A stretch of DNA of 64,000 nt from Rubripirellula sp. (GTDB lineage Bacteria > Planctomycetota > Planctomycetia > Pirellulales > Pirellulaceae): contig OZ244207.1 in the NCBI GenBank assembly GCA_965216875.1, forward strand, positions 2,400,001 through 2,464,000, given 5' to 3'. This document shows, piece after piece, positions 1 to 64,000 of this stretch. Made by a program: the position numbers and the translations under genes. The notes under the pieces were generated by a model. It saw only the letters and a program-made list of their open reading frames with translations, was not told where the DNA came from and did not search any database. How positions within the stretch are numbered: the first letter of the stretch is position 1; every line of letters begins with the position of its first letter.

Positions 1-78
1 GCCGGTTTCAAGGTTGCTGAACCGCTCGACATCGTCGTCAAAACGTGCCCGAATTTCCTCAACGGTAGATTTTGCCAT
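1..78 (-). CDS. 5' part of a probable class I SAM-dependent methyltransferase (runs off the window edge)
   Basis: Manual translation from ATG at 78: MAKSTVEEIRARFDDDVERFSNLETG. Resembles the N-terminus of a bacterial methyltransferase family, from memory; only 26 codons visible. Confidence 0.55.
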   Translation of the reverse strand, partial: MAKSTVEEIRARFDDDVERFSNLETG

Positions 79-119
79 CTCGATCGTGTTGGTTGGAGTG
101 ATCTTGGAGTGGAGCGATT

Positions 120-173
120 GTAGGCCGGAACGTGTAGGCCGAATCAAGGAGCGACAGCGACGCAGATCCAGCA
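120..173 (+). repeat. GTAG-type REP palindrome, family A, with a duplicated 5' end
   Basis: gtaggccgaatcaaggagcgacagcgacgcagatccagca (134-173); near-identical copies at 15521-15560 and 43117-43156; an extra gtaggccgg at 120. Confidence 0.8.
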
Positions 174-191
174 TGCCGCCTCCACTGGCCC

Positions 192-224
192 CGTCTACCC
201 TGGCGTCTACCCAGACGTCTACCC
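192..224. repeat. Tandem repeat, 3 x cgtctaccc with 12-bp period
   Basis: cgtctaccc at 192, 204 and 216. Confidence 0.75.
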
Positions 225-430
225 CGGCGGCGGCCGCTCCCGCGCTGCCAGCGTGCCGCATCCATCAAGTTCCCTACGAAAGCTGTAACATCGTCCACCG
301 TTTGGGCTTGCGGAAATGCCTTCATCCGCCATACTTAGCCGCTTGCGAAATTCCGAGTGCCCCCGGATGGGCTGAAATTTCGCTGATTTATTAACTAGAG
401 ACACACATTTGACTGGAAGGTGATCCAGCC

Positions 431-1051
431 ATGTCGGACGTATTGCAAGTCGAGAAGCGCGAAGAGATGGGCTCTTTGGCCACTCGACGTTTGCGTCGCA
501 GCGGGAATGTTCCCGCGGTTTTGTACGGAAAAGGCCAAGCGAATGAGCATTTGGCAATTTCTGCAACGCAAGTAAAGCTGGTCGCCAGGAACCACATCAA
601 GATGGTTCAACTGGATGGAGCCGTAAAAGAAACAGCACTGGTCAGCGATATGCAGTGGGATCCATTGGGGATCGAAGTACTGCACCTCGACCTGATTCGC
701 GTGGACCTGAAAGAAAAGGTCCAAGTGACAGTTTCGATCCACGTGCACGGTGACCCTGCGGGTGTTCACGAGGGTGGCGTGTTGATTGAAAACCTCCACC
801 AAGTCGACATCAGCTGCCCAGCATCGAGCATCCCTGAGCAAGTTGGCTTGGCGGTGACCGATCTTCACGTCGGCCAAAACGCGACGGCTGGCGACCTCGA
901 ACTTCCCGAGGGCTGCGAATTGGTCACACCGGCCGATACCGTCGTTGCTCACGTCGAAGCACCACGCGGTGATGCTCCGGAAGTCGAAGCCGAAGCGGGA
1001 CCGACCGAACCAGAAGTGATTTCCAAGGGCGGAGAGAAAGAAGAGGAGTAG
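431..1051 (+). CDS. rplY: 50S ribosomal protein L25/Ctc (long form)
   Basis: RRLRRSGNVPAVLYG, DMQWDP...LHLDL, GVHEGG and an acidic tail; upstream of pth. Confidence 0.95.
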   Translation: MSDVLQVEKREEMGSLATRRLRRSGNVPAVLYGKGQANEHLAISATQVKLVARNHIKMVQLDGAVKETALVSDMQWDPLGIEVLHLDLIRVDLKEKVQVTVSIHVHGDPAGVHEGGVLIENLHQVDISCPASSIPEQVGLAVTDLHVGQNATAGDLELPEGCELVTPADTVVAHVEAPRGDAPEVEAEAGPTEPEVISKGGEKEEE

Positions 1052-1145
1052 AACTGGCTTGCGAGAACTTTTCGGACGCCTCTTTCATCGAAAGAGCAGT
1101 TCGGACGGTGAACTGGAGTCATCGTCAAGTGACGGCCATGAAACG

Positions 1146-1802
1146 ATGAAGCTAGTCGTAGGCCTGGGCAATCCAGGTCGCAAATACGAGCAGACGCGTC
1201 ACAACGTCGGCTTCATGGCAGCGGCAAAACTGGCATCGCTGGTCTCGGCCAGCCCCTCGAAGGTTCAGTTTGAGGGCGAGATTGCGGAGGGCCGAGTCGG
1301 CAGCGAAAAACTGCTGATCCTCTGGCCTCACACTTTCATGAATGCGAGTGGAAAAAGCGTGCGGAAGGCATGCGATTTCTATAAACTGTCGCCTGAAAAC
1401 TTGTTGGTGATTTGTGACGATTTGAACCTCCCCTGCGGTCGAGTCAGGCTCAGGCGGTCAGGTTCGGCGGGAGGCCAGAAAGGGCTTGCCGACATCATTC
1501 GTCACATGGGCACTGACCAAATCGCAAGACTACGAATCGGGATCGATCGTCCGCCCCCACAATGGAACACCGCCGACTTCGTACTCGGCAAGTTCAACAA
1601 GGACGAACAACCACCTATCGAATCGGCCACAACACTGGCTGCCAAGGCAACGATCGATTGGGTCGGCGAAGGGATGACTTTCGCCATGAACAAATACAAC
1701 GCCAATCCCAAGGGAAAGGCGGACGGCAAACAAGCCAAACCGAAACGCGAAGCGAACAACCCGGCTGAGAAGCCCTCACAAACCAACAAACCTGCCGAAT
1801 GA
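1146..1802 (+). CDS. pth: Peptidyl-tRNA hydrolase
   Basis: MKLVVGLGNPGRKYEQTRHNVGF, TFMNASG, DDLNLP, RLRIGI. Start set at ATG 1146; the ORF is open back to 1059. Confidence 0.95.
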   Translation: MKLVVGLGNPGRKYEQTRHNVGFMAAAKLASLVSASPSKVQFEGEIAEGRVGSEKLLILWPHTFMNASGKSVRKACDFYKLSPENLLVICDDLNLPCGRVRLRRSGSAGGQKGLADIIRHMGTDQIARLRIGIDRPPPQWNTADFVLGKFNKDEQPPIESATTLAAKATIDWVGEGMTFAMNKYNANPKGKADGKQAKPKREANNPAEKPSQTNKPAE

Positions 1803-1845
1803 ACCAACGGGGCATTCGGGAAACTGACGGAGAGATTGACGAACC

Positions 1846-2256
1846 GTGGCTAAGAACACATACGAAACACTGTTCATTCTCGACACCAACCACTACGCCC
1901 GTGATCCTGGCGGGATCGCCAAGCAGATCGATCAGATCATCACGGAAGCTGGCGGGAACGTTTTGGTCAGTCGCTTTTGGATGGAAGCGAAGCTCGCTTA
2001 TCCAATCGACAATCACCAAAAGGGCTCGTACTGGTTGACCTACTTCGAGATGGAAGGTGATGGGCTGACCAAACTGGCACGTGAATTCAAGCTTGCTGAA
2101 CCCATCGTTCGCGAGTTGACCCTGAAGCTCGAGCCACGGTTGGTTGAACCGATCTTGGCCAACGCTCGCGGTGAAACCGTCAAGCTCGGCTCGGACGATT
2201 CGGCTGGCGAAGGCGAAGAAGCTGCCAAGCCAGAACCAGCAACCGCTGACGCGTAA
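1846..2256 (+). CDS. rpsF: 30S ribosomal protein S6
   Basis: YETLFILD, KLAYPI, GSYWLTYF; GTG start with ggaga upstream; precedes ssb. Confidence 0.92.
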   Translation: MAKNTYETLFILDTNHYARDPGGIAKQIDQIITEAGGNVLVSRFWMEAKLAYPIDNHQKGSYWLTYFEMEGDGLTKLAREFKLAEPIVRELTLKLEPRLVEPILANARGETVKLGSDDSAGEGEEAAKPEPATADA

Positions 2257-2352
2257 ACAGCCCGAACCGCAATTGTTAGAATGTTGCTTTGGCGTCCAGC
2301 CAACAAAGACGTCAAGCAACCGTTTCCTTGACTAGTCCCTTTCAGGTGCGTC

Positions 2353-2820
2353 ATGGCAAGTTACAACCGCGTGATCCTGGTCGGCAACCTGACACGCGAC
2401 ATTGAACTGAAATACACACCCGGCGGAACCGCCGTGACCGACATTGGTATGGCGATGAACGATCGTCGCAAGTCGGCAAGTGGTGAATGGGTCGAGGAAA
2501 CGACCTTTGTGGATGTGACCCTCTGGGGACGCACCGCAGAAGTAGCGAGCGAATACCTCAGCAAGGGTTCGCCGATCCTGGTCGAAGGCCGATTGAAGCT
2601 CGACACCTGGGAAACCGAAGGACAAAAACGAAGCAAGTTGCGTGTTGTCTGTGACCGCATGCAAATGCTAAGTGGTGGTGGCGGCGGCGGCGGAGCCCCG
2701 CGGCAACGCACGGCAGCACCCCAGCAACATGATTACCAGCCTGCACCGTCAGGCGGGCAACCTGAAGCACAACCAACTGGAAACGGACCGGGCTACGACG
2801 ACCCCGATATCCCGTTCTAA
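2353..2820 (+). CDS. ssb: Single-stranded DNA-binding protein
   Basis: [26 protein letters not shown], Gly-rich linker, C-terminal DIPF. Confidence 0.97.
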
Positions 2821-2879
2821 GTTCTCCACTGACTTACAAACAAAACACCAACCACCAATACAGTTGACGAGTATTGTCG

Positions 2880-3434
2880 ATGCCCGCAAAAACACGTACT
2901 GGCCGAAAGTTCAAACGCCCCTTCAAACGCCTTCCCAAGGGCGAGAATGGCGGTATCCAGCTGCTCCTGATTCACAACGTCGAACACCTTGGAAAACAAG
3001 GCGATATCGTTGAAGTCAAAGCTGGCTACGCCCTGAACTACCTGTTGCCTCAAGGCTTGGCCACGGTTGCTACCGATCACCACACACGCATGGTCGAAAA
3101 GCACCGCGAAAAGCTCCGCGCTCTCGAGCTGGAAAAGCTCAAAAGCTACCGCGAGCAAGCAGACGAGCTGGGCAAGCAATCGATCACCATCGAAGCCAAT
3201 GCCAACGACGAAGGCCACCTGTATGGCAGCGTTGGACCGCACGAGATCGTCGACGCTCTCAAGGGTGCCGGTTTCACGCTCGCGTTGGACCAAATCCGAC
3301 TCGAAGGCCCACTCAAAGAGCTCGGCCTGTACACTGTCAAAGTGCACCTGCACAGCGAAGTCGACGCGAGCCTGAAGGTTTGGGTCGTCCCAACGGTGGC
3401 TGCCGACGATGCAACTGGCGAATCCGCCTCGTAG
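2880..3434 (+). CDS. rplI: 50S ribosomal protein L9 with a basic N-terminal extension
   Basis: LGKQGDIVEVKAGYALNYLLPQGLA, GHLYGSV, PLKELGLYTV. Confidence 0.95.
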   Translation: MPAKTRTGRKFKRPFKRLPKGENGGIQLLLIHNVEHLGKQGDIVEVKAGYALNYLLPQGLATVATDHHTRMVEKHREKLRALELEKLKSYREQADELGKQSITIEANANDEGHLYGSVGPHEIVDALKGAGFTLALDQIRLEGPLKELGLYTVKVHLHSEVDASLKVWVVPTVAADDATGESAS

Positions 3435-3626
3435 TTTGCCCCTGACGGTACCTTCCGTCAGGTTTGCCCAGGACGAGGAACCTGGGTTCGCAAACGCGAA
3501 GTTTCCTTCGCCCTGAAGATTTCGCTATCGCCAAAGGCTCGCCAGTTCGATACCGTGTCTGCGGGTGAATAATACACCCCCATATGGTCGCCAAAAGTTC
3601 TCTGCCCCGAACTTTGGTCGACCTTC

Positions 3627-3663
3627 GTGGGGCCTCAACTGCCCCTGAGGCCCCACATTTTTT
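3627..3663 (+). terminator. Probable rho-independent terminator
   Basis: 11-bp perfect stem gtggggcctca/tgaggccccac, 8-nt loop, then atttttt. Confidence 0.7.
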
Positions 3664-3687
3664 CCTCTCTCGCGAACTTTTTCCTCA

Positions 3688-4386
3688 ATGGACCTACCTG
3701 AGCGAGAAGCCTGGATGCATTTCAGCCAGGCCGCTAACCGAATTAGTGCGGGCGTCACCACAGCAGTCAAAGAAGACAACGGCTTCATCGAAGCCGTGAT
3801 CAAGCCGGAACCGGACTCGATTTATATCAAGTCGGCTGACAGCAAGATCCTGCTTTCCAACCCTGCGTACCTGGCTTTCTTTGCCGGTGATTTGTCGCCT
3901 GTGGGACGTCCTGGGTCTTCGTTTCTAAGCAAGTCGATCATTCCGATCTCACAGCACTCGGACGCCTTGATCCTTGATGGTTGTCGGTCCGTGCAGTTTG
4001 ACCACGTTGGTCTCGATACCAACGGCCGTCAAGTTCGCATGCTGACGCACAAAGAGTCCTTGCTTGGTCTCGGGCATCCAACGATGGCAGTCCTGGGGAT
4101 CACGCGTGTGATCGAAGTGCTTGATGACCACCCCAAAGCGAACCGGACACTCCGCGAGCTTTGGGACGCCTACAGCAAGCTCGAAGAGCTTGATCGGAAC
4201 ATTGCCATCGGACTCGCGCAAGGCAAGAGCGTCTCGGGAATTGCGTTCGAAAATGGCGTCACCAAAAAGACGATCGAGAACCACCGCTCGGCAATCCTGC
4301 GGCGACTCGGCTTCGACTCAGCCATTGACCTGGTGAAGCTGATGGTTCGATTGCAAGAGAACGGCTTCGGCGATTTTGGTGTCTAG
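3688..4386 (+). CDS. PAS-domain LuxR-family transcriptional regulator
   Basis: PAS-like IYIKSADSKILLSNPAY...MLTHKESL; C-terminal HTH LAQGKSVSGIAFENGVTKKTIENHRSAILRRLG. Confidence 0.8.
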   Translation: MDLPEREAWMHFSQAANRISAGVTTAVKEDNGFIEAVIKPEPDSIYIKSADSKILLSNPAYLAFFAGDLSPVGRPGSSFLSKSIIPISQHSDALILDGCRSVQFDHVGLDTNGRQVRMLTHKESLLGLGHPTMAVLGITRVIEVLDDHPKANRTLRELWDAYSKLEELDRNIAIGLAQGKSVSGIAFENGVTKKTIENHRSAILRRLGFDSAIDLVKLMVRLQENGFGDFGV

Positions 4387-4450
4387 AGAAATCGGGCCTA
4401 CATCAAATCGCGATCGTTGGCTAAACTGACCGCTTCGAAGAGAAAGAGCT

Positions 4451-4533
4451 GCCGGAGTGGTGGAATTGGCAGACACGATAGATTTAGGATCTATTGAGCG
4501 TAGCTCGTGCAGGTTCAAGTCCTGTCTCCGGTA
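4451..4533 (+). tRNA. tRNA-Leu(TAG)
   Basis: Acceptor GCCGGAG/CTCCGGT+A; D arm TGGTGGAATTGGCAGACAC; anticodon arm ATAGA-TTTAGGA-TCTAT; long variable arm; GTTCAAGT T loop; CCA not encoded. Confidence 0.96.
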
Positions 4534-4818
4534 CTTTTTCTTCTCATGACCTCTTCTCTGCTGGTCATCTTTCAGCACCTGCCAATCTCTCTCGTTGCAG
4601 GCATCTTAAAAATAGACATGCTCGTTTTGCTGAGCATCCTTGGGACGACTCCGCTTTGGGGGCGTACTTGGCGCGACTGTACCGGTTAGCCGCCGAACAC
4701 GATCGGGTTGTATCGAGTATTTGCCTGACAAAACATTTGCGACGACCAAACGGGTGTCCTACATTTCTTTACCTGCCTGCAGCTTCGCAACCTTCATCAC
4801 GCAGTTGCGATGCTGCAT

Positions 4819-4853
4819 CGCCGTGACCAATCCCACGTTGGTCACGGCGTTTT
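4819..4853 (+). terminator. Probable rho-independent terminator
   Basis: 12-bp perfect stem cgccgtgaccaa/ttggtcacggcg followed by ttttcatttcttt. Confidence 0.7.
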
Positions 4854-4894
4854 CATTTCTTTGAAACAAGACTCTCGAGCAGGTACTTCCCAAC

Positions 4895-5734
4895 ATGCAT
4901 CGGCGCATTGTTTTCGTTTTGTTGGCCTCCTTTGCGTTCACGCAACCACTCTTTGCCGACGACAGCCAATCGATTGCTGTAGTGACTTACAACATTCGCT
5001 ACGCCAATCCGAATGACGGAAGTGATATTTGGAGCAATCGCAAAGAAGCGGTTGCCAAATACCTTTCGCCATTCGATCTGATGGGACTCCAGGAAGTCAC
5101 GCTTGCGCAGTTGCAGTTTCTGCGCGAGCACTTGCCTCAACACGCATCCTATGGCGTCGGTCGAGACGACGGAAAAAGTGGCGGCGAACACGCGCCGATC
5201 TTCTACCGCAAAGACCGTTTCAAAATGGAAGGCCAAGGAACGTTCTGGCTAAGCGCGGCCCCCGACCAGCCTGGATCCAAGGGCTGGGACGCTGCATTGC
5301 CGCGAACATGCACCTGGATGCAACTACGAGACAAGGAGACTGACAAGTTACTCGTGGTCGCCAACACGCATTTTGACCATCGTGGCAAAAAGGCTCGCGA
5401 GGAAAGTGGCAAGCTCATTGTGCAGCGACTCACGGAGCAGTTCGACGACCTTCCGATCGTGTTGCTGGGCGACTTCAATTGCCTGGCCCAGTCCGCTCCT
5501 TACGACGCAATCGTCTCCGAGTTGACGGATGCACGTGATGCCACGATCGAGAAACCGGCAGGACCCTCGAGCACGTGGAACGGGTTCAAGGAGATCATCC
5601 CAAACCGGATCATCGATCACGTCTTTATCCGCAATATCAAAGTCGAGCGGCTGGATGTCACAGACCCCAAAACAGACCAAGGCCGTTTTGCCAGTGACCA
5701 TTTGCCCGTCGAGGTGGTCGTGCTCCAGCAGTAG
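4895..5734 (+). CDS. Secreted endonuclease/exonuclease/phosphatase family protein
   Basis: Signal peptide; TYNIRY, GLQEV, NTHFDH, LGDFN, IDHVF, SDHLPV. Confidence 0.9.
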   Translation: MHRRIVFVLLASFAFTQPLFADDSQSIAVVTYNIRYANPNDGSDIWSNRKEAVAKYLSPFDLMGLQEVTLAQLQFLREHLPQHASYGVGRDDGKSGGEHAPIFYRKDRFKMEGQGTFWLSAAPDQPGSKGWDAALPRTCTWMQLRDKETDKLLVVANTHFDHRGKKAREESGKLIVQRLTEQFDDLPIVLLGDFNCLAQSAPYDAIVSELTDARDATIEKPAGPSSTWNGFKEIIPNRIIDHVFIRNIKVERLDVTDPKTDQGRFASDHLPVEVVVLQQ

Positions 5735-5822
5735 CGCGTCATGCAAAGTATGACCTCCCATCGCCGCTACAATCAAAAAGCGGCGTGTTCCTCATCCATC
5801 CCGTTATCGGTCACACCCCACC

Positions 5823-6386
5823 ATGAACAAGATCCTGCTGCTACTCATCACGTTGACTTCGATCTCACCGGCGTTCGCGGACGACTCCAACCCCAAGACA
5901 TTCAAGGCGCGAACACTCGAGCTTGTTGTTCCTAGCGGTTGGAAGTCGAAAAAGCCCTCCAGTTCGATGCGTGTCGCCGAGTTCAGCGTGGAAGGTAATC
6001 CGAGCGCTGCAAATGTTGTCGTCTTTTACTTTGGCGGCCCAACCGGTGGTGTGAAAGCCAATGTGGAGCGTTGGATTGGTCAGTTTGAAAAAGAGGGGCT
6101 CAAGCTCGAAATGTTTCAAGGCAAATGCACGGCGGGCAGCTACATCCTGGTTGACTGTGCCGGCACTTGGAACAAACCCGATGGTCCGCCCTTCGCCCGC
6201 AAAACGATTGCCACTCCGAACAGCCGAGTGATCAACGTCATCGTCGTTGAAGAAGACGGGGACAAAACCGATTACTACTTCATGAAACTGTCTGGGCACA
6301 CCGACGTGGTATCCAAGCAAACCGAGAAAATCCGCTCCGCGATCGGCGCCAAAGCCGATTCGGAGAAACCTTTCGAGCTGAAGTAG
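5823..6386 (+). CDS. Secreted hypothetical protein
   Basis: Signal peptide ending AFA-D; VPSGW...SSMRVAEF...GGVKANVERWIGQF resembles an uncharacterised PVC-type family. Confidence 0.75.
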   Translation: MNKILLLLITLTSISPAFADDSNPKTFKARTLELVVPSGWKSKKPSSSMRVAEFSVEGNPSAANVVVFYFGGPTGGVKANVERWIGQFEKEGLKLEMFQGKCTAGSYILVDCAGTWNKPDGPPFARKTIATPNSRVINVIVVEEDGDKTDYYFMKLSGHTDVVSKQTEKIRSAIGAKADSEKPFELK

Positions 6387-6407
6387 AGCTCGTAGCCGCA
6401 CCGAGTC

Positions 6408-7076
6408 TCACAGCGTGACAATCAGCTGCTCGGCGGCATTTTGCAAACCGTTTTGACTCAGTCTGGCGTCGGCTTGGATGATGACCTGGGGACGTCTTTG
6501 TTGACCGGCAAGCTCGCGATGTGCCATCGCGAAGGAATGGCGTCCGCCGTAGAACTGAGCAACGCAATCGGAAGGCTCCATTCCCTGGGACGGGACAAAA
6601 TCGGGATAGAGTGCAAGCGCGTTGGATCCACCGACAAGGTCTCCCATCAAACGTGCGAGTCGCAGCGAACTTTCTTGATCACGTGAAAGCACGATGACGT
6701 AACGTTTGAGTCCGGCGAAGAGTAGCCACGCCGCGATCGATGTAGCGCATTGCCCGATCATGTATTCGTTTCTTGCCCGCACCTCCACCTCACCCGTTTT
6801 CTTACCCTGCACAGCATCGTGAAAACGCGACAGGTCGAGTTCGAGCTGTCGCGAAATTTTCGGTCGAGGTAGCGCAAAACGCATAAAACTGGCGGGCGAC
6901 TGGTCAGCGTCATTTCTTGACTCGAAACTCGCGGCCCGTTTTGCACAGGCCTGTGAGCATCTCAAGTCTCCAGCCTCTTCAAACCAATCCGCGGCAACTA
7001 GCAACGCCTCAGACGATTCCGCCTCGGGGAATCCGGGCGGTCGCAGGTCGAGCTGCTGGAGTGCCAATTCGTGCAT
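6408..7076 (-). CDS. Hypothetical protein: TIGR02996-like N-terminus plus a degenerate terminase-ATPase-like segment
   Basis: 222-aa ATG ORF filling the gap between genes; LLVAADWFEEAGD; AAWLLFAGLKRYVIVLS, LALYPDF, RRPQVII. Homology is by eye only. Confidence 0.55.
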   Translation of the reverse strand: MHELALQQLDLRPPGFPEAESSEALLVAADWFEEAGDLRCSQACAKRAASFESRNDADQSPASFMRFALPRPKISRQLELDLSRFHDAVQGKKTGEVEVRARNEYMIGQCATSIAAWLLFAGLKRYVIVLSRDQESSLRLARLMGDLVGGSNALALYPDFVPSQGMEPSDCVAQFYGGRHSFAMAHRELAGQQRRPQVIIQADARLSQNGLQNAAEQLIVTL

Positions 7077-7126
7077 CGTGATCGCTTGGGTTCCGAAAGG
7101 GTGTCTAAGAAGACTATAAAAGGAAA

Positions 7127-7705
7127 ATGGTCCAGGATCCCCAACTCAAGATGAATTGGGCGTTCGAGTCACACGCCAAGTGCGCCCCACTCGAGTGCCC
7201 CGCTCCCTATCGAACACGTACCGCCGATGAGAGTGACGAGGCTGCATTTCTTTCCTTGATGCAAGATTGCGGCTGGGAGTTCACGCGAGAACGAACAGAC
7301 TATTGTTACGCGCGGTTGCTGCCCGGTGGTTGGTGGGTCGTGACCGATGAACTCGGAGCGATCGTTGCATCGGCGATGGGGCTGCACAATTATTCTGGCC
7401 GGTCACCACTTTCAGCGACGCTCGGATGGGTCGCTTGCTCTGCCGAGCATCGCGGCAACAAGCTCGGTTCGGTGGTGGTCTCAGCGGTCGTTGATCGCCT
7501 TTTGCAGATCGGATACCGCGAAATCGAGCTCTACACCGAGGCTTTCCGCCTGCCCGCAATCAAGAGCTACTTTCGCCTTGGATTTGTTCCCTACATCTAT
7601 GATCAACGCGTTCAAATGACCTGGCAGCGAGTTTGCGAAGAGATTAACGAACCGTTTGCCCCTGACTCATGGCCCTCAGGCAATAATGCATTTCCAGCCT
7701 TTTGA
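7127..7705 (+). CDS. GNAT-family N-acetyltransferase
   Basis: LGWVACSAEHRGNKLG acetyl-CoA motif; AIKSYFRLGF. Confidence 0.88.
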   Translation: MVQDPQLKMNWAFESHAKCAPLECPAPYRTRTADESDEAAFLSLMQDCGWEFTRERTDYCYARLLPGGWWVVTDELGAIVASAMGLHNYSGRSPLSATLGWVACSAEHRGNKLGSVVVSAVVDRLLQIGYREIELYTEAFRLPAIKSYFRLGFVPYIYDQRVQMTWQRVCEEINEPFAPDSWPSGNNAFPAF

Positions 7706-7733
7706 TTCGTAGAAAGACCAAGAGTTTCAATCC

Positions 7734-8402
7734 GTGCCGAACCTCATTCTCATCCCAACGCCTCAGGAAGAAGCGATCCTCAAGCCGCGAATCGATGCAA
7801 ACGTTGATTCCGAGCATTGGGCGATCCAGCTTTGCGGATTTGGCCCCGTGGTTGCGGCGGCAAGAGCGGCGGCACTCGTGTCGAGGTACAAGCCGGAACG
7901 CGTCATCTTGGTGGGAATCGCGGGTACCTTTGACGAAGCGCTGTTGCCGGTTGGCTCAGCATGCCGATTCGATCGTGTTGCCAGCTACGGAATCGGTGCA
8001 GGCTCGGGCGCTAACTTTGTCACCGCAAAGGCGATGGGCTTCGAGCAGTTTGCCGGGGGCGCCGAACCGCACGTGGGAGATACCATTCCTCTGGTCTCGA
8101 CCTTCATCAGCGAAATCCCCTGCGAAGGACTTTTGCTAACCAGCTGTGCCGCGTCCGCCACCGCTGACGAAGTCTCCTTCAAACGCTCGCACTACACCGA
8201 CGCTGTTGCTGAGGACATGGAAGGATTCGGGGTCGCGACAGCGTGTCTGCTTGCCGGAGTACCGCTGCAAATCGTACGGGGCATTTCCAATCGCGTTGGC
8301 AACCGCAACACCAAACAGTGGCTGATTGACCAAGCACTGCATGAGGCGGCAAACTTGGTCAACGCGATCGCCAATCGAGCATGGTTGCCATCGCCCACTT
8401 AA
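7734..8402 (+). CDS. mqnB: Futalosine hydrolase
   Basis: PNP/MTAN fold: CGFGPVVAA, VILVGIAG, EDMEGFGVA, VRGISNRVG; adjacent to mqnD. Confidence 0.88.
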   Translation: MPNLILIPTPQEEAILKPRIDANVDSEHWAIQLCGFGPVVAAARAAALVSRYKPERVILVGIAGTFDEALLPVGSACRFDRVASYGIGAGSGANFVTAKAMGFEQFAGGAEPHVGDTIPLVSTFISEIPCEGLLLTSCAASATADEVSFKRSHYTDAVAEDMEGFGVATACLLAGVPLQIVRGISNRVGNRNTKQWLIDQALHEAANLVNAIANRAWLPSPT

Positions 8403-8434
8403 GTGAACCGACACGCCAGCCTGCTAGACGTACG

Positions 8435-9289
8435 ATGAGCCGAGAGCCACAGCGAGTTCGACTCGCGATTTCCACCTGCCCGAACGACACCTTCGCTTTT
8501 CACGGGCTCATCAATCGAAAGGTCGATTGGCGGGGCCTCGATTTTGAGATTCAACTGCTCGACATCCAACAGCTCAACAACCTGCTTTGGACCGACGATT
8601 TTGATGTCGCCAAGGCAAGCTTTCACGCAGCCCTACATCTGTCCGATTCGACCGTGGTTTTGCCGAGCGGTTCTGCACTCGGTTTCGGTGTCGGGCCGCT
8701 ACTCCTTTCTGCCACTGTGGGTGAGCAGCCAAAAGACGCATCTCAGCTGACGCTTTGTCCGGGAAAACACACCACCGCAGCGATGCTCTTTGCCCTTTTC
8801 TATCCCGAGACAACGCGCGTTGACCACTGTGTTTTTTCGGACATCATGCCCCGTCTTCAAGCCAATGAAGCCAATTTTGGTGTCTGCATCCATGAAGGAA
8901 GATTCACGTGGCAACAGCAAGGCCTGGGCCTCGTCGCTGATCTAGGCACGCTTTGGGAGGAAGCGACCAGTTGCCCGCTCCCGCTCGGTGGGATCCTCGC
9001 CCGGCGATCACTTGGTCCCGAAACCATTGCAACGGTCCAAGCTGTCATCTCCGATTCACTCGAGTACGGGCTCGCCAACCGGCCCGACACCCTCCCAACC
9101 ATGCGGGAGCATGCGCAGGAATTCGACGACGACGTCCTAATCGCGCACGTCGATCTCTACGTGAATGAGTGGACACGTTGTTTGGGAGAGCAGGGCGAAC
9201 GTGCTCTGCAGGTCCTCTCCGAAAAAGCGAAAAGCATCGGCCTGATCGGTTCAAACCAACCCGCCATCGAAGTCTTCAAGCAATCGTAG
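8435..9289 (+). CDS. mqnD: 1,4-dihydroxy-6-naphthoate synthase
   Basis: STCPNDTFAF, GSALGFGVGP, PGKHTTA, IHEGRFT, PLPLGGI, HVDLYVNE. Confidence 0.93.
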   Translation: MSREPQRVRLAISTCPNDTFAFHGLINRKVDWRGLDFEIQLLDIQQLNNLLWTDDFDVAKASFHAALHLSDSTVVLPSGSALGFGVGPLLLSATVGEQPKDASQLTLCPGKHTTAAMLFALFYPETTRVDHCVFSDIMPRLQANEANFGVCIHEGRFTWQQQGLGLVADLGTLWEEATSCPLPLGGILARRSLGPETIATVQAVISDSLEYGLANRPDTLPTMREHAQEFDDDVLIAHVDLYVNEWTRCLGEQGERALQVLSEKAKSIGLIGSNQPAIEVFKQS

Positions 9290-9375
9290 TCGTCCAGTAG
9301 CGCCGGACCAAAACCTAGACGAGCGACTCTTCCTCGCGTTCGTGCTCGTACACGTACTTACCTAATCAAAAACAC

Positions 9376-9610
9376 CGGCGGCGAGCGCTGCGGATTGCAA
9401 TTGCACTCCCACCAGAGCAACTTCTTGCGCAGTTTGGGCGGTGCCCGTGAGCCGCTGGCCGTCAGGCCTCGGGCCCTTGCCGACGCGCAGCTGGTGTGTA
9501 GGCGTTTAAGGCCCGGCCGCTTACGCAATCGCGGCTCCGTTGGGTGAACTTCGGCAAGGATTACTGCTAGTGGAAGCGCAATTGCAATCCGTCGCACTAT
9601 CGCCATGCCG
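9376..9610. repeat. Long nested imperfect inverted-repeat element (MITE/REPIN-like or structured RNA)
   Basis: Perfect 14-bp IR CGGATTGCAATTGC (9391-9404 / 9578-9591) inside ~50-bp arms; inner IRs gagccgc/gcggctc and cgggcc/ggcccg. Confidence 0.7.
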
Positions 9611-9751
9611 CTCAAGGCGAGCCGAAAATCGCGTCCCGCCGCGCAGTCAACAAGAACGTGATCGTCAAGCTGCGACGCGCGCAGCAAATCGTTAACATGG
9701 TTGCATAACGATGCAATTGTCTTCTCGTTTTGCCCCAATCTGGACTTTGCG

Positions 9752-10480
9752 ATGACTGCATACGAACGAACGTGGCCCGTTCCTGATCGCAAATGGACGA
9801 TGCGGATGAACTGGCATGAACTGCTGTTCATGCATTGGAGGGTTCCGGTGGAACCGCTGCGAAAGTTGATCCCAAAGTGCCTTGATGTCGACACCTTTGG
9901 CGAAGATGCATGGATTGGTGTCGTGCCGTTTCGCATGAGCGGTGTTTCGCACCGTTTGCTGCCCAACCTTCCTGGTGTCTCCGCCTTTCCCGAGTTGAAC
10001 GTCCGCACCTATGTGCGCGACAACGGCAAAAAGCCGGGCGTTTGGTTTTTCAGCTTGGACGCAACCAGCTGGTTGGCGGTCCGCATGGCCCGCAAGCTGT
10101 TTCACCTTCCCTACATGGACGCAAAAATCAATTGCACGCGTGAAGGCGACGAAATCAATTACAGCAGCGAGCGTACTCACAAAGGGAAACGCCACGTCAA
10201 GTTGGACGTGACCTACGAACCGATCGGCGATCCCTACACAACCAAACCGGACACTCTCGAGCACTTCCTGACGGCACGCTACTGTTTGTATTGTCGCAAC
10301 GGCAGCAAGGTTTATCGTGGCGAAATCCTGCATCCCGCTTGGAAACTGCAAGATGCCAAATGCGAGATTCGCAAGAATACAATGACCGAGAGCGTGGTTC
10401 CGCTTCCCGATGAAGCGCCCTTGTTGCACTACGCCGAACGCACGGAAGTCGTCGCGTGGTCCAACGAACGAATCAACTAG
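9752..10480 (+). CDS. YqjF family (DUF2071) protein
   Basis: WHELLFMHW, WIGVVPFRM, FPELNVRTYV, PGVWFFSLDA, FLTARY. Confidence 0.9.
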   Translation: MTAYERTWPVPDRKWTMRMNWHELLFMHWRVPVEPLRKLIPKCLDVDTFGEDAWIGVVPFRMSGVSHRLLPNLPGVSAFPELNVRTYVRDNGKKPGVWFFSLDATSWLAVRMARKLFHLPYMDAKINCTREGDEINYSSERTHKGKRHVKLDVTYEPIGDPYTTKPDTLEHFLTARYCLYCRNGSKVYRGEILHPAWKLQDAKCEIRKNTMTESVVPLPDEAPLLHYAERTEVVAWSNERIN

Positions 10481-10564
10481 GCACGGTCCACAGAATCGAC
10501 TCACCCTGCGTTTTCGCGCCGCAACAAGTGAACTTTCGCGACCGTTTGTGCCTTCAGGCAAACA

Positions 10565-10673
10565 CCCTCCCGCTTGCGGGAGGGTCGGACGCAAAGTCCG
10601 GGGAGGGAATGATCGTTACAAAACCGACCCTCTACGGGCCCTCGAGCCCGACTCTTCCAAGGGAGAGTGTTTG
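10565..10673. repeat. ~105-bp palindromic dispersed repeat (family B), copy 1
   Basis: ccctcccgcttgcgggagggtcggacgcaaagtccggggaggg...gagcccgactcttccaagggagagtgtttg; near-identical to 28534-28637. Confidence 0.85.
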
Positions 10674-10692
10674 CCAATCAACGCGATGCCCG

Positions 10693-11685
10693 CTAGTTGA
10701 CGATGTTCCGAAGTCGCTGACCGGTGAGTGCTCGCCGGCAAGCTTCCGCGCCCTTGCGGCGCATATCAAGCAAACCTTCTTCGCAGTAGAACGCAGAATG
10801 TGGGTTCACGATCAATCGCTCATAGGCAGGGTGCGACGGATCACGCCATGCTTTCAGCAGAGCGTTGTCGCTTGATGGCGGCTCCACGGCAAGCACATCA
10901 ATCGCGGCACCAGCGAGTTTGCCACTTTCGAGTGCAGCGGGGATCGCGTCCGTATCAACGACATCACCGCGCGCGGTGTTGACCAAATAGCTTCCGTCGG
11001 GCAACCACTGCAACGTCTCGGCATTGATCATGTGTCGCGACTCATCGTTAAGCGGGCAGTGCAGACTAAGGATGAACGACTCGGCCATGAGTTCCTTGAG
11101 CGATTCGACGCGAGTCACTCCGATTGCTTTGTCGTATCCATCCGGTTTGAACGGATCGTAAAAGCGAACGTCCATCCCCATCGCCAAAGCACGGCGTGCT
11201 GTCGCTGTCCCAATCCGTCCCAAACCGACGATCCCAAACACGCGACTGCGATGGCGATACAACGGGCTGGCGACGTGATACATCCACGGATCAGGCTGCT
11301 GCCGCATCCTTTGATTGTAAAGATGGATTCCGCGCGTTAGCGCAAGCGCCATGCCGATCGCCGAATCGGCAACTTCTTCGGTGCCATAATCGGGAACGTT
11401 CGCCACAGGTATGCCACGTTCTTTGGCGAGATTGCGATCGACGTTGTCAAACCCCACACCACAGCGAACGATCAATTTGCACTCGGTCAGATTGGCAATC
11501 GTTTTTGCCGACAAGCCAAGATTGTGGTAAAGCATGATCGCATCGGCCGATTCAATCTTGCCCACCAATTCACTTTCGTCCATCGCATCGTGGGCGACCA
11601 CGTCGGCGATGTCCCCAAGAATCTCGCGTTCGACATCGAGTGAGTCGTTAATGAAGTCGGTAATCACAACCTTATGTCGAGACAT
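10693..11685 (-). CDS. D-isomer-specific 2-hydroxyacid dehydrogenase (CtBP-like)
   Basis: RCGVGFDNVD, GIVGLGRIG, SLHCPL, VNTARG, DVLAVEP, PHSAFY. Confidence 0.93.
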   Translation of the reverse strand: MSRHKVVITDFINDSLDVEREILGDIADVVAHDAMDESELVGKIESADAIMLYHNLGLSAKTIANLTECKLIVRCGVGFDNVDRNLAKERGIPVANVPDYGTEEVADSAIGMALALTRGIHLYNQRMRQQPDPWMYHVASPLYRHRSRVFGIVGLGRIGTATARRALAMGMDVRFYDPFKPDGYDKAIGVTRVESLKELMAESFILSLHCPLNDESRHMINAETLQWLPDGSYLVNTARGDVVDTDAIPAALESGKLAGAAIDVLAVEPPSSDNALLKAWRDPSHPAYERLIVNPHSAFYCEEGLLDMRRKGAEACRRALTGQRLRNIVN

Positions 11686-11717
11686 CGTTTTCCTATTTTG
11701 AATCTTGGAAGTGTTGA

Positions 11718-13277
11718 CTAAAGCGTCGGTCCAACTGTCCATGGAACGAATTCGTGGTCACCGATCCCGAGTTTCTCGCTGCAAGTCTTCTTGCCGCTTG
11801 CAACTTGCAGGGCAAAGTCAAAAAACTCGTCACCAACTGACTGCAAATCCTTTCCCTCAAGGATCGTCCCAGCGTTCAAATCCATGTCTTCAGACATCGA
11901 CTCGAACATCGGCGTGTTCGTTGCGACCTTGATGACAGGTGACGGCTTGCATCCGAAACAGCTTCCGCGTCCCGTCGTGAACATGACAAGATTTGCGCCA
12001 CCCGCGACCTTGCCCGTAATACTGGCGGGGTCAAAGCCGGGGGTGTCCATGACAACCAGCCCGCGTTGCTCGACCCGTTCGGCATATTCGTAAACCGCTT
12101 CGAGTGCTGTTGAACCACTTTTCGAAACGGCACCAAGCGACTTTTCCGTAATCGTCGTGAGCCCACCCGCCTTGTTGCCCGCCGACGGATTGTTGTTGAC
12201 CGTCCCGCCGTACATGGCCACGTAGTCTTTCCACCACTGGATGCGATCGAGAAGTTTTTGGGCGACCTCGGCGTGACGGCTTCGAGCGACGAGTAGATGT
12301 TCGGCTCCGTAGAGTTCGGTCGTTTCGGAGATGATCGACGTGCCACCACACGCAACGACGCGGTCGGACACGACGCCAACGGCTGGGTTGGCGGTCAATC
12401 CGCTGTACCCGTCACTGCCGCCGCATTCGAGAGCCAACATCAAATCGGAAGCATCGGCTTCACGTCGCGTTTGCTCATTGGCTCGATCGAGCAAGTCGCA
12501 GACGAGCGCGTCGGCCTTTTCGATCGTTGCACGCGTGCCACCTTCCGTCTGCATCGTCAGGATAGGCACACCGTCGTCGCGCGTCAGCTTGTCGCCCTCC
12601 GGTGAATAGAGCGACACGACACCATGTTGCTTTTGCAAATACCCCGCGGTGGTTTGCTCGCAGCCTAATCCGACGAAAAGACAGCCACCCACGTTCGGAT
12701 GATCTGCATAGCCACTTAGAACGCGGCCGAGCATCTGTTGCTTGATGCCGCCCAACTCCATGGCGCATCCGGTGGTGTGCGTTGCAGCAAGAACGCCGTC
12801 AACGTTGGGCCACTGTTTCATTCGCTCTTCGGTAAATCGCTCGACGACCTTGTGGCAAACTGACGCACTACAGTTCACGGTCGAGATGATTGCGATGTAG
12901 TTTCGCGTCCCGACTCGACCATCCGGTCGATGAAAGCCCTGGAAAGTTCGATGAAGTTTTTCCGATTTCGGGGGTGGTGCGACCTTGCCCAAATCACCTG
13001 AAATCTCGTGGTGGTCAACCATGTTGTGGACATGAACGTGCTGTCCCACGTCGATATCGCTGTCGGCCATTCCAATGGGGCACCCGTATTTGTGCACCAT
13101 TTCGCCGCGTCGAACGGGGCGGATGGCAAGTTTGTGTCCAGGCGGGATGGTGGTTTGCGGAACAACCGACCGACCAGCCACCATCACGGGGGTCTTAGCA
13201 GCGACCGTTTTTGTCGCCACAGCCACGTCGTCTTTGTTGTCGAGGACGACCAATCCAGAAGCGGGGAATTCGGGCAT
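11718..13277 (-). CDS. UxaA/GarD-family sugar-acid dehydratase with N-terminal SAF domain
   Basis: GHKLAI, HVHVHN, VGTRNY, GLGCE, ECGGSDG, NNPSAGNKAGGLTTITEKSLG, FTTGRG. Confidence 0.92.
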   Translation of the reverse strand: MPEFPASGLVVLDNKDDVAVATKTVAAKTPVMVAGRSVVPQTTIPPGHKLAIRPVRRGEMVHKYGCPIGMADSDIDVGQHVHVHNMVDHHEISGDLGKVAPPPKSEKLHRTFQGFHRPDGRVGTRNYIAIISTVNCSASVCHKVVERFTEERMKQWPNVDGVLAATHTTGCAMELGGIKQQMLGRVLSGYADHPNVGGCLFVGLGCEQTTAGYLQKQHGVVSLYSPEGDKLTRDDGVPILTMQTEGGTRATIEKADALVCDLLDRANEQTRREADASDLMLALECGGSDGYSGLTANPAVGVVSDRVVACGGTSIISETTELYGAEHLLVARSRHAEVAQKLLDRIQWWKDYVAMYGGTVNNNPSAGNKAGGLTTITEKSLGAVSKSGSTALEAVYEYAERVEQRGLVVMDTPGFDPASITGKVAGGANLVMFTTGRGSCFGCKPSPVIKVATNTPMFESMSEDMDLNAGTILEGKDLQSVGDEFFDFALQVASGKKTCSEKLGIGDHEFVPWTVGPTL

Positions 13278-13382
13278 TCTCTTTCCTGTGGTTCCTCACG
13301 TTGAACCCGACGCGTATATTCCGACAAACAAGGTAGTCCCTACGGGCGATTGGCCCCACGCGAAACCCGAATAATCGAATTC

Positions 13383-14567
13383 ATGAAGATCCACGAATAT
13401 CAAGGCAAGCAGTTGTTCCGCCAAGCGGGTGTGCCGGTTTTGGAGGGAATTGTTGCCAAAACCGGTGATGAAGCGGTTGCGGCATATGAAAAGTTGGGCG
13501 GACCGATCGCGGTCGTCAAGTCCCAGATCCACGCTGGCGGACGTGGAAAGGGTTATGTCCAAGACAATACGGACCAAAAAGGTGTCGTCGTTTGCAAATC
13601 GGCAGACGAAGTTCGAGCGGCAGCCGAAGGTTTGCTCGGCAAGACGTTGGTGACGATCCAAACCGGCCCCGAGGGCAAGACCGTCAACCAAGTTTTCGTC
13701 GAAGCGGGTTGCGACATCGATCGCGAACTTTACCTCGGCATCGTTATCGACCGTGCCAATTCAAAACCTGTGCTGATGGCCAGCACCGAGGGTGGTGTCG
13801 AGATCGAGAAGGTCGCCGAAGAAACCCCCGAGCTGATTTTTAAAGAACACTTCGATCCCGCCGTGGGGCTTGAAGCATTCCAAGTCCGTAAACTCTGCAA
13901 GAAGCTGGGGATCTCTGGAGCGGCTGCCAAAGCCGCCTTCAAGTTCCTTCCCGCCATTTGCCGTTTCTTCGTCGACTACGATTGCTCGCTCGCCGAAATC
14001 AATCCTTTGGTGATCACCAAAGATGACCAGATGATCGCACTCGACGCGAAGATCACGTTCGATTCCAACGCGATGTTCCGCCACAAGGATCTTGAAGAGC
14101 TGCGTGACCTGTCCGAAGAAGAGCCGAGCGAAGTCCGTGCCAGCGACGCTGGTCTAAGCTACGTCAAACTTGACGGCAACATCGGCTGCCTCGTCAACGG
14201 AGCCGGTTTGGCGATGTCGACGATGGACATCATCAAGTATCACGGCGGCGAACCAGCGAACTTTTTGGATGTTGGCGGAAGTGCCAATGCCGAACAAGTC
14301 ACCGAGGCGTTTCGGATTCTCTTGTCCGACCCCAATTGCAAAGGCGTCCTGGTCAACATTTTTGGCGGCATCGCACGTTGCACCACAATCGCCTCTGCTT
14401 TGATCGAAGCGAGCCAGACGGTCGGTTTCAACGTGCCGTTGGTCGTTCGACTTGAAGGCACCGAGGTCGAGGAAGGACGCAAGATGTTGGCCGAGAGCGA
14501 TGTGGACGTCATCAACGCGACCGACATCACCGACGCTGCAAAAAAGATCGTTGCTGCAATTCAGTAG
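13383..14567 (+). CDS. sucC: Succinyl-CoA synthetase beta subunit
   Basis: [51 protein letters not shown]. Confidence 0.98.
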
Positions 14568-14633
14568 CCTGCATCGAATACCAATCGCCAAATATAACCA
14601 CCGCACACCTACCAGCATTCAGACGATACGGAC

Positions 14634-15506
14634 ATGAGCATTCTTGTTGACGGCAACACGAAAGTCATTTGCCAAGGGATCACCGGCAACGCGGGAACGT
14701 TTCACTCGCTAGGCTGCAAAGAATACGGCACTCAAATGGTCGGCGGCGTGACGCCGGGCAAAGGTGGCCAGGATGTCGACGGCATTCCTGTTTTCGATAC
14801 GGTCGAAGAAGCCGTTGAAAAAACGGGTGCCGATGCGACGATGATTTTCGTTCCACCACCTTTTACCGCAGACGCCATCCTGGAAGCGGTTGACGCCGGC
14901 ATCAAAGTGATTGCCGCTATCACCGAGGGCGTTCCTGTCGTCGACATGGTTCGCGTCTACGAGAAAGTCAAAGCAAGTGATTCGGTTCTGATCGGACCCA
15001 ATTGCCCAGGCTTGATCACTCCCGGTGCTTGCAAAATCGGCATCATGCCTGGCTACATTCACAACCCTGGCAAGATTGGCGTGATGAGCCGCAGTGGCAC
15101 GCTGACCTACGAAGCGGTCTGGCAAACGAGCAACCTTGGTTTGGGGCAAAGCACTTGTGTCGGGCTAGGTGGTGACCCCATCGTTGGAACGAGCTTCATC
15201 GACCTGCTAAAGCTCTATCAAGAAGACGATCAAACAGAAGCGATCCTGATGATTGGCGAAATCGGCGGATCAGCCGAAGAAGAAGCTGCCGCGTTTGCCA
15301 AGGAGCACGTCACCAAACCGATGGCCGCCTTTATCGCAGGCCGCACGGCGCCTCCCGGCAAACGCATGGGCCACGCCGGCGCGATCATTAGTGGTGGCAA
15401 AGGGACGGCCGAAGAAAAGGTCGCAGCGTTGGAAGACGCCGGAATCGTTGTCGCCCCAACGCCCGCCGACATGGGTGACGCCGTCGTCAAGGCAATGGCC
15501 AAGTAG
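14634..15506 (+). CDS. sucD: Succinyl-CoA synthetase alpha subunit
   Basis: [38 protein letters not shown]. Confidence 0.98.
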
Positions 15507-15520
15507 CCGCGTGTAGCCAA

Positions 15521-15560
15521 GTAGGCCGGATCAAGGAGCGACAGCGACGCAGATCCGGCA
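15521..15560 (+). repeat. REP family A copy
   Basis: gtaggccggatcaaggagcgacagcgacgcagatccggca; stem gccggatc/gatccggc. Confidence 0.85.
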
Positions 15561-15579
15561 CTGGTGGTTGTCCCACGGT

Positions 15580-15679
15580 CATGCGAAAGCGCATGAAGAT
15601 TCCGGGTGAAGCCGGTACTACGAACTTGGCATGCGAGAGCGCATGAAGATTTCGGCTGAAGCCGGTACTACGAACTTGG
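15580..15679 (-). repeat. 2 x 50-bp tandem repeat containing REP family C
   Basis: Units 15580-15629 and 15630-15679 differ at 3 positions; each holds a close variant of the reverse complement of gttcgtagtaccg..agccggaatctt. Confidence 0.85.
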
Positions 15680-15698
15680 CGGAGGTGTAACCTGCAGG

Positions 15699-16463
15699 TC
15701 ACGTTCCTCGGCGGTTTCCAAACCAGCGGATTTGCATTCGGTCACAGTATTGAAACGACTGTGATTCACACCAAGGGCGCAGCCACTGGGCCGCCCGATC
15801 CATCGCCTCGATGGTGCTGCCCTGAGGCATGATCCACACTTCCGTCGGATCCGCAGACAGCGATTCAACGATTGCCAAGAGTTCGTCGTAGTCATCCTTG
15901 GAATCGACGACAAACTTGAGTTGGTAGTCAGCCGCTCGATCGATCAGCTTGCGCATCGTCTCGACCGGTAGTCGGCGTTGATTGTGCAGCTTGTTCCAGC
16001 GAGGATGATCGGCCGCGTCGGGAGCGCTCGAAGCGAACTTGGGGCTGATCGACATCAAATCACATTCGACCTCTCGATCAACGGTTCCGGCCGTCTCGAT
16101 CGTGATATGCATCCCCGCCTGGCGCAATTCACGGGCGAGCAATGATGCATCGGCGAACAACATCGGTTCGCCGCCGGTCATCACCGTGTGTTTGACGCCG
16201 GAATCGACGGCAAGTTTGACGATCGCATCGATCGTCAGGGTAGGCCCTGTTGGTTCCCACGAGGCGTAGGGTGTGTCGCAAAACCAACACCGCAAATTGC
16301 AGCCGCTGGTGCGAATGAAAAAGGAGTCCGTTCCGGTCAGTTTTCCTTCGCCCTGCCGACTCGAGAATGTCTCGGCGATGCGCAGCGTCCCCCTAGTCGC
16401 CGGCGGCGACGCGTGCGAGAATTCCGATTCTGAAATTGGAGATCCCAACCTTGACCGACTCAA
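15699..16463 (-). CDS. queE: 7-carboxy-7-deazaguanine synthase (radical SAM); start uncertain
   Basis: [43 protein letters not shown]. Confidence 0.93.
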
Positions 16464-16816
16464 CTGATTTTCGCGACACGCTGGAAGTATTTGAAAACCC
16501 CAGCAGCAATCGCAACTATACCATCGAACATCATTGCCCCGAATTTACATCGGTCTGCCCCAAAACGGGACAACCCGATTACGGGAAGATCGTCTTTACC
16601 TACGTTCCAGACGAGCTTTGCGTCGAGCTGAAAAGCCTCAAAATGTACCTGCAACGGTTCCGCAATGAAGGGATCTTTTACGAAGCCGTCACCAATCGAA
16701 TCATGGACGACTTTGTTGCGGTCGTAAAGCCGCGAAGTGCAACCGTAGAAAGTCGCTGGACGCCACGCGGCGGGCTCCACAGCAACATCATTGTGCGGTA
16801 CCCCGAACCCTCCTAG
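16451..16816 (+). CDS. queF: NADPH-dependent preQ0 reductase, type I
   Basis: [31 protein letters not shown] start 8 nt after ggaga. Confidence 0.95.
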
Positions 16817-16922
16817 TCGAAACCGCTTGCCAACAGCGAATCCCGCCCCTCCTGTGGGCGACCCCCGTTGGCTCGGCCAGATCCCTCCTTTCAACTCCCG
16901 TATCAAAGAGTCCTGCATCCCC

Positions 16923-17918
16923 ATGACGACGCCAATTTTGCTTAGCGGGTTCGCCGACGAGGCAGCCAACGAAAAGACCGCTGTCCAGCAATATGCCGCT
17001 TTCGCTGCGTTGGGCATGAAGTATTACTCGATTCGCTTTGTCGACGCTGGTGAAGGCATCAAGAACGTGATGCTGCTTTCAGACGCCGAAATCAATCGTC
17101 TGGTCTCCATGCAGGGCGACTACGGCTTGAAGGTCAGTAGCATCGGTTCGCCAATTGGCAAAGTGAAGTTGCTCGACGTGGACGACGGAACAGGAAACAA
17201 GTTCATTCCGTTCGACCAATATTTGGCCGAAGACGTCGCTACCGCCTGTGACCGCGCTGAAGCGTTTGGCGCGAAACTGATTCGTGGCTTTTCTTTCTAT
17301 CACCCCAAGGGCACCAAACCCGAAGACCACCTCGACCAGGTGTGCGATCAACTCGGACAAATCGCCGAACTATGCGACAAACGCGGGCTCACCTTCGGAC
17401 TAGAAGTCGAAGCCAACCTGGTCGGTCAAACCGGCGACCTGTTGAAACAACTCGCCGAAAAGGTCAACCATCCTGCGATGCTGACCATCTTCGACGCAGC
17501 CAACATCGTGACTCAGGGCTTCACGGCTGACGAAACTTACGCCCAATACTTGGCGATGAAACCGAGCCTTGGCTGGTTGCACATCAAGGATTACCACGAT
17601 CCGTCGCCATCGGGGCGAATCGAGCATGTTGACGAAGCGAGCCTGAATAACTTCGTTCCGGCCGACATCGGTGACAGCGGTCACGAGGCAATCTTGCGTG
17701 ACCTCAAAGCGTACCTACCCGAACTCTCCAAGCGCGCCGAAGCGCGTGGACTCGATGGCGTCTTCCTCGACCTCGAGCCCCACGTCAAAGGTGGCGGGCA
17801 ATTCGGTGGCTTCAGCGGTCCCGACGGGTTCGGCGTCGCCTTGCGAGGTCTCTGTCGCGTTCTCGATTACGTCGGCATTCCTTACGACCTGCGTTCTTTC
17901 GCGGACATCAAAGGTTAG
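16923..17918 (+). CDS. Sugar phosphate isomerase/epimerase (xylose-isomerase-like TIM barrel)
   Basis: LSGFADE, SIGSPIGK, IRGFSFY, FDAAN, LHIKD, LDLEPH. Confidence 0.85.
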   Translation: MTTPILLSGFADEAANEKTAVQQYAAFAALGMKYYSIRFVDAGEGIKNVMLLSDAEINRLVSMQGDYGLKVSSIGSPIGKVKLLDVDDGTGNKFIPFDQYLAEDVATACDRAEAFGAKLIRGFSFYHPKGTKPEDHLDQVCDQLGQIAELCDKRGLTFGLEVEANLVGQTGDLLKQLAEKVNHPAMLTIFDAANIVTQGFTADETYAQYLAMKPSLGWLHIKDYHDPSPSGRIEHVDEASLNNFVPADIGDSGHEAILRDLKAYLPELSKRAEARGLDGVFLDLEPHVKGGGQFGGFSGPDGFGVALRGLCRVLDYVGIPYDLRSFADIKG

Positions 17919-17936
17919 CCAAACAAGGGCATCGCA

Positions 17937-18143
17937 TTGGATTCACGCATCGTCGAACTTGAAGTGCAACTGAGTCACCTCCAGCACATGTACGATCAAC
18001 TCAATGAGGTCGTGACAGAGCAGGCGATGCGTAACGACAAGATGAGCCGACGTATCGCTGAGCTTGAGAATCAAGTCAAGCAACTCAAAGAAAAACCGCA
18101 GCCAGCGTCCGATCCGCTCGACGAAAAACCACCGCATTATTAG
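17937..18143 (+). CDS. slyX: SlyX family protein
   Basis: RIVELEVQLSHL...QLNEVV coiled coil; C-terminal EKPPHY. Confidence 0.9.
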   Translation: MDSRIVELEVQLSHLQHMYDQLNEVVTEQAMRNDKMSRRIAELENQVKQLKEKPQPASDPLDEKPPHY

Positions 18144-18705
18144 TACGGTCCCTCTGACTCTTCGTTTGGCTACCGAAACCAGCTGATGCCACGCGTAACT
18201 GGCCGCTGGAACCATGCCTTCAATTTTCTTACGCTTCGTCGATTGAAAGCCGCTGCAAACGCCGGCGCTCAAACACCGTGAGCGAATGCGATAAGACCTA
18301 CTGTTCCATTTCACCTTTTTCGTGGCCTATTTCTTTACCGCGCAAAATCAGATCTGCATGAACGCTTGGACGACGGAGGCGACGTATCGTCAGGCAAAAC
18401 CAATCGCACCGCATCCCAAGCCTCCCCAAACGGGTGTCCCTCACATCCATCTCTCCTTGATCTTGCTGAATAGATCATCTAAAACCTCATTCAATTAAGG
18501 CAAATCAATTATTTGAGATTGTTGTTATTTGAGCATCGCCTGTTTTGATTCACGTCAAAACCTTTTCAGGCGATCGATAGCACACAATCTCGCAGCGGGG
18601 CAGATTCTTCGGCGGCACATGCCGTTGCGATCCGATGCAACCTCCCTGCTGACGGTCTGTCCCTACGGCAGGCTGGGCACACCACAAGCAGATGAGAAGG
18701 GCACC

Positions 18706-19725
18706 ATGCCAAGGATCGTTTTTTCCGCAGCCGCTGAGGCAATCGAAGGGGATCCTACCGTCAAGCAGATCGTTACCGATCCCGATGTGCTTTCGGATTT
18801 ACACGGTCTCTATTCCGATATGGGTTGTGCTTCACAGCTTGATCTTGATGAATTTGAAGGTGTCCAAATCACGGGTGGACGGCTTCGTTTTGCATTTGAT
18901 CGACCGTTGGGTCGTTTACGAATCACCACCGCGTTCGAGCTTTCACGAAAGCTTGATGCATCCGAACAACAGTTGCTGCTACGTCAAACCATTCATCAAT
19001 GGAAAGCGGGCATTGGGACTGGTACGTTTCGCAATCACCATAACGAAGTTCCGTCGCTCGACCATGTGCAATCCATCGTTCGCACCGCGGGCGAACAATC
19101 CGCGAGTTATTGGTCGCACTACGTTGACGCATTCCCGCCGGTTGCGGACCGAGAGGTGCGTATCGAACAGTTCGATCAAGGCTGTGCTGACGACGATCTG
19201 ATCGCGGACCTCGAGCAAGCGGTTGCCAAGGAAGATCCATCCGCGATGTTCGTGCTTGGTCATCGCTACGAACGAGGCGATGGTGTGCCGCAGAGCGACT
19301 TGCATGCGTTTCAGCTCTATCGACGATCGGCGGACATCGGGCACGCGGTGGCCGCGTCATTTGCCGGGACGAGCCTGCTCGAAGGCAAAGGTGTCACGCA
19401 AGATGCCCAAACAGCGATCGAGTACTTTCGGATCGGCGCTGATGGCGGCTTCGCCTTCGCCATGCATAGTCTAGGCGTCTGCTACCTCGATGGCGTCGGT
19501 GTTCCGCAAGATCCCTCTGAAGCGTTTCGATGGTTTTCGCGTGGTGCTGATCTCGGCGATCCGACGTGCATGACCAAGCTCGGCGAATGTTACGAGAAAG
19601 GCATTGGCGTCGAAATCAACCTGCAGTCCGCCATCGAGTGTTATGAAAATGCTCGAGAGGGCGGGGTTGATGCAATGGAAGAGAACATCGACCGCTTGAA
19701 AGAGCTGATCGCAAGCAACGTCTGA
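18706..19725 (+). CDS. Sel1-like repeat protein with an uncharacterised N-terminal domain
   Basis: Four SLRs, e.g. AMFVLGHRYERGDGVPQS and AMHSLGVCYLDGVGVPQD; no signal peptide. Confidence 0.85.
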   Translation: MPRIVFSAAAEAIEGDPTVKQIVTDPDVLSDLHGLYSDMGCASQLDLDEFEGVQITGGRLRFAFDRPLGRLRITTAFELSRKLDASEQQLLLRQTIHQWKAGIGTGTFRNHHNEVPSLDHVQSIVRTAGEQSASYWSHYVDAFPPVADREVRIEQFDQGCADDDLIADLEQAVAKEDPSAMFVLGHRYERGDGVPQSDLHAFQLYRRSADIGHAVAASFAGTSLLEGKGVTQDAQTAIEYFRIGADGGFAFAMHSLGVCYLDGVGVPQDPSEAFRWFSRGADLGDPTCMTKLGECYEKGIGVEINLQSAIECYENAREGGVDAMEENIDRLKELIASNV

Positions 19726-19764
19726 TTCCAACGTCCGCTTGAGAATCCCGCTGCGTCTGTTTGC

Positions 19765-21216
19765 CTAGGCGATCAGGTCTTTTACAACATGCCCTTCAAC
19801 ATCGGTCAGTCGATACTGCCGTCCCTGAAACCGGAACGTCAGCTTCTCGTGATCGATCCCCAGCAAACGCAACAAGGTCGCGTTGAAGTCGTGAACGTGG
19901 ACCGGGTTTTCCGCAATGGTGTAGCCAAGATCGTCGGTCGCGCCGTAGCTCACGCCCCCTTTGGCGCCACCACCAGCCATCCAAACCGCAAAGGCATCTT
20001 TGTGGTGGTCGCGTCCTGCCTTGGTCTCTTTGCCTTCACTGTTTTGGCCCTGCGCAAAGGGTGTGCGTCCAAACTCTGAGGACCAAACCACAAGGGTCGA
20101 ATCGAGTAACCCTCGTTGCTTGAGATCTTTAATCAGCGCCGCGATCGGTTTGTCGACTTGCTTGGTCTTGCCGGCCAAGCGACTGAAAACGCTTCCGTGC
20201 GTGTCCCATCCCTGATCAAAGAGCTGCACGAACCGAACACCACGCTCAACCAAGCGACGCGCGAGCAGGCAATTATTTGCAAAGCTCGTCTCGCCTGGTT
20301 TTGTGCCATACATCTCATGAATGGCCTTCGGCTCCGATTGAATGTCCATCAATTCCGGAACACTCGTTTGCATTCGGTAGGCCAACTCGTATTGAGCGAT
20401 GCGCGTCGCAATCTCAGGGTCGCCCACATCGGTCAACTGTTGACGATTCATTCGATTGACCGCATCAATGATTCGCCGCCGCGACTGTGCATCAACCCCA
20501 TTAGGGTTTGAGAGGAACAGCACGGGATCCCCCTTACTGCGAAATTCGATGCCTTGATAGACACTCGGCAGGAAACCACTGCCCCAAGCTGGACTTCCGG
20601 CACCAAGGACATTGCCCGTGATCAAAACGACAAATCCGGGCAGGTCCTCGTTTTCACTTCCGAGTCCATAGTTCAGCCATGAGCCAATGCTCGGGCGTCC
20701 GAAGCGCGAGAAACCCGACAACATAAACATTTGCGCCGGACCATGATTGAATTCGTTTGTATGGAGCGACTTTACGATCGCCAAATCGTCGGCAACCGTT
20801 TGCAGATTGGGAAGCAAATTGGATATCTCGAGCCCTGACTCGCCACACCGCTTGAACTGATGTTTCTGATCATTTGGCGTTCCGAGCAAGGTGGGCAAAT
20901 CACGAACAAACGCAAACTTTCCTGATTCAAAAAGATCCTTGGGGCAGGCTTCGCCGTTGCGTTTCTGAAGCACCGGCTTGTGATCAAAGAGGTCAAGGTG
21001 CGAGGGAGCACCGACCATGTGAATGTAAATCACACTCTTTGCTTTGGCAGGGAAGTGCGGCTCTTTGATCGCCAGCGGGCTCTGCCCGCCGGGTCCTTCG
21101 CTCCCCTCGGCATTAAACAATTGCGAGAGCGCAAAGGCTCCCATTCCGAAGCCGGTGCGTTGCAACAACGCCCGCCGCCCGAGAGGTGTCGGCAATAGGT
21201 TCATTCGTGCACTCAC
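19765..21216 (-). CDS. DUF1501 domain protein
   Basis: Tat-like [55 protein letters not shown]. Confidence 0.92.
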
Positions 21217-21226
21217 TTGCGGGGGA

Positions 21227-24200
21227 TCATTGAGTCATGGTTTCGTCGAGGTTCAAGAGCGTATTTGCGACGGCAAACCAGGCCGCAAGCTCCGCTCGAT
21301 CCTTCGCATTCAACGCGACGCCCTTGTATTGAAGCTTCGTTCTTTCAGCCACCAACTTGGGATTCGAGGCGATCCGCTCACGTTCATCACGCAATAGGTC
21401 GGTAAAGACACTGACTTCGAAACTGGTGGCCGGCCGCGAAAGCGCAAGTTTCAGGCCGTAACGCACCCTTCCTTCATCGGTCTTGTCATCGGCCTGCGTC
21501 AGAATCCGATCCGCCGTCGCGAGCGCGATCTCGACATAGGCTGGATCGTTCAACAGCGTCAGCGCCTGCATCGGCGTGTTCGAGCGGCCCCGCTGAACGG
21601 TGCAACTGCCGCGATCAGGAGCATCAAAGTTAATAAAACTCGGATAGGGAGCTGCGCGTTTGAAAACGACATAGACGCCACGGCGAAACCGATTTTCATC
21701 CTGCGCGACCACCCATTTCGGCTGGTTGCGTCCAACGCTGCGCCACAGATTGTCCGGCTGATGCGGCATGATCGGTCGCCCATGCATCTTCGTGGAAAGT
21801 AGCCCGCTTACCGCTAAAGCGTTGTCACGAATCGCCTCGGCTGACAATCGAAACCTTGGTCCACGCGCCAAGTACCGATTCGACGGGTCTTTACGCCATT
21901 GTTCGCGGGGCGCAGTTGACGATTGCGCAAAGGTCTCGGACATCACCATCAACTTAATGACGTGTTTCATCGACCAACCCGAATCGATCAACTCCATTGC
22001 CAGCCAATCAAGCAAAAGCGGATGGCTGGGCGACTCTGCCTGCGTGCCAAAGTCTTCAGGCGTCGAGACGAGCCCCGCGCCAAAGATCTCGGCCCACCAA
22101 CGATTCACGGTCACTCGCGCCGTCAGCGGATTGTTCCGAGACACGATCCATCGCGCCAACTCCATCCGATCACCCGTGGCGTTGCCAGATTCCAATTGAG
22201 GAAGGGATGCTGGAGTCCCCGCTTTCACCTGCTTGCCATGGTTTTCATAGTCACCACGAATCAACACGAACGTGTCACGCGGCTTCTCCATTTCCATCAT
22301 CACCAACGTTGTGTCGGGACGGGTTTTGGCAATCTCCTTCTCTAACCCGGCGATGTTCTGATCGAGCTTTCGCAAGCTGGGGTTCGCTTTGTCAAACACC
22401 TCGCGGAGGCGTTGCTTGTCCTTCTTGGAGGGCTTCTTCTTTGCCGCGAGCTTTTTGACTTCATCGGTTGCGAGCAAGAGTTGCGGATCACCTGCAAAGA
22501 CCGAAACGCGAGGCTTCCCAATCACCCGTCCTCGGCCATAGAACTGGCCGAGCGTCACCTTCACTTGATCGCCCGGTTGCAGGGTAAGCTTCTCGGCAAG
22601 TTGAAACTGAGCCCAATGCGGTTGCCCAAACTTGGGTGCGATTGCCCAGCCCGTCTTTCGATTTCCGTCGATCGCGTTAGCTACAGGCCATCCCGTCTGC
22701 GAAAAATCGGCATCCGCATTCGTCAACTCAAGTTCCGTTGTCTCCTTCCCACGCACTAATTGTGCGGTCACTTCACTCAAGATGATGTTCGTGCGTTTGG
22801 CATCACCACGTCCGGGACCCTTTCCTGGAATCCGATCATCGGTCAACGCATCGATCCGAATTGCCGTGAGCACCTCGCTCTCGACTTGAAGCGTGAAGGT
22901 GTGCTCGACAGTGTCGGGGACGCTGCCGGTGAGCAGCACCGCGCCATCATCAAGGATCTCGTAGGTCTCGCCGCCAGAGGTTGCGAACGATTCTGGGACA
23001 ACGCTGCGCCACTCGATCTCTTTCTCCACCGACTGCTTGACCATCTCAAGCCAACCAGCGAACTCTTCATCACTCGCGGAACTGAGTTCGCCACGTTGCT
23101 TCTTCAGCGCGGCAATCTCCTGCTCGAGTTTCTCTAATCGCATGGTGATCGCCTCAGGTTGAGGCAAGTCCATTTTCGGACCGTAAAAATCCCATGTCAC
23201 GCCCGATGTGTTTTTGACTTCAAGCGGCGTGTTATTGAAGTAGGCAAAAAGCTGGTAGTAGTCTTCTTGCGTGAACGGATCGTACTTGTGATCGTGGCAC
23301 TGGGCGCATTCCATCGTGGTGCCAAGAAACGCGGTCGCCGTCGTGTTCACACGATCAACGATCTGGTCGGTTCGGTTCGCTTCGGGATGGACTCCCGCTT
23401 CGACGTTGCATGTCGTCATCCGATGGAAACCGGTCGCCACCCGCTGTGCGCTGGTCGCATTTGGATGCAGGTCACCTGCGATTTGATCGATCACAAATTG
23501 ATCAAATGGCATGTTTTGATTTAACGCGTCAATGACCCAGTCTCGATACGCCCAGTTGTCTCGAAACTGGTCGGCTTGAAAGCCATTGCTATCTGCATAG
23601 CGAGCCAAGTCGAGCCACGGCACCGCCCATCGCTCGCCAAACCGAGGCGAATGCAACAGGCGATCGACGACTTTCTCGTAAGCATCGTCCGATTCGTCTG
23701 AAACGAACGCGTCGACCTCTTCGGGAGTCGGCGGCAACCCAATCACCGCGAGCGAGACGCGGCGCAACAATCGGGCACGATCGAGTCTTGCCGATGGCGA
23801 CAGGCCACGCCGCTTCATTCGAGCAAGAACGAAAGCGTCGATCGCGTGACGTTTCGAGCCCCCGACTTCGGACGCGTTGACTTCAGGCACGTCAGGTCGT
23901 GCAACCGGTTGGTAGGCCCAGTGCTTTGAATCGGCGTATTGATCGGGCCATTCCGCGCCAGCGTCGATCCAACGCCTTAGTGTTTTGACCTCGTTTGCCG
24001 AGAGTGGCTTTCCATCAATCGGCATGACATCGCCAAGCTCATCGCTGACGATTCGTTTGATCAACAGACTTGCGTCCGAATCTCCCGGCACAATGATCGG
24101 CTCTGCGGAGTCGGCTTCCCCCATTGCTGCTGAGCGCGCGTTCAGCTGCAGACTCGCCTCCTGCGTTTTCCCGCCATGACATCGAAAACAGTGCCTTCGC

Positions 24201-24397
24201 AAGATAGGCTGCACGTCTTCGCCGAAATCAATCACTTCGGCCGCCGCAGCGGATTCATCGGCAAGCGTGTTCGTCTGCACGAGGCCGCAACCGATCACAA
24301 CTGCGCTAAGAACGAAGGAATTGAATCGCGACGGTGAAACGCATTGGAACGAAGAGCCGAAAATCAGCTTGGGCCAAGCGTGAGAGTTCAAACGCAT
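21227..24397 (-). CDS. Planctomycete cytochrome c / DUF1549 / DUF1553 (PSD1) protein
   Basis: CFRCHG and [11 protein letters not shown] haem motifs; [39 protein letters not shown]. Start uncertain. Confidence 0.92.
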
Positions 24398-24501
24398 AGC
24401 GTGGTGGCTTTGGGTGGGACATTTGAGGTGGGAGCGTCCCATTGTAGCCCGAACCGCAGCGTGAGTGCGCTGGCAATCCAACCTCAGCGGTCATGTCGCG
24501 A

Positions 24502-25920
24502 CTAGAAGCTGAATTGAATCTGTGAACGGACCAGCCAGCCTCGATTGCCGGGCGTGATATCGAGCGAGGATGAGTTGATCGGCGCCCCATCGAGGTAGGT
24601 CAGGTCAACGACGGCCTTGGCATGGTTTTCGCGGAAATACAACGCGAGAGCACCAGAAACTTCTTCCGAGCTTTGGTCCGCCACACCGAGCGTTCCCGAG
24701 TTCCCTTGAACGCGCGACCATCGCACGAGTGCCTGGAGTCGATGCGGCACCACGAAACAACCAAGCTGAAACCAGAACCCGTGGTCAAAAAGATCAGGCA
24801 CATTCGCGCCCTGGAAATCAGCGACCGAACGGAAGTAGTGTTCCAGAGTCGCGCTCCAGCCTCGATACTTGAACGACGTGTCGACCGAATAGAGTGCAAC
24901 TTGGTACCGGCGGACGCTCCCTGGCAACAACCCAGACAACGTTGCTCCCGAATCGACGACGCGGATGGTATTGAACTCGGTTGTCCCTGTGCGATCGATT
25001 TCACTGAATGCGAATCCGAAACCGACCCGCATCGCCAATTTGCGATGCCACTGGAAGTCAGCGATTTCACCGTGGCCCCACTCGCCAATCGGAACCGCGT
25101 ACATGCGTCCCGAGAGCGCGAAGTTATCATCCAACGTTCCACTACTTCCCGTTTCGGCACCGCCCGTCACCAGCCCGTTGAAGAGTGCCGTCTCCCAGAC
25201 GATCGGTTTGCGGAACCAGTCCGTCTCGCCGTAGAGTCCCCATGCAAAGCTACGGTTGACGTCAAAGAACATGCTCGAGACGGAACGGTCACTGAATTCG
25301 AATTCTCGACCGGACATCCAACGTGCCATCGTAAACGGCATCTTGTACTTTCCGGTGCGAAACGAAATCGTGTGCGGTTCGAGCCCCAGACGCGCGTGAC
25401 CGAAATCGTAGTTGAGGTAGTAGTCGAGCAGCCGGACGTCATCGCCGCTGCTGCTTCGTCCGTCCAACTGGATGAAGTATGAGAAGTCGGGTGTGAAAGC
25501 CGAACCCGAAAAAACGAGACGACCACGTTTGAGTTGAAACTGATTGAGGTCGCGACTTGGCGGGCTGTAGTCGGTGATCGTGTGGCGCAGTTGTCCCCAA
25601 CCGTTTAGGCGAATACGAAAAGGCAACCGCCCCGCGTTGAGATCGAGCTCCCGATCACTCGCAATGAGGAAACCATTGTCGTATCCAACACGAACGTGAC
25701 TGAGCCATTCCATCGGGTCATGCAAGCCCGTGTCCGATCGGCACGGTTGCTGACAGGGCAAAGCGCCGTCGCAAGAGAACGCATCACAATCGGGATGCCA
25801 AAGCCCGCTGTCGATCATCCCGCCCGTCTCGCTGGCGACGCCGCCAGTCGGGATGGCAATGAACGCCATCAAGAGCAGAATAACGAGCTTGAGCAGGACA
25901 ACACGCACGATGAAGACCAA
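24502..25920 (-). CDS. Porin (phosphate-selective porin O/P-like beta-barrel)
   Basis: Hydrophobic N-terminus (likely start GTG 25908); FQLKRGRLVFSG, GKYKMPF; C-terminal QIQFSF. Confidence 0.75.
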   Translation of the reverse strand: MVFIVRVVLLKLVILLLMAFIAIPTGGVASETGGMIDSGLWHPDCDAFSCDGALPCQQPCRSDTGLHDPMEWLSHVRVGYDNGFLIASDRELDLNAGRLPFRIRLNGWGQLRHTITDYSPPSRDLNQFQLKRGRLVFSGSAFTPDFSYFIQLDGRSSSGDDVRLLDYYLNYDFGHARLGLEPHTISFRTGKYKMPFTMARWMSGREFEFSDRSVSSMFFDVNRSFAWGLYGETDWFRKPIVWETALFNGLVTGGAETGSSGTLDDNFALSGRMYAVPIGEWGHGEIADFQWHRKLAMRVGFGFAFSEIDRTGTTEFNTIRVVDSGATLSGLLPGSVRRYQVALYSVDTSFKYRGWSATLEHYFRSVADFQGANVPDLFDHGFWFQLGCFVVPHRLQALVRWSRVQGNSGTLGVADQSSEEVSGALALYFRENHAKAVVDLTYLDGAPINSSSLDITPGNRGWLVRSQIQFSF

Positions 25921-26261
25921 CCGTCAATGCGAAACGAAACCGATGTCTGCTAGATCGGCCACAATCGATACAACCCCGTAGCCGAACGGTCGTGAGAGGG
26001 CTGTTCCACACGCGGCAGAGACGACTGTGCCGGTTATGCCGATTCTCTCGTGATTGCAGACGGATCAAACAGTTTGTGACGCCTCGTCGGGGTTACGCGG
26101 TTGTGAGACCGCTAGGGATCGCGCGGCGCGGAATCCAACGAAATCTGCGTATCGATGCAGTTGACTCTAACGATTAGCCTGCGTTTTCCGATTTCCGTCT
26201 GTAGGGCTGCCAACAGGAGGTTGGCGGTTTGGTCGCGCGTTCGGCAAAGGAGTGCCACAAC

Positions 26262-27509
26262 ATGTCTATCGTTCAGCGTTTTGCGTTTGGCTTGGTCCTG
26301 CTAACCGGCCTCAGTATTGGTTCGGTGGCCAACGGCCAAGCCTTCGGCGTGCTCCTTCAAGGCAACCTGAACCCTGCGGCCGGCGGAATGGGAGGTGTGG
26401 GAATCGCAAACCCACAAGACGTGCAATCTGCGTTGGCACTTAACCCCGCAACGCTCTCCCAGAAAAAGGGCACTCAGTTCTCGTTCAGCGGATCGTGGGT
26501 TGAACCAACGATCAACATGGACAATGACGCGACGATCGGCCCGGCAAGTATCAGCCCGTTTGATTCCAAGTCACGCCGCCCGGGATCGATCGTTGGCAAT
26601 ATCGCCGTTTCACAAGACTTTACTGCGTTGGGATATCGAGCCACCGCGGGCATGGGGCTTTTGACCGCCTCGGGCCTTGGCGTGAACTACCGTGATGTGG
26701 GCGCCAGCAACGGGACAACCGCCGAGCTTGTCGCCCTGGCCACCGCAATGGGAGTCGGGGTGGAGGTGACCGACCGACTATCGATCGGTGCTCTCCTTTC
26801 GGTCGCCACGACAAGCATGGACGGAATCTTCACGGCAGTCGCAGCGTCGACTCCGGATTACAACCTGCGTGGCTCCTTCGGAATCACCTACGAACTCTTT
26901 GACGCAACCACGATTGGGGCCTTCTGGCAAACCGAACAAAAGCACACCTTCGATGACTTCGTTCGCTTTGGTCCGCCGGGGTCCGCATTCCAGGATTTGA
27001 GCATCTCGTTTCCCAACGTTTACGGCGTCGGTATCGCAGACCAAAGCCTGATGGACGGTCGCTTGCTGCTCGGCATCGACTTCACCTACATCGATTGGTC
27101 TTCAACCGACTTCTTCGGTGCGATTTGGAAAGACCAAACCGCACTCCAACTCGGAGCTCAATTTGACCTTTGCCGAGGTATTCGGCTGCGTGCTGGCTAC
27201 GCCTACGTCGACGATGCGTCGCGCAACGTCGTGGCGCCAACGATTGGCGGCATCACACCCCAGGCAGGCGTCGATTACATCCAAGCACTCTTCCCCAACT
27301 CGAACGAGCATCGCATCAGCGGCGGGATCGGCGTCAAAGATCTACTGCCTGGCGTCGATGTTGACCTGTTCGCAGGCGGCATGTTCAACGACTCGCACGA
27401 CTTTGGCCAATCAACTGTCTCGGTCGCAAGTTACTGGGTCGGCTTCGGAACCACTTGGCGTTTTGGTCGCGGCGGTTGCGGTTGCTTGCGAGTCCCCAAT
27501 CAGTTCTAG
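26262..27509 (+). CDS. OmpP1/FadL-family outer membrane transporter
   Basis: RBS aaggag; signal peptide; GGMGGVGIA...SALALNPATL; W-K-D then LRAGYAY. Confidence 0.8.
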   Translation: MSIVQRFAFGLVLLTGLSIGSVANGQAFGVLLQGNLNPAAGGMGGVGIANPQDVQSALALNPATLSQKKGTQFSFSGSWVEPTINMDNDATIGPASISPFDSKSRRPGSIVGNIAVSQDFTALGYRATAGMGLLTASGLGVNYRDVGASNGTTAELVALATAMGVGVEVTDRLSIGALLSVATTSMDGIFTAVAASTPDYNLRGSFGITYELFDATTIGAFWQTEQKHTFDDFVRFGPPGSAFQDLSISFPNVYGVGIADQSLMDGRLLLGIDFTYIDWSSTDFFGAIWKDQTALQLGAQFDLCRGIRLRAGYAYVDDASRNVVAPTIGGITPQAGVDYIQALFPNSNEHRISGGIGVKDLLPGVDVDLFAGGMFNDSHDFGQSTVSVASYWVGFGTTWRFGRGGCGCLRVPNQF

Positions 27510-27596
27510 AAAAGACGGGCAATTCCTAGACCGGCGGAATGTCCACCAGAAAACCACAAGCTGGTTCCGTAAACCGCATCCCAAGAGTTATCGAAC

Positions 27597-28505
27597 ATGT
27601 CCAATCGGCTTGGCAACCTTTGCTGGGGAATGATCGCTCTGACAAGCCTCCTCGCGACGAATTCGGCGGCGGCTGATCCGTGCTGCCGGTGCGAACACGA
27701 CAGATTCGAACTGAAGTTCCTTGATGATCTGCACCGAATTGGACGTCCCTGTCCCCAGCGCAACCCGTACGAAGAACGTATCGAAACCGAACGTCACGAC
27801 TTCACACAGTCGACCAAGACGGTTGGGCGCGGCGTAGTGCAAATTGAATCGGGATACAGCTACTTCTACAAAGACAACGATGAAATTGAGGGCTCGCACA
27901 CGATGCCCGAAACCTTGTTGCGAATTGGCTTGAGCGACGACATCGAATTTCGATTGCGTTACACGTATGTCTGGAAGTTCATCAAGGAGTTTGAAGACGA
28001 AGAAGGATCGCAAGACCTGATTTGGAGCTTCAAACTAGGCATGACTGAGGAATGCGGGCTGATCCCCGAAAGCGCCCTTGAGCTTCGCTTTACGGCGCCG
28101 ACCGGTGGCGGTGCCTTTTCGTCGCGCCGCGTCGATCACGGACTCGACTACATCTATGCCTGGGAACTCGCTGAAGGTTGGGAGCTCTACGGTTCGACCG
28201 GCTATAGCACCGGCGGACTTGGTGACGTCGCGTTGTTGCCAGAGGAACCGGCCGATGACTGGTTCGTCGCCTGGAGTCAGTCGGTGGCGCTCGGAACAGA
28301 ATTGACCGAGAACATGACGATGTACAACGAGGTCTTCGCCCTGTTCTCACACGCACTTGAAGACAACTTTTCCATCGCCATCTACAACATCGGAATCGAC
28401 TATTACATCACCAACGATTTTGTGCTCGACTTCCGAGCCGGAGTCGGCCTCACGTCCGATTCCGACGATTTCTTTTCGGGAATCGGTGGCGGCTACCGTT
28501 TCTAA
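27597..28505 (+). CDS. Outer-membrane beta-barrel transporter (Phenol_MetA_deg-like)
   Basis: Signal peptide; IETERHDFTQSTKTVGRGVVQIESGY, LLRIGL; C-terminal GYRF. Confidence 0.78.
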   Translation: MSNRLGNLCWGMIALTSLLATNSAAADPCCRCEHDRFELKFLDDLHRIGRPCPQRNPYEERIETERHDFTQSTKTVGRGVVQIESGYSYFYKDNDEIEGSHTMPETLLRIGLSDDIEFRLRYTYVWKFIKEFEDEEGSQDLIWSFKLGMTEECGLIPESALELRFTAPTGGGAFSSRRVDHGLDYIYAWELAEGWELYGSTGYSTGGLGDVALLPEEPADDWFVAWSQSVALGTELTENMTMYNEVFALFSHALEDNFSIAIYNIGIDYYITNDFVLDFRAGVGLTSDSDDFFSGIGGGYRF

Positions 28506-28533
28506 GGCGTGGTGCCGTGCTTGCCGGCAATCC

Positions 28534-28637
28534 CCCTCCCGCTAGCGGGAGGGTCGGACGCAAAGTCCGGGGAGGGAGCGGTCTATTCAAACCCTCTCCG
28601 GGCCTTAGAGCCCGACTCTCCCAAGGGAGAGTGTTTG
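28534..28637. repeat. Dispersed repeat family B, copy 2
   Basis: Near-identical to 10565-10673; differs mainly in the central spacer. Confidence 0.85.
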
Positions 28638-28712
28638 TTGATTGCGCAGTGTAGAAGCCCATTGAAAGCTCAATTGCATCCTCTAGCACTCGTCAAACTG
28701 AGTCTTGCCGCT

Positions 28713-31376
28713 CTAGTTTGAGCGATGCTCGTCGAGCCACTGAGTCCATTCCGGGACCGACTCGGGCGCCAGCACTGGCGTTGGTAGAGGTGGTAGTTTC
28801 TTGCTGCCAGGTGCGCCCGGTTCCTGCGCACGAACGGTCAGCACTCCATTCATGTCGACTTCAAAGCCGATCATCCTTGTTCGACTGATGCGATTGGAAC
28901 TCGGATCCTTGATGTCGAAATCGTAGCGACCCAGCGAATGCCAGTCATCACTTTCGACGCCGGATGATTCGACCAGTGACAACGTCATCGTTTCGCGGCT
29001 CTTGCCCACCGTCAACCGCCGATTGGTGCGGGCAGGCAACGAGGTGCCCTTGGGAATGATTGGCAAGATACGCCTGCGTCCGCGCACGTCTTCGACCACA
29101 ATCCCAATCGATTGACTGGTGATGCAGCGCGGTGGCATCGCGATGTCGCCGCGACCGGGAAGCTCACCCGCCAGACAGGCGGCGGCACCTTGAGCCACGT
29201 CCGCGCGATCAATCGATTTACACTCGGTCGACTCATCAAGCCCGCGGAGCATGGCGTCGCGAACCTCGGTGATCCGAAGCAGCGGGCCGCACGTGACACA
29301 AATGTCGAAATCGAGCAACGACAACTTCGCCTGATTGCACGCCTTCATGATCGACTTGCGCACTCCAACCACTAAGTCGTCACAGGCGTCAAGCCATTGT
29401 TGACGGGTGATGGTGACCGAAAGGCGTCCGTTAGGCACTTCGATCCCGACATCCACTTGTGGCATCAGCAACAACGAGTTCATCCCTTTTTCGCACGCGA
29501 TTTGCAAACGCGACGCCGAAAGGATCGACTTCCGCGGATCAAAACAGTGCTGCTCGTTGAACGCCTCGGCAGTGAGATCGACCAGCCGTTGCAACCAAGG
29601 AAGCGTCCCCATGTGCCAATGTCCGGCAGTCGCCAATTGGTGCAATCGCGAAGAATCGCGGCGGATGACCGAGACCTCGGTCGCTTGCCCCGTCACCCCT
29701 ACAAAGAGGATGTTTTGATCGGCATCGTGTTGCAACGAGGGGGCCGAGTCGGACGGATCGATCTCGGGTGCCAACAGCAATGTTTGCACCGCCGCGATCG
29801 AACGGTCAACCAATCGCACCGATTTCAGCCCGGCCATCTTCGCCGCCTGCAAGACGCTGCGCCGATGCAGTTGGTCGTAGCTGGCCGGGACCGTGATTGC
29901 AGCCGCGTCGGGCTGCGTCTTCCCAGGCCATGCATTGTCTTTCATTTGCCGCAGCACCATCGCAAGCAAAACTTCGGGCGGGCATCGCCGACCCGCGATA
30001 CTGCGCTCGACCACTTCTTTGCCGATGTACATTGGCAGACAGTGAACGAGGTTCTGAGGATGCTGGGCACGTCGCTCTATCGCGTGGTTGCCGAAATAGA
30101 GTTTGTCCTCGCCGCTTGCAACCGCCATGCGAAACAGGGCACGGTTGTCGGTCCCCGCCTTGAGCAGCGTCACGCCGCCTGTAGGCGAAGCCTCGGCCGC
30201 CGACGAGTAGAACATGCCAAGGTCAAAGGCCAGCACACGCTGGGTCGCCCCGGACGTCGAGCCACCCGAGTAAGTCGTGACGTCGCCATCAGTCTGTCGT
30301 TGGCTCAATTCGGCCAACCAAAGGGGCGCATCAGAGTTGTCGGTGTACTCGCTTAGGTCATCGACCACTTCGTCTAAGGACGCGTACCGTTGATCCGGCG
30401 ACTTGGCCATCATCCGGCGAAAGACATTGGCAAATTTGAGATCAACGTCGTCACGCGTCTGCATCAAGTCGGGGATCTCACCATGGCGATGACCGTAGAC
30501 TTGATCGAGATATTCACCGGTGTAAGGCGGACGACTGGTCAACAAAAAGTAAAGCGTTGCACCGAGCGAATAGATATCACTTCGTGGGTCGACCGTGTCG
30601 GGATCCTCGAGTTGTTCCGGTGACATGAAGGGAAGGGTGCCAACCAATCGACCCTTTCGTTTGGTTGCGTCAATATCCGACCCGGTGTCAATCAATTCGC
30701 CATCTTCGTTAAGCAACCCAACCGAACTGATTCGCGCCAATCCGAGATCGAGAATCTTCACGGTACCATCAGCGGCACGCATCAAGTTGCCTGGTTTGAC
30801 GTCGCGATGGACGATCCCCGCGCGGTGAGCGTGGAGGAGTCCGAGTGCCGCTTGCCGGATAACGGAAGCAGCTTCGCCAACCGAGAGTGGCCCGTTCTTG
30901 GAAACGACCTTGGTGAGCGTCATCCCATCGACGTATTCCATCGCAAGGTAGTGGACGCCGTTTTCTTCTCCCGCGTCAAAGGCCGCGACGATGTTCGGAT
31001 GCATCAGTCGGGACGCTGCACGCACTTCTTCGTAGAAGCGACTGACCGCGTCTTCATCCTTCATGCGATCAACGGGCAACATCTTGATGGCGACCACACG
31101 CTGCATTCGCACGTGTTCGGCAAGAAAGACTTGCCCCATGCCACCTGATCCGACCAGCTTTTTCAGCGAATAGTCACCAATTTGCTGTGGGATCGCGTCG
31201 ATCCCTGATTCGTCAAATGTCGCCGCAAGTTGAAACGATTCATCCCCCTCTCCAACACTCGCGATGTCGCGAGTCGGTTCGTCGGGGATCGGATAGTTGT
31301 TGCTTGAGGGTTCGGTCAATTTCGAATCGGCGGCGCAGGGTTGCTCGGAGGAGCCAAAAAACGCGTTTGCAGACAA
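28713..31376 (-). CDS. Ser/Thr protein kinase fused to a degenerate Hsp70 domain
   Basis: Kinase VGSGGMG, VAIK, HRDVKPGN, DLG, SPE; then Hsp70-like AFDLG, AITVPASY, AAKMAGL, IIPKGTSLPA, FEVDMNGVLTVRA. TTG start uncertain. Confidence 0.88.
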   Translation of the reverse strand: MSANAFFGSSEQPCAADSKLTEPSSNNYPIPDEPTRDIASVGEGDESFQLAATFDESGIDAIPQQIGDYSLKKLVGSGGMGQVFLAEHVRMQRVVAIKMLPVDRMKDEDAVSRFYEEVRAASRLMHPNIVAAFDAGEENGVHYLAMEYVDGMTLTKVVSKNGPLSVGEAASVIRQAALGLLHAHRAGIVHRDVKPGNLMRAADGTVKILDLGLARISSVGLLNEDGELIDTGSDIDATKRKGRLVGTLPFMSPEQLEDPDTVDPRSDIYSLGATLYFLLTSRPPYTGEYLDQVYGHRHGEIPDLMQTRDDVDLKFANVFRRMMAKSPDQRYASLDEVVDDLSEYTDNSDAPLWLAELSQRQTDGDVTTYSGGSTSGATQRVLAFDLGMFYSSAAEASPTGGVTLLKAGTDNRALFRMAVASGEDKLYFGNHAIERRAQHPQNLVHCLPMYIGKEVVERSIAGRRCPPEVLLAMVLRQMKDNAWPGKTQPDAAAITVPASYDQLHRRSVLQAAKMAGLKSVRLVDRSIAAVQTLLLAPEIDPSDSAPSLQHDADQNILFVGVTGQATEVSVIRRDSSRLHQLATAGHWHMGTLPWLQRLVDLTAEAFNEQHCFDPRKSILSASRLQIACEKGMNSLLLMPQVDVGIEVPNGRLSVTITRQQWLDACDDLVVGVRKSIMKACNQAKLSLLDFDICVTCGPLLRITEVRDAMLRGLDESTECKSIDRADVAQGAAACLAGELPGRGDIAMPPRCITSQSIGIVVEDVRGRRRILPIIPKGTSLPARTNRRLTVGKSRETMTLSLVESSGVESDDWHSLGRYDFDIKDPSSNRISRTRMIGFEVDMNGVLTVRAQEPGAPGSKKLPPLPTPVLAPESVPEWTQWLDEHRSN

Positions 31377-31662
31377 GGTGAAAAGTCGCCCACGGCACGT
31401 GTGAATTCAGCCGAGACGCCGAATTTCAGGGTGCTGCTGTCGGGACACTGCCGCCTGCAGTCCCCGTTCGATGCGTGGAACAAATCGATGAAGTTCGATA
31501 TAAGAGTAGAACTCGTATTATATGCGTCTGTACACGTAATCCCCTCTCACTATTTGTTCACCTTGCTGGCTGTTTTGATACCGCCACCTCCGATAATTCT
31601 GGTTTTTCTGGCCGATCGGAGGCGTCCCCAGATCATGTTGGCCAGCTGAGTTGGAGTTTTCA

Positions 31663-32622
31663 TTGCCTGAGTCATCCCAAGGCCCCAAAGAGTCCGCACC
31701 AATAGTACGCGTCGGCACGCGGCAAAGTCCGCTTGCAATTTGGCAGGCAGAAAACATTTCTGGCCGATTAATCGAACTGGGGCTCCAAACGGAACTTATC
31801 CCCCTCGTTAGTGGCGGGGACACCGACATGCGGCCCATCGATGGGACGCGCCAAATTGGTGTCTTTACCAAACGAATTCAGCAGGCACTTGTGGAATGCG
31901 AAGCCGACATCGCAGTCCACTCGCTCAAGGACCTTCCGACCGAATCCGATTCCAGATTTACGCTCGCCGCCGTCCCCGCGCGCGAGGTCGTCCCCGATAG
32001 CTTGGTTTCGAAATCGGCCTGGACGCTTGAACAGCTTCCCGAAGGAGCCATCGTCGGGACGGGCAGTCGCCGACGGGCTGCCCAATTGCTCAACCACCGG
32101 CCTGATCTGGACGTACGTCCCATTCGCGGGAATGTCCAAACGCGGCTCGCAAAGCTCGATGCGGGTGAATACGACGCGATTATGCTGGCGGAAGCAGGGA
32201 TTGTGCGGCTCGGAATGGAGGACTTGGCGCGATCTGTCTTGCCGATCGAACAAATGCTGCCCGCTCCTGGTCAAGGTGCGCTGGCGATCGAGGTGCGAAG
32301 TGACGACCAAGTTTCAAAGGACGCGGTCGCCCCGCTGGACGACTTGGCAACACGAGCAGCGGTCACCGCAGAACGAGCATTGCTGGCAGAACTGCATGGC
32401 GGATGCCTCGCCCCGATCGCGGCACTCGGAAAAGTCGAGCAAGGAACTTTGACCCTGGATGCGGTTGTTTTGTCGACCGATGGCAAAGAACGACTCGATG
32501 AGTCGGCGTCGGTTGCTTACGAGAGCGACAATTGGCAGGCAGCGGCCGCTGAAGTGGCTGATTCGGTCACCCGTTCGCTCGTCGCACGAGGCGCTCGCGA
32601 ATTGGTCGAGCAACAACGATAG
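31663..32622 (+). CDS. hemC: Hydroxymethylbilane synthase
   Basis: [57 protein letters not shown] start after ggag. Confidence 0.96.
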
Positions 32623-32712
32623 CCGATCAACAACAATACCAAAGCCTGACATGAAACCTCGCGAAGCCACGACCGAGGCCACCACCAACCCTCCCTAACC
32701 TCACGCGCGTCT

Positions 32713-34944
32713 ATGAATCGACCGACCGCAATGAAGCAACACTCCGATGCGTCTGATCACAAGCGATCGCGCACCGGCACTTGGATCGCGGTCGGTTTGG
32801 TGATGGGCGTGTTGACCGGGCTTTTCTTTGGCGAGTACTGCGAACCGCTGGAGTTGATTGGTCGAGCTTACGTCGGCTTGCTGCAGATGACCGTCTTGCC
32901 CTACCTCGTTCTTTCTCTGGTCGGAAAGATGGGGCGTCTCAACCCACAGCAAGCAAGGATGCTCGGGGTCGTCGCCGTCGGAGTGATGCTCTTGCTTTGG
33001 CTGATCGGCATCATCTTGATCGTCGTCCTTAGCAGCATGTTGCCCCCGATCGATGGTGCTTCGTTCTTCAACCCGGTCCACGAGCACATCACGTACAGCC
33101 AAGAGAGCTTCCTTTCCAACTACATCCCCACGAACATTTTCCACGCCCTGTCTCGCGAGTACGTGCCCGCAGTCGTGCTGTTCTGCCTTTGCCTTGGCAG
33201 TGCGTTGATGCTCGTTCCGGGCAAAGAGCGCCTGATCGACTTGCTTGATTTGTGCAGCGCTGGAATCACTCGAATCAACGTGTTGCTGGTTCGCCTTGCC
33301 CCCGTGGGCCTGTTTACGTTGACCGCCGCTGCAGCCGGCACACTTGAAGTCGACGAACTCTCGCGACTTCAAGCCTATGTGTTGCTGTTCACGATCGCTT
33401 GTGGAGTCGCAGCCTTTGCTGCGCTACCGCTCCTTGCAAGCAGCCTGACTCACGTTGGCTATCGCAAACTCCTCAAGGCATCGGGCGAACCGATGTTGAT
33501 CGCCATCGCAACAGGAAAACTCTTTGTTGCATTGCCTCAGATCGCGGAAAAGTGCGAAGAGCTCATCCATGAAGATGAACTTGCACGTCAAGCGGAAGAG
33601 GCAGGATCCGAGCCTCGTGATGAGAGCTTGCAGGAATCGACGGTTAGCGTTCTTGTACCGCTCGCTTACCCATTCCCACACATCGGCAAGCTGTTTGCAT
33701 TCCTGTTCATTTCGTTTGCAGCTTGGTACGCGGGACAATCGCTGACAACGGGCCAGACCGCGTCGATGGCGACCACGGGCGTGGTCTCCAGTTTTGCAAG
33801 CCCGTTGATCACCATTCCCTACATGCTTGACCGGTATCATTTGCCACAAGACTTGATGACACTGTTCATCTTGCCAGGCTTCCTCACAACGCGTCTGGCC
33901 GACCTCGTCGGCGTCATGCATTTGATGGTGCTTTCGGTCGTCGTGACGTCAGTGCTTCAAGGCCGCTATCGGCTGCGTCTCAAGCGATTGGTGATCTCAA
34001 TCGTTTCAATGGCCGTCTGTTTGGCAATCGCTGTGGTTGTCTCGCGCGCCTACCTCGCATCGACCACCTTTGCCTATGATCTCGACCAGAGGTTTCTTTC
34101 GCTCGAAATCAACTCGCCTCACGAGGACGTGGCCGTTTATGCCCCGGGCGAAACGATCCCTCCGCGCCAGGTCAATGGACGCTCAACACTTGACCGGATT
34201 CGTTCCGACCGAGTGATTCGCGTTGGCTATCATCCCGACCATCTTCCCTATTCATTTTTTAACAAAAAGGGACATCTGGTTGGTTACGACGTCGAGTTGA
34301 TGCACCAACTTGCCAACCGCCTCGATGTGCGACTTGAGTTTGTGCCCTATCAATACGGGACGCTCGTTGACGACCTCCAATCGGGCGCCGTCGATGTTGG
34401 AGTCGGTGGCGTGATGATGAACCCATCGCGACTGCTTGAAGCAGGCTTTAGTCGGCCCTACCAAACGGTCACGCTCTCCGTTGTCACGCCAGACTTCAAG
34501 CGGGCCGAGTTTGATTTATGGAACGACCCTCATCGCCGCGCAGGTTCAAAACTTGGTGTTGTTCAGGAAGACTTGGCCGGAGTCGCACGTCGTGAACTCG
34601 AAAACACCGAAGTGGTCGTTGTCGAATCGATGCGAGCGTATTTCGACGGCCGGTATCCCGATCTCGACGGTCTCTTGGTGCCAGCCGAGGAGGGGGCTGC
34701 GTGGAATGTGCTGCATCCAAAACACACCGTGATGGTTCCAGAGCCCCAATTGCAACGTCCCGTCTGCATGGTCGTTCGCCCTGATGATGCGGAATGGCTG
34801 ACCTTTATCAACCGCTGGCTCGATTTCGAAGAACTCGACGGCAATCCAGCACGCTTGCGGGGATATTGGGTTGAAGGAGGCGGCACGAAAGAGCGTCCGC
34901 CACGGTGGTGCATCGCACGAGATGTATTGGGATGGTTGCCGTAG
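32713..34944 (+). CDS. Cation:dicarboxylate/amino-acid symporter fused to a family-3 solute-binding domain
   Basis: LLQMTVLPY, IPTNIFHAL, LAPVGLF, VPLAYPF; C-terminal TLDRIRSDRVIRVGY...LVGYDVEL. Confidence 0.88.
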   Translation: MNRPTAMKQHSDASDHKRSRTGTWIAVGLVMGVLTGLFFGEYCEPLELIGRAYVGLLQMTVLPYLVLSLVGKMGRLNPQQARMLGVVAVGVMLLLWLIGIILIVVLSSMLPPIDGASFFNPVHEHITYSQESFLSNYIPTNIFHALSREYVPAVVLFCLCLGSALMLVPGKERLIDLLDLCSAGITRINVLLVRLAPVGLFTLTAAAAGTLEVDELSRLQAYVLLFTIACGVAAFAALPLLASSLTHVGYRKLLKASGEPMLIAIATGKLFVALPQIAEKCEELIHEDELARQAEEAGSEPRDESLQESTVSVLVPLAYPFPHIGKLFAFLFISFAAWYAGQSLTTGQTASMATTGVVSSFASPLITIPYMLDRYHLPQDLMTLFILPGFLTTRLADLVGVMHLMVLSVVVTSVLQGRYRLRLKRLVISIVSMAVCLAIAVVVSRAYLASTTFAYDLDQRFLSLEINSPHEDVAVYAPGETIPPRQVNGRSTLDRIRSDRVIRVGYHPDHLPYSFFNKKGHLVGYDVELMHQLANRLDVRLEFVPYQYGTLVDDLQSGAVDVGVGGVMMNPSRLLEAGFSRPYQTVTLSVVTPDFKRAEFDLWNDPHRRAGSKLGVVQEDLAGVARRELENTEVVVVESMRAYFDGRYPDLDGLLVPAEEGAAWNVLHPKHTVMVPEPQLQRPVCMVVRPDDAEWLTFINRWLDFEELDGNPARLRGYWVEGGGTKERPPRWCIARDVLGWLP

Positions 34945-35079
34945 CTCAGCCCGCATGAGCCAAACGGTGCAACAACGACACCATCTGGGGAGTCAAGGTT
35001 TTCCCCACTGCCGGAAAAACGCCCTGCTAAAATCTGTCGGTTGTCCCCGCCCCGCAGTGGAGGTTCCGTATTGGTTGGA

Positions 35080-35439
35080 ATGCAAAACCCTTACTCGCCA
35101 ACCGAGCTCGGCTCAGACAAAGAAAATGTGTTTGCTGAACCGGTGGAATCCCAATCGGTCCTACTCAAGAACCTGATTGGTCTGATCAGCGTCTCATCCT
35201 CATTCGCCGTCGTCTGTTTGGTCTACCGCTTGATGCAGTGGCAGATCGACGAGTTCCCGCCCATCATTGCAATCGTTGCTGCGGGCACAGCATCAGCGTG
35301 GGCCAACCTTCCCATTGGCGAGCGTTACAAGTGGAGCGGACCGAGCTTCCTGCTCTTCTTTCTCGCGGTTGGATTCTCAGTCACCTTAAACACCGTCGCA
35401 GCGGCCATCGCCGGCACTCTGGTCATGCATCTCGAATGA
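35080..35439 (+). CDS. Small membrane protein with N-terminal NPYxP motif
   Basis: MQNPYSP followed by three hydrophobic segments. Confidence 0.65.
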   Translation: MQNPYSPTELGSDKENVFAEPVESQSVLLKNLIGLISVSSSFAVVCLVYRLMQWQIDEFPPIIAIVAAGTASAWANLPIGERYKWSGPSFLLFFLAVGFSVTLNTVAAAIAGTLVMHLE

Positions 35440-35453
35440 CTAGTGAACCGAAA

Positions 35454-35480
35454 CGGGAGGGCGACGCTCCTGCGGAGCCA
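35454..35480 (+). repeat. Possible REP-like unit (single copy in the window)
   Basis: gggagggcgacgctcctgcggagcca between convergent genes; resembles a repeat type I recall from planctomycetes. Confidence 0.35.
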
Positions 35481-35509
35481 CGTTCTTCCCCACTAGCCGT
35501 CTAGCTTGC

Positions 35510-36244
35510 CTATCGGCTTAGCTTTTCGAACTCTTCGGGCGTAACGTCCCGATAGAGCTGCTGCATGCTTTGAACTTGATTGATCTCGTCACGATCCTCG
35601 TTCGAAAGAGCCGGCTTGATCTCCAAAGTGGACCGATGCCGAAGCATCCCTTCCTTGGTTGTCACAAGTCGCGTGATCTCTTTAGGCAGCAGACCGTCTG
35701 CGGTGATGCGATCGTTGAGTGTCATCAGCCCGAACTTTGGTGGGCCGAGGTTTTGAAACATATTCAAACGTGCGGCCAGATCGAAAAATCGACCGTAGTG
35801 CGCTGCGATCTCGCCCTGAGGTGCGTCCTGAGTTTCAACGCTGTAGCTGAATTTGTCGTAGCTGATCGAGTACTCGTCGCCTGAATTCTTGACTTCCGAA
35901 TTCAACCCCACGCGATCTGCCTTACCCTTTGCCGTCGCCGTCGCTCGCAGCTTTGCCGTGAAGTCGACCAAGTCGGGTGTACTGATTCGGGTCAGCACGT
36001 GGGCCTGACGATCCATGATCGTGATCTCTTCTCTGGCCCAGTCATAGATTGTGACCGTTCGTCCGTTGAGCTTCTGGACGTCGTAAATGACGCCCGAGTC
36101 AAACAGGATGTGATGCACATCAAGCGGCTTGTCGTTGCCAACCTCGTAGGTCGACGACACAACTTGAAATGTGACGGGCGTCGCGGCAGAAAGCGTTTGC
36201 GTTACCATGAATGTGGCCAATAGGACCAATAAGATCCGGTTCAT
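35510..36244 (-). CDS. Secreted hypothetical protein
   Basis: Signal peptide MNRILLVLLATFMVTQTLSA; the ORF fills the gap. Confidence 0.75.
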   Translation of the reverse strand: MNRILLVLLATFMVTQTLSAATPVTFQVVSSTYEVGNDKPLDVHHILFDSGVIYDVQKLNGRTVTIYDWAREEITIMDRQAHVLTRISTPDLVDFTAKLRATATAKGKADRVGLNSEVKNSGDEYSISYDKFSYSVETQDAPQGEIAAHYGRFFDLAARLNMFQNLGPPKFGLMTLNDRITADGLLPKEITRLVTTKEGMLRHRSTLEIKPALSNEDRDEINQVQSMQQLYRDVTPEEFEKLSR

Positions 36245-36524
36245 CTTGGATTGGGACGTGCTATCGAAGGGTGATTGGGCTCTTGACGCGTGGCAGCACG
36301 CCGAATGATCTCGCGGGCACAATTCTCGATCGCGACCAAAGATCTAGACGTGTTGATGCCCCGGAGCGTAGAAAAGCAACGATTCATACGTCCAGACGGA
36401 TATTCAAGACGGCGGCACGCTTGCTAGCATCTGGCCAGAGCAGCCAATCACAGTCGCGTCGCACAGCCATGTCGCATTGCCAGAGCGTTCATCGCGAAAC
36501 ACCCAAGCTTCCCTTTCAAAATCC

Positions 36525-37799
36525 ATGCATCGCACGCTCCTTTTTATTCCTCACGAAATCGCGGGCATTCCCGTCTTCGGGCTCGGCTGGGTACTGATGA
36601 TTGTCGCCGCTGCCTTGGTGGGGCGATTGATTTATGCCTCTCGAAAGGGCCAATCGATCGGAACGCTTTTGGCAACCGAGGGCGTCATGTGGGGCATCGT
36701 GATGGCTGCCGTCGTGTTTGTCTTGCCCCGAGTCGAACTGGTCAATATCGAGCGCGAGCCGGTCGGGATGGCGATCCGCGGCTACGGTGTGATGTTGCTT
36801 GCAGGTGTGGTTTCCGGAGTGGGCCTCGCAGCCTACCGAGCCAAACGTCGCGGTATGGATCCCGATGTGATCCTGTCGATGGCACCATGGGCATTTGTGG
36901 GCGGCATCTTGGGCGCCCGTCTCTTTTACGTGATTCAGTATCGTGAAAAATTCATCGGTGACACGATTGCCGAAACCGCTCGCAATGTCTTTGCGTTTAC
37001 CGAAGGCGGGCTGGTGGTCTACGGCTCGTTCATCGGTGGCTTCCTCGCGTTGGTCTACTTCATCATTCGACATCGACTGCCGCTGTTGAAACTTGGTGAC
37101 GTCATCGTTCCCTGCCTGTTCATCGGTGTCTTTTTCGGGCGCATCGGCTGTCTGATGAACGGATGTTGCTACGGCGGACGGTGCGAAGACGGCTGGGCGG
37201 CACTCTATTTCCCCCCAAACACTCAGGTCTACAGTGACCAGATCGCAACCGGCGAATTGCTCGGCATGAACGTCGACCCACAATCACGTGAGGTCAAAGA
37301 GGTGGCGCCAGAAAGCCCCGCGGGCAAAGCTGGGATCGCGCCGGGCGAAGTGGTCAACGAAATCACCTCCGACTTGGCAACGCTCAGCACAGCGCCAACC
37401 GATATCCCGCGCGAAGACGTCGTGCTTGGAATCGCTGCCACGGTCGGCGGAAAACGGTATCGCTGGTCACCCGACGAGTTGCCACCGCGCGCACTTGCGG
37501 TGAGTCCCGCGCAGTTGATCAGCAGTGGCAGTTCGCTCGTCCTTTGTTGCCTACTTTGCGCCCTCTCCTACGCGCGATTGCGCGAAGGAATGGTGATGAT
37601 GATTGGGTTTGCGTCTTACGCCATCCTGCGCTTTGTGCTCGAACTGGTTCGCGTTGACGAAGCGGGGCAATTCGGCACCGGGCTTTCGATTTCCCAACTC
37701 GTCAGCATTGTGGTCTTCACACTTTCGGTCGGCGGAATGATCTGGCTATCGCTGCGACCGCCAACGGACCCGGTGCCACAGGAAGCGCCGGCCAGCTAG
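36525..37799 (+). CDS. lgt: Prolipoprotein diacylglyceryl transferase with a PDZ-like insertion
   Basis: IRGYGVM, GILGARLFYV, GGLVVYG, GRIGCLMNGCCYG, RFVLELVR, SQLVS. Confidence 0.9.
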   Translation: MHRTLLFIPHEIAGIPVFGLGWVLMIVAAALVGRLIYASRKGQSIGTLLATEGVMWGIVMAAVVFVLPRVELVNIEREPVGMAIRGYGVMLLAGVVSGVGLAAYRAKRRGMDPDVILSMAPWAFVGGILGARLFYVIQYREKFIGDTIAETARNVFAFTEGGLVVYGSFIGGFLALVYFIIRHRLPLLKLGDVIVPCLFIGVFFGRIGCLMNGCCYGGRCEDGWAALYFPPNTQVYSDQIATGELLGMNVDPQSREVKEVAPESPAGKAGIAPGEVVNEITSDLATLSTAPTDIPREDVVLGIAATVGGKRYRWSPDELPPRALAVSPAQLISSGSSLVLCCLLCALSYARLREGMVMMIGFASYAILRFVLELVRVDEAGQFGTGLSISQLVSIVVFTLSVGGMIWLSLRPPTDPVPQEAPAS

Positions 37800-37873
37800 A
37801 TGGAATTTCGCGGTTTCGCCAAGTCCCTGGCATTTCGTATCCTCGTCCCAACTCATCCAGGACGAGGAAGACG

Positions 37874-39427
37874 ATGGATCTGCTGATCACTCTCTTGCGG
37901 GCAGCCCACTGCCGCAGCACGCACCATTTTTTTGCCGTCGACGCGCTGCATCATCTCAATACCGCCAAGGGGTACGCGCTGGGCACCGTATTGCTTGACG
38001 AGCATGCCCAGTACCTGACCGGCGCCAAAGATCCAGACAAAAAGTTCCGCGACTTCCGCAATCACGTCGTCCATGTCGCCGACGGCCACTGGGGCGGCGC
38101 AACCAAAGCGGCGCGCCGCTGGTACGGAACGTTGATCGAAGCACTCGACGAAAACCGATGGTCTGATGCCGCCTACGCCGCTGGCGTGCTAAGCCATTAC
38201 TACACCGACCCGTTGATGCCGCTCCACACGGCTCAATCAAAAAGAGAATCCGTTGTCCATCGGCCGCTCGAATGGAGCGTCACGAAGTCGTACGAGCGAA
38301 TCTTGCAATGCTGGAGGACGGACGGGCATCGAATCGTCTTCGAACTTTCCAACCAAGACGATTGGCTCGAACAAGCGATCCACGCCGGCGCCGAGCTGGC
38401 ACATCAATACTACGACGAACTGATCGACGACTACGACCTAAAAGTGGGCTGCAAACGTCCGACCGAAGGATTCAACGCGCGAGCCATCGACACCCTAGCA
38501 GGTTTGTTTGGAGTCGCGATCACGGGTTGGGCAAAAATCCTTGAACGAGCCGCGTTCGAAACCAAAGCCAACATTCCCGAACAACCGCTTTCGGCAGCTG
38601 CGTTCGTTGCGGGCCTCAAAATGCCCGCCGCATGGGTAACAAAGAGAATCGAATCGGCGTCTGAGCGTCGCGCCGTCCAAGCGCTCTTTGACGAGTACAG
38701 CCGAACAGGCAAAGTCAAAAAGAACCTTCCCGAAGAAGTGAAGTCGGTCCGCAGAGCGCGGCGAAAAGACCGCGACGCCGAGCGTCAACGCGACAATCCG
38801 CACCAGGCAAGCCGGGACATCGCCACCACCGTCATGCCCGAGCCTCCGCGAGCGCCCACAAACCAAACCGAGCCTGCCGCAGAAACAGTCCCGATCCACA
38901 AACCAATTGAAAAGCGGGCACAAGGTTCAGAACTCGAAACCGCCCCGATCCAACAAACCGTATCGGCTCCCCAGCCTGAACGCTCACCAAGCGCATCGCT
39001 CGCACCCACCGATGATCTTGTTGACGCCCCTTCGATCGGTCCCAAAACAGCAAAACGCTTTGCCAAGATCGGGATCACCACCGTGGCTCAGTTCCTTGAC
39101 GCCTCTCCCGAAGAAATGGCCGAGCAGCTTGATACACGTTGGATCAACGAAGAATTGCTTGTCGACTGGCAGGACCAAGCACGTTTGGTCTGCGATGTCC
39201 CAAGTTTGTGCGGCTACAAAGCGCAATTGTTGGTCGGCGTCGAGTGTCGCGATGCAGCGTCCCTCGCCTCCGAGCGTGCCAAGCCGCTCCACAAAAAGAT
39301 CAAGGCCTTCGCGCAAACCTCGGACGGAAAACGCGCGCTGCGAAGCAGCCGCGTCCCATCAAAAGAAGACATCGCCCAGTGGATCGATGACGCGGTGTCG
39401 CAAATCGATCTCCGGAAGTCGGCGTAG
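37874..39427 (+). CDS. Zn-dependent phospholipase C/P1-nuclease-like domain plus DUF4332 (HhH)
   Basis: HCRSTHH, GAKDPD, GVLSHYYTDPLMPLH, HRPLE; C-terminal APSIGPKTAKRFAKIGITTV...WQDQARL...WIDDA. Confidence 0.8.
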   Translation: MDLLITLLRAAHCRSTHHFFAVDALHHLNTAKGYALGTVLLDEHAQYLTGAKDPDKKFRDFRNHVVHVADGHWGGATKAARRWYGTLIEALDENRWSDAAYAAGVLSHYYTDPLMPLHTAQSKRESVVHRPLEWSVTKSYERILQCWRTDGHRIVFELSNQDDWLEQAIHAGAELAHQYYDELIDDYDLKVGCKRPTEGFNARAIDTLAGLFGVAITGWAKILERAAFETKANIPEQPLSAAAFVAGLKMPAAWVTKRIESASERRAVQALFDEYSRTGKVKKNLPEEVKSVRRARRKDRDAERQRDNPHQASRDIATTVMPEPPRAPTNQTEPAAETVPIHKPIEKRAQGSELETAPIQQTVSAPQPERSPSASLAPTDDLVDAPSIGPKTAKRFAKIGITTVAQFLDASPEEMAEQLDTRWINEELLVDWQDQARLVCDVPSLCGYKAQLLVGVECRDAASLASERAKPLHKKIKAFAQTSDGKRALRSSRVPSKEDIAQWIDDAVSQIDLRKSA

Positions 39428-39440
39428 CCACCGGCCGGCA

Positions 39441-39642
39441 GTTCGTAGTACCGAGCCATAGCCGAAATCTTCTCTCAGACCGCCTAGTTCGTAGTACCGA
39501 GCTTTAGCCGGAATCTTCACACTGACGGCCTAACGGCTGGACTACAAACGACAAGAACGACCTTCTGGCGAAGGTAGCTACTTCCAGGGAAGAGGACGCG
39601 GAGCGTCCGAGAGTGCGTTACCACGCGGAGCGTGGTAACGAG
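39441..39642. repeat. Mosaic REP cluster (families C, D, E)
   Basis: Family C at 39441-39471 and 39487-39517 plus a degenerate inverted copy ending actacaaac; family D ccttctggcgaaggtagctac at 39561-39581; family E hairpins at 39594-39640. Confidence 0.8.
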
Positions 39643-39668
39643 GTTGGCGTAGTGTTAATCAGCATGAC

Positions 39669-41012
39669 CTACAAGAGCGCCGCTGCTGCGTCGCACAATC
39701 CTTTTGCTTCGGTTTCGGACTCCGCTTCAGCAATCAGGCGAACGATCGGTTCGGTATTGCTGCCGCGAACGAGCAACCACTTATCATCCCACGCCAGTCG
39801 CAATCCATCTCCGGTCGACGCCTCCGCATCAGAATGTTGAGCGATGAGTGCATCGAACAGTGCCGGCAAACGCTCGGCCGAAACGGTTGCCTTTGATTTG
39901 TGAATGTGAAGCTTGGGAAGTGCATCGGCGAGTTCCGCGAGCGACTTTCCGGTGCTCGTCATCAAGTCGAGGACCTGGGCCATGCCGACGAAACTATCGC
40001 GGACATAACCGACTCTCGGGTCGATAGGGCCGCCATTGCCTTCGCCGCCATAAGTCGCTTCGTTTGCGATCATCATGTCAGCAACATTCGCCTCTCCAAC
40101 CGCTGACCGATGCGACGGCACACCGGCGTCCGCGGCAAGCCGTTCACTCATCCCGCTCGTTGCACCATTGATCACGATCGGCCCACGCGTTTCGTCGACG
40201 CCCATCGCTCGCTGAACGCAAAGGGCGAGCGTGTATTCTTCGCCGATGTATCTTCCGTCGCCATCAACCAACGCCAGGCGATCAGCATCGGGATCTTGGC
40301 AGAAGCCGACGGCACATTGGTTCTGCCGCACCAACTCGGAGATCCCGGTCAGGTTCTCGGCAGTCGGTTCAGGTACATGCTCAAATTGACCATCCGCAGT
40401 CGCTCCGACTGCGACGACCTCGCAACCGAGCGCTTCGAGCAAACGTTTTCCGAGCAAACCGCCAGCACCATGGTTGCTGTCGATCAGAACGCGATGCTTT
40501 TGGGCTTTGATGGCGTCAACATCCACCGTCGCCAGAACCTTTTCCAGGTGTGCGGCGTGCGGATCCGAATCGACCGAAACGTCACCGATTTGGTCAAAGG
40601 GAACCCAAGCAGCACCACCACTTTCGTAAAGATCGCGAATCGCGGCACCGGTTTCGCCATCAAGCACTCTTCCGCTGGCACCAAAAAGCTTGATCCCGTT
40701 GTACGGCGGCGGGTTATGACTCGCAGAAATCTGCACGGCTCCCGCTGCGCCACGCTCGCGCACAAGCACGCCGATCGTCGGCGTTGCCGCGACGTCAGCG
40801 TCGACACAATCTCGTCCGCATGCGGTAAGTGATGCGATGATCGCACGGCTCAGCATTGGTCCCGTACTGCGTCCGTCTCGTCCAATGATGATTGGACCTG
40901 CGGGCAACTTGGCCGCATAGGCAGCGACGTAGCGGGCCGCAACATCGGGCGTCAGCGTCTCGCCAACGATGCCGCGTAGACCGCTGACACTGATAATCAA
41001 CTTGCTCATCAT
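39669..41012 (-). CDS. glmM: Phosphoglucosamine mutase-like alpha-D-phosphohexomutase
   Basis: ISVSGLRG, ISASHNP, DPDADR, GGEGNGG, VRGSNTEP; substrate is inferred. Confidence 0.8.
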   Translation of the reverse strand: MMSKLIISVSGLRGIVGETLTPDVAARYVAAYAAKLPAGPIIIGRDGRSTGPMLSRAIIASLTACGRDCVDADVAATPTIGVLVRERGAAGAVQISASHNPPPYNGIKLFGASGRVLDGETGAAIRDLYESGGAAWVPFDQIGDVSVDSDPHAAHLEKVLATVDVDAIKAQKHRVLIDSNHGAGGLLGKRLLEALGCEVVAVGATADGQFEHVPEPTAENLTGISELVRQNQCAVGFCQDPDADRLALVDGDGRYIGEEYTLALCVQRAMGVDETRGPIVINGATSGMSERLAADAGVPSHRSAVGEANVADMMIANEATYGGEGNGGPIDPRVGYVRDSFVGMAQVLDLMTSTGKSLAELADALPKLHIHKSKATVSAERLPALFDALIAQHSDAEASTGDGLRLAWDDKWLLVRGSNTEPIVRLIAEAESETEAKGLCDAAAALL

Positions 41013-41246
41013 TCAACCTAGGGGTGCAATCTGCGGGGATACTTCGGTCGCATTCTGAGGCGACTTTGCCGCAGGGGGTGACTTTAAGGGATGGCAGCGG
41101 CAACAGATTGTCGCTTTAGGGTCGTCAATTCCGACCAGCTGCCGACACCTTGTTGCAGCGTATTGGGCCAAACAAATAGAATCCGGCAAGCCTTTGACAA
41201 CAAGGTCACGTCAATATTGTAACTGCCGCCAACCGCGACCCTCCAA

Positions 41247-43103
41247 ATGACCGCTCCCCTTTCCACCGAAGATTGTCTTCAAGCTGTTCAAAACGCACAC
41301 GCCGAGGGTTCGCTCAGTGAGACTGCCGTCACGAATTTGAAGGCCTGGCTTACCGAACCTCGATACGCCCAATATCGCGACGAAGTGGCCGAGCATATCC
41401 AACAAGGCCAGTGGCAAAAACTGGATGATGTCTTTTGGACCATCATCCCCTTCGGCACCGGTGGTCGCCGCGGACGGATGTACCCGATCGGATCCAACGC
41501 CATCAACGACCGCACGATCGGCGAAAGTGCTCAGGGACTCGCCGACTATGTCGTCGAATTCCACGGTGGTCAAAAAGAACTCTCCTGTGCGATCGCCTAC
41601 GACACTCGGCACAAGTCGCGTCACTTTACCGAGCTGTGCGCCGGCATCATGGCCGCCGCTGGAATCAAGGTCTTCCTGCTCGATGATTACCGAGCAACCC
41701 CGCAGCTTTCCTATGCCGTGCGAAAACTAGGATGCGACTGTGGGATCATGGTGACGGCCAGTCACAACCCACCGAGCGATAACGCCGTCAAGGTCTATTG
41801 GTCGAGCGGCGCGCAGGTCCTGCCGCCCCATGACAAAGCGATCATCGACCGCGTCATGACCTGCCAAGAAATCCGCTCCCTCCCCTTTGACCAAGCCGTA
41901 GCCGAAGGCAAAGTCGAAGTGGTTACCGAGCAAATCGACGCCGCCTACCTCGACGAATCGGCGGCCTGTGGTTTCGAAGGCCCGCGTGACGTGAAAGTGC
42001 TTTACACGCCGCTTCATGGTGTGGGCGCCGAAGCGGTCCTGCCGCTGCTTGCCCGCGACGGTTTTCAGGACGTTCATCTCTACGGTCCAAACGCCGAAAA
42101 GAGTGGCGACTTTCCAAACGTTCCAGGTCACGTGTCGAACCCTGAAAACAGCGCCGTCTTTGACAAGCCGATCGAAAACGCCAAAGAGATCGGTGCCGAT
42201 CTAGTCCTTGCGACCGACCCCGATTGCGACCGAATCGGTTGTGCAGCACCGAACACGCTCGAACCGGACTCCGAGTGGGGAACGCTGACCGGAAATCAAA
42301 TCGGCGCCGTCCTGGCCGACTACGTTTTGACTCGCCATGCCGCTGCCGGCTCACTCTCGCCCGAACAGTTCATCGTCAAGACCCTCGTCACCACCGAATT
42401 GACCCGGCGCATTGCCGAAGATCACGGCGTCCGCTGCGTCGGCGACTTGTTGGTTGGCTTCAAATACATCGCGGAAGTGATCGATCGCGAAGGCCCCGAT
42501 AAGTTCCTTTACGGTACCGAAGAATCACACGGCTACCTTGTCGGACAATACTGCCGCGACAAGGACGGTGCGGTCGCTTGCATGTTGATGAGCGAGTTGG
42601 TTGCCGAATTGAAATCACAAGGACGATCGTTGCATGAGTATCTGGCGGACCTGCAGAAGAAGCATGGCTACCACAAAGAAGCACTGATCAACCTGTTCAT
42701 GGAAGGCAGCGAAGGCATGGCCGCAATGCAACGGCTGATGACCGCGCTGCGCACGACGCCCCCAGAATCGCTCGCCGGAATCAAGGTCGCCAAAATCAGC
42801 GACTACGAAGCACAGACGCTCAAGGATGTCGCGACTGCCGAAACCAGCGGACTTGGATCTCGCGCACCCGATGGTCCTACCGACAACATTCCCGTCGGCA
42901 ACCTGATCATCTTGGACCTCGACGCCGAAGGCAATTATGTCGCCGCCCGGCCCAGTGGAACGGAGCCCAAGATCAAACTCTACGTCTTCACTCGAGCAAG
43001 CAAGGACGAGTCGCAAGACCCTGCCGCTGCCGAAGCCCTGCTCACCGAGCGAATCGAGCAGCTCGAAAAAGACGTTCGCGAATTTGCCAAAGCCAACTCC
43101 TAG
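41247..43103 (+). CDS. Phosphoglucomutase/phosphomannomutase family protein
   Basis: FGTGGRRG, TASHNP, TDPDCDR, GFKYI, EESHGY, RPSGTEPKIK. Confidence 0.92.
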   Translation: MTAPLSTEDCLQAVQNAHAEGSLSETAVTNLKAWLTEPRYAQYRDEVAEHIQQGQWQKLDDVFWTIIPFGTGGRRGRMYPIGSNAINDRTIGESAQGLADYVVEFHGGQKELSCAIAYDTRHKSRHFTELCAGIMAAAGIKVFLLDDYRATPQLSYAVRKLGCDCGIMVTASHNPPSDNAVKVYWSSGAQVLPPHDKAIIDRVMTCQEIRSLPFDQAVAEGKVEVVTEQIDAAYLDESAACGFEGPRDVKVLYTPLHGVGAEAVLPLLARDGFQDVHLYGPNAEKSGDFPNVPGHVSNPENSAVFDKPIENAKEIGADLVLATDPDCDRIGCAAPNTLEPDSEWGTLTGNQIGAVLADYVLTRHAAAGSLSPEQFIVKTLVTTELTRRIAEDHGVRCVGDLLVGFKYIAEVIDREGPDKFLYGTEESHGYLVGQYCRDKDGAVACMLMSELVAELKSQGRSLHEYLADLQKKHGYHKEALINLFMEGSEGMAAMQRLMTALRTTPPESLAGIKVAKISDYEAQTLKDVATAETSGLGSRAPDGPTDNIPVGNLIILDLDAEGNYVAARPSGTEPKIKLYVFTRASKDESQDPAAAEALLTERIEQLEKDVREFAKANS

Positions 43104-43116
43104 CAGCCACCAAAAC

Positions 43117-43330
43117 GTCGGCCGGATCAAGCAGCGACAGCGACACCGATCCGGCATGACGACAAGTTTGTAGTTCCTAGCTCTAGCCGGAATCTTCCGC
43201 CGGCTTTCGCCTAAGGGCGCGACGACAAACGGGCTGAAAGACAACGATCATCTATTGACCGTCCGTTTGTAGTACCGAGCTTTAGCCGGAATCTTCAACC
43301 ACTTCCGCCTGAAGGCGGGACGACAAACGG
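43117..43330. repeat. REP cluster: family A copy plus two family C doublets
   Basis: Family A at 43117-43156; gtttgtag...agccggaatctt at 43166 and 43265, each followed by an inverted partner ending gacgacaaac. Confidence 0.8.
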
Positions 43331-43351
43331 AGCGTAAGACGTCGAATCGTT

Positions 43352-44185
43352 CTAGCGTTGACGCTGCTCAACCGCCCGGCCAAGCTCGCGAATCTGCTTT
43401 CGCATCGCCTCCATCTCCTTCATCATGTTTCGCATCATTGCGTGAACATCCTCGTCGCGATGTCTTGGCTCACGGTCACGGCGCTGCAACTGATGTTCGA
43501 GATCTTCCGTCCGTTCAGCAACCGCTCGAGCGAGCTCGGGTGCTCCGGCAGCCCGCAGGTGCTCCATTGCCGCGTGCAGATGCTCGATCTGTTGGTGAAT
43601 CCGAGCCTCACGATGCTCGGGGCCATGATGTTCGTGATCATGATCTCCGTGCGCATGATGTTCGTGATCGTGTCCTTCATGTCCGCCATGTTCATGATGA
43701 GCGTGATCGTCGTGACGGTGCTCGGCATGCCTTTTTTCGCGTTCGCGATACATCGCGGCAAGCTTCTCTCGAGTAACGGCGATCTTCTGTTGCACCGCCT
43801 CCAGGTCACGCCGCATCTTCGCTTCGACCTCGCGACTGAGTTCACCGCTTGCCAAGTCGCGTTGCAGCTTTTCCTTGGCCTCCATCAGCTTGGGCATGTA
43901 GGCAGCCGCTTCGCGTTGAAAACTTTCGGCTTCCGCATACGCCTGCTTGGCCCGTTTCTCAGCTTCGGCGCGAAGTTTCTTGGCCTGCTTTTGACCTTCC
44001 ACTAGAAGCCGCTCTTTCATTTCAGCAGCCTTCTTTTCGGCTGCCTCGGCGGCGGCGATCGCCTTCTCTTTGACCGCTGACTCGTAAGCCTCAAGTTCTT
44101 CGTACCGCTTGGTTTTGGCATCCTGAGCGACCGCGGAAAGCGACGCGAATGCAACGACCAACAATGCAACCGAATGACGCAACAT
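43352..44185 (-). CDS. Secreted coiled-coil protein with a His-rich linker
   Basis: Signal peptide MLRHSVALLVVAFASLSAVA-Q; E/K/A-rich helix; HAEHRHDDHAHHEH... The upstream ORF extension runs through repeats and is rejected. Confidence 0.8.
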   Translation of the reverse strand: MLRHSVALLVVAFASLSAVAQDAKTKRYEELEAYESAVKEKAIAAAEAAEKKAAEMKERLLVEGQKQAKKLRAEAEKRAKQAYAEAESFQREAAAYMPKLMEAKEKLQRDLASGELSREVEAKMRRDLEAVQQKIAVTREKLAAMYREREKRHAEHRHDDHAHHEHGGHEGHDHEHHAHGDHDHEHHGPEHREARIHQQIEHLHAAMEHLRAAGAPELARAVAERTEDLEHQLQRRDREPRHRDEDVHAMMRNMMKEMEAMRKQIRELGRAVEQRQR

Positions 44186-44264
44186 TTTGAATATTCCTAA
44201 TTGGCAAGAATCGTCCGGGCCCGGTTCGTAACGAATCATTGTACCGCAGCCCCCGCCCGACAGC

Positions 44265-44304
44265 GCCAAGTAGCCAAGTAGCCAAGTAGCCAAGTAGCCA
44301 AGTA
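44265..44304. repeat. Tandem octamer (gccaagta) x5
   Basis: Five perfect units running into the GTAG of the adjacent REP. Confidence 0.95.
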
Positions 44305-44546
44305 GGGTGTGTGCTTGCACGCACCATAAAAACCAAGATGAGCGGCACGCCGGATCTTCGCCAAAACGGGTGAGGGCCGCGGAGCGGCGAGGAGTGTGTT
44401 CCCACGGGGACCGTGGGAACAAGGTTATTTTCGATACCCGGCTCAGCACTCGATCGGAATCGTTCCACCGATGACGAGTACGAGTACCGCGGAGCTGAAC
44501 ACGAGAAGACCAAAGTGGGTTTTGTGCGTGCAAGCACACACCCTAC
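44302..44546. repeat. REPIN-like element with perfect 23-bp terminal inverted repeats and nested repeats
   Basis: GTAGGGTGTGTGCTTGCACGCAC (44302-44324) and its exact reverse complement (44524-44546). Confidence 0.85.
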
Positions 44547-44559
44547 AAAGACTTAACGT

Positions 44560-47500
44560 TCACTTGAGCCAATTCGGGTTTGCGAGCGCATACTGCTCAA
44601 GTTGCCGGATCTGGTTCTCGAGCATTCCGGCTCGCTGAAAGCAATGTGACGGGAACTTTCGTCCAGGATTGAACACGCGGCGCGGTTGACGCTGGCCACC
44701 GTGCTTGGTGTGAAGATAGGCGAGCTCCGAAACCAACAGCGATGCAATGTCGTAGACATCGCTTGGAGTCGCTTCGGCAATCGCTTCATCGGCAACTTCC
44801 AATTCCAACATCTTGATCCCGGACACGTCGGCAATCTTTCGCACGCGAGCAAAACAGGCAATCAAGCGTCGGTAGACATCTGCGGGAGTCTTCGCCCGCT
44901 CAAAGGCCGGTTCGGCTGGCAACGCGACGGCGCCGGGAACATCGGCAAGCAAATTGGAACAATAACTGACAGCAAGGGTGGTCTGTTGAAAAACGTCGGA
45001 AGGCGTGAATTGGCGTTCCACCAACAGATTCGCCTGCCGATTCGCGACGGTGATTGCGACAAAAACATCGTTTGGCTTTTTGGCCCGATCGACCGGCGGT
45101 AATGCAACCTTTGTCTCGATTCCCAGCGTCGACTTAATCGTCTCGAGCCGCGACTGAATCACCTTCACCAATTCAAGCACATTCGCAGGCTGGATTGACC
45201 CTTGAGGCCGCGTCGGTCTGGCTGCGCGCGTGCGAGTGATTTCGAACCCAAGTTCATCAACCTTCTCAAAAAGGGTCAACGCCTGAAAATAGACTTCGTG
45301 CGGCTCTGCATTCTTGACCGGAACATTGACGACTTCACTTCGGGGCTTGCCCATCTCGCGCCGAATCAAATCAAGATCGCCAAGTACGACTTGCGCGTTT
45401 GCAAAGACATCGCCTGGCACAACGTTGTTGTCGGCTCGCGATTCGTCGGCTTGGGCCGATAGAGAGCAACACAGCACCAATGCCGAAGCCAAAAGCGACT
45501 TCTTCACGCTCGCTCGCCGCATCAATGACAACACACCTGCGAGCGCGACGCCGATCGCGATGTTCGCTCCGACCGTCATTGCCAAAAGACTCACACGATT
45601 GATCTGCATCGAGTTTTCTTCCGTTGCTTTTTGGATTTCGTCCACCACATCACTTAGCAGTTTTTCGGTCTTCTGTGAGGTAGGTAAAGCCTGGGTCTGC
45701 AATCGCCAAAGCGCAACGTTTGCCTGCGGGGAAGCGCGGAGCCGCAAGGCTTGTTGGGCAAGTCGACGATAGACTTCAATCTCGCCCTTGATCCACTCGA
45801 GTCGTTTCAACTCGCGCTGCGGTAATTCTGGATCACGCGTCACCAGTTCATCGACGGTCAATTGCAACTGTTTCAATCGATCCGAAAAACCTTCGGCACT
45901 GGTTGAATGCGTGTCGTTCACGGCATCAATTAGCAAGCGATGCGTCTGCGAAAAATCAAGCTGCATGCGTGCGTAAGTCGCCCAAACGGTGTTCGTTTCG
46001 GCCGATGCAACCTTCACACTCTCGATATCGTCGTCGGAGTGAGTTGCCTGTTCGAGATCGATCAAACTGGCAAACGCCGAAACGATTGACGATTCCACGG
46101 GTTCGATATCTCGTTGCAACAAATCGAGCGCGGGCTGATTACCCGGTGTTTGCGCGACCTCTTCGATCCACCATTGTTCTTCGTAGAGTTGATCAAGCAT
46201 CGAATTGAGTTGTTCCAAGCGTTGGCCGCTTTCAGGATTGTTGGCGTCGGTGGCGATTTTGGTCAGGATCGCGACCTGAGGCCGAATCTCTTCTGCCCAT
46301 GCGTTGGAACGAGCCGCTTTGAATTGTTCGTCACCCAAGGCCACCCACCCTCGCAAAGCTCCCAAGGAACGACGAATCCCACTTTGAAGGGACAGCGACG
46401 CAGCCATCGCCGGCTCATTGACGTTGGCCAATTGCAAAGCACTCGAGCGGAGTTGGCTGGCAACAAACATTCCCATCACCAACAAAACAGCAACCGCAGC
46501 AAGCAGCGAGCGCAATGCAACTTGCTGACGCTTGAGTTTCTGTGCGTCGAGGAATTGCTCTGCCTTGGCGACACGTACCGCACTGAAAAGCTCGCCGTGG
46601 TGAGCGATGTCTTCGTCCAGCAACGATTCGGCCAAGTCATAGTCGCCGCGATGATAGGCGGCTTGGGCATAAGCAAGTTGCGCGTCGGCAAGCTGGGCGT
46701 CAATCCGCGTGTTGGCTGGATTTAGATTCTGGGCTTGTTCGAACCCAAAGATCGCTCGGACAAAGTCCTGGTAGTTGCCGGTAACGGTCGCCGCCTCGAG
46801 CATTTCGGACGCACTCGCTGCGATCGCCTCACTTTCGCGGTGCGAGATCCATTCCCGGATCGCCTCCTGGAATTCCTCGACGGTTTGGTACCGATCTTCG
46901 GGGCTCGTCGCCATTGCTTTGATCGCGACGTCGACCAATCCACCGGTCTGGTCAGTCGGCACGATCTCATTTCGTGCTGCGGCTAACAGACACTTCATCA
47001 CCGTCTTGCCGCGATGAGGTGGGAAGCCGGCAACGATCTGATAGAGCGTCGCCCCAAGCAAATAGATGTCGCTCAGCGGTCCGATTCGATCTTTCCCGTA
47101 CGCCATCTCGGGAGCCATATAGGCCGGCGTCCCGCCCATCTGTTGCTTGGTTGTCAGCGCCGTCTTCCCATACTCGGGTGTCGGCTGGGCGAGTCCCCAG
47201 TCCATCAACCAAACTTCGCCGAACCGACCAAGCATCACATTCTCTGGCTTGATGTCTCGATGCACGATGCCGCGGGAATGGGCAAAGGCAACCGCGTCGG
47301 CGACGCGCATCAAGAGTTCGACGTTCTCTTCATCGGGCTTTTTGCCAATCACGTCTCTCCACGTTTGACCAGCAACCTTCTTCATCGAATAGAAAAGCGT
47401 TCCCTCTTCGTTGTGCCCCAGTTCGTGCACGGGAACGATCCCCGGATGGTCCAAATCCGCTGTGACGACCGCTTCTTGCAGAAACAACCTGCGTCTGGAA

Positions 47501-48081
47501 AGGTTTTCTTCATCACCTTGCTTGAGCATCTTCACCGCAACGACGCGATCGATCGACGATTGCTTCGCACTGTAGACGACCCCCATTCCACCTTTCCCAA
47601 TCACCTGCAAAAGGTGATAGTCCTCGGCGTCGGCATCATCCCCCGCGTCTTCGTCGATCTCGTGCCGCGTCGTCCGCTTGTTGATCGGCAACCGAACCGA
47701 CTGCTGAGCCTCGACGTCGACTTCGCCCTTGATCGTATGCGAGGCGTAGTTATCGCTGCTGGCAGCGCGAGACCACGTCGCGGTCACGTGACGCATTGTC
47801 TCGCCAGCCTTTTTACCGCTAGGCTCAACGGGAGCGCTGTCCAAAACAAAGGTCTCAGCACTTTCGATCTCTGGGCTTTCGATCCCAGCACTGTCGCCTC
47901 GGCTCATCGCGCGCACCCGATCCTCTAGCTCCGATCCGGGATGCTGAATCTCCTCGAGAACCTGCGAGCAGATCTCGCACGTCTCCAAATGCTTCTCAAT
48001 CGAATCAGCCACCGAGTCGGGCAATGAGAACGAGAGCCACTTTTGCAGCGTGTCGCGATCCGGGTGATCAGAATCGGTCAT
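44560..48081 (-). CDS. Membrane Ser/Thr kinase: zf-HC2-like, kinase, TPR-like, TM, helical sensor, TM, signal-like segment, repeat domain
   Basis: HLETCEIC; IGKGGMG, VAVK, HRDIKPEN, DWG, APE; TM at ~aa 522-541 and ~832-853. Confidence 0.88.
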   Translation of the reverse strand: MTDSDHPDRDTLQKWLSFSLPDSVADSIEKHLETCEICSQVLEEIQHPGSELEDRVRAMSRGDSAGIESPEIESAETFVLDSAPVEPSGKKAGETMRHVTATWSRAASSDNYASHTIKGEVDVEAQQSVRLPINKRTTRHEIDEDAGDDADAEDYHLLQVIGKGGMGVVYSAKQSSIDRVVAVKMLKQGDEENLSRRRLFLQEAVVTADLDHPGIVPVHELGHNEEGTLFYSMKKVAGQTWRDVIGKKPDEENVELLMRVADAVAFAHSRGIVHRDIKPENVMLGRFGEVWLMDWGLAQPTPEYGKTALTTKQQMGGTPAYMAPEMAYGKDRIGPLSDIYLLGATLYQIVAGFPPHRGKTVMKCLLAAARNEIVPTDQTGGLVDVAIKAMATSPEDRYQTVEEFQEAIREWISHRESEAIAASASEMLEAATVTGNYQDFVRAIFGFEQAQNLNPANTRIDAQLADAQLAYAQAAYHRGDYDLAESLLDEDIAHHGELFSAVRVAKAEQFLDAQKLKRQQVALRSLLAAVAVLLVMGMFVASQLRSSALQLANVNEPAMAASLSLQSGIRRSLGALRGWVALGDEQFKAARSNAWAEEIRPQVAILTKIATDANNPESGQRLEQLNSMLDQLYEEQWWIEEVAQTPGNQPALDLLQRDIEPVESSIVSAFASLIDLEQATHSDDDIESVKVASAETNTVWATYARMQLDFSQTHRLLIDAVNDTHSTSAEGFSDRLKQLQLTVDELVTRDPELPQRELKRLEWIKGEIEVYRRLAQQALRLRASPQANVALWRLQTQALPTSQKTEKLLSDVVDEIQKATEENSMQINRVSLLAMTVGANIAIGVALAGVLSLMRRASVKKSLLASALVLCCSLSAQADESRADNNVVPGDVFANAQVVLGDLDLIRREMGKPRSEVVNVPVKNAEPHEVYFQALTLFEKVDELGFEITRTRAARPTRPQGSIQPANVLELVKVIQSRLETIKSTLGIETKVALPPVDRAKKPNDVFVAITVANRQANLLVERQFTPSDVFQQTTLAVSYCSNLLADVPGAVALPAEPAFERAKTPADVYRRLIACFARVRKIADVSGIKMLELEVADEAIAEATPSDVYDIASLLVSELAYLHTKHGGQRQPRRVFNPGRKFPSHCFQRAGMLENQIRQLEQYALANPNWLK

Positions 48082-48246
48082 TCAGGCGTCGGTGAGGTGT
48101 TTTGGCAGGTCTTTGTTTGGCCGCGTTTGGGGCGAACCGAACGACAGTGATCATCATGGTGGAATGATCGCCATCGGTCTACGGTGGTCCGCCGATTCCC
48201 CCGCCTCACGCTGGTCTCGGACACAGCCGATTGATCCGATTGCGGC

Positions 48247-50229
48247 TTACTTCTCAACCCGATTCAAATACCCCGTGGTTGTGAATCGAATGAACCACGC
48301 CGCGTCCCCCTCTGTCTCGGCGAACCGATCCATTAGAGCCTGCATTTGCGGGTGCAACGATCGCGCATCCTCACCGAGCATCTCCACCGCCCGAGCCGCC
48401 CGCAAAACGACGTCAAGACGATCGCCCTCCAGCATCGACGCAAGGACCGCTAGCGCTGGGTCGAGCTCGCCGTGCCTTGCGAGCGCCGTCGCGGCCTCAA
48501 TTCGGACCATTTCGTCCACGTCGTGCAGGGCCTCGGTAAGGCGACGACTGCTTTTCGGGTCGAGCGATGGGCAGGCGCTCAAAGCAACCATCGCCCAATA
48601 GCGAACCGCAGCATCGTGGCTTGTCGTCCAGCGCCGGATTTCGGATTCCTTGCCAGATCCGATAAGTTTGACTACCTCCAAGATTGTCTCGAGGTCGTAG
48701 GCTTCACTCATTCGCCAAAGCATCGGTGGCTGGTCTTCCGCAATCTTCGTTTGTTGCGTCTCGGGCAAAAAACCAAGATCCTTCGTCTCCAACAACTCCC
48801 GTTCAAGCCGCTCGCTTAACCGTTTGACAACATGCTGGAACTGCGGGCGACTTGCCAAGTTCTCCAGATTCATCGGATCGTTGATGTAATCGTAGAGCTC
48901 GACAGTTTCTCGTTGTGGCCGGACGAAGTGCCAAAGAGAAGGTGTCATCGCACCATCATCCTGTGCCGTGATGCCGTAGAAGACGTGACTCATTTCGCTC
49001 TGATCGACCCAAGCACTTGGTTGGTTGTAACTCAGGTGCGGCATGTAATTCCGGATCAACAGGTAGCGTTTGTCTCGAATGCTCCGCGCCATGTCGACCA
49101 CCTCATCGATTCGATCACGATGACCAAACACATACTCACGTGGCGCAGCTTGGTGCTCACCCAAGAACGGCTGACCGGTCATGTAGTCGTCAAGCTGCTC
49201 GATCCCGGCGAGTCGTTGCACGGTTGGCCCAAAGTCTTCGAAGCTGACCAAGCGATCGCAAGTCTCGCCAGGCGACTTGGGTGCGAGGTGCGCAAACTTT
49301 CTTGGGAAGCGAATCATCAACGGCACGCGCATCCCCGAATCGAGCAACAAACGCTTGTGCCGTGGCATACCCGAACCATGGTCCGAATAGAAGAAGACAA
49401 TCGTGTTCTCGTCCAGGCCGTCTTTGCGGAGATCATCAAGGATCTTCCCAACCTGTGTATCCATGTAGGAAACACAGTCGTAGTAGCGCGCGACCGTTTT
49501 GCGAATCAGCGGCGTGTCGGGATAGTAGGGTGGCAACGGGACCGCTTTCGGGTCGTGCAGGTTACCCGTGGGCATCTGCGACTGGATCTCTTTGACAAAC
49601 TCGTCGTAACTCCACACCATCGTGCGTGACTGGTGCGTGGTCATGAGATTGAAGACGGCGAAAAAGGGCTGGTCGCCATTCCGATTTCGCCAGGTCGCCT
49701 GCGAACTATTTTCGTCCCAGCAGACACGAATGATCTCTTCCGCGCTCGAGGTGTTGTAGTCGGTTTTGACGTTGTTGGTTGTGTAGTAGCCAAGGTCGCG
49801 CAACCGGGCCGGAAACCCCATAACCGAGTCGGGCAACGGAAACTCGCTGCGCATGTTGTGCGTGCCCAAAACAGGAGCTTGTGTCCCGGTGATCAAACAG
49901 CTGCGCGATGGCGAGCACACGGGTGAACTCGCAAACGCGTGAGAGAATTTCACCGAGGTTTTCGCAAACGCATCGAGGTTGGGAGTGTCCGCGAAGGTAT
50001 CGCCGTAACAACCCAGCGTTGGGCTCATGTCCTCGACGGTGATCCACAGGATGTTGGGGCGACCTTCGGCTCCGCTAACGGTTGTTGCTGCCCCAACCAT
50101 GCAAATCAGCGCGACGACCTGGCACGCGAAAAGAACGACCTGTGATCGTATTCTCGCCGCAACTTGCGGCCGAACGCTTCCTGGAGATTCAATGCCGGTG
50201 CGGTTTCGTGTATTGTATTGAGACTTCAT
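48247..50229 (-). CDS. Formylglycine-dependent sulfatase with C-terminal HEAT repeats
   Basis: RPNILWITVED, CSPSRS, YSDHG, ELYD; DAAVRYWA and DEMVRIEAA. Start uncertain. Confidence 0.92.
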   Translation of the reverse strand: MKSQYNTRNRTGIESPGSVRPQVAARIRSQVVLFACQVVALICMVGAATTVSGAEGRPNILWITVEDMSPTLGCYGDTFADTPNLDAFAKTSVKFSHAFASSPVCSPSRSCLITGTQAPVLGTHNMRSEFPLPDSVMGFPARLRDLGYYTTNNVKTDYNTSSAEEIIRVCWDENSSQATWRNRNGDQPFFAVFNLMTTHQSRTMVWSYDEFVKEIQSQMPTGNLHDPKAVPLPPYYPDTPLIRKTVARYYDCVSYMDTQVGKILDDLRKDGLDENTIVFFYSDHGSGMPRHKRLLLDSGMRVPLMIRFPRKFAHLAPKSPGETCDRLVSFEDFGPTVQRLAGIEQLDDYMTGQPFLGEHQAAPREYVFGHRDRIDEVVDMARSIRDKRYLLIRNYMPHLSYNQPSAWVDQSEMSHVFYGITAQDDGAMTPSLWHFVRPQRETVELYDYINDPMNLENLASRPQFQHVVKRLSERLERELLETKDLGFLPETQQTKIAEDQPPMLWRMSEAYDLETILEVVKLIGSGKESEIRRWTTSHDAAVRYWAMVALSACPSLDPKSSRRLTEALHDVDEMVRIEAATALARHGELDPALAVLASMLEGDRLDVVLRAARAVEMLGEDARSLHPQMQALMDRFAETEGDAAWFIRFTTTGYLNRVEK

Positions 50230-50353
50230 CGTCTGCGTCTGCTTGGAGTTTTCCGGAACCTTCGACGGACAGTCGGACCTTGTCCTTTTGCTCAATGGTC
50301 GTGGTCGCCAACAATCGAAACTGGCGACCCACTTATGCCGGATTGGAACAACG

Positions 50354-51745
50354 ATGGCCACCCATTTTCGGTTGCGAAGCATCGCAATTGTAATCCCCCT
50401 CGCGGGCGCGATTCTTGCTGGCTGCACACCGCCTCAAAACAAGTACGAAGCGCCGCCGCCCCCCGAAGTCACCGTTGCCAAGCCCGTTCAGCAGACGGTC
50501 ACCCTCTTTCTCGAAAAGACTGGGCAAACCGAGGCCGTTGAATTCGCCGAGGTTCGATCGCGAGTTCGTGGGTTTATCGAAGAGATCAAGTTTGAACCCG
50601 GCCAACGGGTAAAAATCGGTGAAGTGATCTACGGCATCGAAAAGGACACGTACACCGCCGCTCGTGATTCGGCCCAAGCATCGGTCACCGCGGCGATCGC
50701 AGCCGTCTCGGTTGCCGAGGGAACGGTCGAAGTTCAGAAGGCGGAAGTGCTGCGTGCCAATCGCGACTACGACCGCCAGGAATCTCTGAAGGCTCAGAAC
50801 GCAACCTCCATTGCCGAATACGATGCGGCGCTGGCTGCCCGGGACGCGGCAGCGGCGAATCTGATCTCCGCCCAAGCCGCCGTGAAAGCAGCCAAGGGCG
50901 AGCAGGCTCAAGCAGAAGCCCAACTCAAACAAGCCAACCTCGATCTCGGCTATACCGACGTCGCGGCGCCTATCTCAGGTCGGATCTCCAAAACCGAAAT
51001 CAAACTCGGCAACCTTGTCGACAATGGTCAAGCATTGGCGTCGGTGACGAACAATCGATTCATCTTCGTTAACTTCACCCTGAGCGACCGAGAAATCCTT
51101 CAAATTCAAAAAGCGAGAATCGCTGAAGATCCCGAACGGGGCGCCGAACCTGAACCACGTGATTGGACTGCGATCCCAGTGTTTGTGCGTCGTGAACTCG
51201 ATGATGGTTACCCTTTCATTGGTCATCTCGAATACTTCGACACCAAAGGCATCAATGCCGCAACCGGTACTCTCGACTTACGTGCCGCATTTGACAATGA
51301 CGAAGAGTACTTGTTCCCGGGGCTCTTCGTTCACGTTCGCATACCAATCGCCCAACAGGAGAATGCACTTGTCGTTCCGGAGCGAGCCGTCGGACGAAAT
51401 GACGTTGGCGTATTTGTCCTTGTCGTTGGCGAAGGCAACAAAATCGAGCGCAGAATCGTCGAGACCGGTCAGAAACTTGACGGTTGGGTCGTCATCGCAA
51501 AGGGACTTGAGCCAACCGATTCCGTCGTGATCGACGGACTTCAGCGTTCGCGTCCAGGCATTGAGGTCACGCCAAACGAGACTCCGTTGACGACCGAGGA
51601 TTCGCCCTTCTTGCAGTTTGAACCACCGGACATGTCCGAGATCGAAACCTACGAGCCGGGCAAGGAACAGAAACCGTTCAAACAGAACATTGACGAGTCG
51701 GAACCAGTCACTCCAGCACCACAACCAGCGACGGACGGTGCTTGA
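50354..51745 (+). CDS. RND efflux periplasmic adaptor subunit (lipoprotein)
   Basis: Lipobox ILAGC; EVRSRVRGFI, APISGRI, GTLDLRA, LFPGLFV. Confidence 0.93.
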   Translation: MATHFRLRSIAIVIPLAGAILAGCTPPQNKYEAPPPPEVTVAKPVQQTVTLFLEKTGQTEAVEFAEVRSRVRGFIEEIKFEPGQRVKIGEVIYGIEKDTYTAARDSAQASVTAAIAAVSVAEGTVEVQKAEVLRANRDYDRQESLKAQNATSIAEYDAALAARDAAAANLISAQAAVKAAKGEQAQAEAQLKQANLDLGYTDVAAPISGRISKTEIKLGNLVDNGQALASVTNNRFIFVNFTLSDREILQIQKARIAEDPERGAEPEPRDWTAIPVFVRRELDDGYPFIGHLEYFDTKGINAATGTLDLRAAFDNDEEYLFPGLFVHVRIPIAQQENALVVPERAVGRNDVGVFVLVVGEGNKIERRIVETGQKLDGWVVIAKGLEPTDSVVIDGLQRSRPGIEVTPNETPLTTEDSPFLQFEPPDMSEIETYEPGKEQKPFKQNIDESEPVTPAPQPATDGA

Positions 51746-54700
51746 TGTCAAAGTTCTTTATCTACCGCCCCATCTTTGCGACCGTGATCTCAATTGTGAT
51801 TGTGATCTCGGGAGTGGTGTCGTTCGGGGCACTGCCCGTCGCGAAGTTCCCCGAGATTTCGCCGCCAACCGTCAAGGTCACGGCCGTGTATCCGGGTGCC
51901 GACGCGCGAACGATCGCCGAAACGGTCGCGACACCCATTGAACAAGAAGTCAACGGCGTCGAAGGCATGCTCTACATGTCGTCGACGTGTGCCAGCGACG
52001 GTTCATACAACCTCACGGTCACGTTCGATCTTGGAACCGACATGGACATGGCGTCCGTTTTGGTCCAGAACCGTGTCGGGATCGCCGAACCCAAACTTCC
52101 GAGCGAAGTCCGCGCGCAGGGCATCACAACCAAGAAGCAATCGACGCAGATTCTTCAGTTCATCACGCTCAACTCGCCCGACAACACCTACGACGCACTC
52201 TACCTGAGCAACTACTCGCTGCGCATTAAAGATGAATTGAGCCGAATCGCGGGGGTCGGAGAAGTCACGGTGTTCGGCACCGGCGACTACAGCATGCGCG
52301 TGTGGCTGGACCCGCAAAAACTGAAACAACGCAGCTTGACCACCCAAGACGTCGTCGCTGCGGTCCAAGAGCAGAATATTCAGGTCGCGGCTGGCCAAAT
52401 TGGTGCAGCGCCCGCGCCCGAATCGACGCCCTTTGAACTCTCGGTCAACACGCAGGGGCGTTTGGTTGAGAAGGAAGAATTCGAGAACATTATCATCCGC
52501 GCCGAAGGGCGCGGCCGCGTCCTCCGCGTCAAGGACGTCGCTCGTGTTGAACTGGGATCCAAGGTTTACACGTACGACTCGAGATTCAACGGCGAACCCT
52601 CCTCGTCGATTGGAATTTATCAGTTGCCTGGTGCGAACGCATTGAACACGGCAGAGTTGGTCCGCGAGCGAATGGAACAACTGGCATCGGCGAGCAATTG
52701 GCCGGAAGGACTCGTCTACGGAATCCCCTTTGACTCGACACTCTTCGTCCAGGCGTCGATTTCGGAAGTCTACGACACCTTGTTTGTCGCGGTCGTCCTT
52801 GTCGTGGTCGTGATCTTTATCTTCCTTCAAGATTGGCGTGCCACGATCATTCCTGTCGCCGCGATTCCCGTTTCGTTGATCGGGACGTTCGCGATCATGA
52901 CGGGCCTCGGATTCTCGATCAACATGCTTTCGCTGTTCGGGGTTGTCCTTGCGATCGGGATTGTTGTCGACGACGCAATCGTCGTTGTCGAAAACGCGAC
53001 GCGGCACCTCTCGGATGGCTTGGCGCCGAAAGAAGCAGCCGTGAAAGCCATGGACGAGATCACCGGCCCCGTGATCGCGACCACATTGGTCCTGCTGGCG
53101 GTGTTTGTTCCGAGTGCGTTCATGCCAGGCATCACCGGCCAACTGTTCCGACAGTTCGCGTTGACCATTTCGGCCGCCGTGATCATCAGTACGATCAACG
53201 CGTTGACACTCAGCCCCGCGCTGTGCGGATTGATCCTGCGACAGCCCAAGGAATCGAGCTTCATCGGATTCAAGTTGTTCAACTTTGGTTTTGACAAAGC
53301 GACAGCGGCCTACGGGTTTGTCATTGGCCGCTTCGTTCGCGTCGTCTCGATCATCCTTCTGATTTACTTTGGACTGGTCGGGTTGACCGGTTACACGTTC
53401 AGCTCGTTGCCAACCGGTTTTGTTCCCGATGAGGACCAGGGATACCTGTTCGTCAACGTTCAACTCCCCGATGCGGCATCGTCCAACCGCACACGTCAAG
53501 TCATGACCGACTTGGACGACATTTACGAAAACACCCCTGGCGTCGATTCGGTACTTTCCATCGCCGGCTATTCGTTGCTTGGCGGACACGCAGGTTCGAA
53601 CATCGGCTTCTCCATTATCATCTTGAAGCCGTGGGACGAACGAACAACGCCCGAGACTCAGATTGGCTCGATCGTCCAACACTTGCAAGGCAAGTTCGCC
53701 GGCGTGCAGCGTGCGGTCGCATTCCCCTTCACGCCGCCGCCCATTGACGGCCTCGGCAGCGCTGGTGGTTTCCAAATGGAAGTCCAAGATCGCGGTGGCG
53801 TTGGGTACGCAGAATTGCAATCAACGGCCGAAGACCTGGTCGAGGCTGGTGGTGGACAGAGTGGACTTTCTGCGCTCAATACAACCTTCCGCGCGAACGT
53901 CCCACAGCTCTACGCCGACGTTGATCGAACCAAAGCGAAGTCGATGGACATCCCGCTTGCGACCGTCTTTGGAACTTTGCAGGCTTACCTCGGATCGGCT
54001 TACGTCAACGACTTCACCTACAACAATCGATCCTATCAAGTACGACTCCAAGCCGAATCGGAATTCCGTGATTCGGCGGACGACATCGTCAATCTTGATG
54101 TCCGCGATTCGTCGGGGCAAATGATCCCGCTTGGCTCGATCGTAAACGTCGAGGAGACCTTTGGGCCCGCGGTTGTGAAACGCTACAACCTTTACCCTAG
54201 TGCCTCGATCAACGGTTCTGCAGCGGCCGGCTTCAGCTCGGGTGAAGCATTGAACTTGATGGAGGACATGGCCGACTCGCGGATGTCGCCTGCGTTCGGA
54301 TACGAATGGACGGGGATGTCGTACCAAGAGAAACTGGCCGCAGGCGGGCAGGGCACGGTGTTCTTCCTGGCGGTGGTCTTCGTATTCCTCGTGCTTGCCG
54401 CCCAGTATGAAAGCTGGACGAGTCCGGCCGCAGTGATCGCGGTCGTTCCGCTCGCGGCGCTCGGCGTCGTGATTGCGTTGTTGGTTCGTGGTGCCGAAAA
54501 CAACACCTACACGCAAATTGGCGTCGTCCTGCTTGTGGCGTTGGCCAGTAAGAACGCGATTCTGATTGTCGAATTTGCTAGCGAGCAGCGGAAAGCGGGC
54601 ATGGGAATCAGGGATGCTGCCGTCGCAGCGGCTCGCCTGCGTTTCCGCGCGATTCTGATGACGGCGTTTTCATCGATCCTCGGTTTTCTGCCATTGCTTG

Positions 54701-54915
54701 TTGCCGCCGGCGCTGGTGCAGCGAGTCGTCAAGCAGTCGGCAATGCTGTGGTGGGTGGAATGATCGCCGCAACGGTCTTCTCACTCCTGTTTGTTCCGAC
54801 CTTCTTTGTCGTCTTTCAAATTATCGCTGAATGGCGAAGCGAACCCAAAGACGACACCGACCCTGATCCGGAACCTGCCCCAGAACCAAAACCTGAGCCG
54901 GAACCAGCTCAGTAG
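51745..54915 (+). CDS. RND efflux permease (HAE1/AcrB family)
   Basis: FFIYRPIFA, YSMRVWLDP, GIVVDDAIVVVEN, KNAILIVEF; ATG overlaps the adaptor TGA. Confidence 0.96.
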   Translation: MSKFFIYRPIFATVISIVIVISGVVSFGALPVAKFPEISPPTVKVTAVYPGADARTIAETVATPIEQEVNGVEGMLYMSSTCASDGSYNLTVTFDLGTDMDMASVLVQNRVGIAEPKLPSEVRAQGITTKKQSTQILQFITLNSPDNTYDALYLSNYSLRIKDELSRIAGVGEVTVFGTGDYSMRVWLDPQKLKQRSLTTQDVVAAVQEQNIQVAAGQIGAAPAPESTPFELSVNTQGRLVEKEEFENIIIRAEGRGRVLRVKDVARVELGSKVYTYDSRFNGEPSSSIGIYQLPGANALNTAELVRERMEQLASASNWPEGLVYGIPFDSTLFVQASISEVYDTLFVAVVLVVVVIFIFLQDWRATIIPVAAIPVSLIGTFAIMTGLGFSINMLSLFGVVLAIGIVVDDAIVVVENATRHLSDGLAPKEAAVKAMDEITGPVIATTLVLLAVFVPSAFMPGITGQLFRQFALTISAAVIISTINALTLSPALCGLILRQPKESSFIGFKLFNFGFDKATAAYGFVIGRFVRVVSIILLIYFGLVGLTGYTFSSLPTGFVPDEDQGYLFVNVQLPDAASSNRTRQVMTDLDDIYENTPGVDSVLSIAGYSLLGGHAGSNIGFSIIILKPWDERTTPETQIGSIVQHLQGKFAGVQRAVAFPFTPPPIDGLGSAGGFQMEVQDRGGVGYAELQSTAEDLVEAGGGQSGLSALNTTFRANVPQLYADVDRTKAKSMDIPLATVFGTLQAYLGSAYVNDFTYNNRSYQVRLQAESEFRDSADDIVNLDVRDSSGQMIPLGSIVNVEETFGPAVVKRYNLYPSASINGSAAAGFSSGEALNLMEDMADSRMSPAFGYEWTGMSYQEKLAAGGQGTVFFLAVVFVFLVLAAQYESWTSPAAVIAVVPLAALGVVIALLVRGAENNTYTQIGVVLLVALASKNAILIVEFASEQRKAGMGIRDAAVAAARLRFRAILMTAFSSILGFLPLLVAAGAGAASRQAVGNAVVGGMIAATVFSLLFVPTFFVVFQIIAEWRSEPKDDTDPDPEPAPEPKPEPEPAQ

Positions 54916-54918
54916 GTT

Positions 54919-54984
54919 CCCGTAGCCACGTTCGCCAGAGCATGGTGAAGCGTGGCCCACCTTCCGGGCGAAGGTAGCTACGGG
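54919..54984. repeat. REP family D inverted doublet
   Basis: cccgtagccacgttcgcc...ggcgaaggtagctacggg; the right arm matches 39561-39581. Confidence 0.75.
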
Positions 54985-55016
54985 GCACATCAACGCGAAG
55001 TATCGGAGAAAGCACC

Positions 55017-55769
55017 ATGTGCATGTTCACGGGTATCAGCACTGTTTCCAACACGAGCATCTTTGCTCGTCTGGAGGGCGTGCAACAGTATCTGGTCTAC
55101 CAAATGTCGTATTCTGCGGCACACGAACTTGCGATGGTGCTTCCGATCCCCGTGCCTGCGGGTTCGCCAGAGGACGCAGTTTCTTTCATTAGCTTTTACG
55201 ACTACGGATACTTCTTTGACGACATGCTCCGTGGTTTCCCCACGCGGGGCTCGACGCTGAGTCTTGACCTCGAGGGTTCGGTTGCCGCAGCGGCAGCATT
55301 GGAGGTGCATGATGTCGGAGACTACGAAGCATCGTTCGTCCCCGGCATCAGTGAATTTGGCCGACTCGATCCGCGGTTTAGGTTTAGCGACGCTATTTGG
55401 AACCAGCTACCACAATATCACGACTATGGATTTGCCGTATTCAAGCTGAAGTCGACTGCCAACTCGACCGATGTGCATCCGATTGCGTTCAAGTTCCCAA
55501 CGCGATTAACAGATTCCGTCTACTTCCCAACCCTGCACATTCACGATGGCTCGCTGCCAAGTAAGGCCAAGTTTGATCACATGCTCTTCTGCCAGGCTCC
55601 GCCCGATTACGAGCCTTCCCTCGGAGACTGGCATCGCTCCTTTGACGTCGCCGCAGAGTTCATTGACATACCGGCCTCGCTGGGAGTGGTGGATCCCAAT
55701 CGTTTCTGTTGGCAGAAAGGACTCAACGGCATGCTAGTCAATGAAGACACCATCATCGCTTCCGAATAG
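55017..55769 (+). CDS. Hypothetical protein (DUF2330-like)
   Basis: ggaga RBS; AMVLPIP, HDVGDYEASF, FAVFKL, HPIAFKF, FPTLHIHDG. Confidence 0.65.
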   Translation: MCMFTGISTVSNTSIFARLEGVQQYLVYQMSYSAAHELAMVLPIPVPAGSPEDAVSFISFYDYGYFFDDMLRGFPTRGSTLSLDLEGSVAAAAALEVHDVGDYEASFVPGISEFGRLDPRFRFSDAIWNQLPQYHDYGFAVFKLKSTANSTDVHPIAFKFPTRLTDSVYFPTLHIHDGSLPSKAKFDHMLFCQAPPDYEPSLGDWHRSFDVAAEFIDIPASLGVVDPNRFCWQKGLNGMLVNEDTIIASE

Positions 55770-55832
55770 CTACGCTTTGTTGTTAAGTTGGTGGAGCGGC
55801 ATCCCTTTGCAGAGTTTTGACTTGAACCGTGA

Positions 55833-56189
55833 ATGCGAGACGCCACTTTGAACGTGCTCTTTGTCTGCTCGAGAAATCAGTGGCGCAGTCCAACTGCCGA
55901 AAGCCTCTATGCGGACCAGCAAGGGATGCACGTCAGATCGCGTGGAACCAGTCGCGCTGCTAAACGTAGGCTAACCGCCGCCGATCTCGAATGGGCCGAC
56001 ATCGTGATCGCGATGGAGAACAAACACCTTTCGAGAATGCGATCTGAATTCCCGCATGCAAGTCGCGCGGTCGAGATGTTTTGCGCCGACATCCCCGACG
56101 ACTACCAATACATGGATCCTGAGCTCCAGCAACTGATCCGCGAGAGCGTTTCACGCATTCTCGATGACGGTCAATCGACCGATGCTTGA
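55833..56189 (+). CDS. Low-molecular-weight protein tyrosine phosphatase-like protein
   Basis: VLFVCSRNQWRSPTAE (CX5R), WADIVIAME, DIPDDY. Confidence 0.9.
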   Translation: MRDATLNVLFVCSRNQWRSPTAESLYADQQGMHVRSRGTSRAAKRRLTAADLEWADIVIAMENKHLSRMRSEFPHASRAVEMFCADIPDDYQYMDPELQQLIRESVSRILDDGQSTDA

Positions 56190-56806
56190 TAGATTGGCCG
56201 TGCAGCTCTGTCGGCTATCCCAAAGACAGTAAATGATTCGCAATCAAAATCAAAGATACCAACGGTGTGACTGTCACGCCCCTTGAGGCTACAGCAAGCC
56301 CCCGGGTTGATGACTCTTTTACCTCGATAGGTCACATCAAACGGGCTGTGCGTGTGACCGACAACGATGAGCTCACAATCAGTCTTGGCAAGATCTTTCT
56401 TAAACCGTTTCGCAAGACGCGAGTCGCCATCCTCGTGAAAAACTCGACCCGCGTTATGCGAAACGGTGGCGTGTGTAACCAGCGTGCTTGTCGTCGCAAA
56501 CAGCCGCCGACATGTGTCCGGCAAGCCCTCGAGATAGTCGATCGTCGAAGTTTGCAGAGGCGTTTCGTCATCACCAACCACCTGACGAAGCCTGTGATGC
56601 CTCACGGCGTTTTCATCATGATTCCCTTTGACGCAAGGAATCTCGAGCTGACGAATCAAGGCAACAACCTGGTCGTGCTCACGCCCTTTCTCGACAAGAT
56701 CGCCTGCGCATACCATCTCGTCGATCCCTTGCTCACCAAACAGGTCGATCGCCGCCTGAAGGGAACCAAGGTCACCGTGCACGTCAGAAAAAAACCCAAT
56801 CTTCAT
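56171..56806 (-). CDS. Metallophosphoesterase (calcineurin-like)
   Basis: SDVHG, AGDLV, KGNHD, GHTH, INPG. Confidence 0.9.
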   Translation of the reverse strand: MKIGFFSDVHGDLGSLQAAIDLFGEQGIDEMVCAGDLVEKGREHDQVVALIRQLEIPCVKGNHDENAVRHHRLRQVVGDDETPLQTSTIDYLEGLPDTCRRLFATTSTLVTHATVSHNAGRVFHEDGDSRLAKRFKKDLAKTDCELIVVGHTHSPFDVTYRGKRVINPGACCSLKGRDSHTVGIFDFDCESFTVFGIADRAARPIYQASVD

Positions 56807-56975
56807 CACTTGGCCGCCGGTCATCTTTAGAAACGTTAGACATCCGACACACTGGATCGATGACCGGTTCGCTAAAACGCCCCTGACAACGCTGTCCGTC
56901 GCAAACGCTCCTTCCAATCCCCCAGTAAAGCCAGCGACCTCAACAACCGCAAACGCTACCAACCGCCAAGCGAGT

Positions 56976-58142
56976 TTAGCGTGGATTCTCGAACCAGATC
57001 ACGCCGTGGTTTCTGCGTTCTTCGCAGGTCAAGATGTCGAGGTCACCATCCCCGTCGAGATCGATCAGCTCGATGCGATCAAACTTGCCCCCCTCGGGGT
57101 GGCCGATCGGCGACCAATCACCTGGTCCGTTTGATAGCCACAGCCCAGGTTGTCTCGCATCGCTTCGAGCCGTGTTGGCAGTCATCACGAGCGCCGACGC
57201 CGAAAGCCGTGCGATTGCTTTTCCATGTGGCACGCCATCAGGATGCTCAAACCGCGTTTCATTCCAACCGTCTCGCCGTCGCGTGTATCGAAACCAAGCC
57301 GAGTTGCGTGTCGACACCAACAGTTCGCTAACCCGGTCGCTCGATTCCTCTTTGACCACATCAAGGAACATCACTTCGTATTCCTTTGCGCCGACGGCAT
57401 GCTCCAGCCACCGTCCCGTTGGATCTTCGGGTTGTTCCAGCCAATAGACACCGCGCAAACTTCCCTTGCGGTCGCTCAGCAGGACATCCTCGTCACCATC
57501 CCCATCCATGTCGACACAGCGGATCGACATGATCCACCCAGCGTCTCGCAACTGGATTGCCGACCATTTGTGTAGGTCCGCTCGATCGGACTCAGGCGGA
57601 AGCAACAACGTCACGGTGGCACCATTGTTCTTCGCACCGATCACCAGCCCTTCGCCGCCACCCTGAAGCCGAACGGGCGCGGCAAACATCCACTGCAGAT
57701 GACCGAGCATTGGAAAACCGGTCGTCTCCCAATTCTGTGGATCAAGAAGGTCCTTGTCGCCCGTCTGTTCGCCGACAAACCGGTGAACAAGAACCTTACG
57801 CGTGTTGCCCTCGTGACAACTGACAACATCGAGATTCCCGTCGCCATCAACATCGAAGGGCACGGCGTCTTCAGGCGACCGCGATTTGCCAACGGTGACG
57901 ACCGGCCACGGCTGTTTTGCTTTCTGGTGGCCAGGGTTGAGATAGAGTCGAACGATGCCCGATTCTTCCCAGCCACTGACGATGTCACTCAAGCCATCGC
58001 CATTGAAATCGGCCAGGCGGACGCCATCGGCGCCGCGTAGATCATCGGAGCTGTCGATCGCGTGCCGTTTCCACGGCGATTGAGCCGTACAGGTTGCGGC
58101 AGACAGAACGACCAATGAGGCGAGTGCGATGCGAAAGCTCAT
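56976..58142 (-). CDS. Secreted FG-GAP/VCBS repeat protein
   Basis: ADFNGDGLSDIV, DVDGDGNLDVV, DMDGDGDEDV, DLDGDGDLDIL; signal peptide. Confidence 0.88.
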   Translation of the reverse strand: MSFRIALASLVVLSAATCTAQSPWKRHAIDSSDDLRGADGVRLADFNGDGLSDIVSGWEESGIVRLYLNPGHQKAKQPWPVVTVGKSRSPEDAVPFDVDGDGNLDVVSCHEGNTRKVLVHRFVGEQTGDKDLLDPQNWETTGFPMLGHLQWMFAAPVRLQGGGEGLVIGAKNNGATVTLLLPPESDRADLHKWSAIQLRDAGWIMSIRCVDMDGDGDEDVLLSDRKGSLRGVYWLEQPEDPTGRWLEHAVGAKEYEVMFLDVVKEESSDRVSELLVSTRNSAWFRYTRRRDGWNETRFEHPDGVPHGKAIARLSASALVMTANTARSDARQPGLWLSNGPGDWSPIGHPEGGKFDRIELIDLDGDGDLDILTCEERRNHGVIWFENPR

Positions 58143-58188
58143 GAGCTTTCCTGGGCAGCGAGGTTTTGCGCCTCTAGAAGTTGCGCCC

Positions 58189-59205
58189 TTACAGGTTGCC
58201 AGGCTCGATCGTTCCAGTGACAACGCAGCTCGCTGACTTGTCGCCCGGTAAATCGGTCACAATCTTGATCTCTTGGGCGATTCGATCAGCACTCCCGTCG
58301 GCGCGGAAACGGAGCTTGACGAAATGAAGTTTCTTGCGTCCCAATGGTACTTCAAATTCAAAGCGATCGTCTGCACAAAGCACATCGGCCACTTCGAACG
58401 GCTCGTCAGCACGAACGATCAATCGTTTTTCAACCACACCATCAAGCTTGGTTGTCCCGAGACTCACCGCCGCAGGCGAAACACTGACCACTGGTCGAAT
58501 GCGACCTGAAATCGCCATTTCCGTGGTCGGAAAATCGCGGTCGTTGCTGATCAACGTCAACCGCTCGCGAATCTCCCCTTCCTTCATGTCTTCTTTCATA
58601 CGAACCGACATGCGGTAGCTTACCTTGCCCGCTGTTCGCTCTGCCGGATTCAATCGAACTTCCAACGAACTGCAATGACTGCGAACGTCCGTGATTTCCC
58701 AATTGCTGTTTCCGTTGTGAGTGATCACAACTTCGCGTTCACGTGATTGCCCTGCGGGGATCTCACCAAACGCCACTTCGGGTGGATCAAAGGTGATGTC
58801 GGTGCGGATGAATCCGCTGACCTTCAATTGCACTTCGGCGTAGTAGGGCTTGTCAAAGACAACGGTGATCGTCGCTGCTTTGGATCCAATGTGCGTGCTC
58901 GTGTTGAAGGTCGCCACGACAGCACCGGTCTCGTGTGTCTTCAGCGTCTTCTTGGTGATCGTGGGTGTCGTGCAACCACAGCTGGTACGCACTGCCGTGA
59001 TGTGAACATCTTCTTCGTACGGGTTGGTCAGCTCGAAGTGGTAGGCGCACTTCGTTCCACGCCCGACGGTTCGAAAGTCATGCGTCTTGACTTCGAACAT
59101 CTTCTGGGCCCACTCCTGGGCGGGAGCCTTTGTGGCCATCATCGAACCAACAAGTCCGAATGCCACCAACATGGTCAGTAGATCGCGTCGCAGGACGTTC
59201 GCCAT
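58189..59205 (-). CDS. DUF1573 domain protein
   Basis: WAQKMF, HDFRTV, VRTSCGCT; Ig-like repeats. Confidence 0.88.
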   Translation of the reverse strand: MANVLRRDLLTMLVAFGLVGSMMATKAPAQEWAQKMFEVKTHDFRTVGRGTKCAYHFELTNPYEEDVHITAVRTSCGCTTPTITKKTLKTHETGAVVATFNTSTHIGSKAATITVVFDKPYYAEVQLKVSGFIRTDITFDPPEVAFGEIPAGQSREREVVITHNGNSNWEITDVRSHCSSLEVRLNPAERTAGKVSYRMSVRMKEDMKEGEIRERLTLISNDRDFPTTEMAISGRIRPVVSVSPAAVSLGTTKLDGVVEKRLIVRADEPFEVADVLCADDRFEFEVPLGRKKLHFVKLRFRADGSADRIAQEIKIVTDLPGDKSASCVVTGTIEPGNL

Positions 59206-59329
59206 GATTTCCGTACCGATATGCGGGAGGTTGAATGAACAACGCAGGTAAGTTAGCAAAACTGGTTGGGTTTATACAGATGGAACGATTGCGGGGGTTT
59301 CCGCGGTTGTTCCAACGAAAACAGTCCCA

Positions 59330-59983
59330 TCAGCTACTAACGGTTTCGGCCAATGAGTCGAAATTTTCCAGTAATTCCGCCAAACGCTCCATCGGCAGAC
59401 CGACCACATTGCTCTCGCTACCCCCGTCGATCACGGCAAGCCAGTCATTACCGTCTTGGTAGCCAAAGGCACCCGCTTTCCCTTCCCAGAGCATGGAATC
59501 AAGGTATTCGTCGAGCATCGACTCGGACAATGCTTGCATTCTTAGTGACGTTCGCGTCACATCGACGCAGCACCGGTTTTGTGAGCGCGACCACAAACAG
59601 ACGCCGCTGTAGACGTCATGGTCTCGTCCGCTCAATCGCCTCAGGATCTGCTCGGCGTGGTCACGGTCAACCGGCTTGCCAAGGATTTGGGCGTCACACC
59701 AAGCGACGGTGTCGGCGGCGAGCACCAGTCCGCTATCAATTCTGGACACAACGTCCGCCGCCTTCCGAAAGGCATAGCGAGCCACCAATTCGGCGGCCGT
59801 TTCGTTGCTGCAAACCCCGCACTCGGCATCATCGCCGGCCGGTTTGATATCAAAGTCATATCCGGCCGCGCTCAGAAGTTGTGCGCGGCGGGGCGACGAG
59901 CTTGCCAGGATCAGCGGTTCGGTCGTTGGCAGATCCGCTTTCGGCAAGTTTTGCATCAGCGGCAGGTCATCTGAGAATTTCAT
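59330..59983 (-). CDS. maf: Maf-family nucleotide pyrophosphatase
   Basis: LILASSSPRR, LAADTV, ILGKP, GKAGAFGYQ, NVVGLP; start 59983 or 59956. Confidence 0.92.
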   Translation of the reverse strand: MKFSDDLPLMQNLPKADLPTTEPLILASSSPRRAQLLSAAGYDFDIKPAGDDAECGVCSNETAAELVARYAFRKAADVVSRIDSGLVLAADTVAWCDAQILGKPVDRDHAEQILRRLSGRDHDVYSGVCLWSRSQNRCCVDVTRTSLRMQALSESMLDEYLDSMLWEGKAGAFGYQDGNDWLAVIDGGSESNVVGLPMERLAELLENFDSLAETVSS

Positions 59984-59993
59984 CGCCCCGCAC

Positions 59994-60707
59994 CTAGCCG
60001 TTCCCGTTCTGTCCACCTTTTTCAGAATCCGGTGGTTCGTCCTGGGGCCCTGGATTTGGCGGAGCATCCTCGGGTGGTGGTGGCAAATCCTCCGTTCCCT
60101 GAGTTGGAGGCATCGGCTGAGGTTGTTCGGCAGGTGGTGCCTGACCAGCAGCTTGCGATTGTCGTTGTTCAAGCTGACGCACGGCACCGCGCAATGACTC
60201 GAGCAGCCGTGGGACTTGCCCGGCCGACACAAACACCCGTGCGCTGACCGCGGACTGTGGGAAGAAGCTCGTCAGGAAATCGAGACCAAATTCACTGGCT
60301 CCATGCCCAATCATCACCCCGTTGGCGTAAACGCCACTCAAGACATCATCGGGGAGTTTCAAGTCGTCGTAGATTTCCTGCGGACTCGGGCGCCGAGCCT
60401 GGTTTTGCGGCTGAGCCTGAGGGACGGGCGGATCGCCAAAACGACTGCGGTAGAGATCCAAGTTGGTATTGAGTGCATCGATAAACTGCGGCATGACTGG
60501 ATGCGGAATCACCACACGAGCCGCGACGCGGTGCGGACGCCCAATCGTTTGCAGGAAGTCGACAATGAATTCGCTCGGCCCCGTCATCACGATCGCACCG
60601 GTGCTGAAACAACCATCGGCAACATGATCGGGCACGCGTGCACGCAGCGCAGAGTTGCCTTCGTTGGGGTCTGGGCGATCTGGATTGGAATTGGGATCCG
60701 TCGACAT
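59994..60707 (-). CDS. Tandem DUF3467 domain protein
   Basis: Two repeats (GCFSTGAIV...EFIVDF; GVYANGVMI...EFGLDF) and a Pro-rich tail. Confidence 0.82.
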   Translation of the reverse strand: MSTDPNSNPDRPDPNEGNSALRARVPDHVADGCFSTGAIVMTGPSEFIVDFLQTIGRPHRVAARVVIPHPVMPQFIDALNTNLDLYRSRFGDPPVPQAQPQNQARRPSPQEIYDDLKLPDDVLSGVYANGVMIGHGASEFGLDFLTSFFPQSAVSARVFVSAGQVPRLLESLRGAVRQLEQRQSQAAGQAPPAEQPQPMPPTQGTEDLPPPPEDAPPNPGPQDEPPDSEKGGQNGNG

Positions 60708-60792
60708 TCGAAGTACAACCGAACTTGAAGGTTACATCTGTCAGGAGTGAGCGATCCGTATTCTAAGGGCGGACATCGAAAGCTACACCCCC

Positions 60793-60830
60793 CGGAGGAT
60801 CGAAGGTTCGACGGAGGATCGAAGGTTCGA
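60793..60830. repeat. 2 x 19-bp perfect tandem repeat
   Basis: cggaggatcgaaggttcga twice. Confidence 0.9.
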
Positions 60831-60928
60831 TGGCAGACCAATGAATCGGAGAGGAAACGCCATCGATTCACCCTATTGCCCTTCATATTGGATTCGCACG
60901 CTCCCAGCGATTCCAATCCGTGATGGCC

Positions 60929-62131
60929 CTACGGTTTGGTGACACCATGCGTCAGAAGTGGAAGACCGTAGTAGCACAGCCAAGAGCGCGGAGTCTCGGC
61001 GCGATTCATCGAGCGCACGATCGCTTTCAGGTTGGGAACGTCCGGCCAATGACTCAGCGCTACCTCGAACGTCCCCAAGAACGGCGTGTTGTTTTGAATG
61101 GCCCGCTGATCGCGAAAGTAGTAGTCACCGTTGATTCGAGCGTTTCGAAGCCGAAAGAAGTCGCTGTAAAAAGTGGCTGACGCCTCAAGCGACTCGCCAC
61201 TAGGCGCTTTCCAGTTCAACCAATCCTCGCCAGTCACGCGTGTCAGAACTTCGCCGGTGTAAAGCAACAACGTGAGCGACAGATGGCAATAGGTCAAACC
61301 GGCGCCCTGGTTGGTGCGACTTCGGTCTTGAATTTCGCCCTCATGAACCGGTTTGCCTCGGCGACCCCCATGCGGTGCATCGCCGGGCATCAAGATCAAA
61401 CCGGCGACGAGCTCTTTGTAGTCCTTCGGGTTCTCAGGTGAATCGAGCGCGAATTGAATCATTTCGTCATCACCAAGTGCGGCGCCGAAAATCACCAAGC
61501 CGAGCACGTGCGAAGCATGATGGTTCTGAAACGTTTGCCCGCCAAAATCGTCGTTCTCTTCCCAACGTCGAATCCCTTCCTTGACCACCAATGACAGTTG
61601 CCGGATCCAGGCGTCGATGCGCACTCGCTTGTCCTCGGTCAGCGACGGATGACCGGACAACAAATCGTATGCGGCGACAAACGGCAGCATGCCGCGCGCG
61701 ACATCCATCCCAGCATTCGGGTAGCGTATTGATGGATCGAACGTTGTTCCTGGAAGCGGTGATTGACTTGCCCATGAATCGATCACCGCGATCGCCTTTT
61801 CGCCAGCTTCGATGTCGCTTTCTAATTGCCAAGCGTAGGCCAACAACCGTGTCGCGATCCCATCCTGCTGTGCTGCTTGATGAAAACGCAGCGCATCAGG
61901 ACCTTGGTAGGGTGTTGGATCGAGTTCTTTCGCCGCTTTGATTTCGACTTGGGCCTTTTGCCAATACGAAAAGAAGGGTTCTTGCTTCGACTCGATCCGC
62001 GTTCGCGCTCGATGAATCTTTTCCTTGTCACATTCGATCCGCGGACTCGCCAAAGCCGCTCCCGGCTCAGCGGCTAACGCTGAAACCATCATCGCATTCA
62101 CAAAAAACACTGCCACGAAGAACGTTCTCAT
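60929..62131 (-). CDS. Secreted alginate-lyase-family protein
   Basis: Signal peptide; helical protein with LLAYAW...AIAVIDSWA, AAYDLL and QNHHASH; substrate unknown. Confidence 0.7.
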   Translation of the reverse strand: MRTFFVAVFFVNAMMVSALAAEPGAALASPRIECDKEKIHRARTRIESKQEPFFSYWQKAQVEIKAAKELDPTPYQGPDALRFHQAAQQDGIATRLLAYAWQLESDIEAGEKAIAVIDSWASQSPLPGTTFDPSIRYPNAGMDVARGMLPFVAAYDLLSGHPSLTEDKRVRIDAWIRQLSLVVKEGIRRWEENDDFGGQTFQNHHASHVLGLVIFGAALGDDEMIQFALDSPENPKDYKELVAGLILMPGDAPHGGRRGKPVHEGEIQDRSRTNQGAGLTYCHLSLTLLLYTGEVLTRVTGEDWLNWKAPSGESLEASATFYSDFFRLRNARINGDYYFRDQRAIQNNTPFLGTFEVALSHWPDVPNLKAIVRSMNRAETPRSWLCYYGLPLLTHGVTKP

Positions 62132-62322
62132 CTCTCGATCACCTTGCGACGCTTCGGCAAGTTACATGAGTTTCATTTGCTTGATGCTTCGAATTCGATG
62201 CAATAGAGTAGCATCCTTCGAGTGTCAGGCGGAGTGACACGACGGGGCGGACGACAACGATTTTCGCGTGAACGATCAAACAATCGATTCATTCAATAGC
62301 TCGATCGATGGAGGGATGTCCG

Positions 62323-64000
62323 TTGCCAAACAACGCTCGGATTCAACTGCTGATGTCACTTGGGATGCTGTTGGCGTCCGCCGCGATCACATGGGCCGAC
62401 GATTTGCCGATCGTTCCCGAGGGATTTACCGTTGATGTGGTCGCCAAAGAACCGACGGTCAGCAACCCCTGTGTGCTGGCATTCGATTCCTTGGGGCGTC
62501 TCTGCGTCGCGCAAGGTCCGCAGTGGCGCGGCCCGACGCCCGAGACTCCGGGCGATCGAATCGACATCCTGCTCGATCGCAATGGCGACGGCATCACCGA
62601 TGACGTCAAAACCTTTGCCAAAGGTTTCAATAGTGTGCAAGGAATCGCTTGGCATGGTGCCGACCTTTGGGTCGCCAATGCGCCTGATTTGACTGTGGTA
62701 CGAGACACCGATGGCGATGACACAGCGGATGTCTACATCAAGGTGTACACCGGATTGGGCAATCTCGAACATTCGCTTCACGGCCTGAACTTCGGTCCCG
62801 ACGGCAAACTCTACATGTCAAAAGGAAATTCCAAGGGCTATAACCGGCTCGACCAACTCGCCCCTAAAGCGTTCCGCGAACTTTGGGGGCTGGCGTCACC
62901 CGATGGCGCCCCCGACTACAGTCCAGTCGAATTCTTTACACGTGAGACCTACAAACGCGCCTATCACACGCCGCAGGACGACTGGGGACAGCAAGGTGGC
63001 ATCTTGCGATGTGATCCCTATTCGCCAAACGGTTCAGAAAACGAGATGGGGCGTCATCTCGAGATCGTCTCGCGCGGCTTTCGCAATCCGTGGGACATCT
63101 GTTTCGACGATGGGTTCGATTGGTTGGGGACTGATAACGACCAAACCTCAGGCGACAAGGTGTTCGCCCCTTTCTTTGGATCGCATTTCGGCTGGGGACA
63201 CCCGTGGAGCTTTGATTGGAAAGGGATCGGTCATCTCCCAACGGTCCCTATCAGCATGCCTCTTTACGAGGGTTCCGGCGCAGGTGTGATCCATTACAAC
63301 TCGGATCACTTTCCGCCCGAATACCGGAATGTGTTTTTCGTGAACGACTGGATGCGCCGCGAAGTCTATTTGTTCAAACCAGAATGGGACGGCGCGTTTC
63401 GACGACACAACAGCGGCGGTTTCCCTGGAGTGTTCGCCCACGCTGAAGGTGGCCGATCGTTACCGGCAAGCTCAGGACGCGTGTTCGAGCCGACCGACAT
63501 CGAGGTAGGCCCCGACGGAGCTCTCTACATTCTTAGCTGGGGACATGGCTACGGTGCGACGATCGAAAATGGCAAGCAAGTCGATGCCGGACGCGTCTAT
63601 CGAATCCGTCATGAAAAGAGCGACTTGCTTCCCTGGCGTGATGTGGACCGTCAACGACCTTACGAACAATGGAGTTTTCAAACACTGCTGACAGACTTGG
63701 GAGCGAGTGTCCCCGCCTGGCGCGTCAACGCGCAAAACGAATTCCTTCGACGCGGTACGGCGAGCGAAGCTTTCCTTGCCTCATCGCTCAAGCAGGATTT
63801 GACCAAAGCGCAGCGGACATGGGCCCTTTGGACACTCGGCCGTTTATCGCCAACGGCACTCCTTGAAGTCTTCGAATCACAAAACGATGACATCAACACC
63901 CACATCCAATGCCTGCGTATCCTTGCACAGCAAAAACCCGCCCTATTGGATCGATTGTTAGCTTGGGATTCGAAAAACGCGAGGCTCCGTCACGCGACCG
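62323..64000 (+). CDS. PVC-type membrane-bound dehydrogenase-domain protein (partial, runs off the window)
   Basis: Not in the ORF track. Manual translation: signal peptide, then VPEGFTVDVVAKEP...AFDSLGRL, DRNGDG, HGLNFGPDGKLY, GFRNPW, FEPTDIEVGPDGALY. TTG start after GGAGG, or ATG at 62308. Confidence 0.88.
   Translation, partial: MPNNARIQLLMSLGMLLASAAITWADDLPIVPEGFTVDVVAKEPTVSNPCVLAFDSLGRLCVAQGPQWRGPTPETPGDRIDILLDRNGDGITDDVKTFAKGFNSVQGIAWHGADLWVANAPDLTVVRDTDGDDTADVYIKVYTGLGNLEHSLHGLNFGPDGKLYMSKGNSKGYNRLDQLAPKAFRELWGLASPDGAPDYSPVEFFTRETYKRAYHTPQDDWGQQGGILRCDPYSPNGSENEMGRHLEIVSRGFRNPWDICFDDGFDWLGTDNDQTSGDKVFAPFFGSHFGWGHPWSFDWKGIGHLPTVPISMPLYEGSGAGVIHYNSDHFPPEYRNVFFVNDWMRREVYLFKPEWDGAFRRHNSGGFPGVFAHAEGGRSLPASSGRVFEPTDIEVGPDGALYILSWGHGYGATIENGKQVDAGRVYRIRHEKSDLLPWRDVDRQRPYEQWSFQTLLTDLGASVPAWRVNAQNEFLRRGTASEAFLASSLKQDLTKAQRTWALWTLGRLSPTALLEVFESQNDDINTHIQCLRILAQQKPALLDRLLAWDSKNARLRHAT

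Follow-up and report, generated by a model that had tools for sequence, protein, structure and literature searches.

The open reading frame (ORF) analysed here encodes 222 amino acids (P0001) and occupies positions 6408..7076 on the minus strand of the window, the whole 64,000-nucleotide stretch of DNA that was analysed. The ORF, its coordinates and every peptide quoted for it in the initial annotation are present in the sequence. A divergent GNAT gene begins 50 bases from the ORF, and a 187-amino acid gene with a signal-peptide-like start is convergent with it on the opposite strand. Family profile scans place an endonuclease/phosphatase gene and a futalosine hydrolase gene at the outer flanks. 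None of these four flanking genes scanned as a phage gene, and no portal or head genes lie beside the ORF. The earlier statement that no phage genes are nearby thus holds for the flanking genes, although a prophage cluster with an intact terminase is located 290 kb away. The PADLOC 2.0 profiles matched none of the five proteins examined (the ORF product and its neighbours), and no defence gene adjoins. Scans for promoters, terminators and repeats around the ORF yielded nothing exceeding chance.

A tRNA-Leu gene is located 1.9 kb from the ORF. The end of this tRNA has no second copy at the ORF locus that could represent an att site, and therefore there is no sign of recent insertion. The GC content of the ORF is 55.7% compared with 56.3% for the genome, without a GC shift. 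Window positions 4451-7705, from tRNA-Leu to futalosine hydrolase, comprise a four-gene block; the two genes of this block that were tested have only distant homologues (27–35% identity) in two congeners. A different gene follows the tRNA in one congener, and a different gene precedes the futalosine hydrolase in the other. The codon adaptation of the ORF is low, at the 3rd percentile of 600 long genes, by a measure that does not separate sense from antisense.

The sole homologue of the ORF product, P0002, is 96% identical to it and unchanged at the amino acid level over residues 1–55. A contig from an algae metagenome covers the ORF locus with 59 differences and 0 gaps. The dN/dS ratio, calculated from one strain pair with 20 changes over residues 54–222 and using 40 of the 59 strain differences, is 0.26 (P 0.004; 11 synonymous and 9 non-synonymous changes), and neither a stop codon nor an indel is present. 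All 11 synonymous changes occur at third positions, and the 8 amino acid changes are mostly conservative. A neighbour gene has a similar ratio of 0.27. Four other reading frames yield ratios of 0.86–3.4, and the mirror frame, whose third positions coincide with those of the ORF, yields 0.31 and contains no listed ORF of 70 amino acids. Neutral decay among orthologues had been named in the initial annotation as evidence against a function, and the comparison of one strain pair shows no such decay. The ORF is under purifying selection; it is a real gene, intact and selected.

Among the collections searched, the gene is known from one species only. P0002 was the single genuine orthologue among 540 candidates, and the 1,497 longer candidates included none. 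Stretches retrieved by pattern contained no orthologue in viral (0 of 4), metagenome (0 of 406) or genome (0 of 255) sequences. The best match in 60 related genomes had an E value of 0.014, and the 10 loci inspected there hold unrelated genes. Phage records produced four rows, all of them attributed to chance, and no copy was present in the viral contigs. A search of 1.84 billion representatives returned two matches, the second of which, a 1,552-amino acid repeat protein, was rejected as an artefact.

The variant N-terminal head

Residues 3–48 (6933..7070, minus strand) comprise a variant helical head, delimited by alignments A2 and A4. Within it, residues 23–40 (6957..7010, minus strand) resemble the second half of the TIGR02996 module and include the ADW-x-EE-x-GD core at residues 29–37, near the N-terminus. 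The assignment of the N-terminus to TIGR02996 in the initial annotation stands for this core only. A profile built from the 15 TIGR02996 members of the genome aligned with residues 23–40 alone, with a score of 12.8 bits and a rank of 18 among 123,652 ORFs. The curated TIGR02996 model, with a cut-off of 29.05 bits, did not match the ORF, which is not among the 22 genome matches at E values up to 10. Profile positions 1–21, corresponding to the first helix, have no counterpart in the ORF, and the Arg residue preceding the core, invariant in alignment A3, is missing. Judged by its sequence, the head is TIGR02996-like over the second half of the module only and is not a member of the family.

The closest relative of the head is an 87-amino acid stand-alone paralogue in the same genome, with 46% identity over residues 3–47 and an E value of 0.002 in 123,652 ORFs. 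Its gene is located at L181:5312-5575 (G000:C1:6127311-6127574, where G000 is the genome of the ORF), 0.8 kb from a tRNA-Arg gene, and both variant-head genes of the genome sit near tRNA genes. No homologue of the paralogue was found in the databases. Similar variant heads occur in 2 of the 29 loci inspected from 251 genomes of the family and on two metagenome contigs, one of them phage-like. Of these other heads (L267:271-543, L268:1651-2097, L360:401-622 and L361:2965-3627), two are tiny proteins that stand alone, one is located at a C-terminus and one is fused to Gly-Tyr repeats, the last on the phage-like contig. Head-specific DNA patterns had no matches, and a search of 401 genomes of the phylum yielded two head matches other than self.

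Canonical heads are abundant on viral contigs, where 93 distinct proteins were found in 78 loci (125 of 211 pattern stretches). The initial annotation had suggested a survey of such proteins for phage-derived C-termini; a terminase-like body occurs on none of the other 108 head proteins (93 phage and 15 host). The genome also contains an FtsH ternary operon (fvmX6, fvmX5, FtsH, fvmX7, MoxR and vWA) at G000:C1:7548313-7560979 (L367:3313-15979). Two canonical TIGR02996 genes, one of them fused to a WGR domain, directly follow this operon on the same strand. The ORF lies outside the operon, 5.1 Mb apart. A literature search for TIGR02996 or 'repeat-companion' heads, with most subscription papers outside its range, found no paper in full text, and the available parts of PMC13581612, PMC3113570 and PMC8195603 contain nothing on a TIGR02996-like head or on terminase decoys.

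Resemblance of the body to a large-terminase ATPase core

Residues 59–221 (6414..6902, minus strand), which presumably form a folded domain, probably descend from the ATPase core of a planctomycete-phage large terminase of the PHROG 38 family, of which they would be a degenerate form. ESM Atlas, unprompted, listed nothing but hypothetical viral clusters and clusters in which Terminase_6N accounted for 10–15%. The scores were 0.90–0.91 for the whole protein and 0.94–0.95 for residues 55–222, from a single source whose scores for parts of proteins are uncalibrated. PHROG 38 relatives were then collected from viral contigs and from 301 genomes of the order, yielding 62 sequences of a long-insert type and 35 of a short-insert type. 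Alignment with the whole profile of the short-insert type is collinear over residues 59–221 with few gaps and a glocal z of 4.25. In this one alignment the blocks follow the order of the PHROG 38 ATPase profile, in agreement with the initial annotation. The score was equalled by 2 of 5,000 residue shuffles and by 22 of 13,794 genome windows, one of which is an intact terminase. With a combined profile in which Walker A was masked, the corresponding counts are 1 of 5,000 shuffles and 18 of 13,794 genome windows. Block shuffles, in which the local pattern is preserved, reached the score 5, 7, 15 and 34 times per 3,000 at block lengths of 4, 8, 12 and 20, showing that block order affects the fit of the body to the terminase profile. 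Twenty-seven unrelated families used as decoys gave z values of 2.2 or less, compared with 4.5 for the terminase.

The best pairwise match is a viral long-type terminase, aligned over residues 112–180 with 15.2 bits and an E value of 8e-5 among 97 sequences, and 17 of the 18 best pairwise matches appear to be of the long-insert planctomycete-phage type. The register at residues 112–162 was repeated in the HMMER, HHalign, MAFFT and pairwise runs. Residues 157–179 and 184–203 resemble the long type in detail, which suggests a deletion of about 33 residues. The amino acid identity between the body and the terminases is 10–19% in the MAFFT alignment A1. The long-type profile with its native gaps fits the body poorly (z 1.8). 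Longer terminase profiles gave out-of-register alignments with z values of 3.4–5.0 and, in one case, a z of 1.0. Because out-of-register fits also score z 3.4–5.0, part of the terminase score is attributed to a generic α/β pattern.

The initial annotation had called for a significant profile or structural match to terminases, and searches of Pfam, PHROG, PDB sequences and Foldseek returned nothing significant for the ORF. Custom terminase profiles in HMMER gave 3.5–8.3 bits, placing the ORF outside the best 40 of 123,652 ORFs, and thirty Terminase_6N loci of other types did not match it. A second terminase in the genome, of the Terminase_6N type (G000:C1:602932-603288, L029), also has no match to the ORF. 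Matches to a PLP enzyme in the NCBIfam, Pfam and PHROG scans, with E values of 0.12–0.17, were set aside as chance, as were the α/β-hydrolase rows that alone appeared in the PDB sequence search. The single-sequence structure model has a pLDDT of 43. The alignment-guided model matches terminases, but its input alignment consisted of terminases and had no control model, and Foldseek searches with both models were not significant. Two observations that were to count against the terminase link, the missing profile or structure match and the missing TIGR02996 match, were thus made, yet the more sensitive tests favour homology.

The aligned terminase columns that we take to be Walker A and Walker B correspond to residues 101–107 (ARNEYMI; 6756..6776, minus strand) and residues 195–203 (RPQVIIQAD; 6468..6494, minus strand), respectively. 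The former assignment is based on alignment A1 and the glocal traces, the latter on alignment A1 with a less secure register. At the Walker A site the Arg of the family is retained (R102), Lys is replaced by M106, and there is no Gly; the Lys-Thr/Ser columns are M106-I107, and no P-loop GK[TS] occurs in the ORF. At the Walker B site the RP pair and the second Asp (D203) are retained, whereas the first Asp is replaced by Ala202. The Walker A without GKT and the eroded Walker B described in the initial annotation are therefore seen at the aligned positions. The five columns that do not vary among 33 terminases are all retained in the MAFFT alignment, namely R102, G191, R195, P196 and D203. The C-terminal nuclease domain is absent, as had been noted, since the ORF ends 19 residues past Walker B and the next gene is on the opposite strand. 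The lid subdomain, which forms ring contacts in terminases, is also absent from the body. The structure model ends in a strand at residues 216–221; the assignment of these last residues to the coupling motif (motif III) was not supported, as extended profiles do not place the strand on that motif. Given homology, ATPase activity has very likely been lost.

An intact PHROG 38 terminase with a GpA nuclease is encoded in the same genome at G000:C1:2697385-2699826. It was found by a motif scan built on the wording of the initial annotation, and it belongs to a lambda-like prophage head-tail cluster (G000:C1:2682400-2699826, L179) that comprises terminase, portal, S49 protease, major capsid and tape measure genes. 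This prophage terminase likely represents the donor family of the ORF body, and its ATPase is matched in 176 of the 301 genomes of the order. Terminases of the short-insert PHROG 38 type are found repeatedly in the order and include Walker A variants. In five of their loci (L221, L226, L227, L229 and L235, in genomes G056, G272, G248, G092 and G331) an ABC-plus-acetyltransferase gene (PHROG 11143) precedes the terminase in every case, and a portal gene follows it in four, with a transposase in the fifth. Gene order conserved in numerous genera might point to a cluster that has been domesticated or that resembles a gene-transfer agent. The short-insert terminase cluster was not found in the genome of the ORF.

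Candidate roles of the protein

A selected protein that retains a terminase-like core and has lost catalysis most likely works via binding, and the partners of the real enzyme, which the genome carries, are the most economical candidates. We therefore favour, tentatively, the explanation that the ORF product is a non-enzymatic mimic of the large terminase that would jam or flag phage packaging, with the head as an adaptor. The predicted ATPase-dead core would bind the partners of the real terminase. Upon infection or prophage induction, the protein would be incorporated into the packaging motor (terminase ring, portal or small subunit) as a dead subunit and lower phage yield. Alternatively, once the motor is bound, the head may deliver it to a chaperone-protease of the host, the FtsH ternary system being one example. 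The mimic is suggested by the selection on the gene, the presence of a prophage target, the head genes at the FtsH operon and the precedent of decoy effectors. Its weak points are the lack of a significant standard match, the singleton status of the gene, its low codon adaptation and the lack of a defence neighbour. The absent lid and the low sequence identity weigh against entry into the ring, and because the head lacks the first TIGR02996 helix, the proposed connection to the FtsH system may not apply to it. The specific version in which a dead packaging-ATPase bait joins the phage motor and the TIGR02996-type head hands that motor to an FtsH/MoxR ternary machine is unlikely.

Reuse of the terminase-derived fold for a host job unrelated to phage packaging, such as that of a small scaffold, delivered by the head, that binds proteins or nucleic acids, is doubtful. 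Such a role fits selection and homology equally well, it agrees with the ordinary host genes next to the ORF (endonuclease/phosphatase, GNAT acetyltransferase and futalosine hydrolase), and with so few residues in common with terminases the partner-binding surfaces may be gone. However, no positive sign of any host partner was seen, and a gene that is restricted to one species and carries a conflict-linked head would suit an arms race better than housekeeping.

An origin as a phage-born accessory gene, a phage-type head joined to a mini-terminase and left on the chromosome, also appears unlikely. Its product would serve as a decoy or damper of host terminase-sensing immunity, for instance in tolerating the resident prophage. 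The plentiful head proteins on phage contigs agree with this origin, as do a head without helix 1 on a phage-like contig, 58% identical over residues 21–44, and another such head on a short contig that is phage-like by eye. The ORF is part of a block after tRNA-Leu that is missing in a congener, and the available part of PMC13601566 reports that T4 vs.8 activates EcAvs2 and that Upx senses catalytically dead terminases. Nonetheless, the locus shows neither phage genes nor an att repeat nor a shift in GC content, and no copy was found in the viral contigs searched.

It is improbable that the terminase resemblance arose by chance and that the body is an unrelated α/β domain. The missing significant standard match and the high scores of out-of-register fits are what chance would produce, and the terminase family was picked with the motif of the initial annotation in hand. 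ESM Atlas, however, gave terminases unprompted, block order matters, decoy families fit poorly, and the register at residues 112–162 recurs across methods. A decaying, functionless prophage relic, which a singleton with low codon adaptation and a truncated fold might bring to mind, is highly improbable and already largely refuted by the low dN/dS, the third-position synonymous changes, the mostly conservative amino acid changes and a reading frame that is open despite the low identity to terminases.

Comparison with known systems

Between the pre-P-loop helix and Walker B, the ATPase blocks of the 222-amino acid ORF product are ordered and spaced as in the long-insert PHROG 38 terminase, an enzyme of about 750 amino acids. 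In comparison with this enzyme the ORF has lost the Walker A Lys, the first Walker B Asp, about 33 insert residues, the lid and the nuclease, and it has an added head and sits outside a head-gene cluster. With the TIGR02996 (rpt_mate_G_obs) proteins the ORF shares an N-terminal ADW-x-EE-x-GD core followed by a variable body. Unlike theirs, its head lacks the first helix and scores far under 29.05 bits, and its body is not a leucine-rich-type repeat.

As described in the available part of their paper, Kaur et al. 2020 (PMC7159879) proposed inactive enzyme domains with effector-associated domains as decoy effectors. The inactive-enzyme effectors of the MoxR-vWA ternary systems resemble the ORF product in joining a short adaptor-like module to a dead captured domain. 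In the part of the paper available, their dead domains are copies of enzymes of the cell itself, the head of the ORF is not mentioned, and the word 'terminase' is absent from the main text. The ORF is located outside any operon of this kind. The mimic, if true, would represent a bacterial 'integrated decoy' derived from a phage enzyme and provide a first handle on the role of the TIGR02996 head.

Phage T4 vs.8, as far as the available part of PMC13601566 describes it, is a homologue of the terminase ATPase domain that stands alone and has intact motifs; like the ORF product it is small. In contrast to the phage-encoded vs.8, which retains Walker A and Walker B, the ORF is chromosomal, has lost both and carries an added head. 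The same part of that paper describes Avs1-3 and Upx as host proteins that deal with the terminase ATPase, as is proposed for the ORF product. The ATPase domain alone suffices to activate Avs2 and Upx, and activation of Upx mostly persists with catalytically mutated terminases. Avs proteins bind the terminase via TPR-type sensor domains, and Upx is modelled as binding an unfolded state. The ORF product, by contrast, would be a copy of the terminase and lacks a STAND domain and any recognisable effector domain.

In the sources as available, known terminase-directed immunity uses dedicated sensors (Avs and Upx), the small terminase copies found in print are phage genes, and the literature on terminase decoys and co-opted terminases yielded nothing on a host-encoded copy. 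The finding is limited to a single gene of a single species, and the statistics for its homology are weak. If the mimic is true, a selected, dead terminase core on the side of the host would represent a different strategy, in which the phage's own fold serves as poison or bait. The idea is directly testable because a prophage with a terminase of the likely donor family is present in the same genome. The anatomy of the ORF is a variation on the theme of an adaptor with a dead captured domain, or of a mini-terminase, and is unusual in its host-side location.
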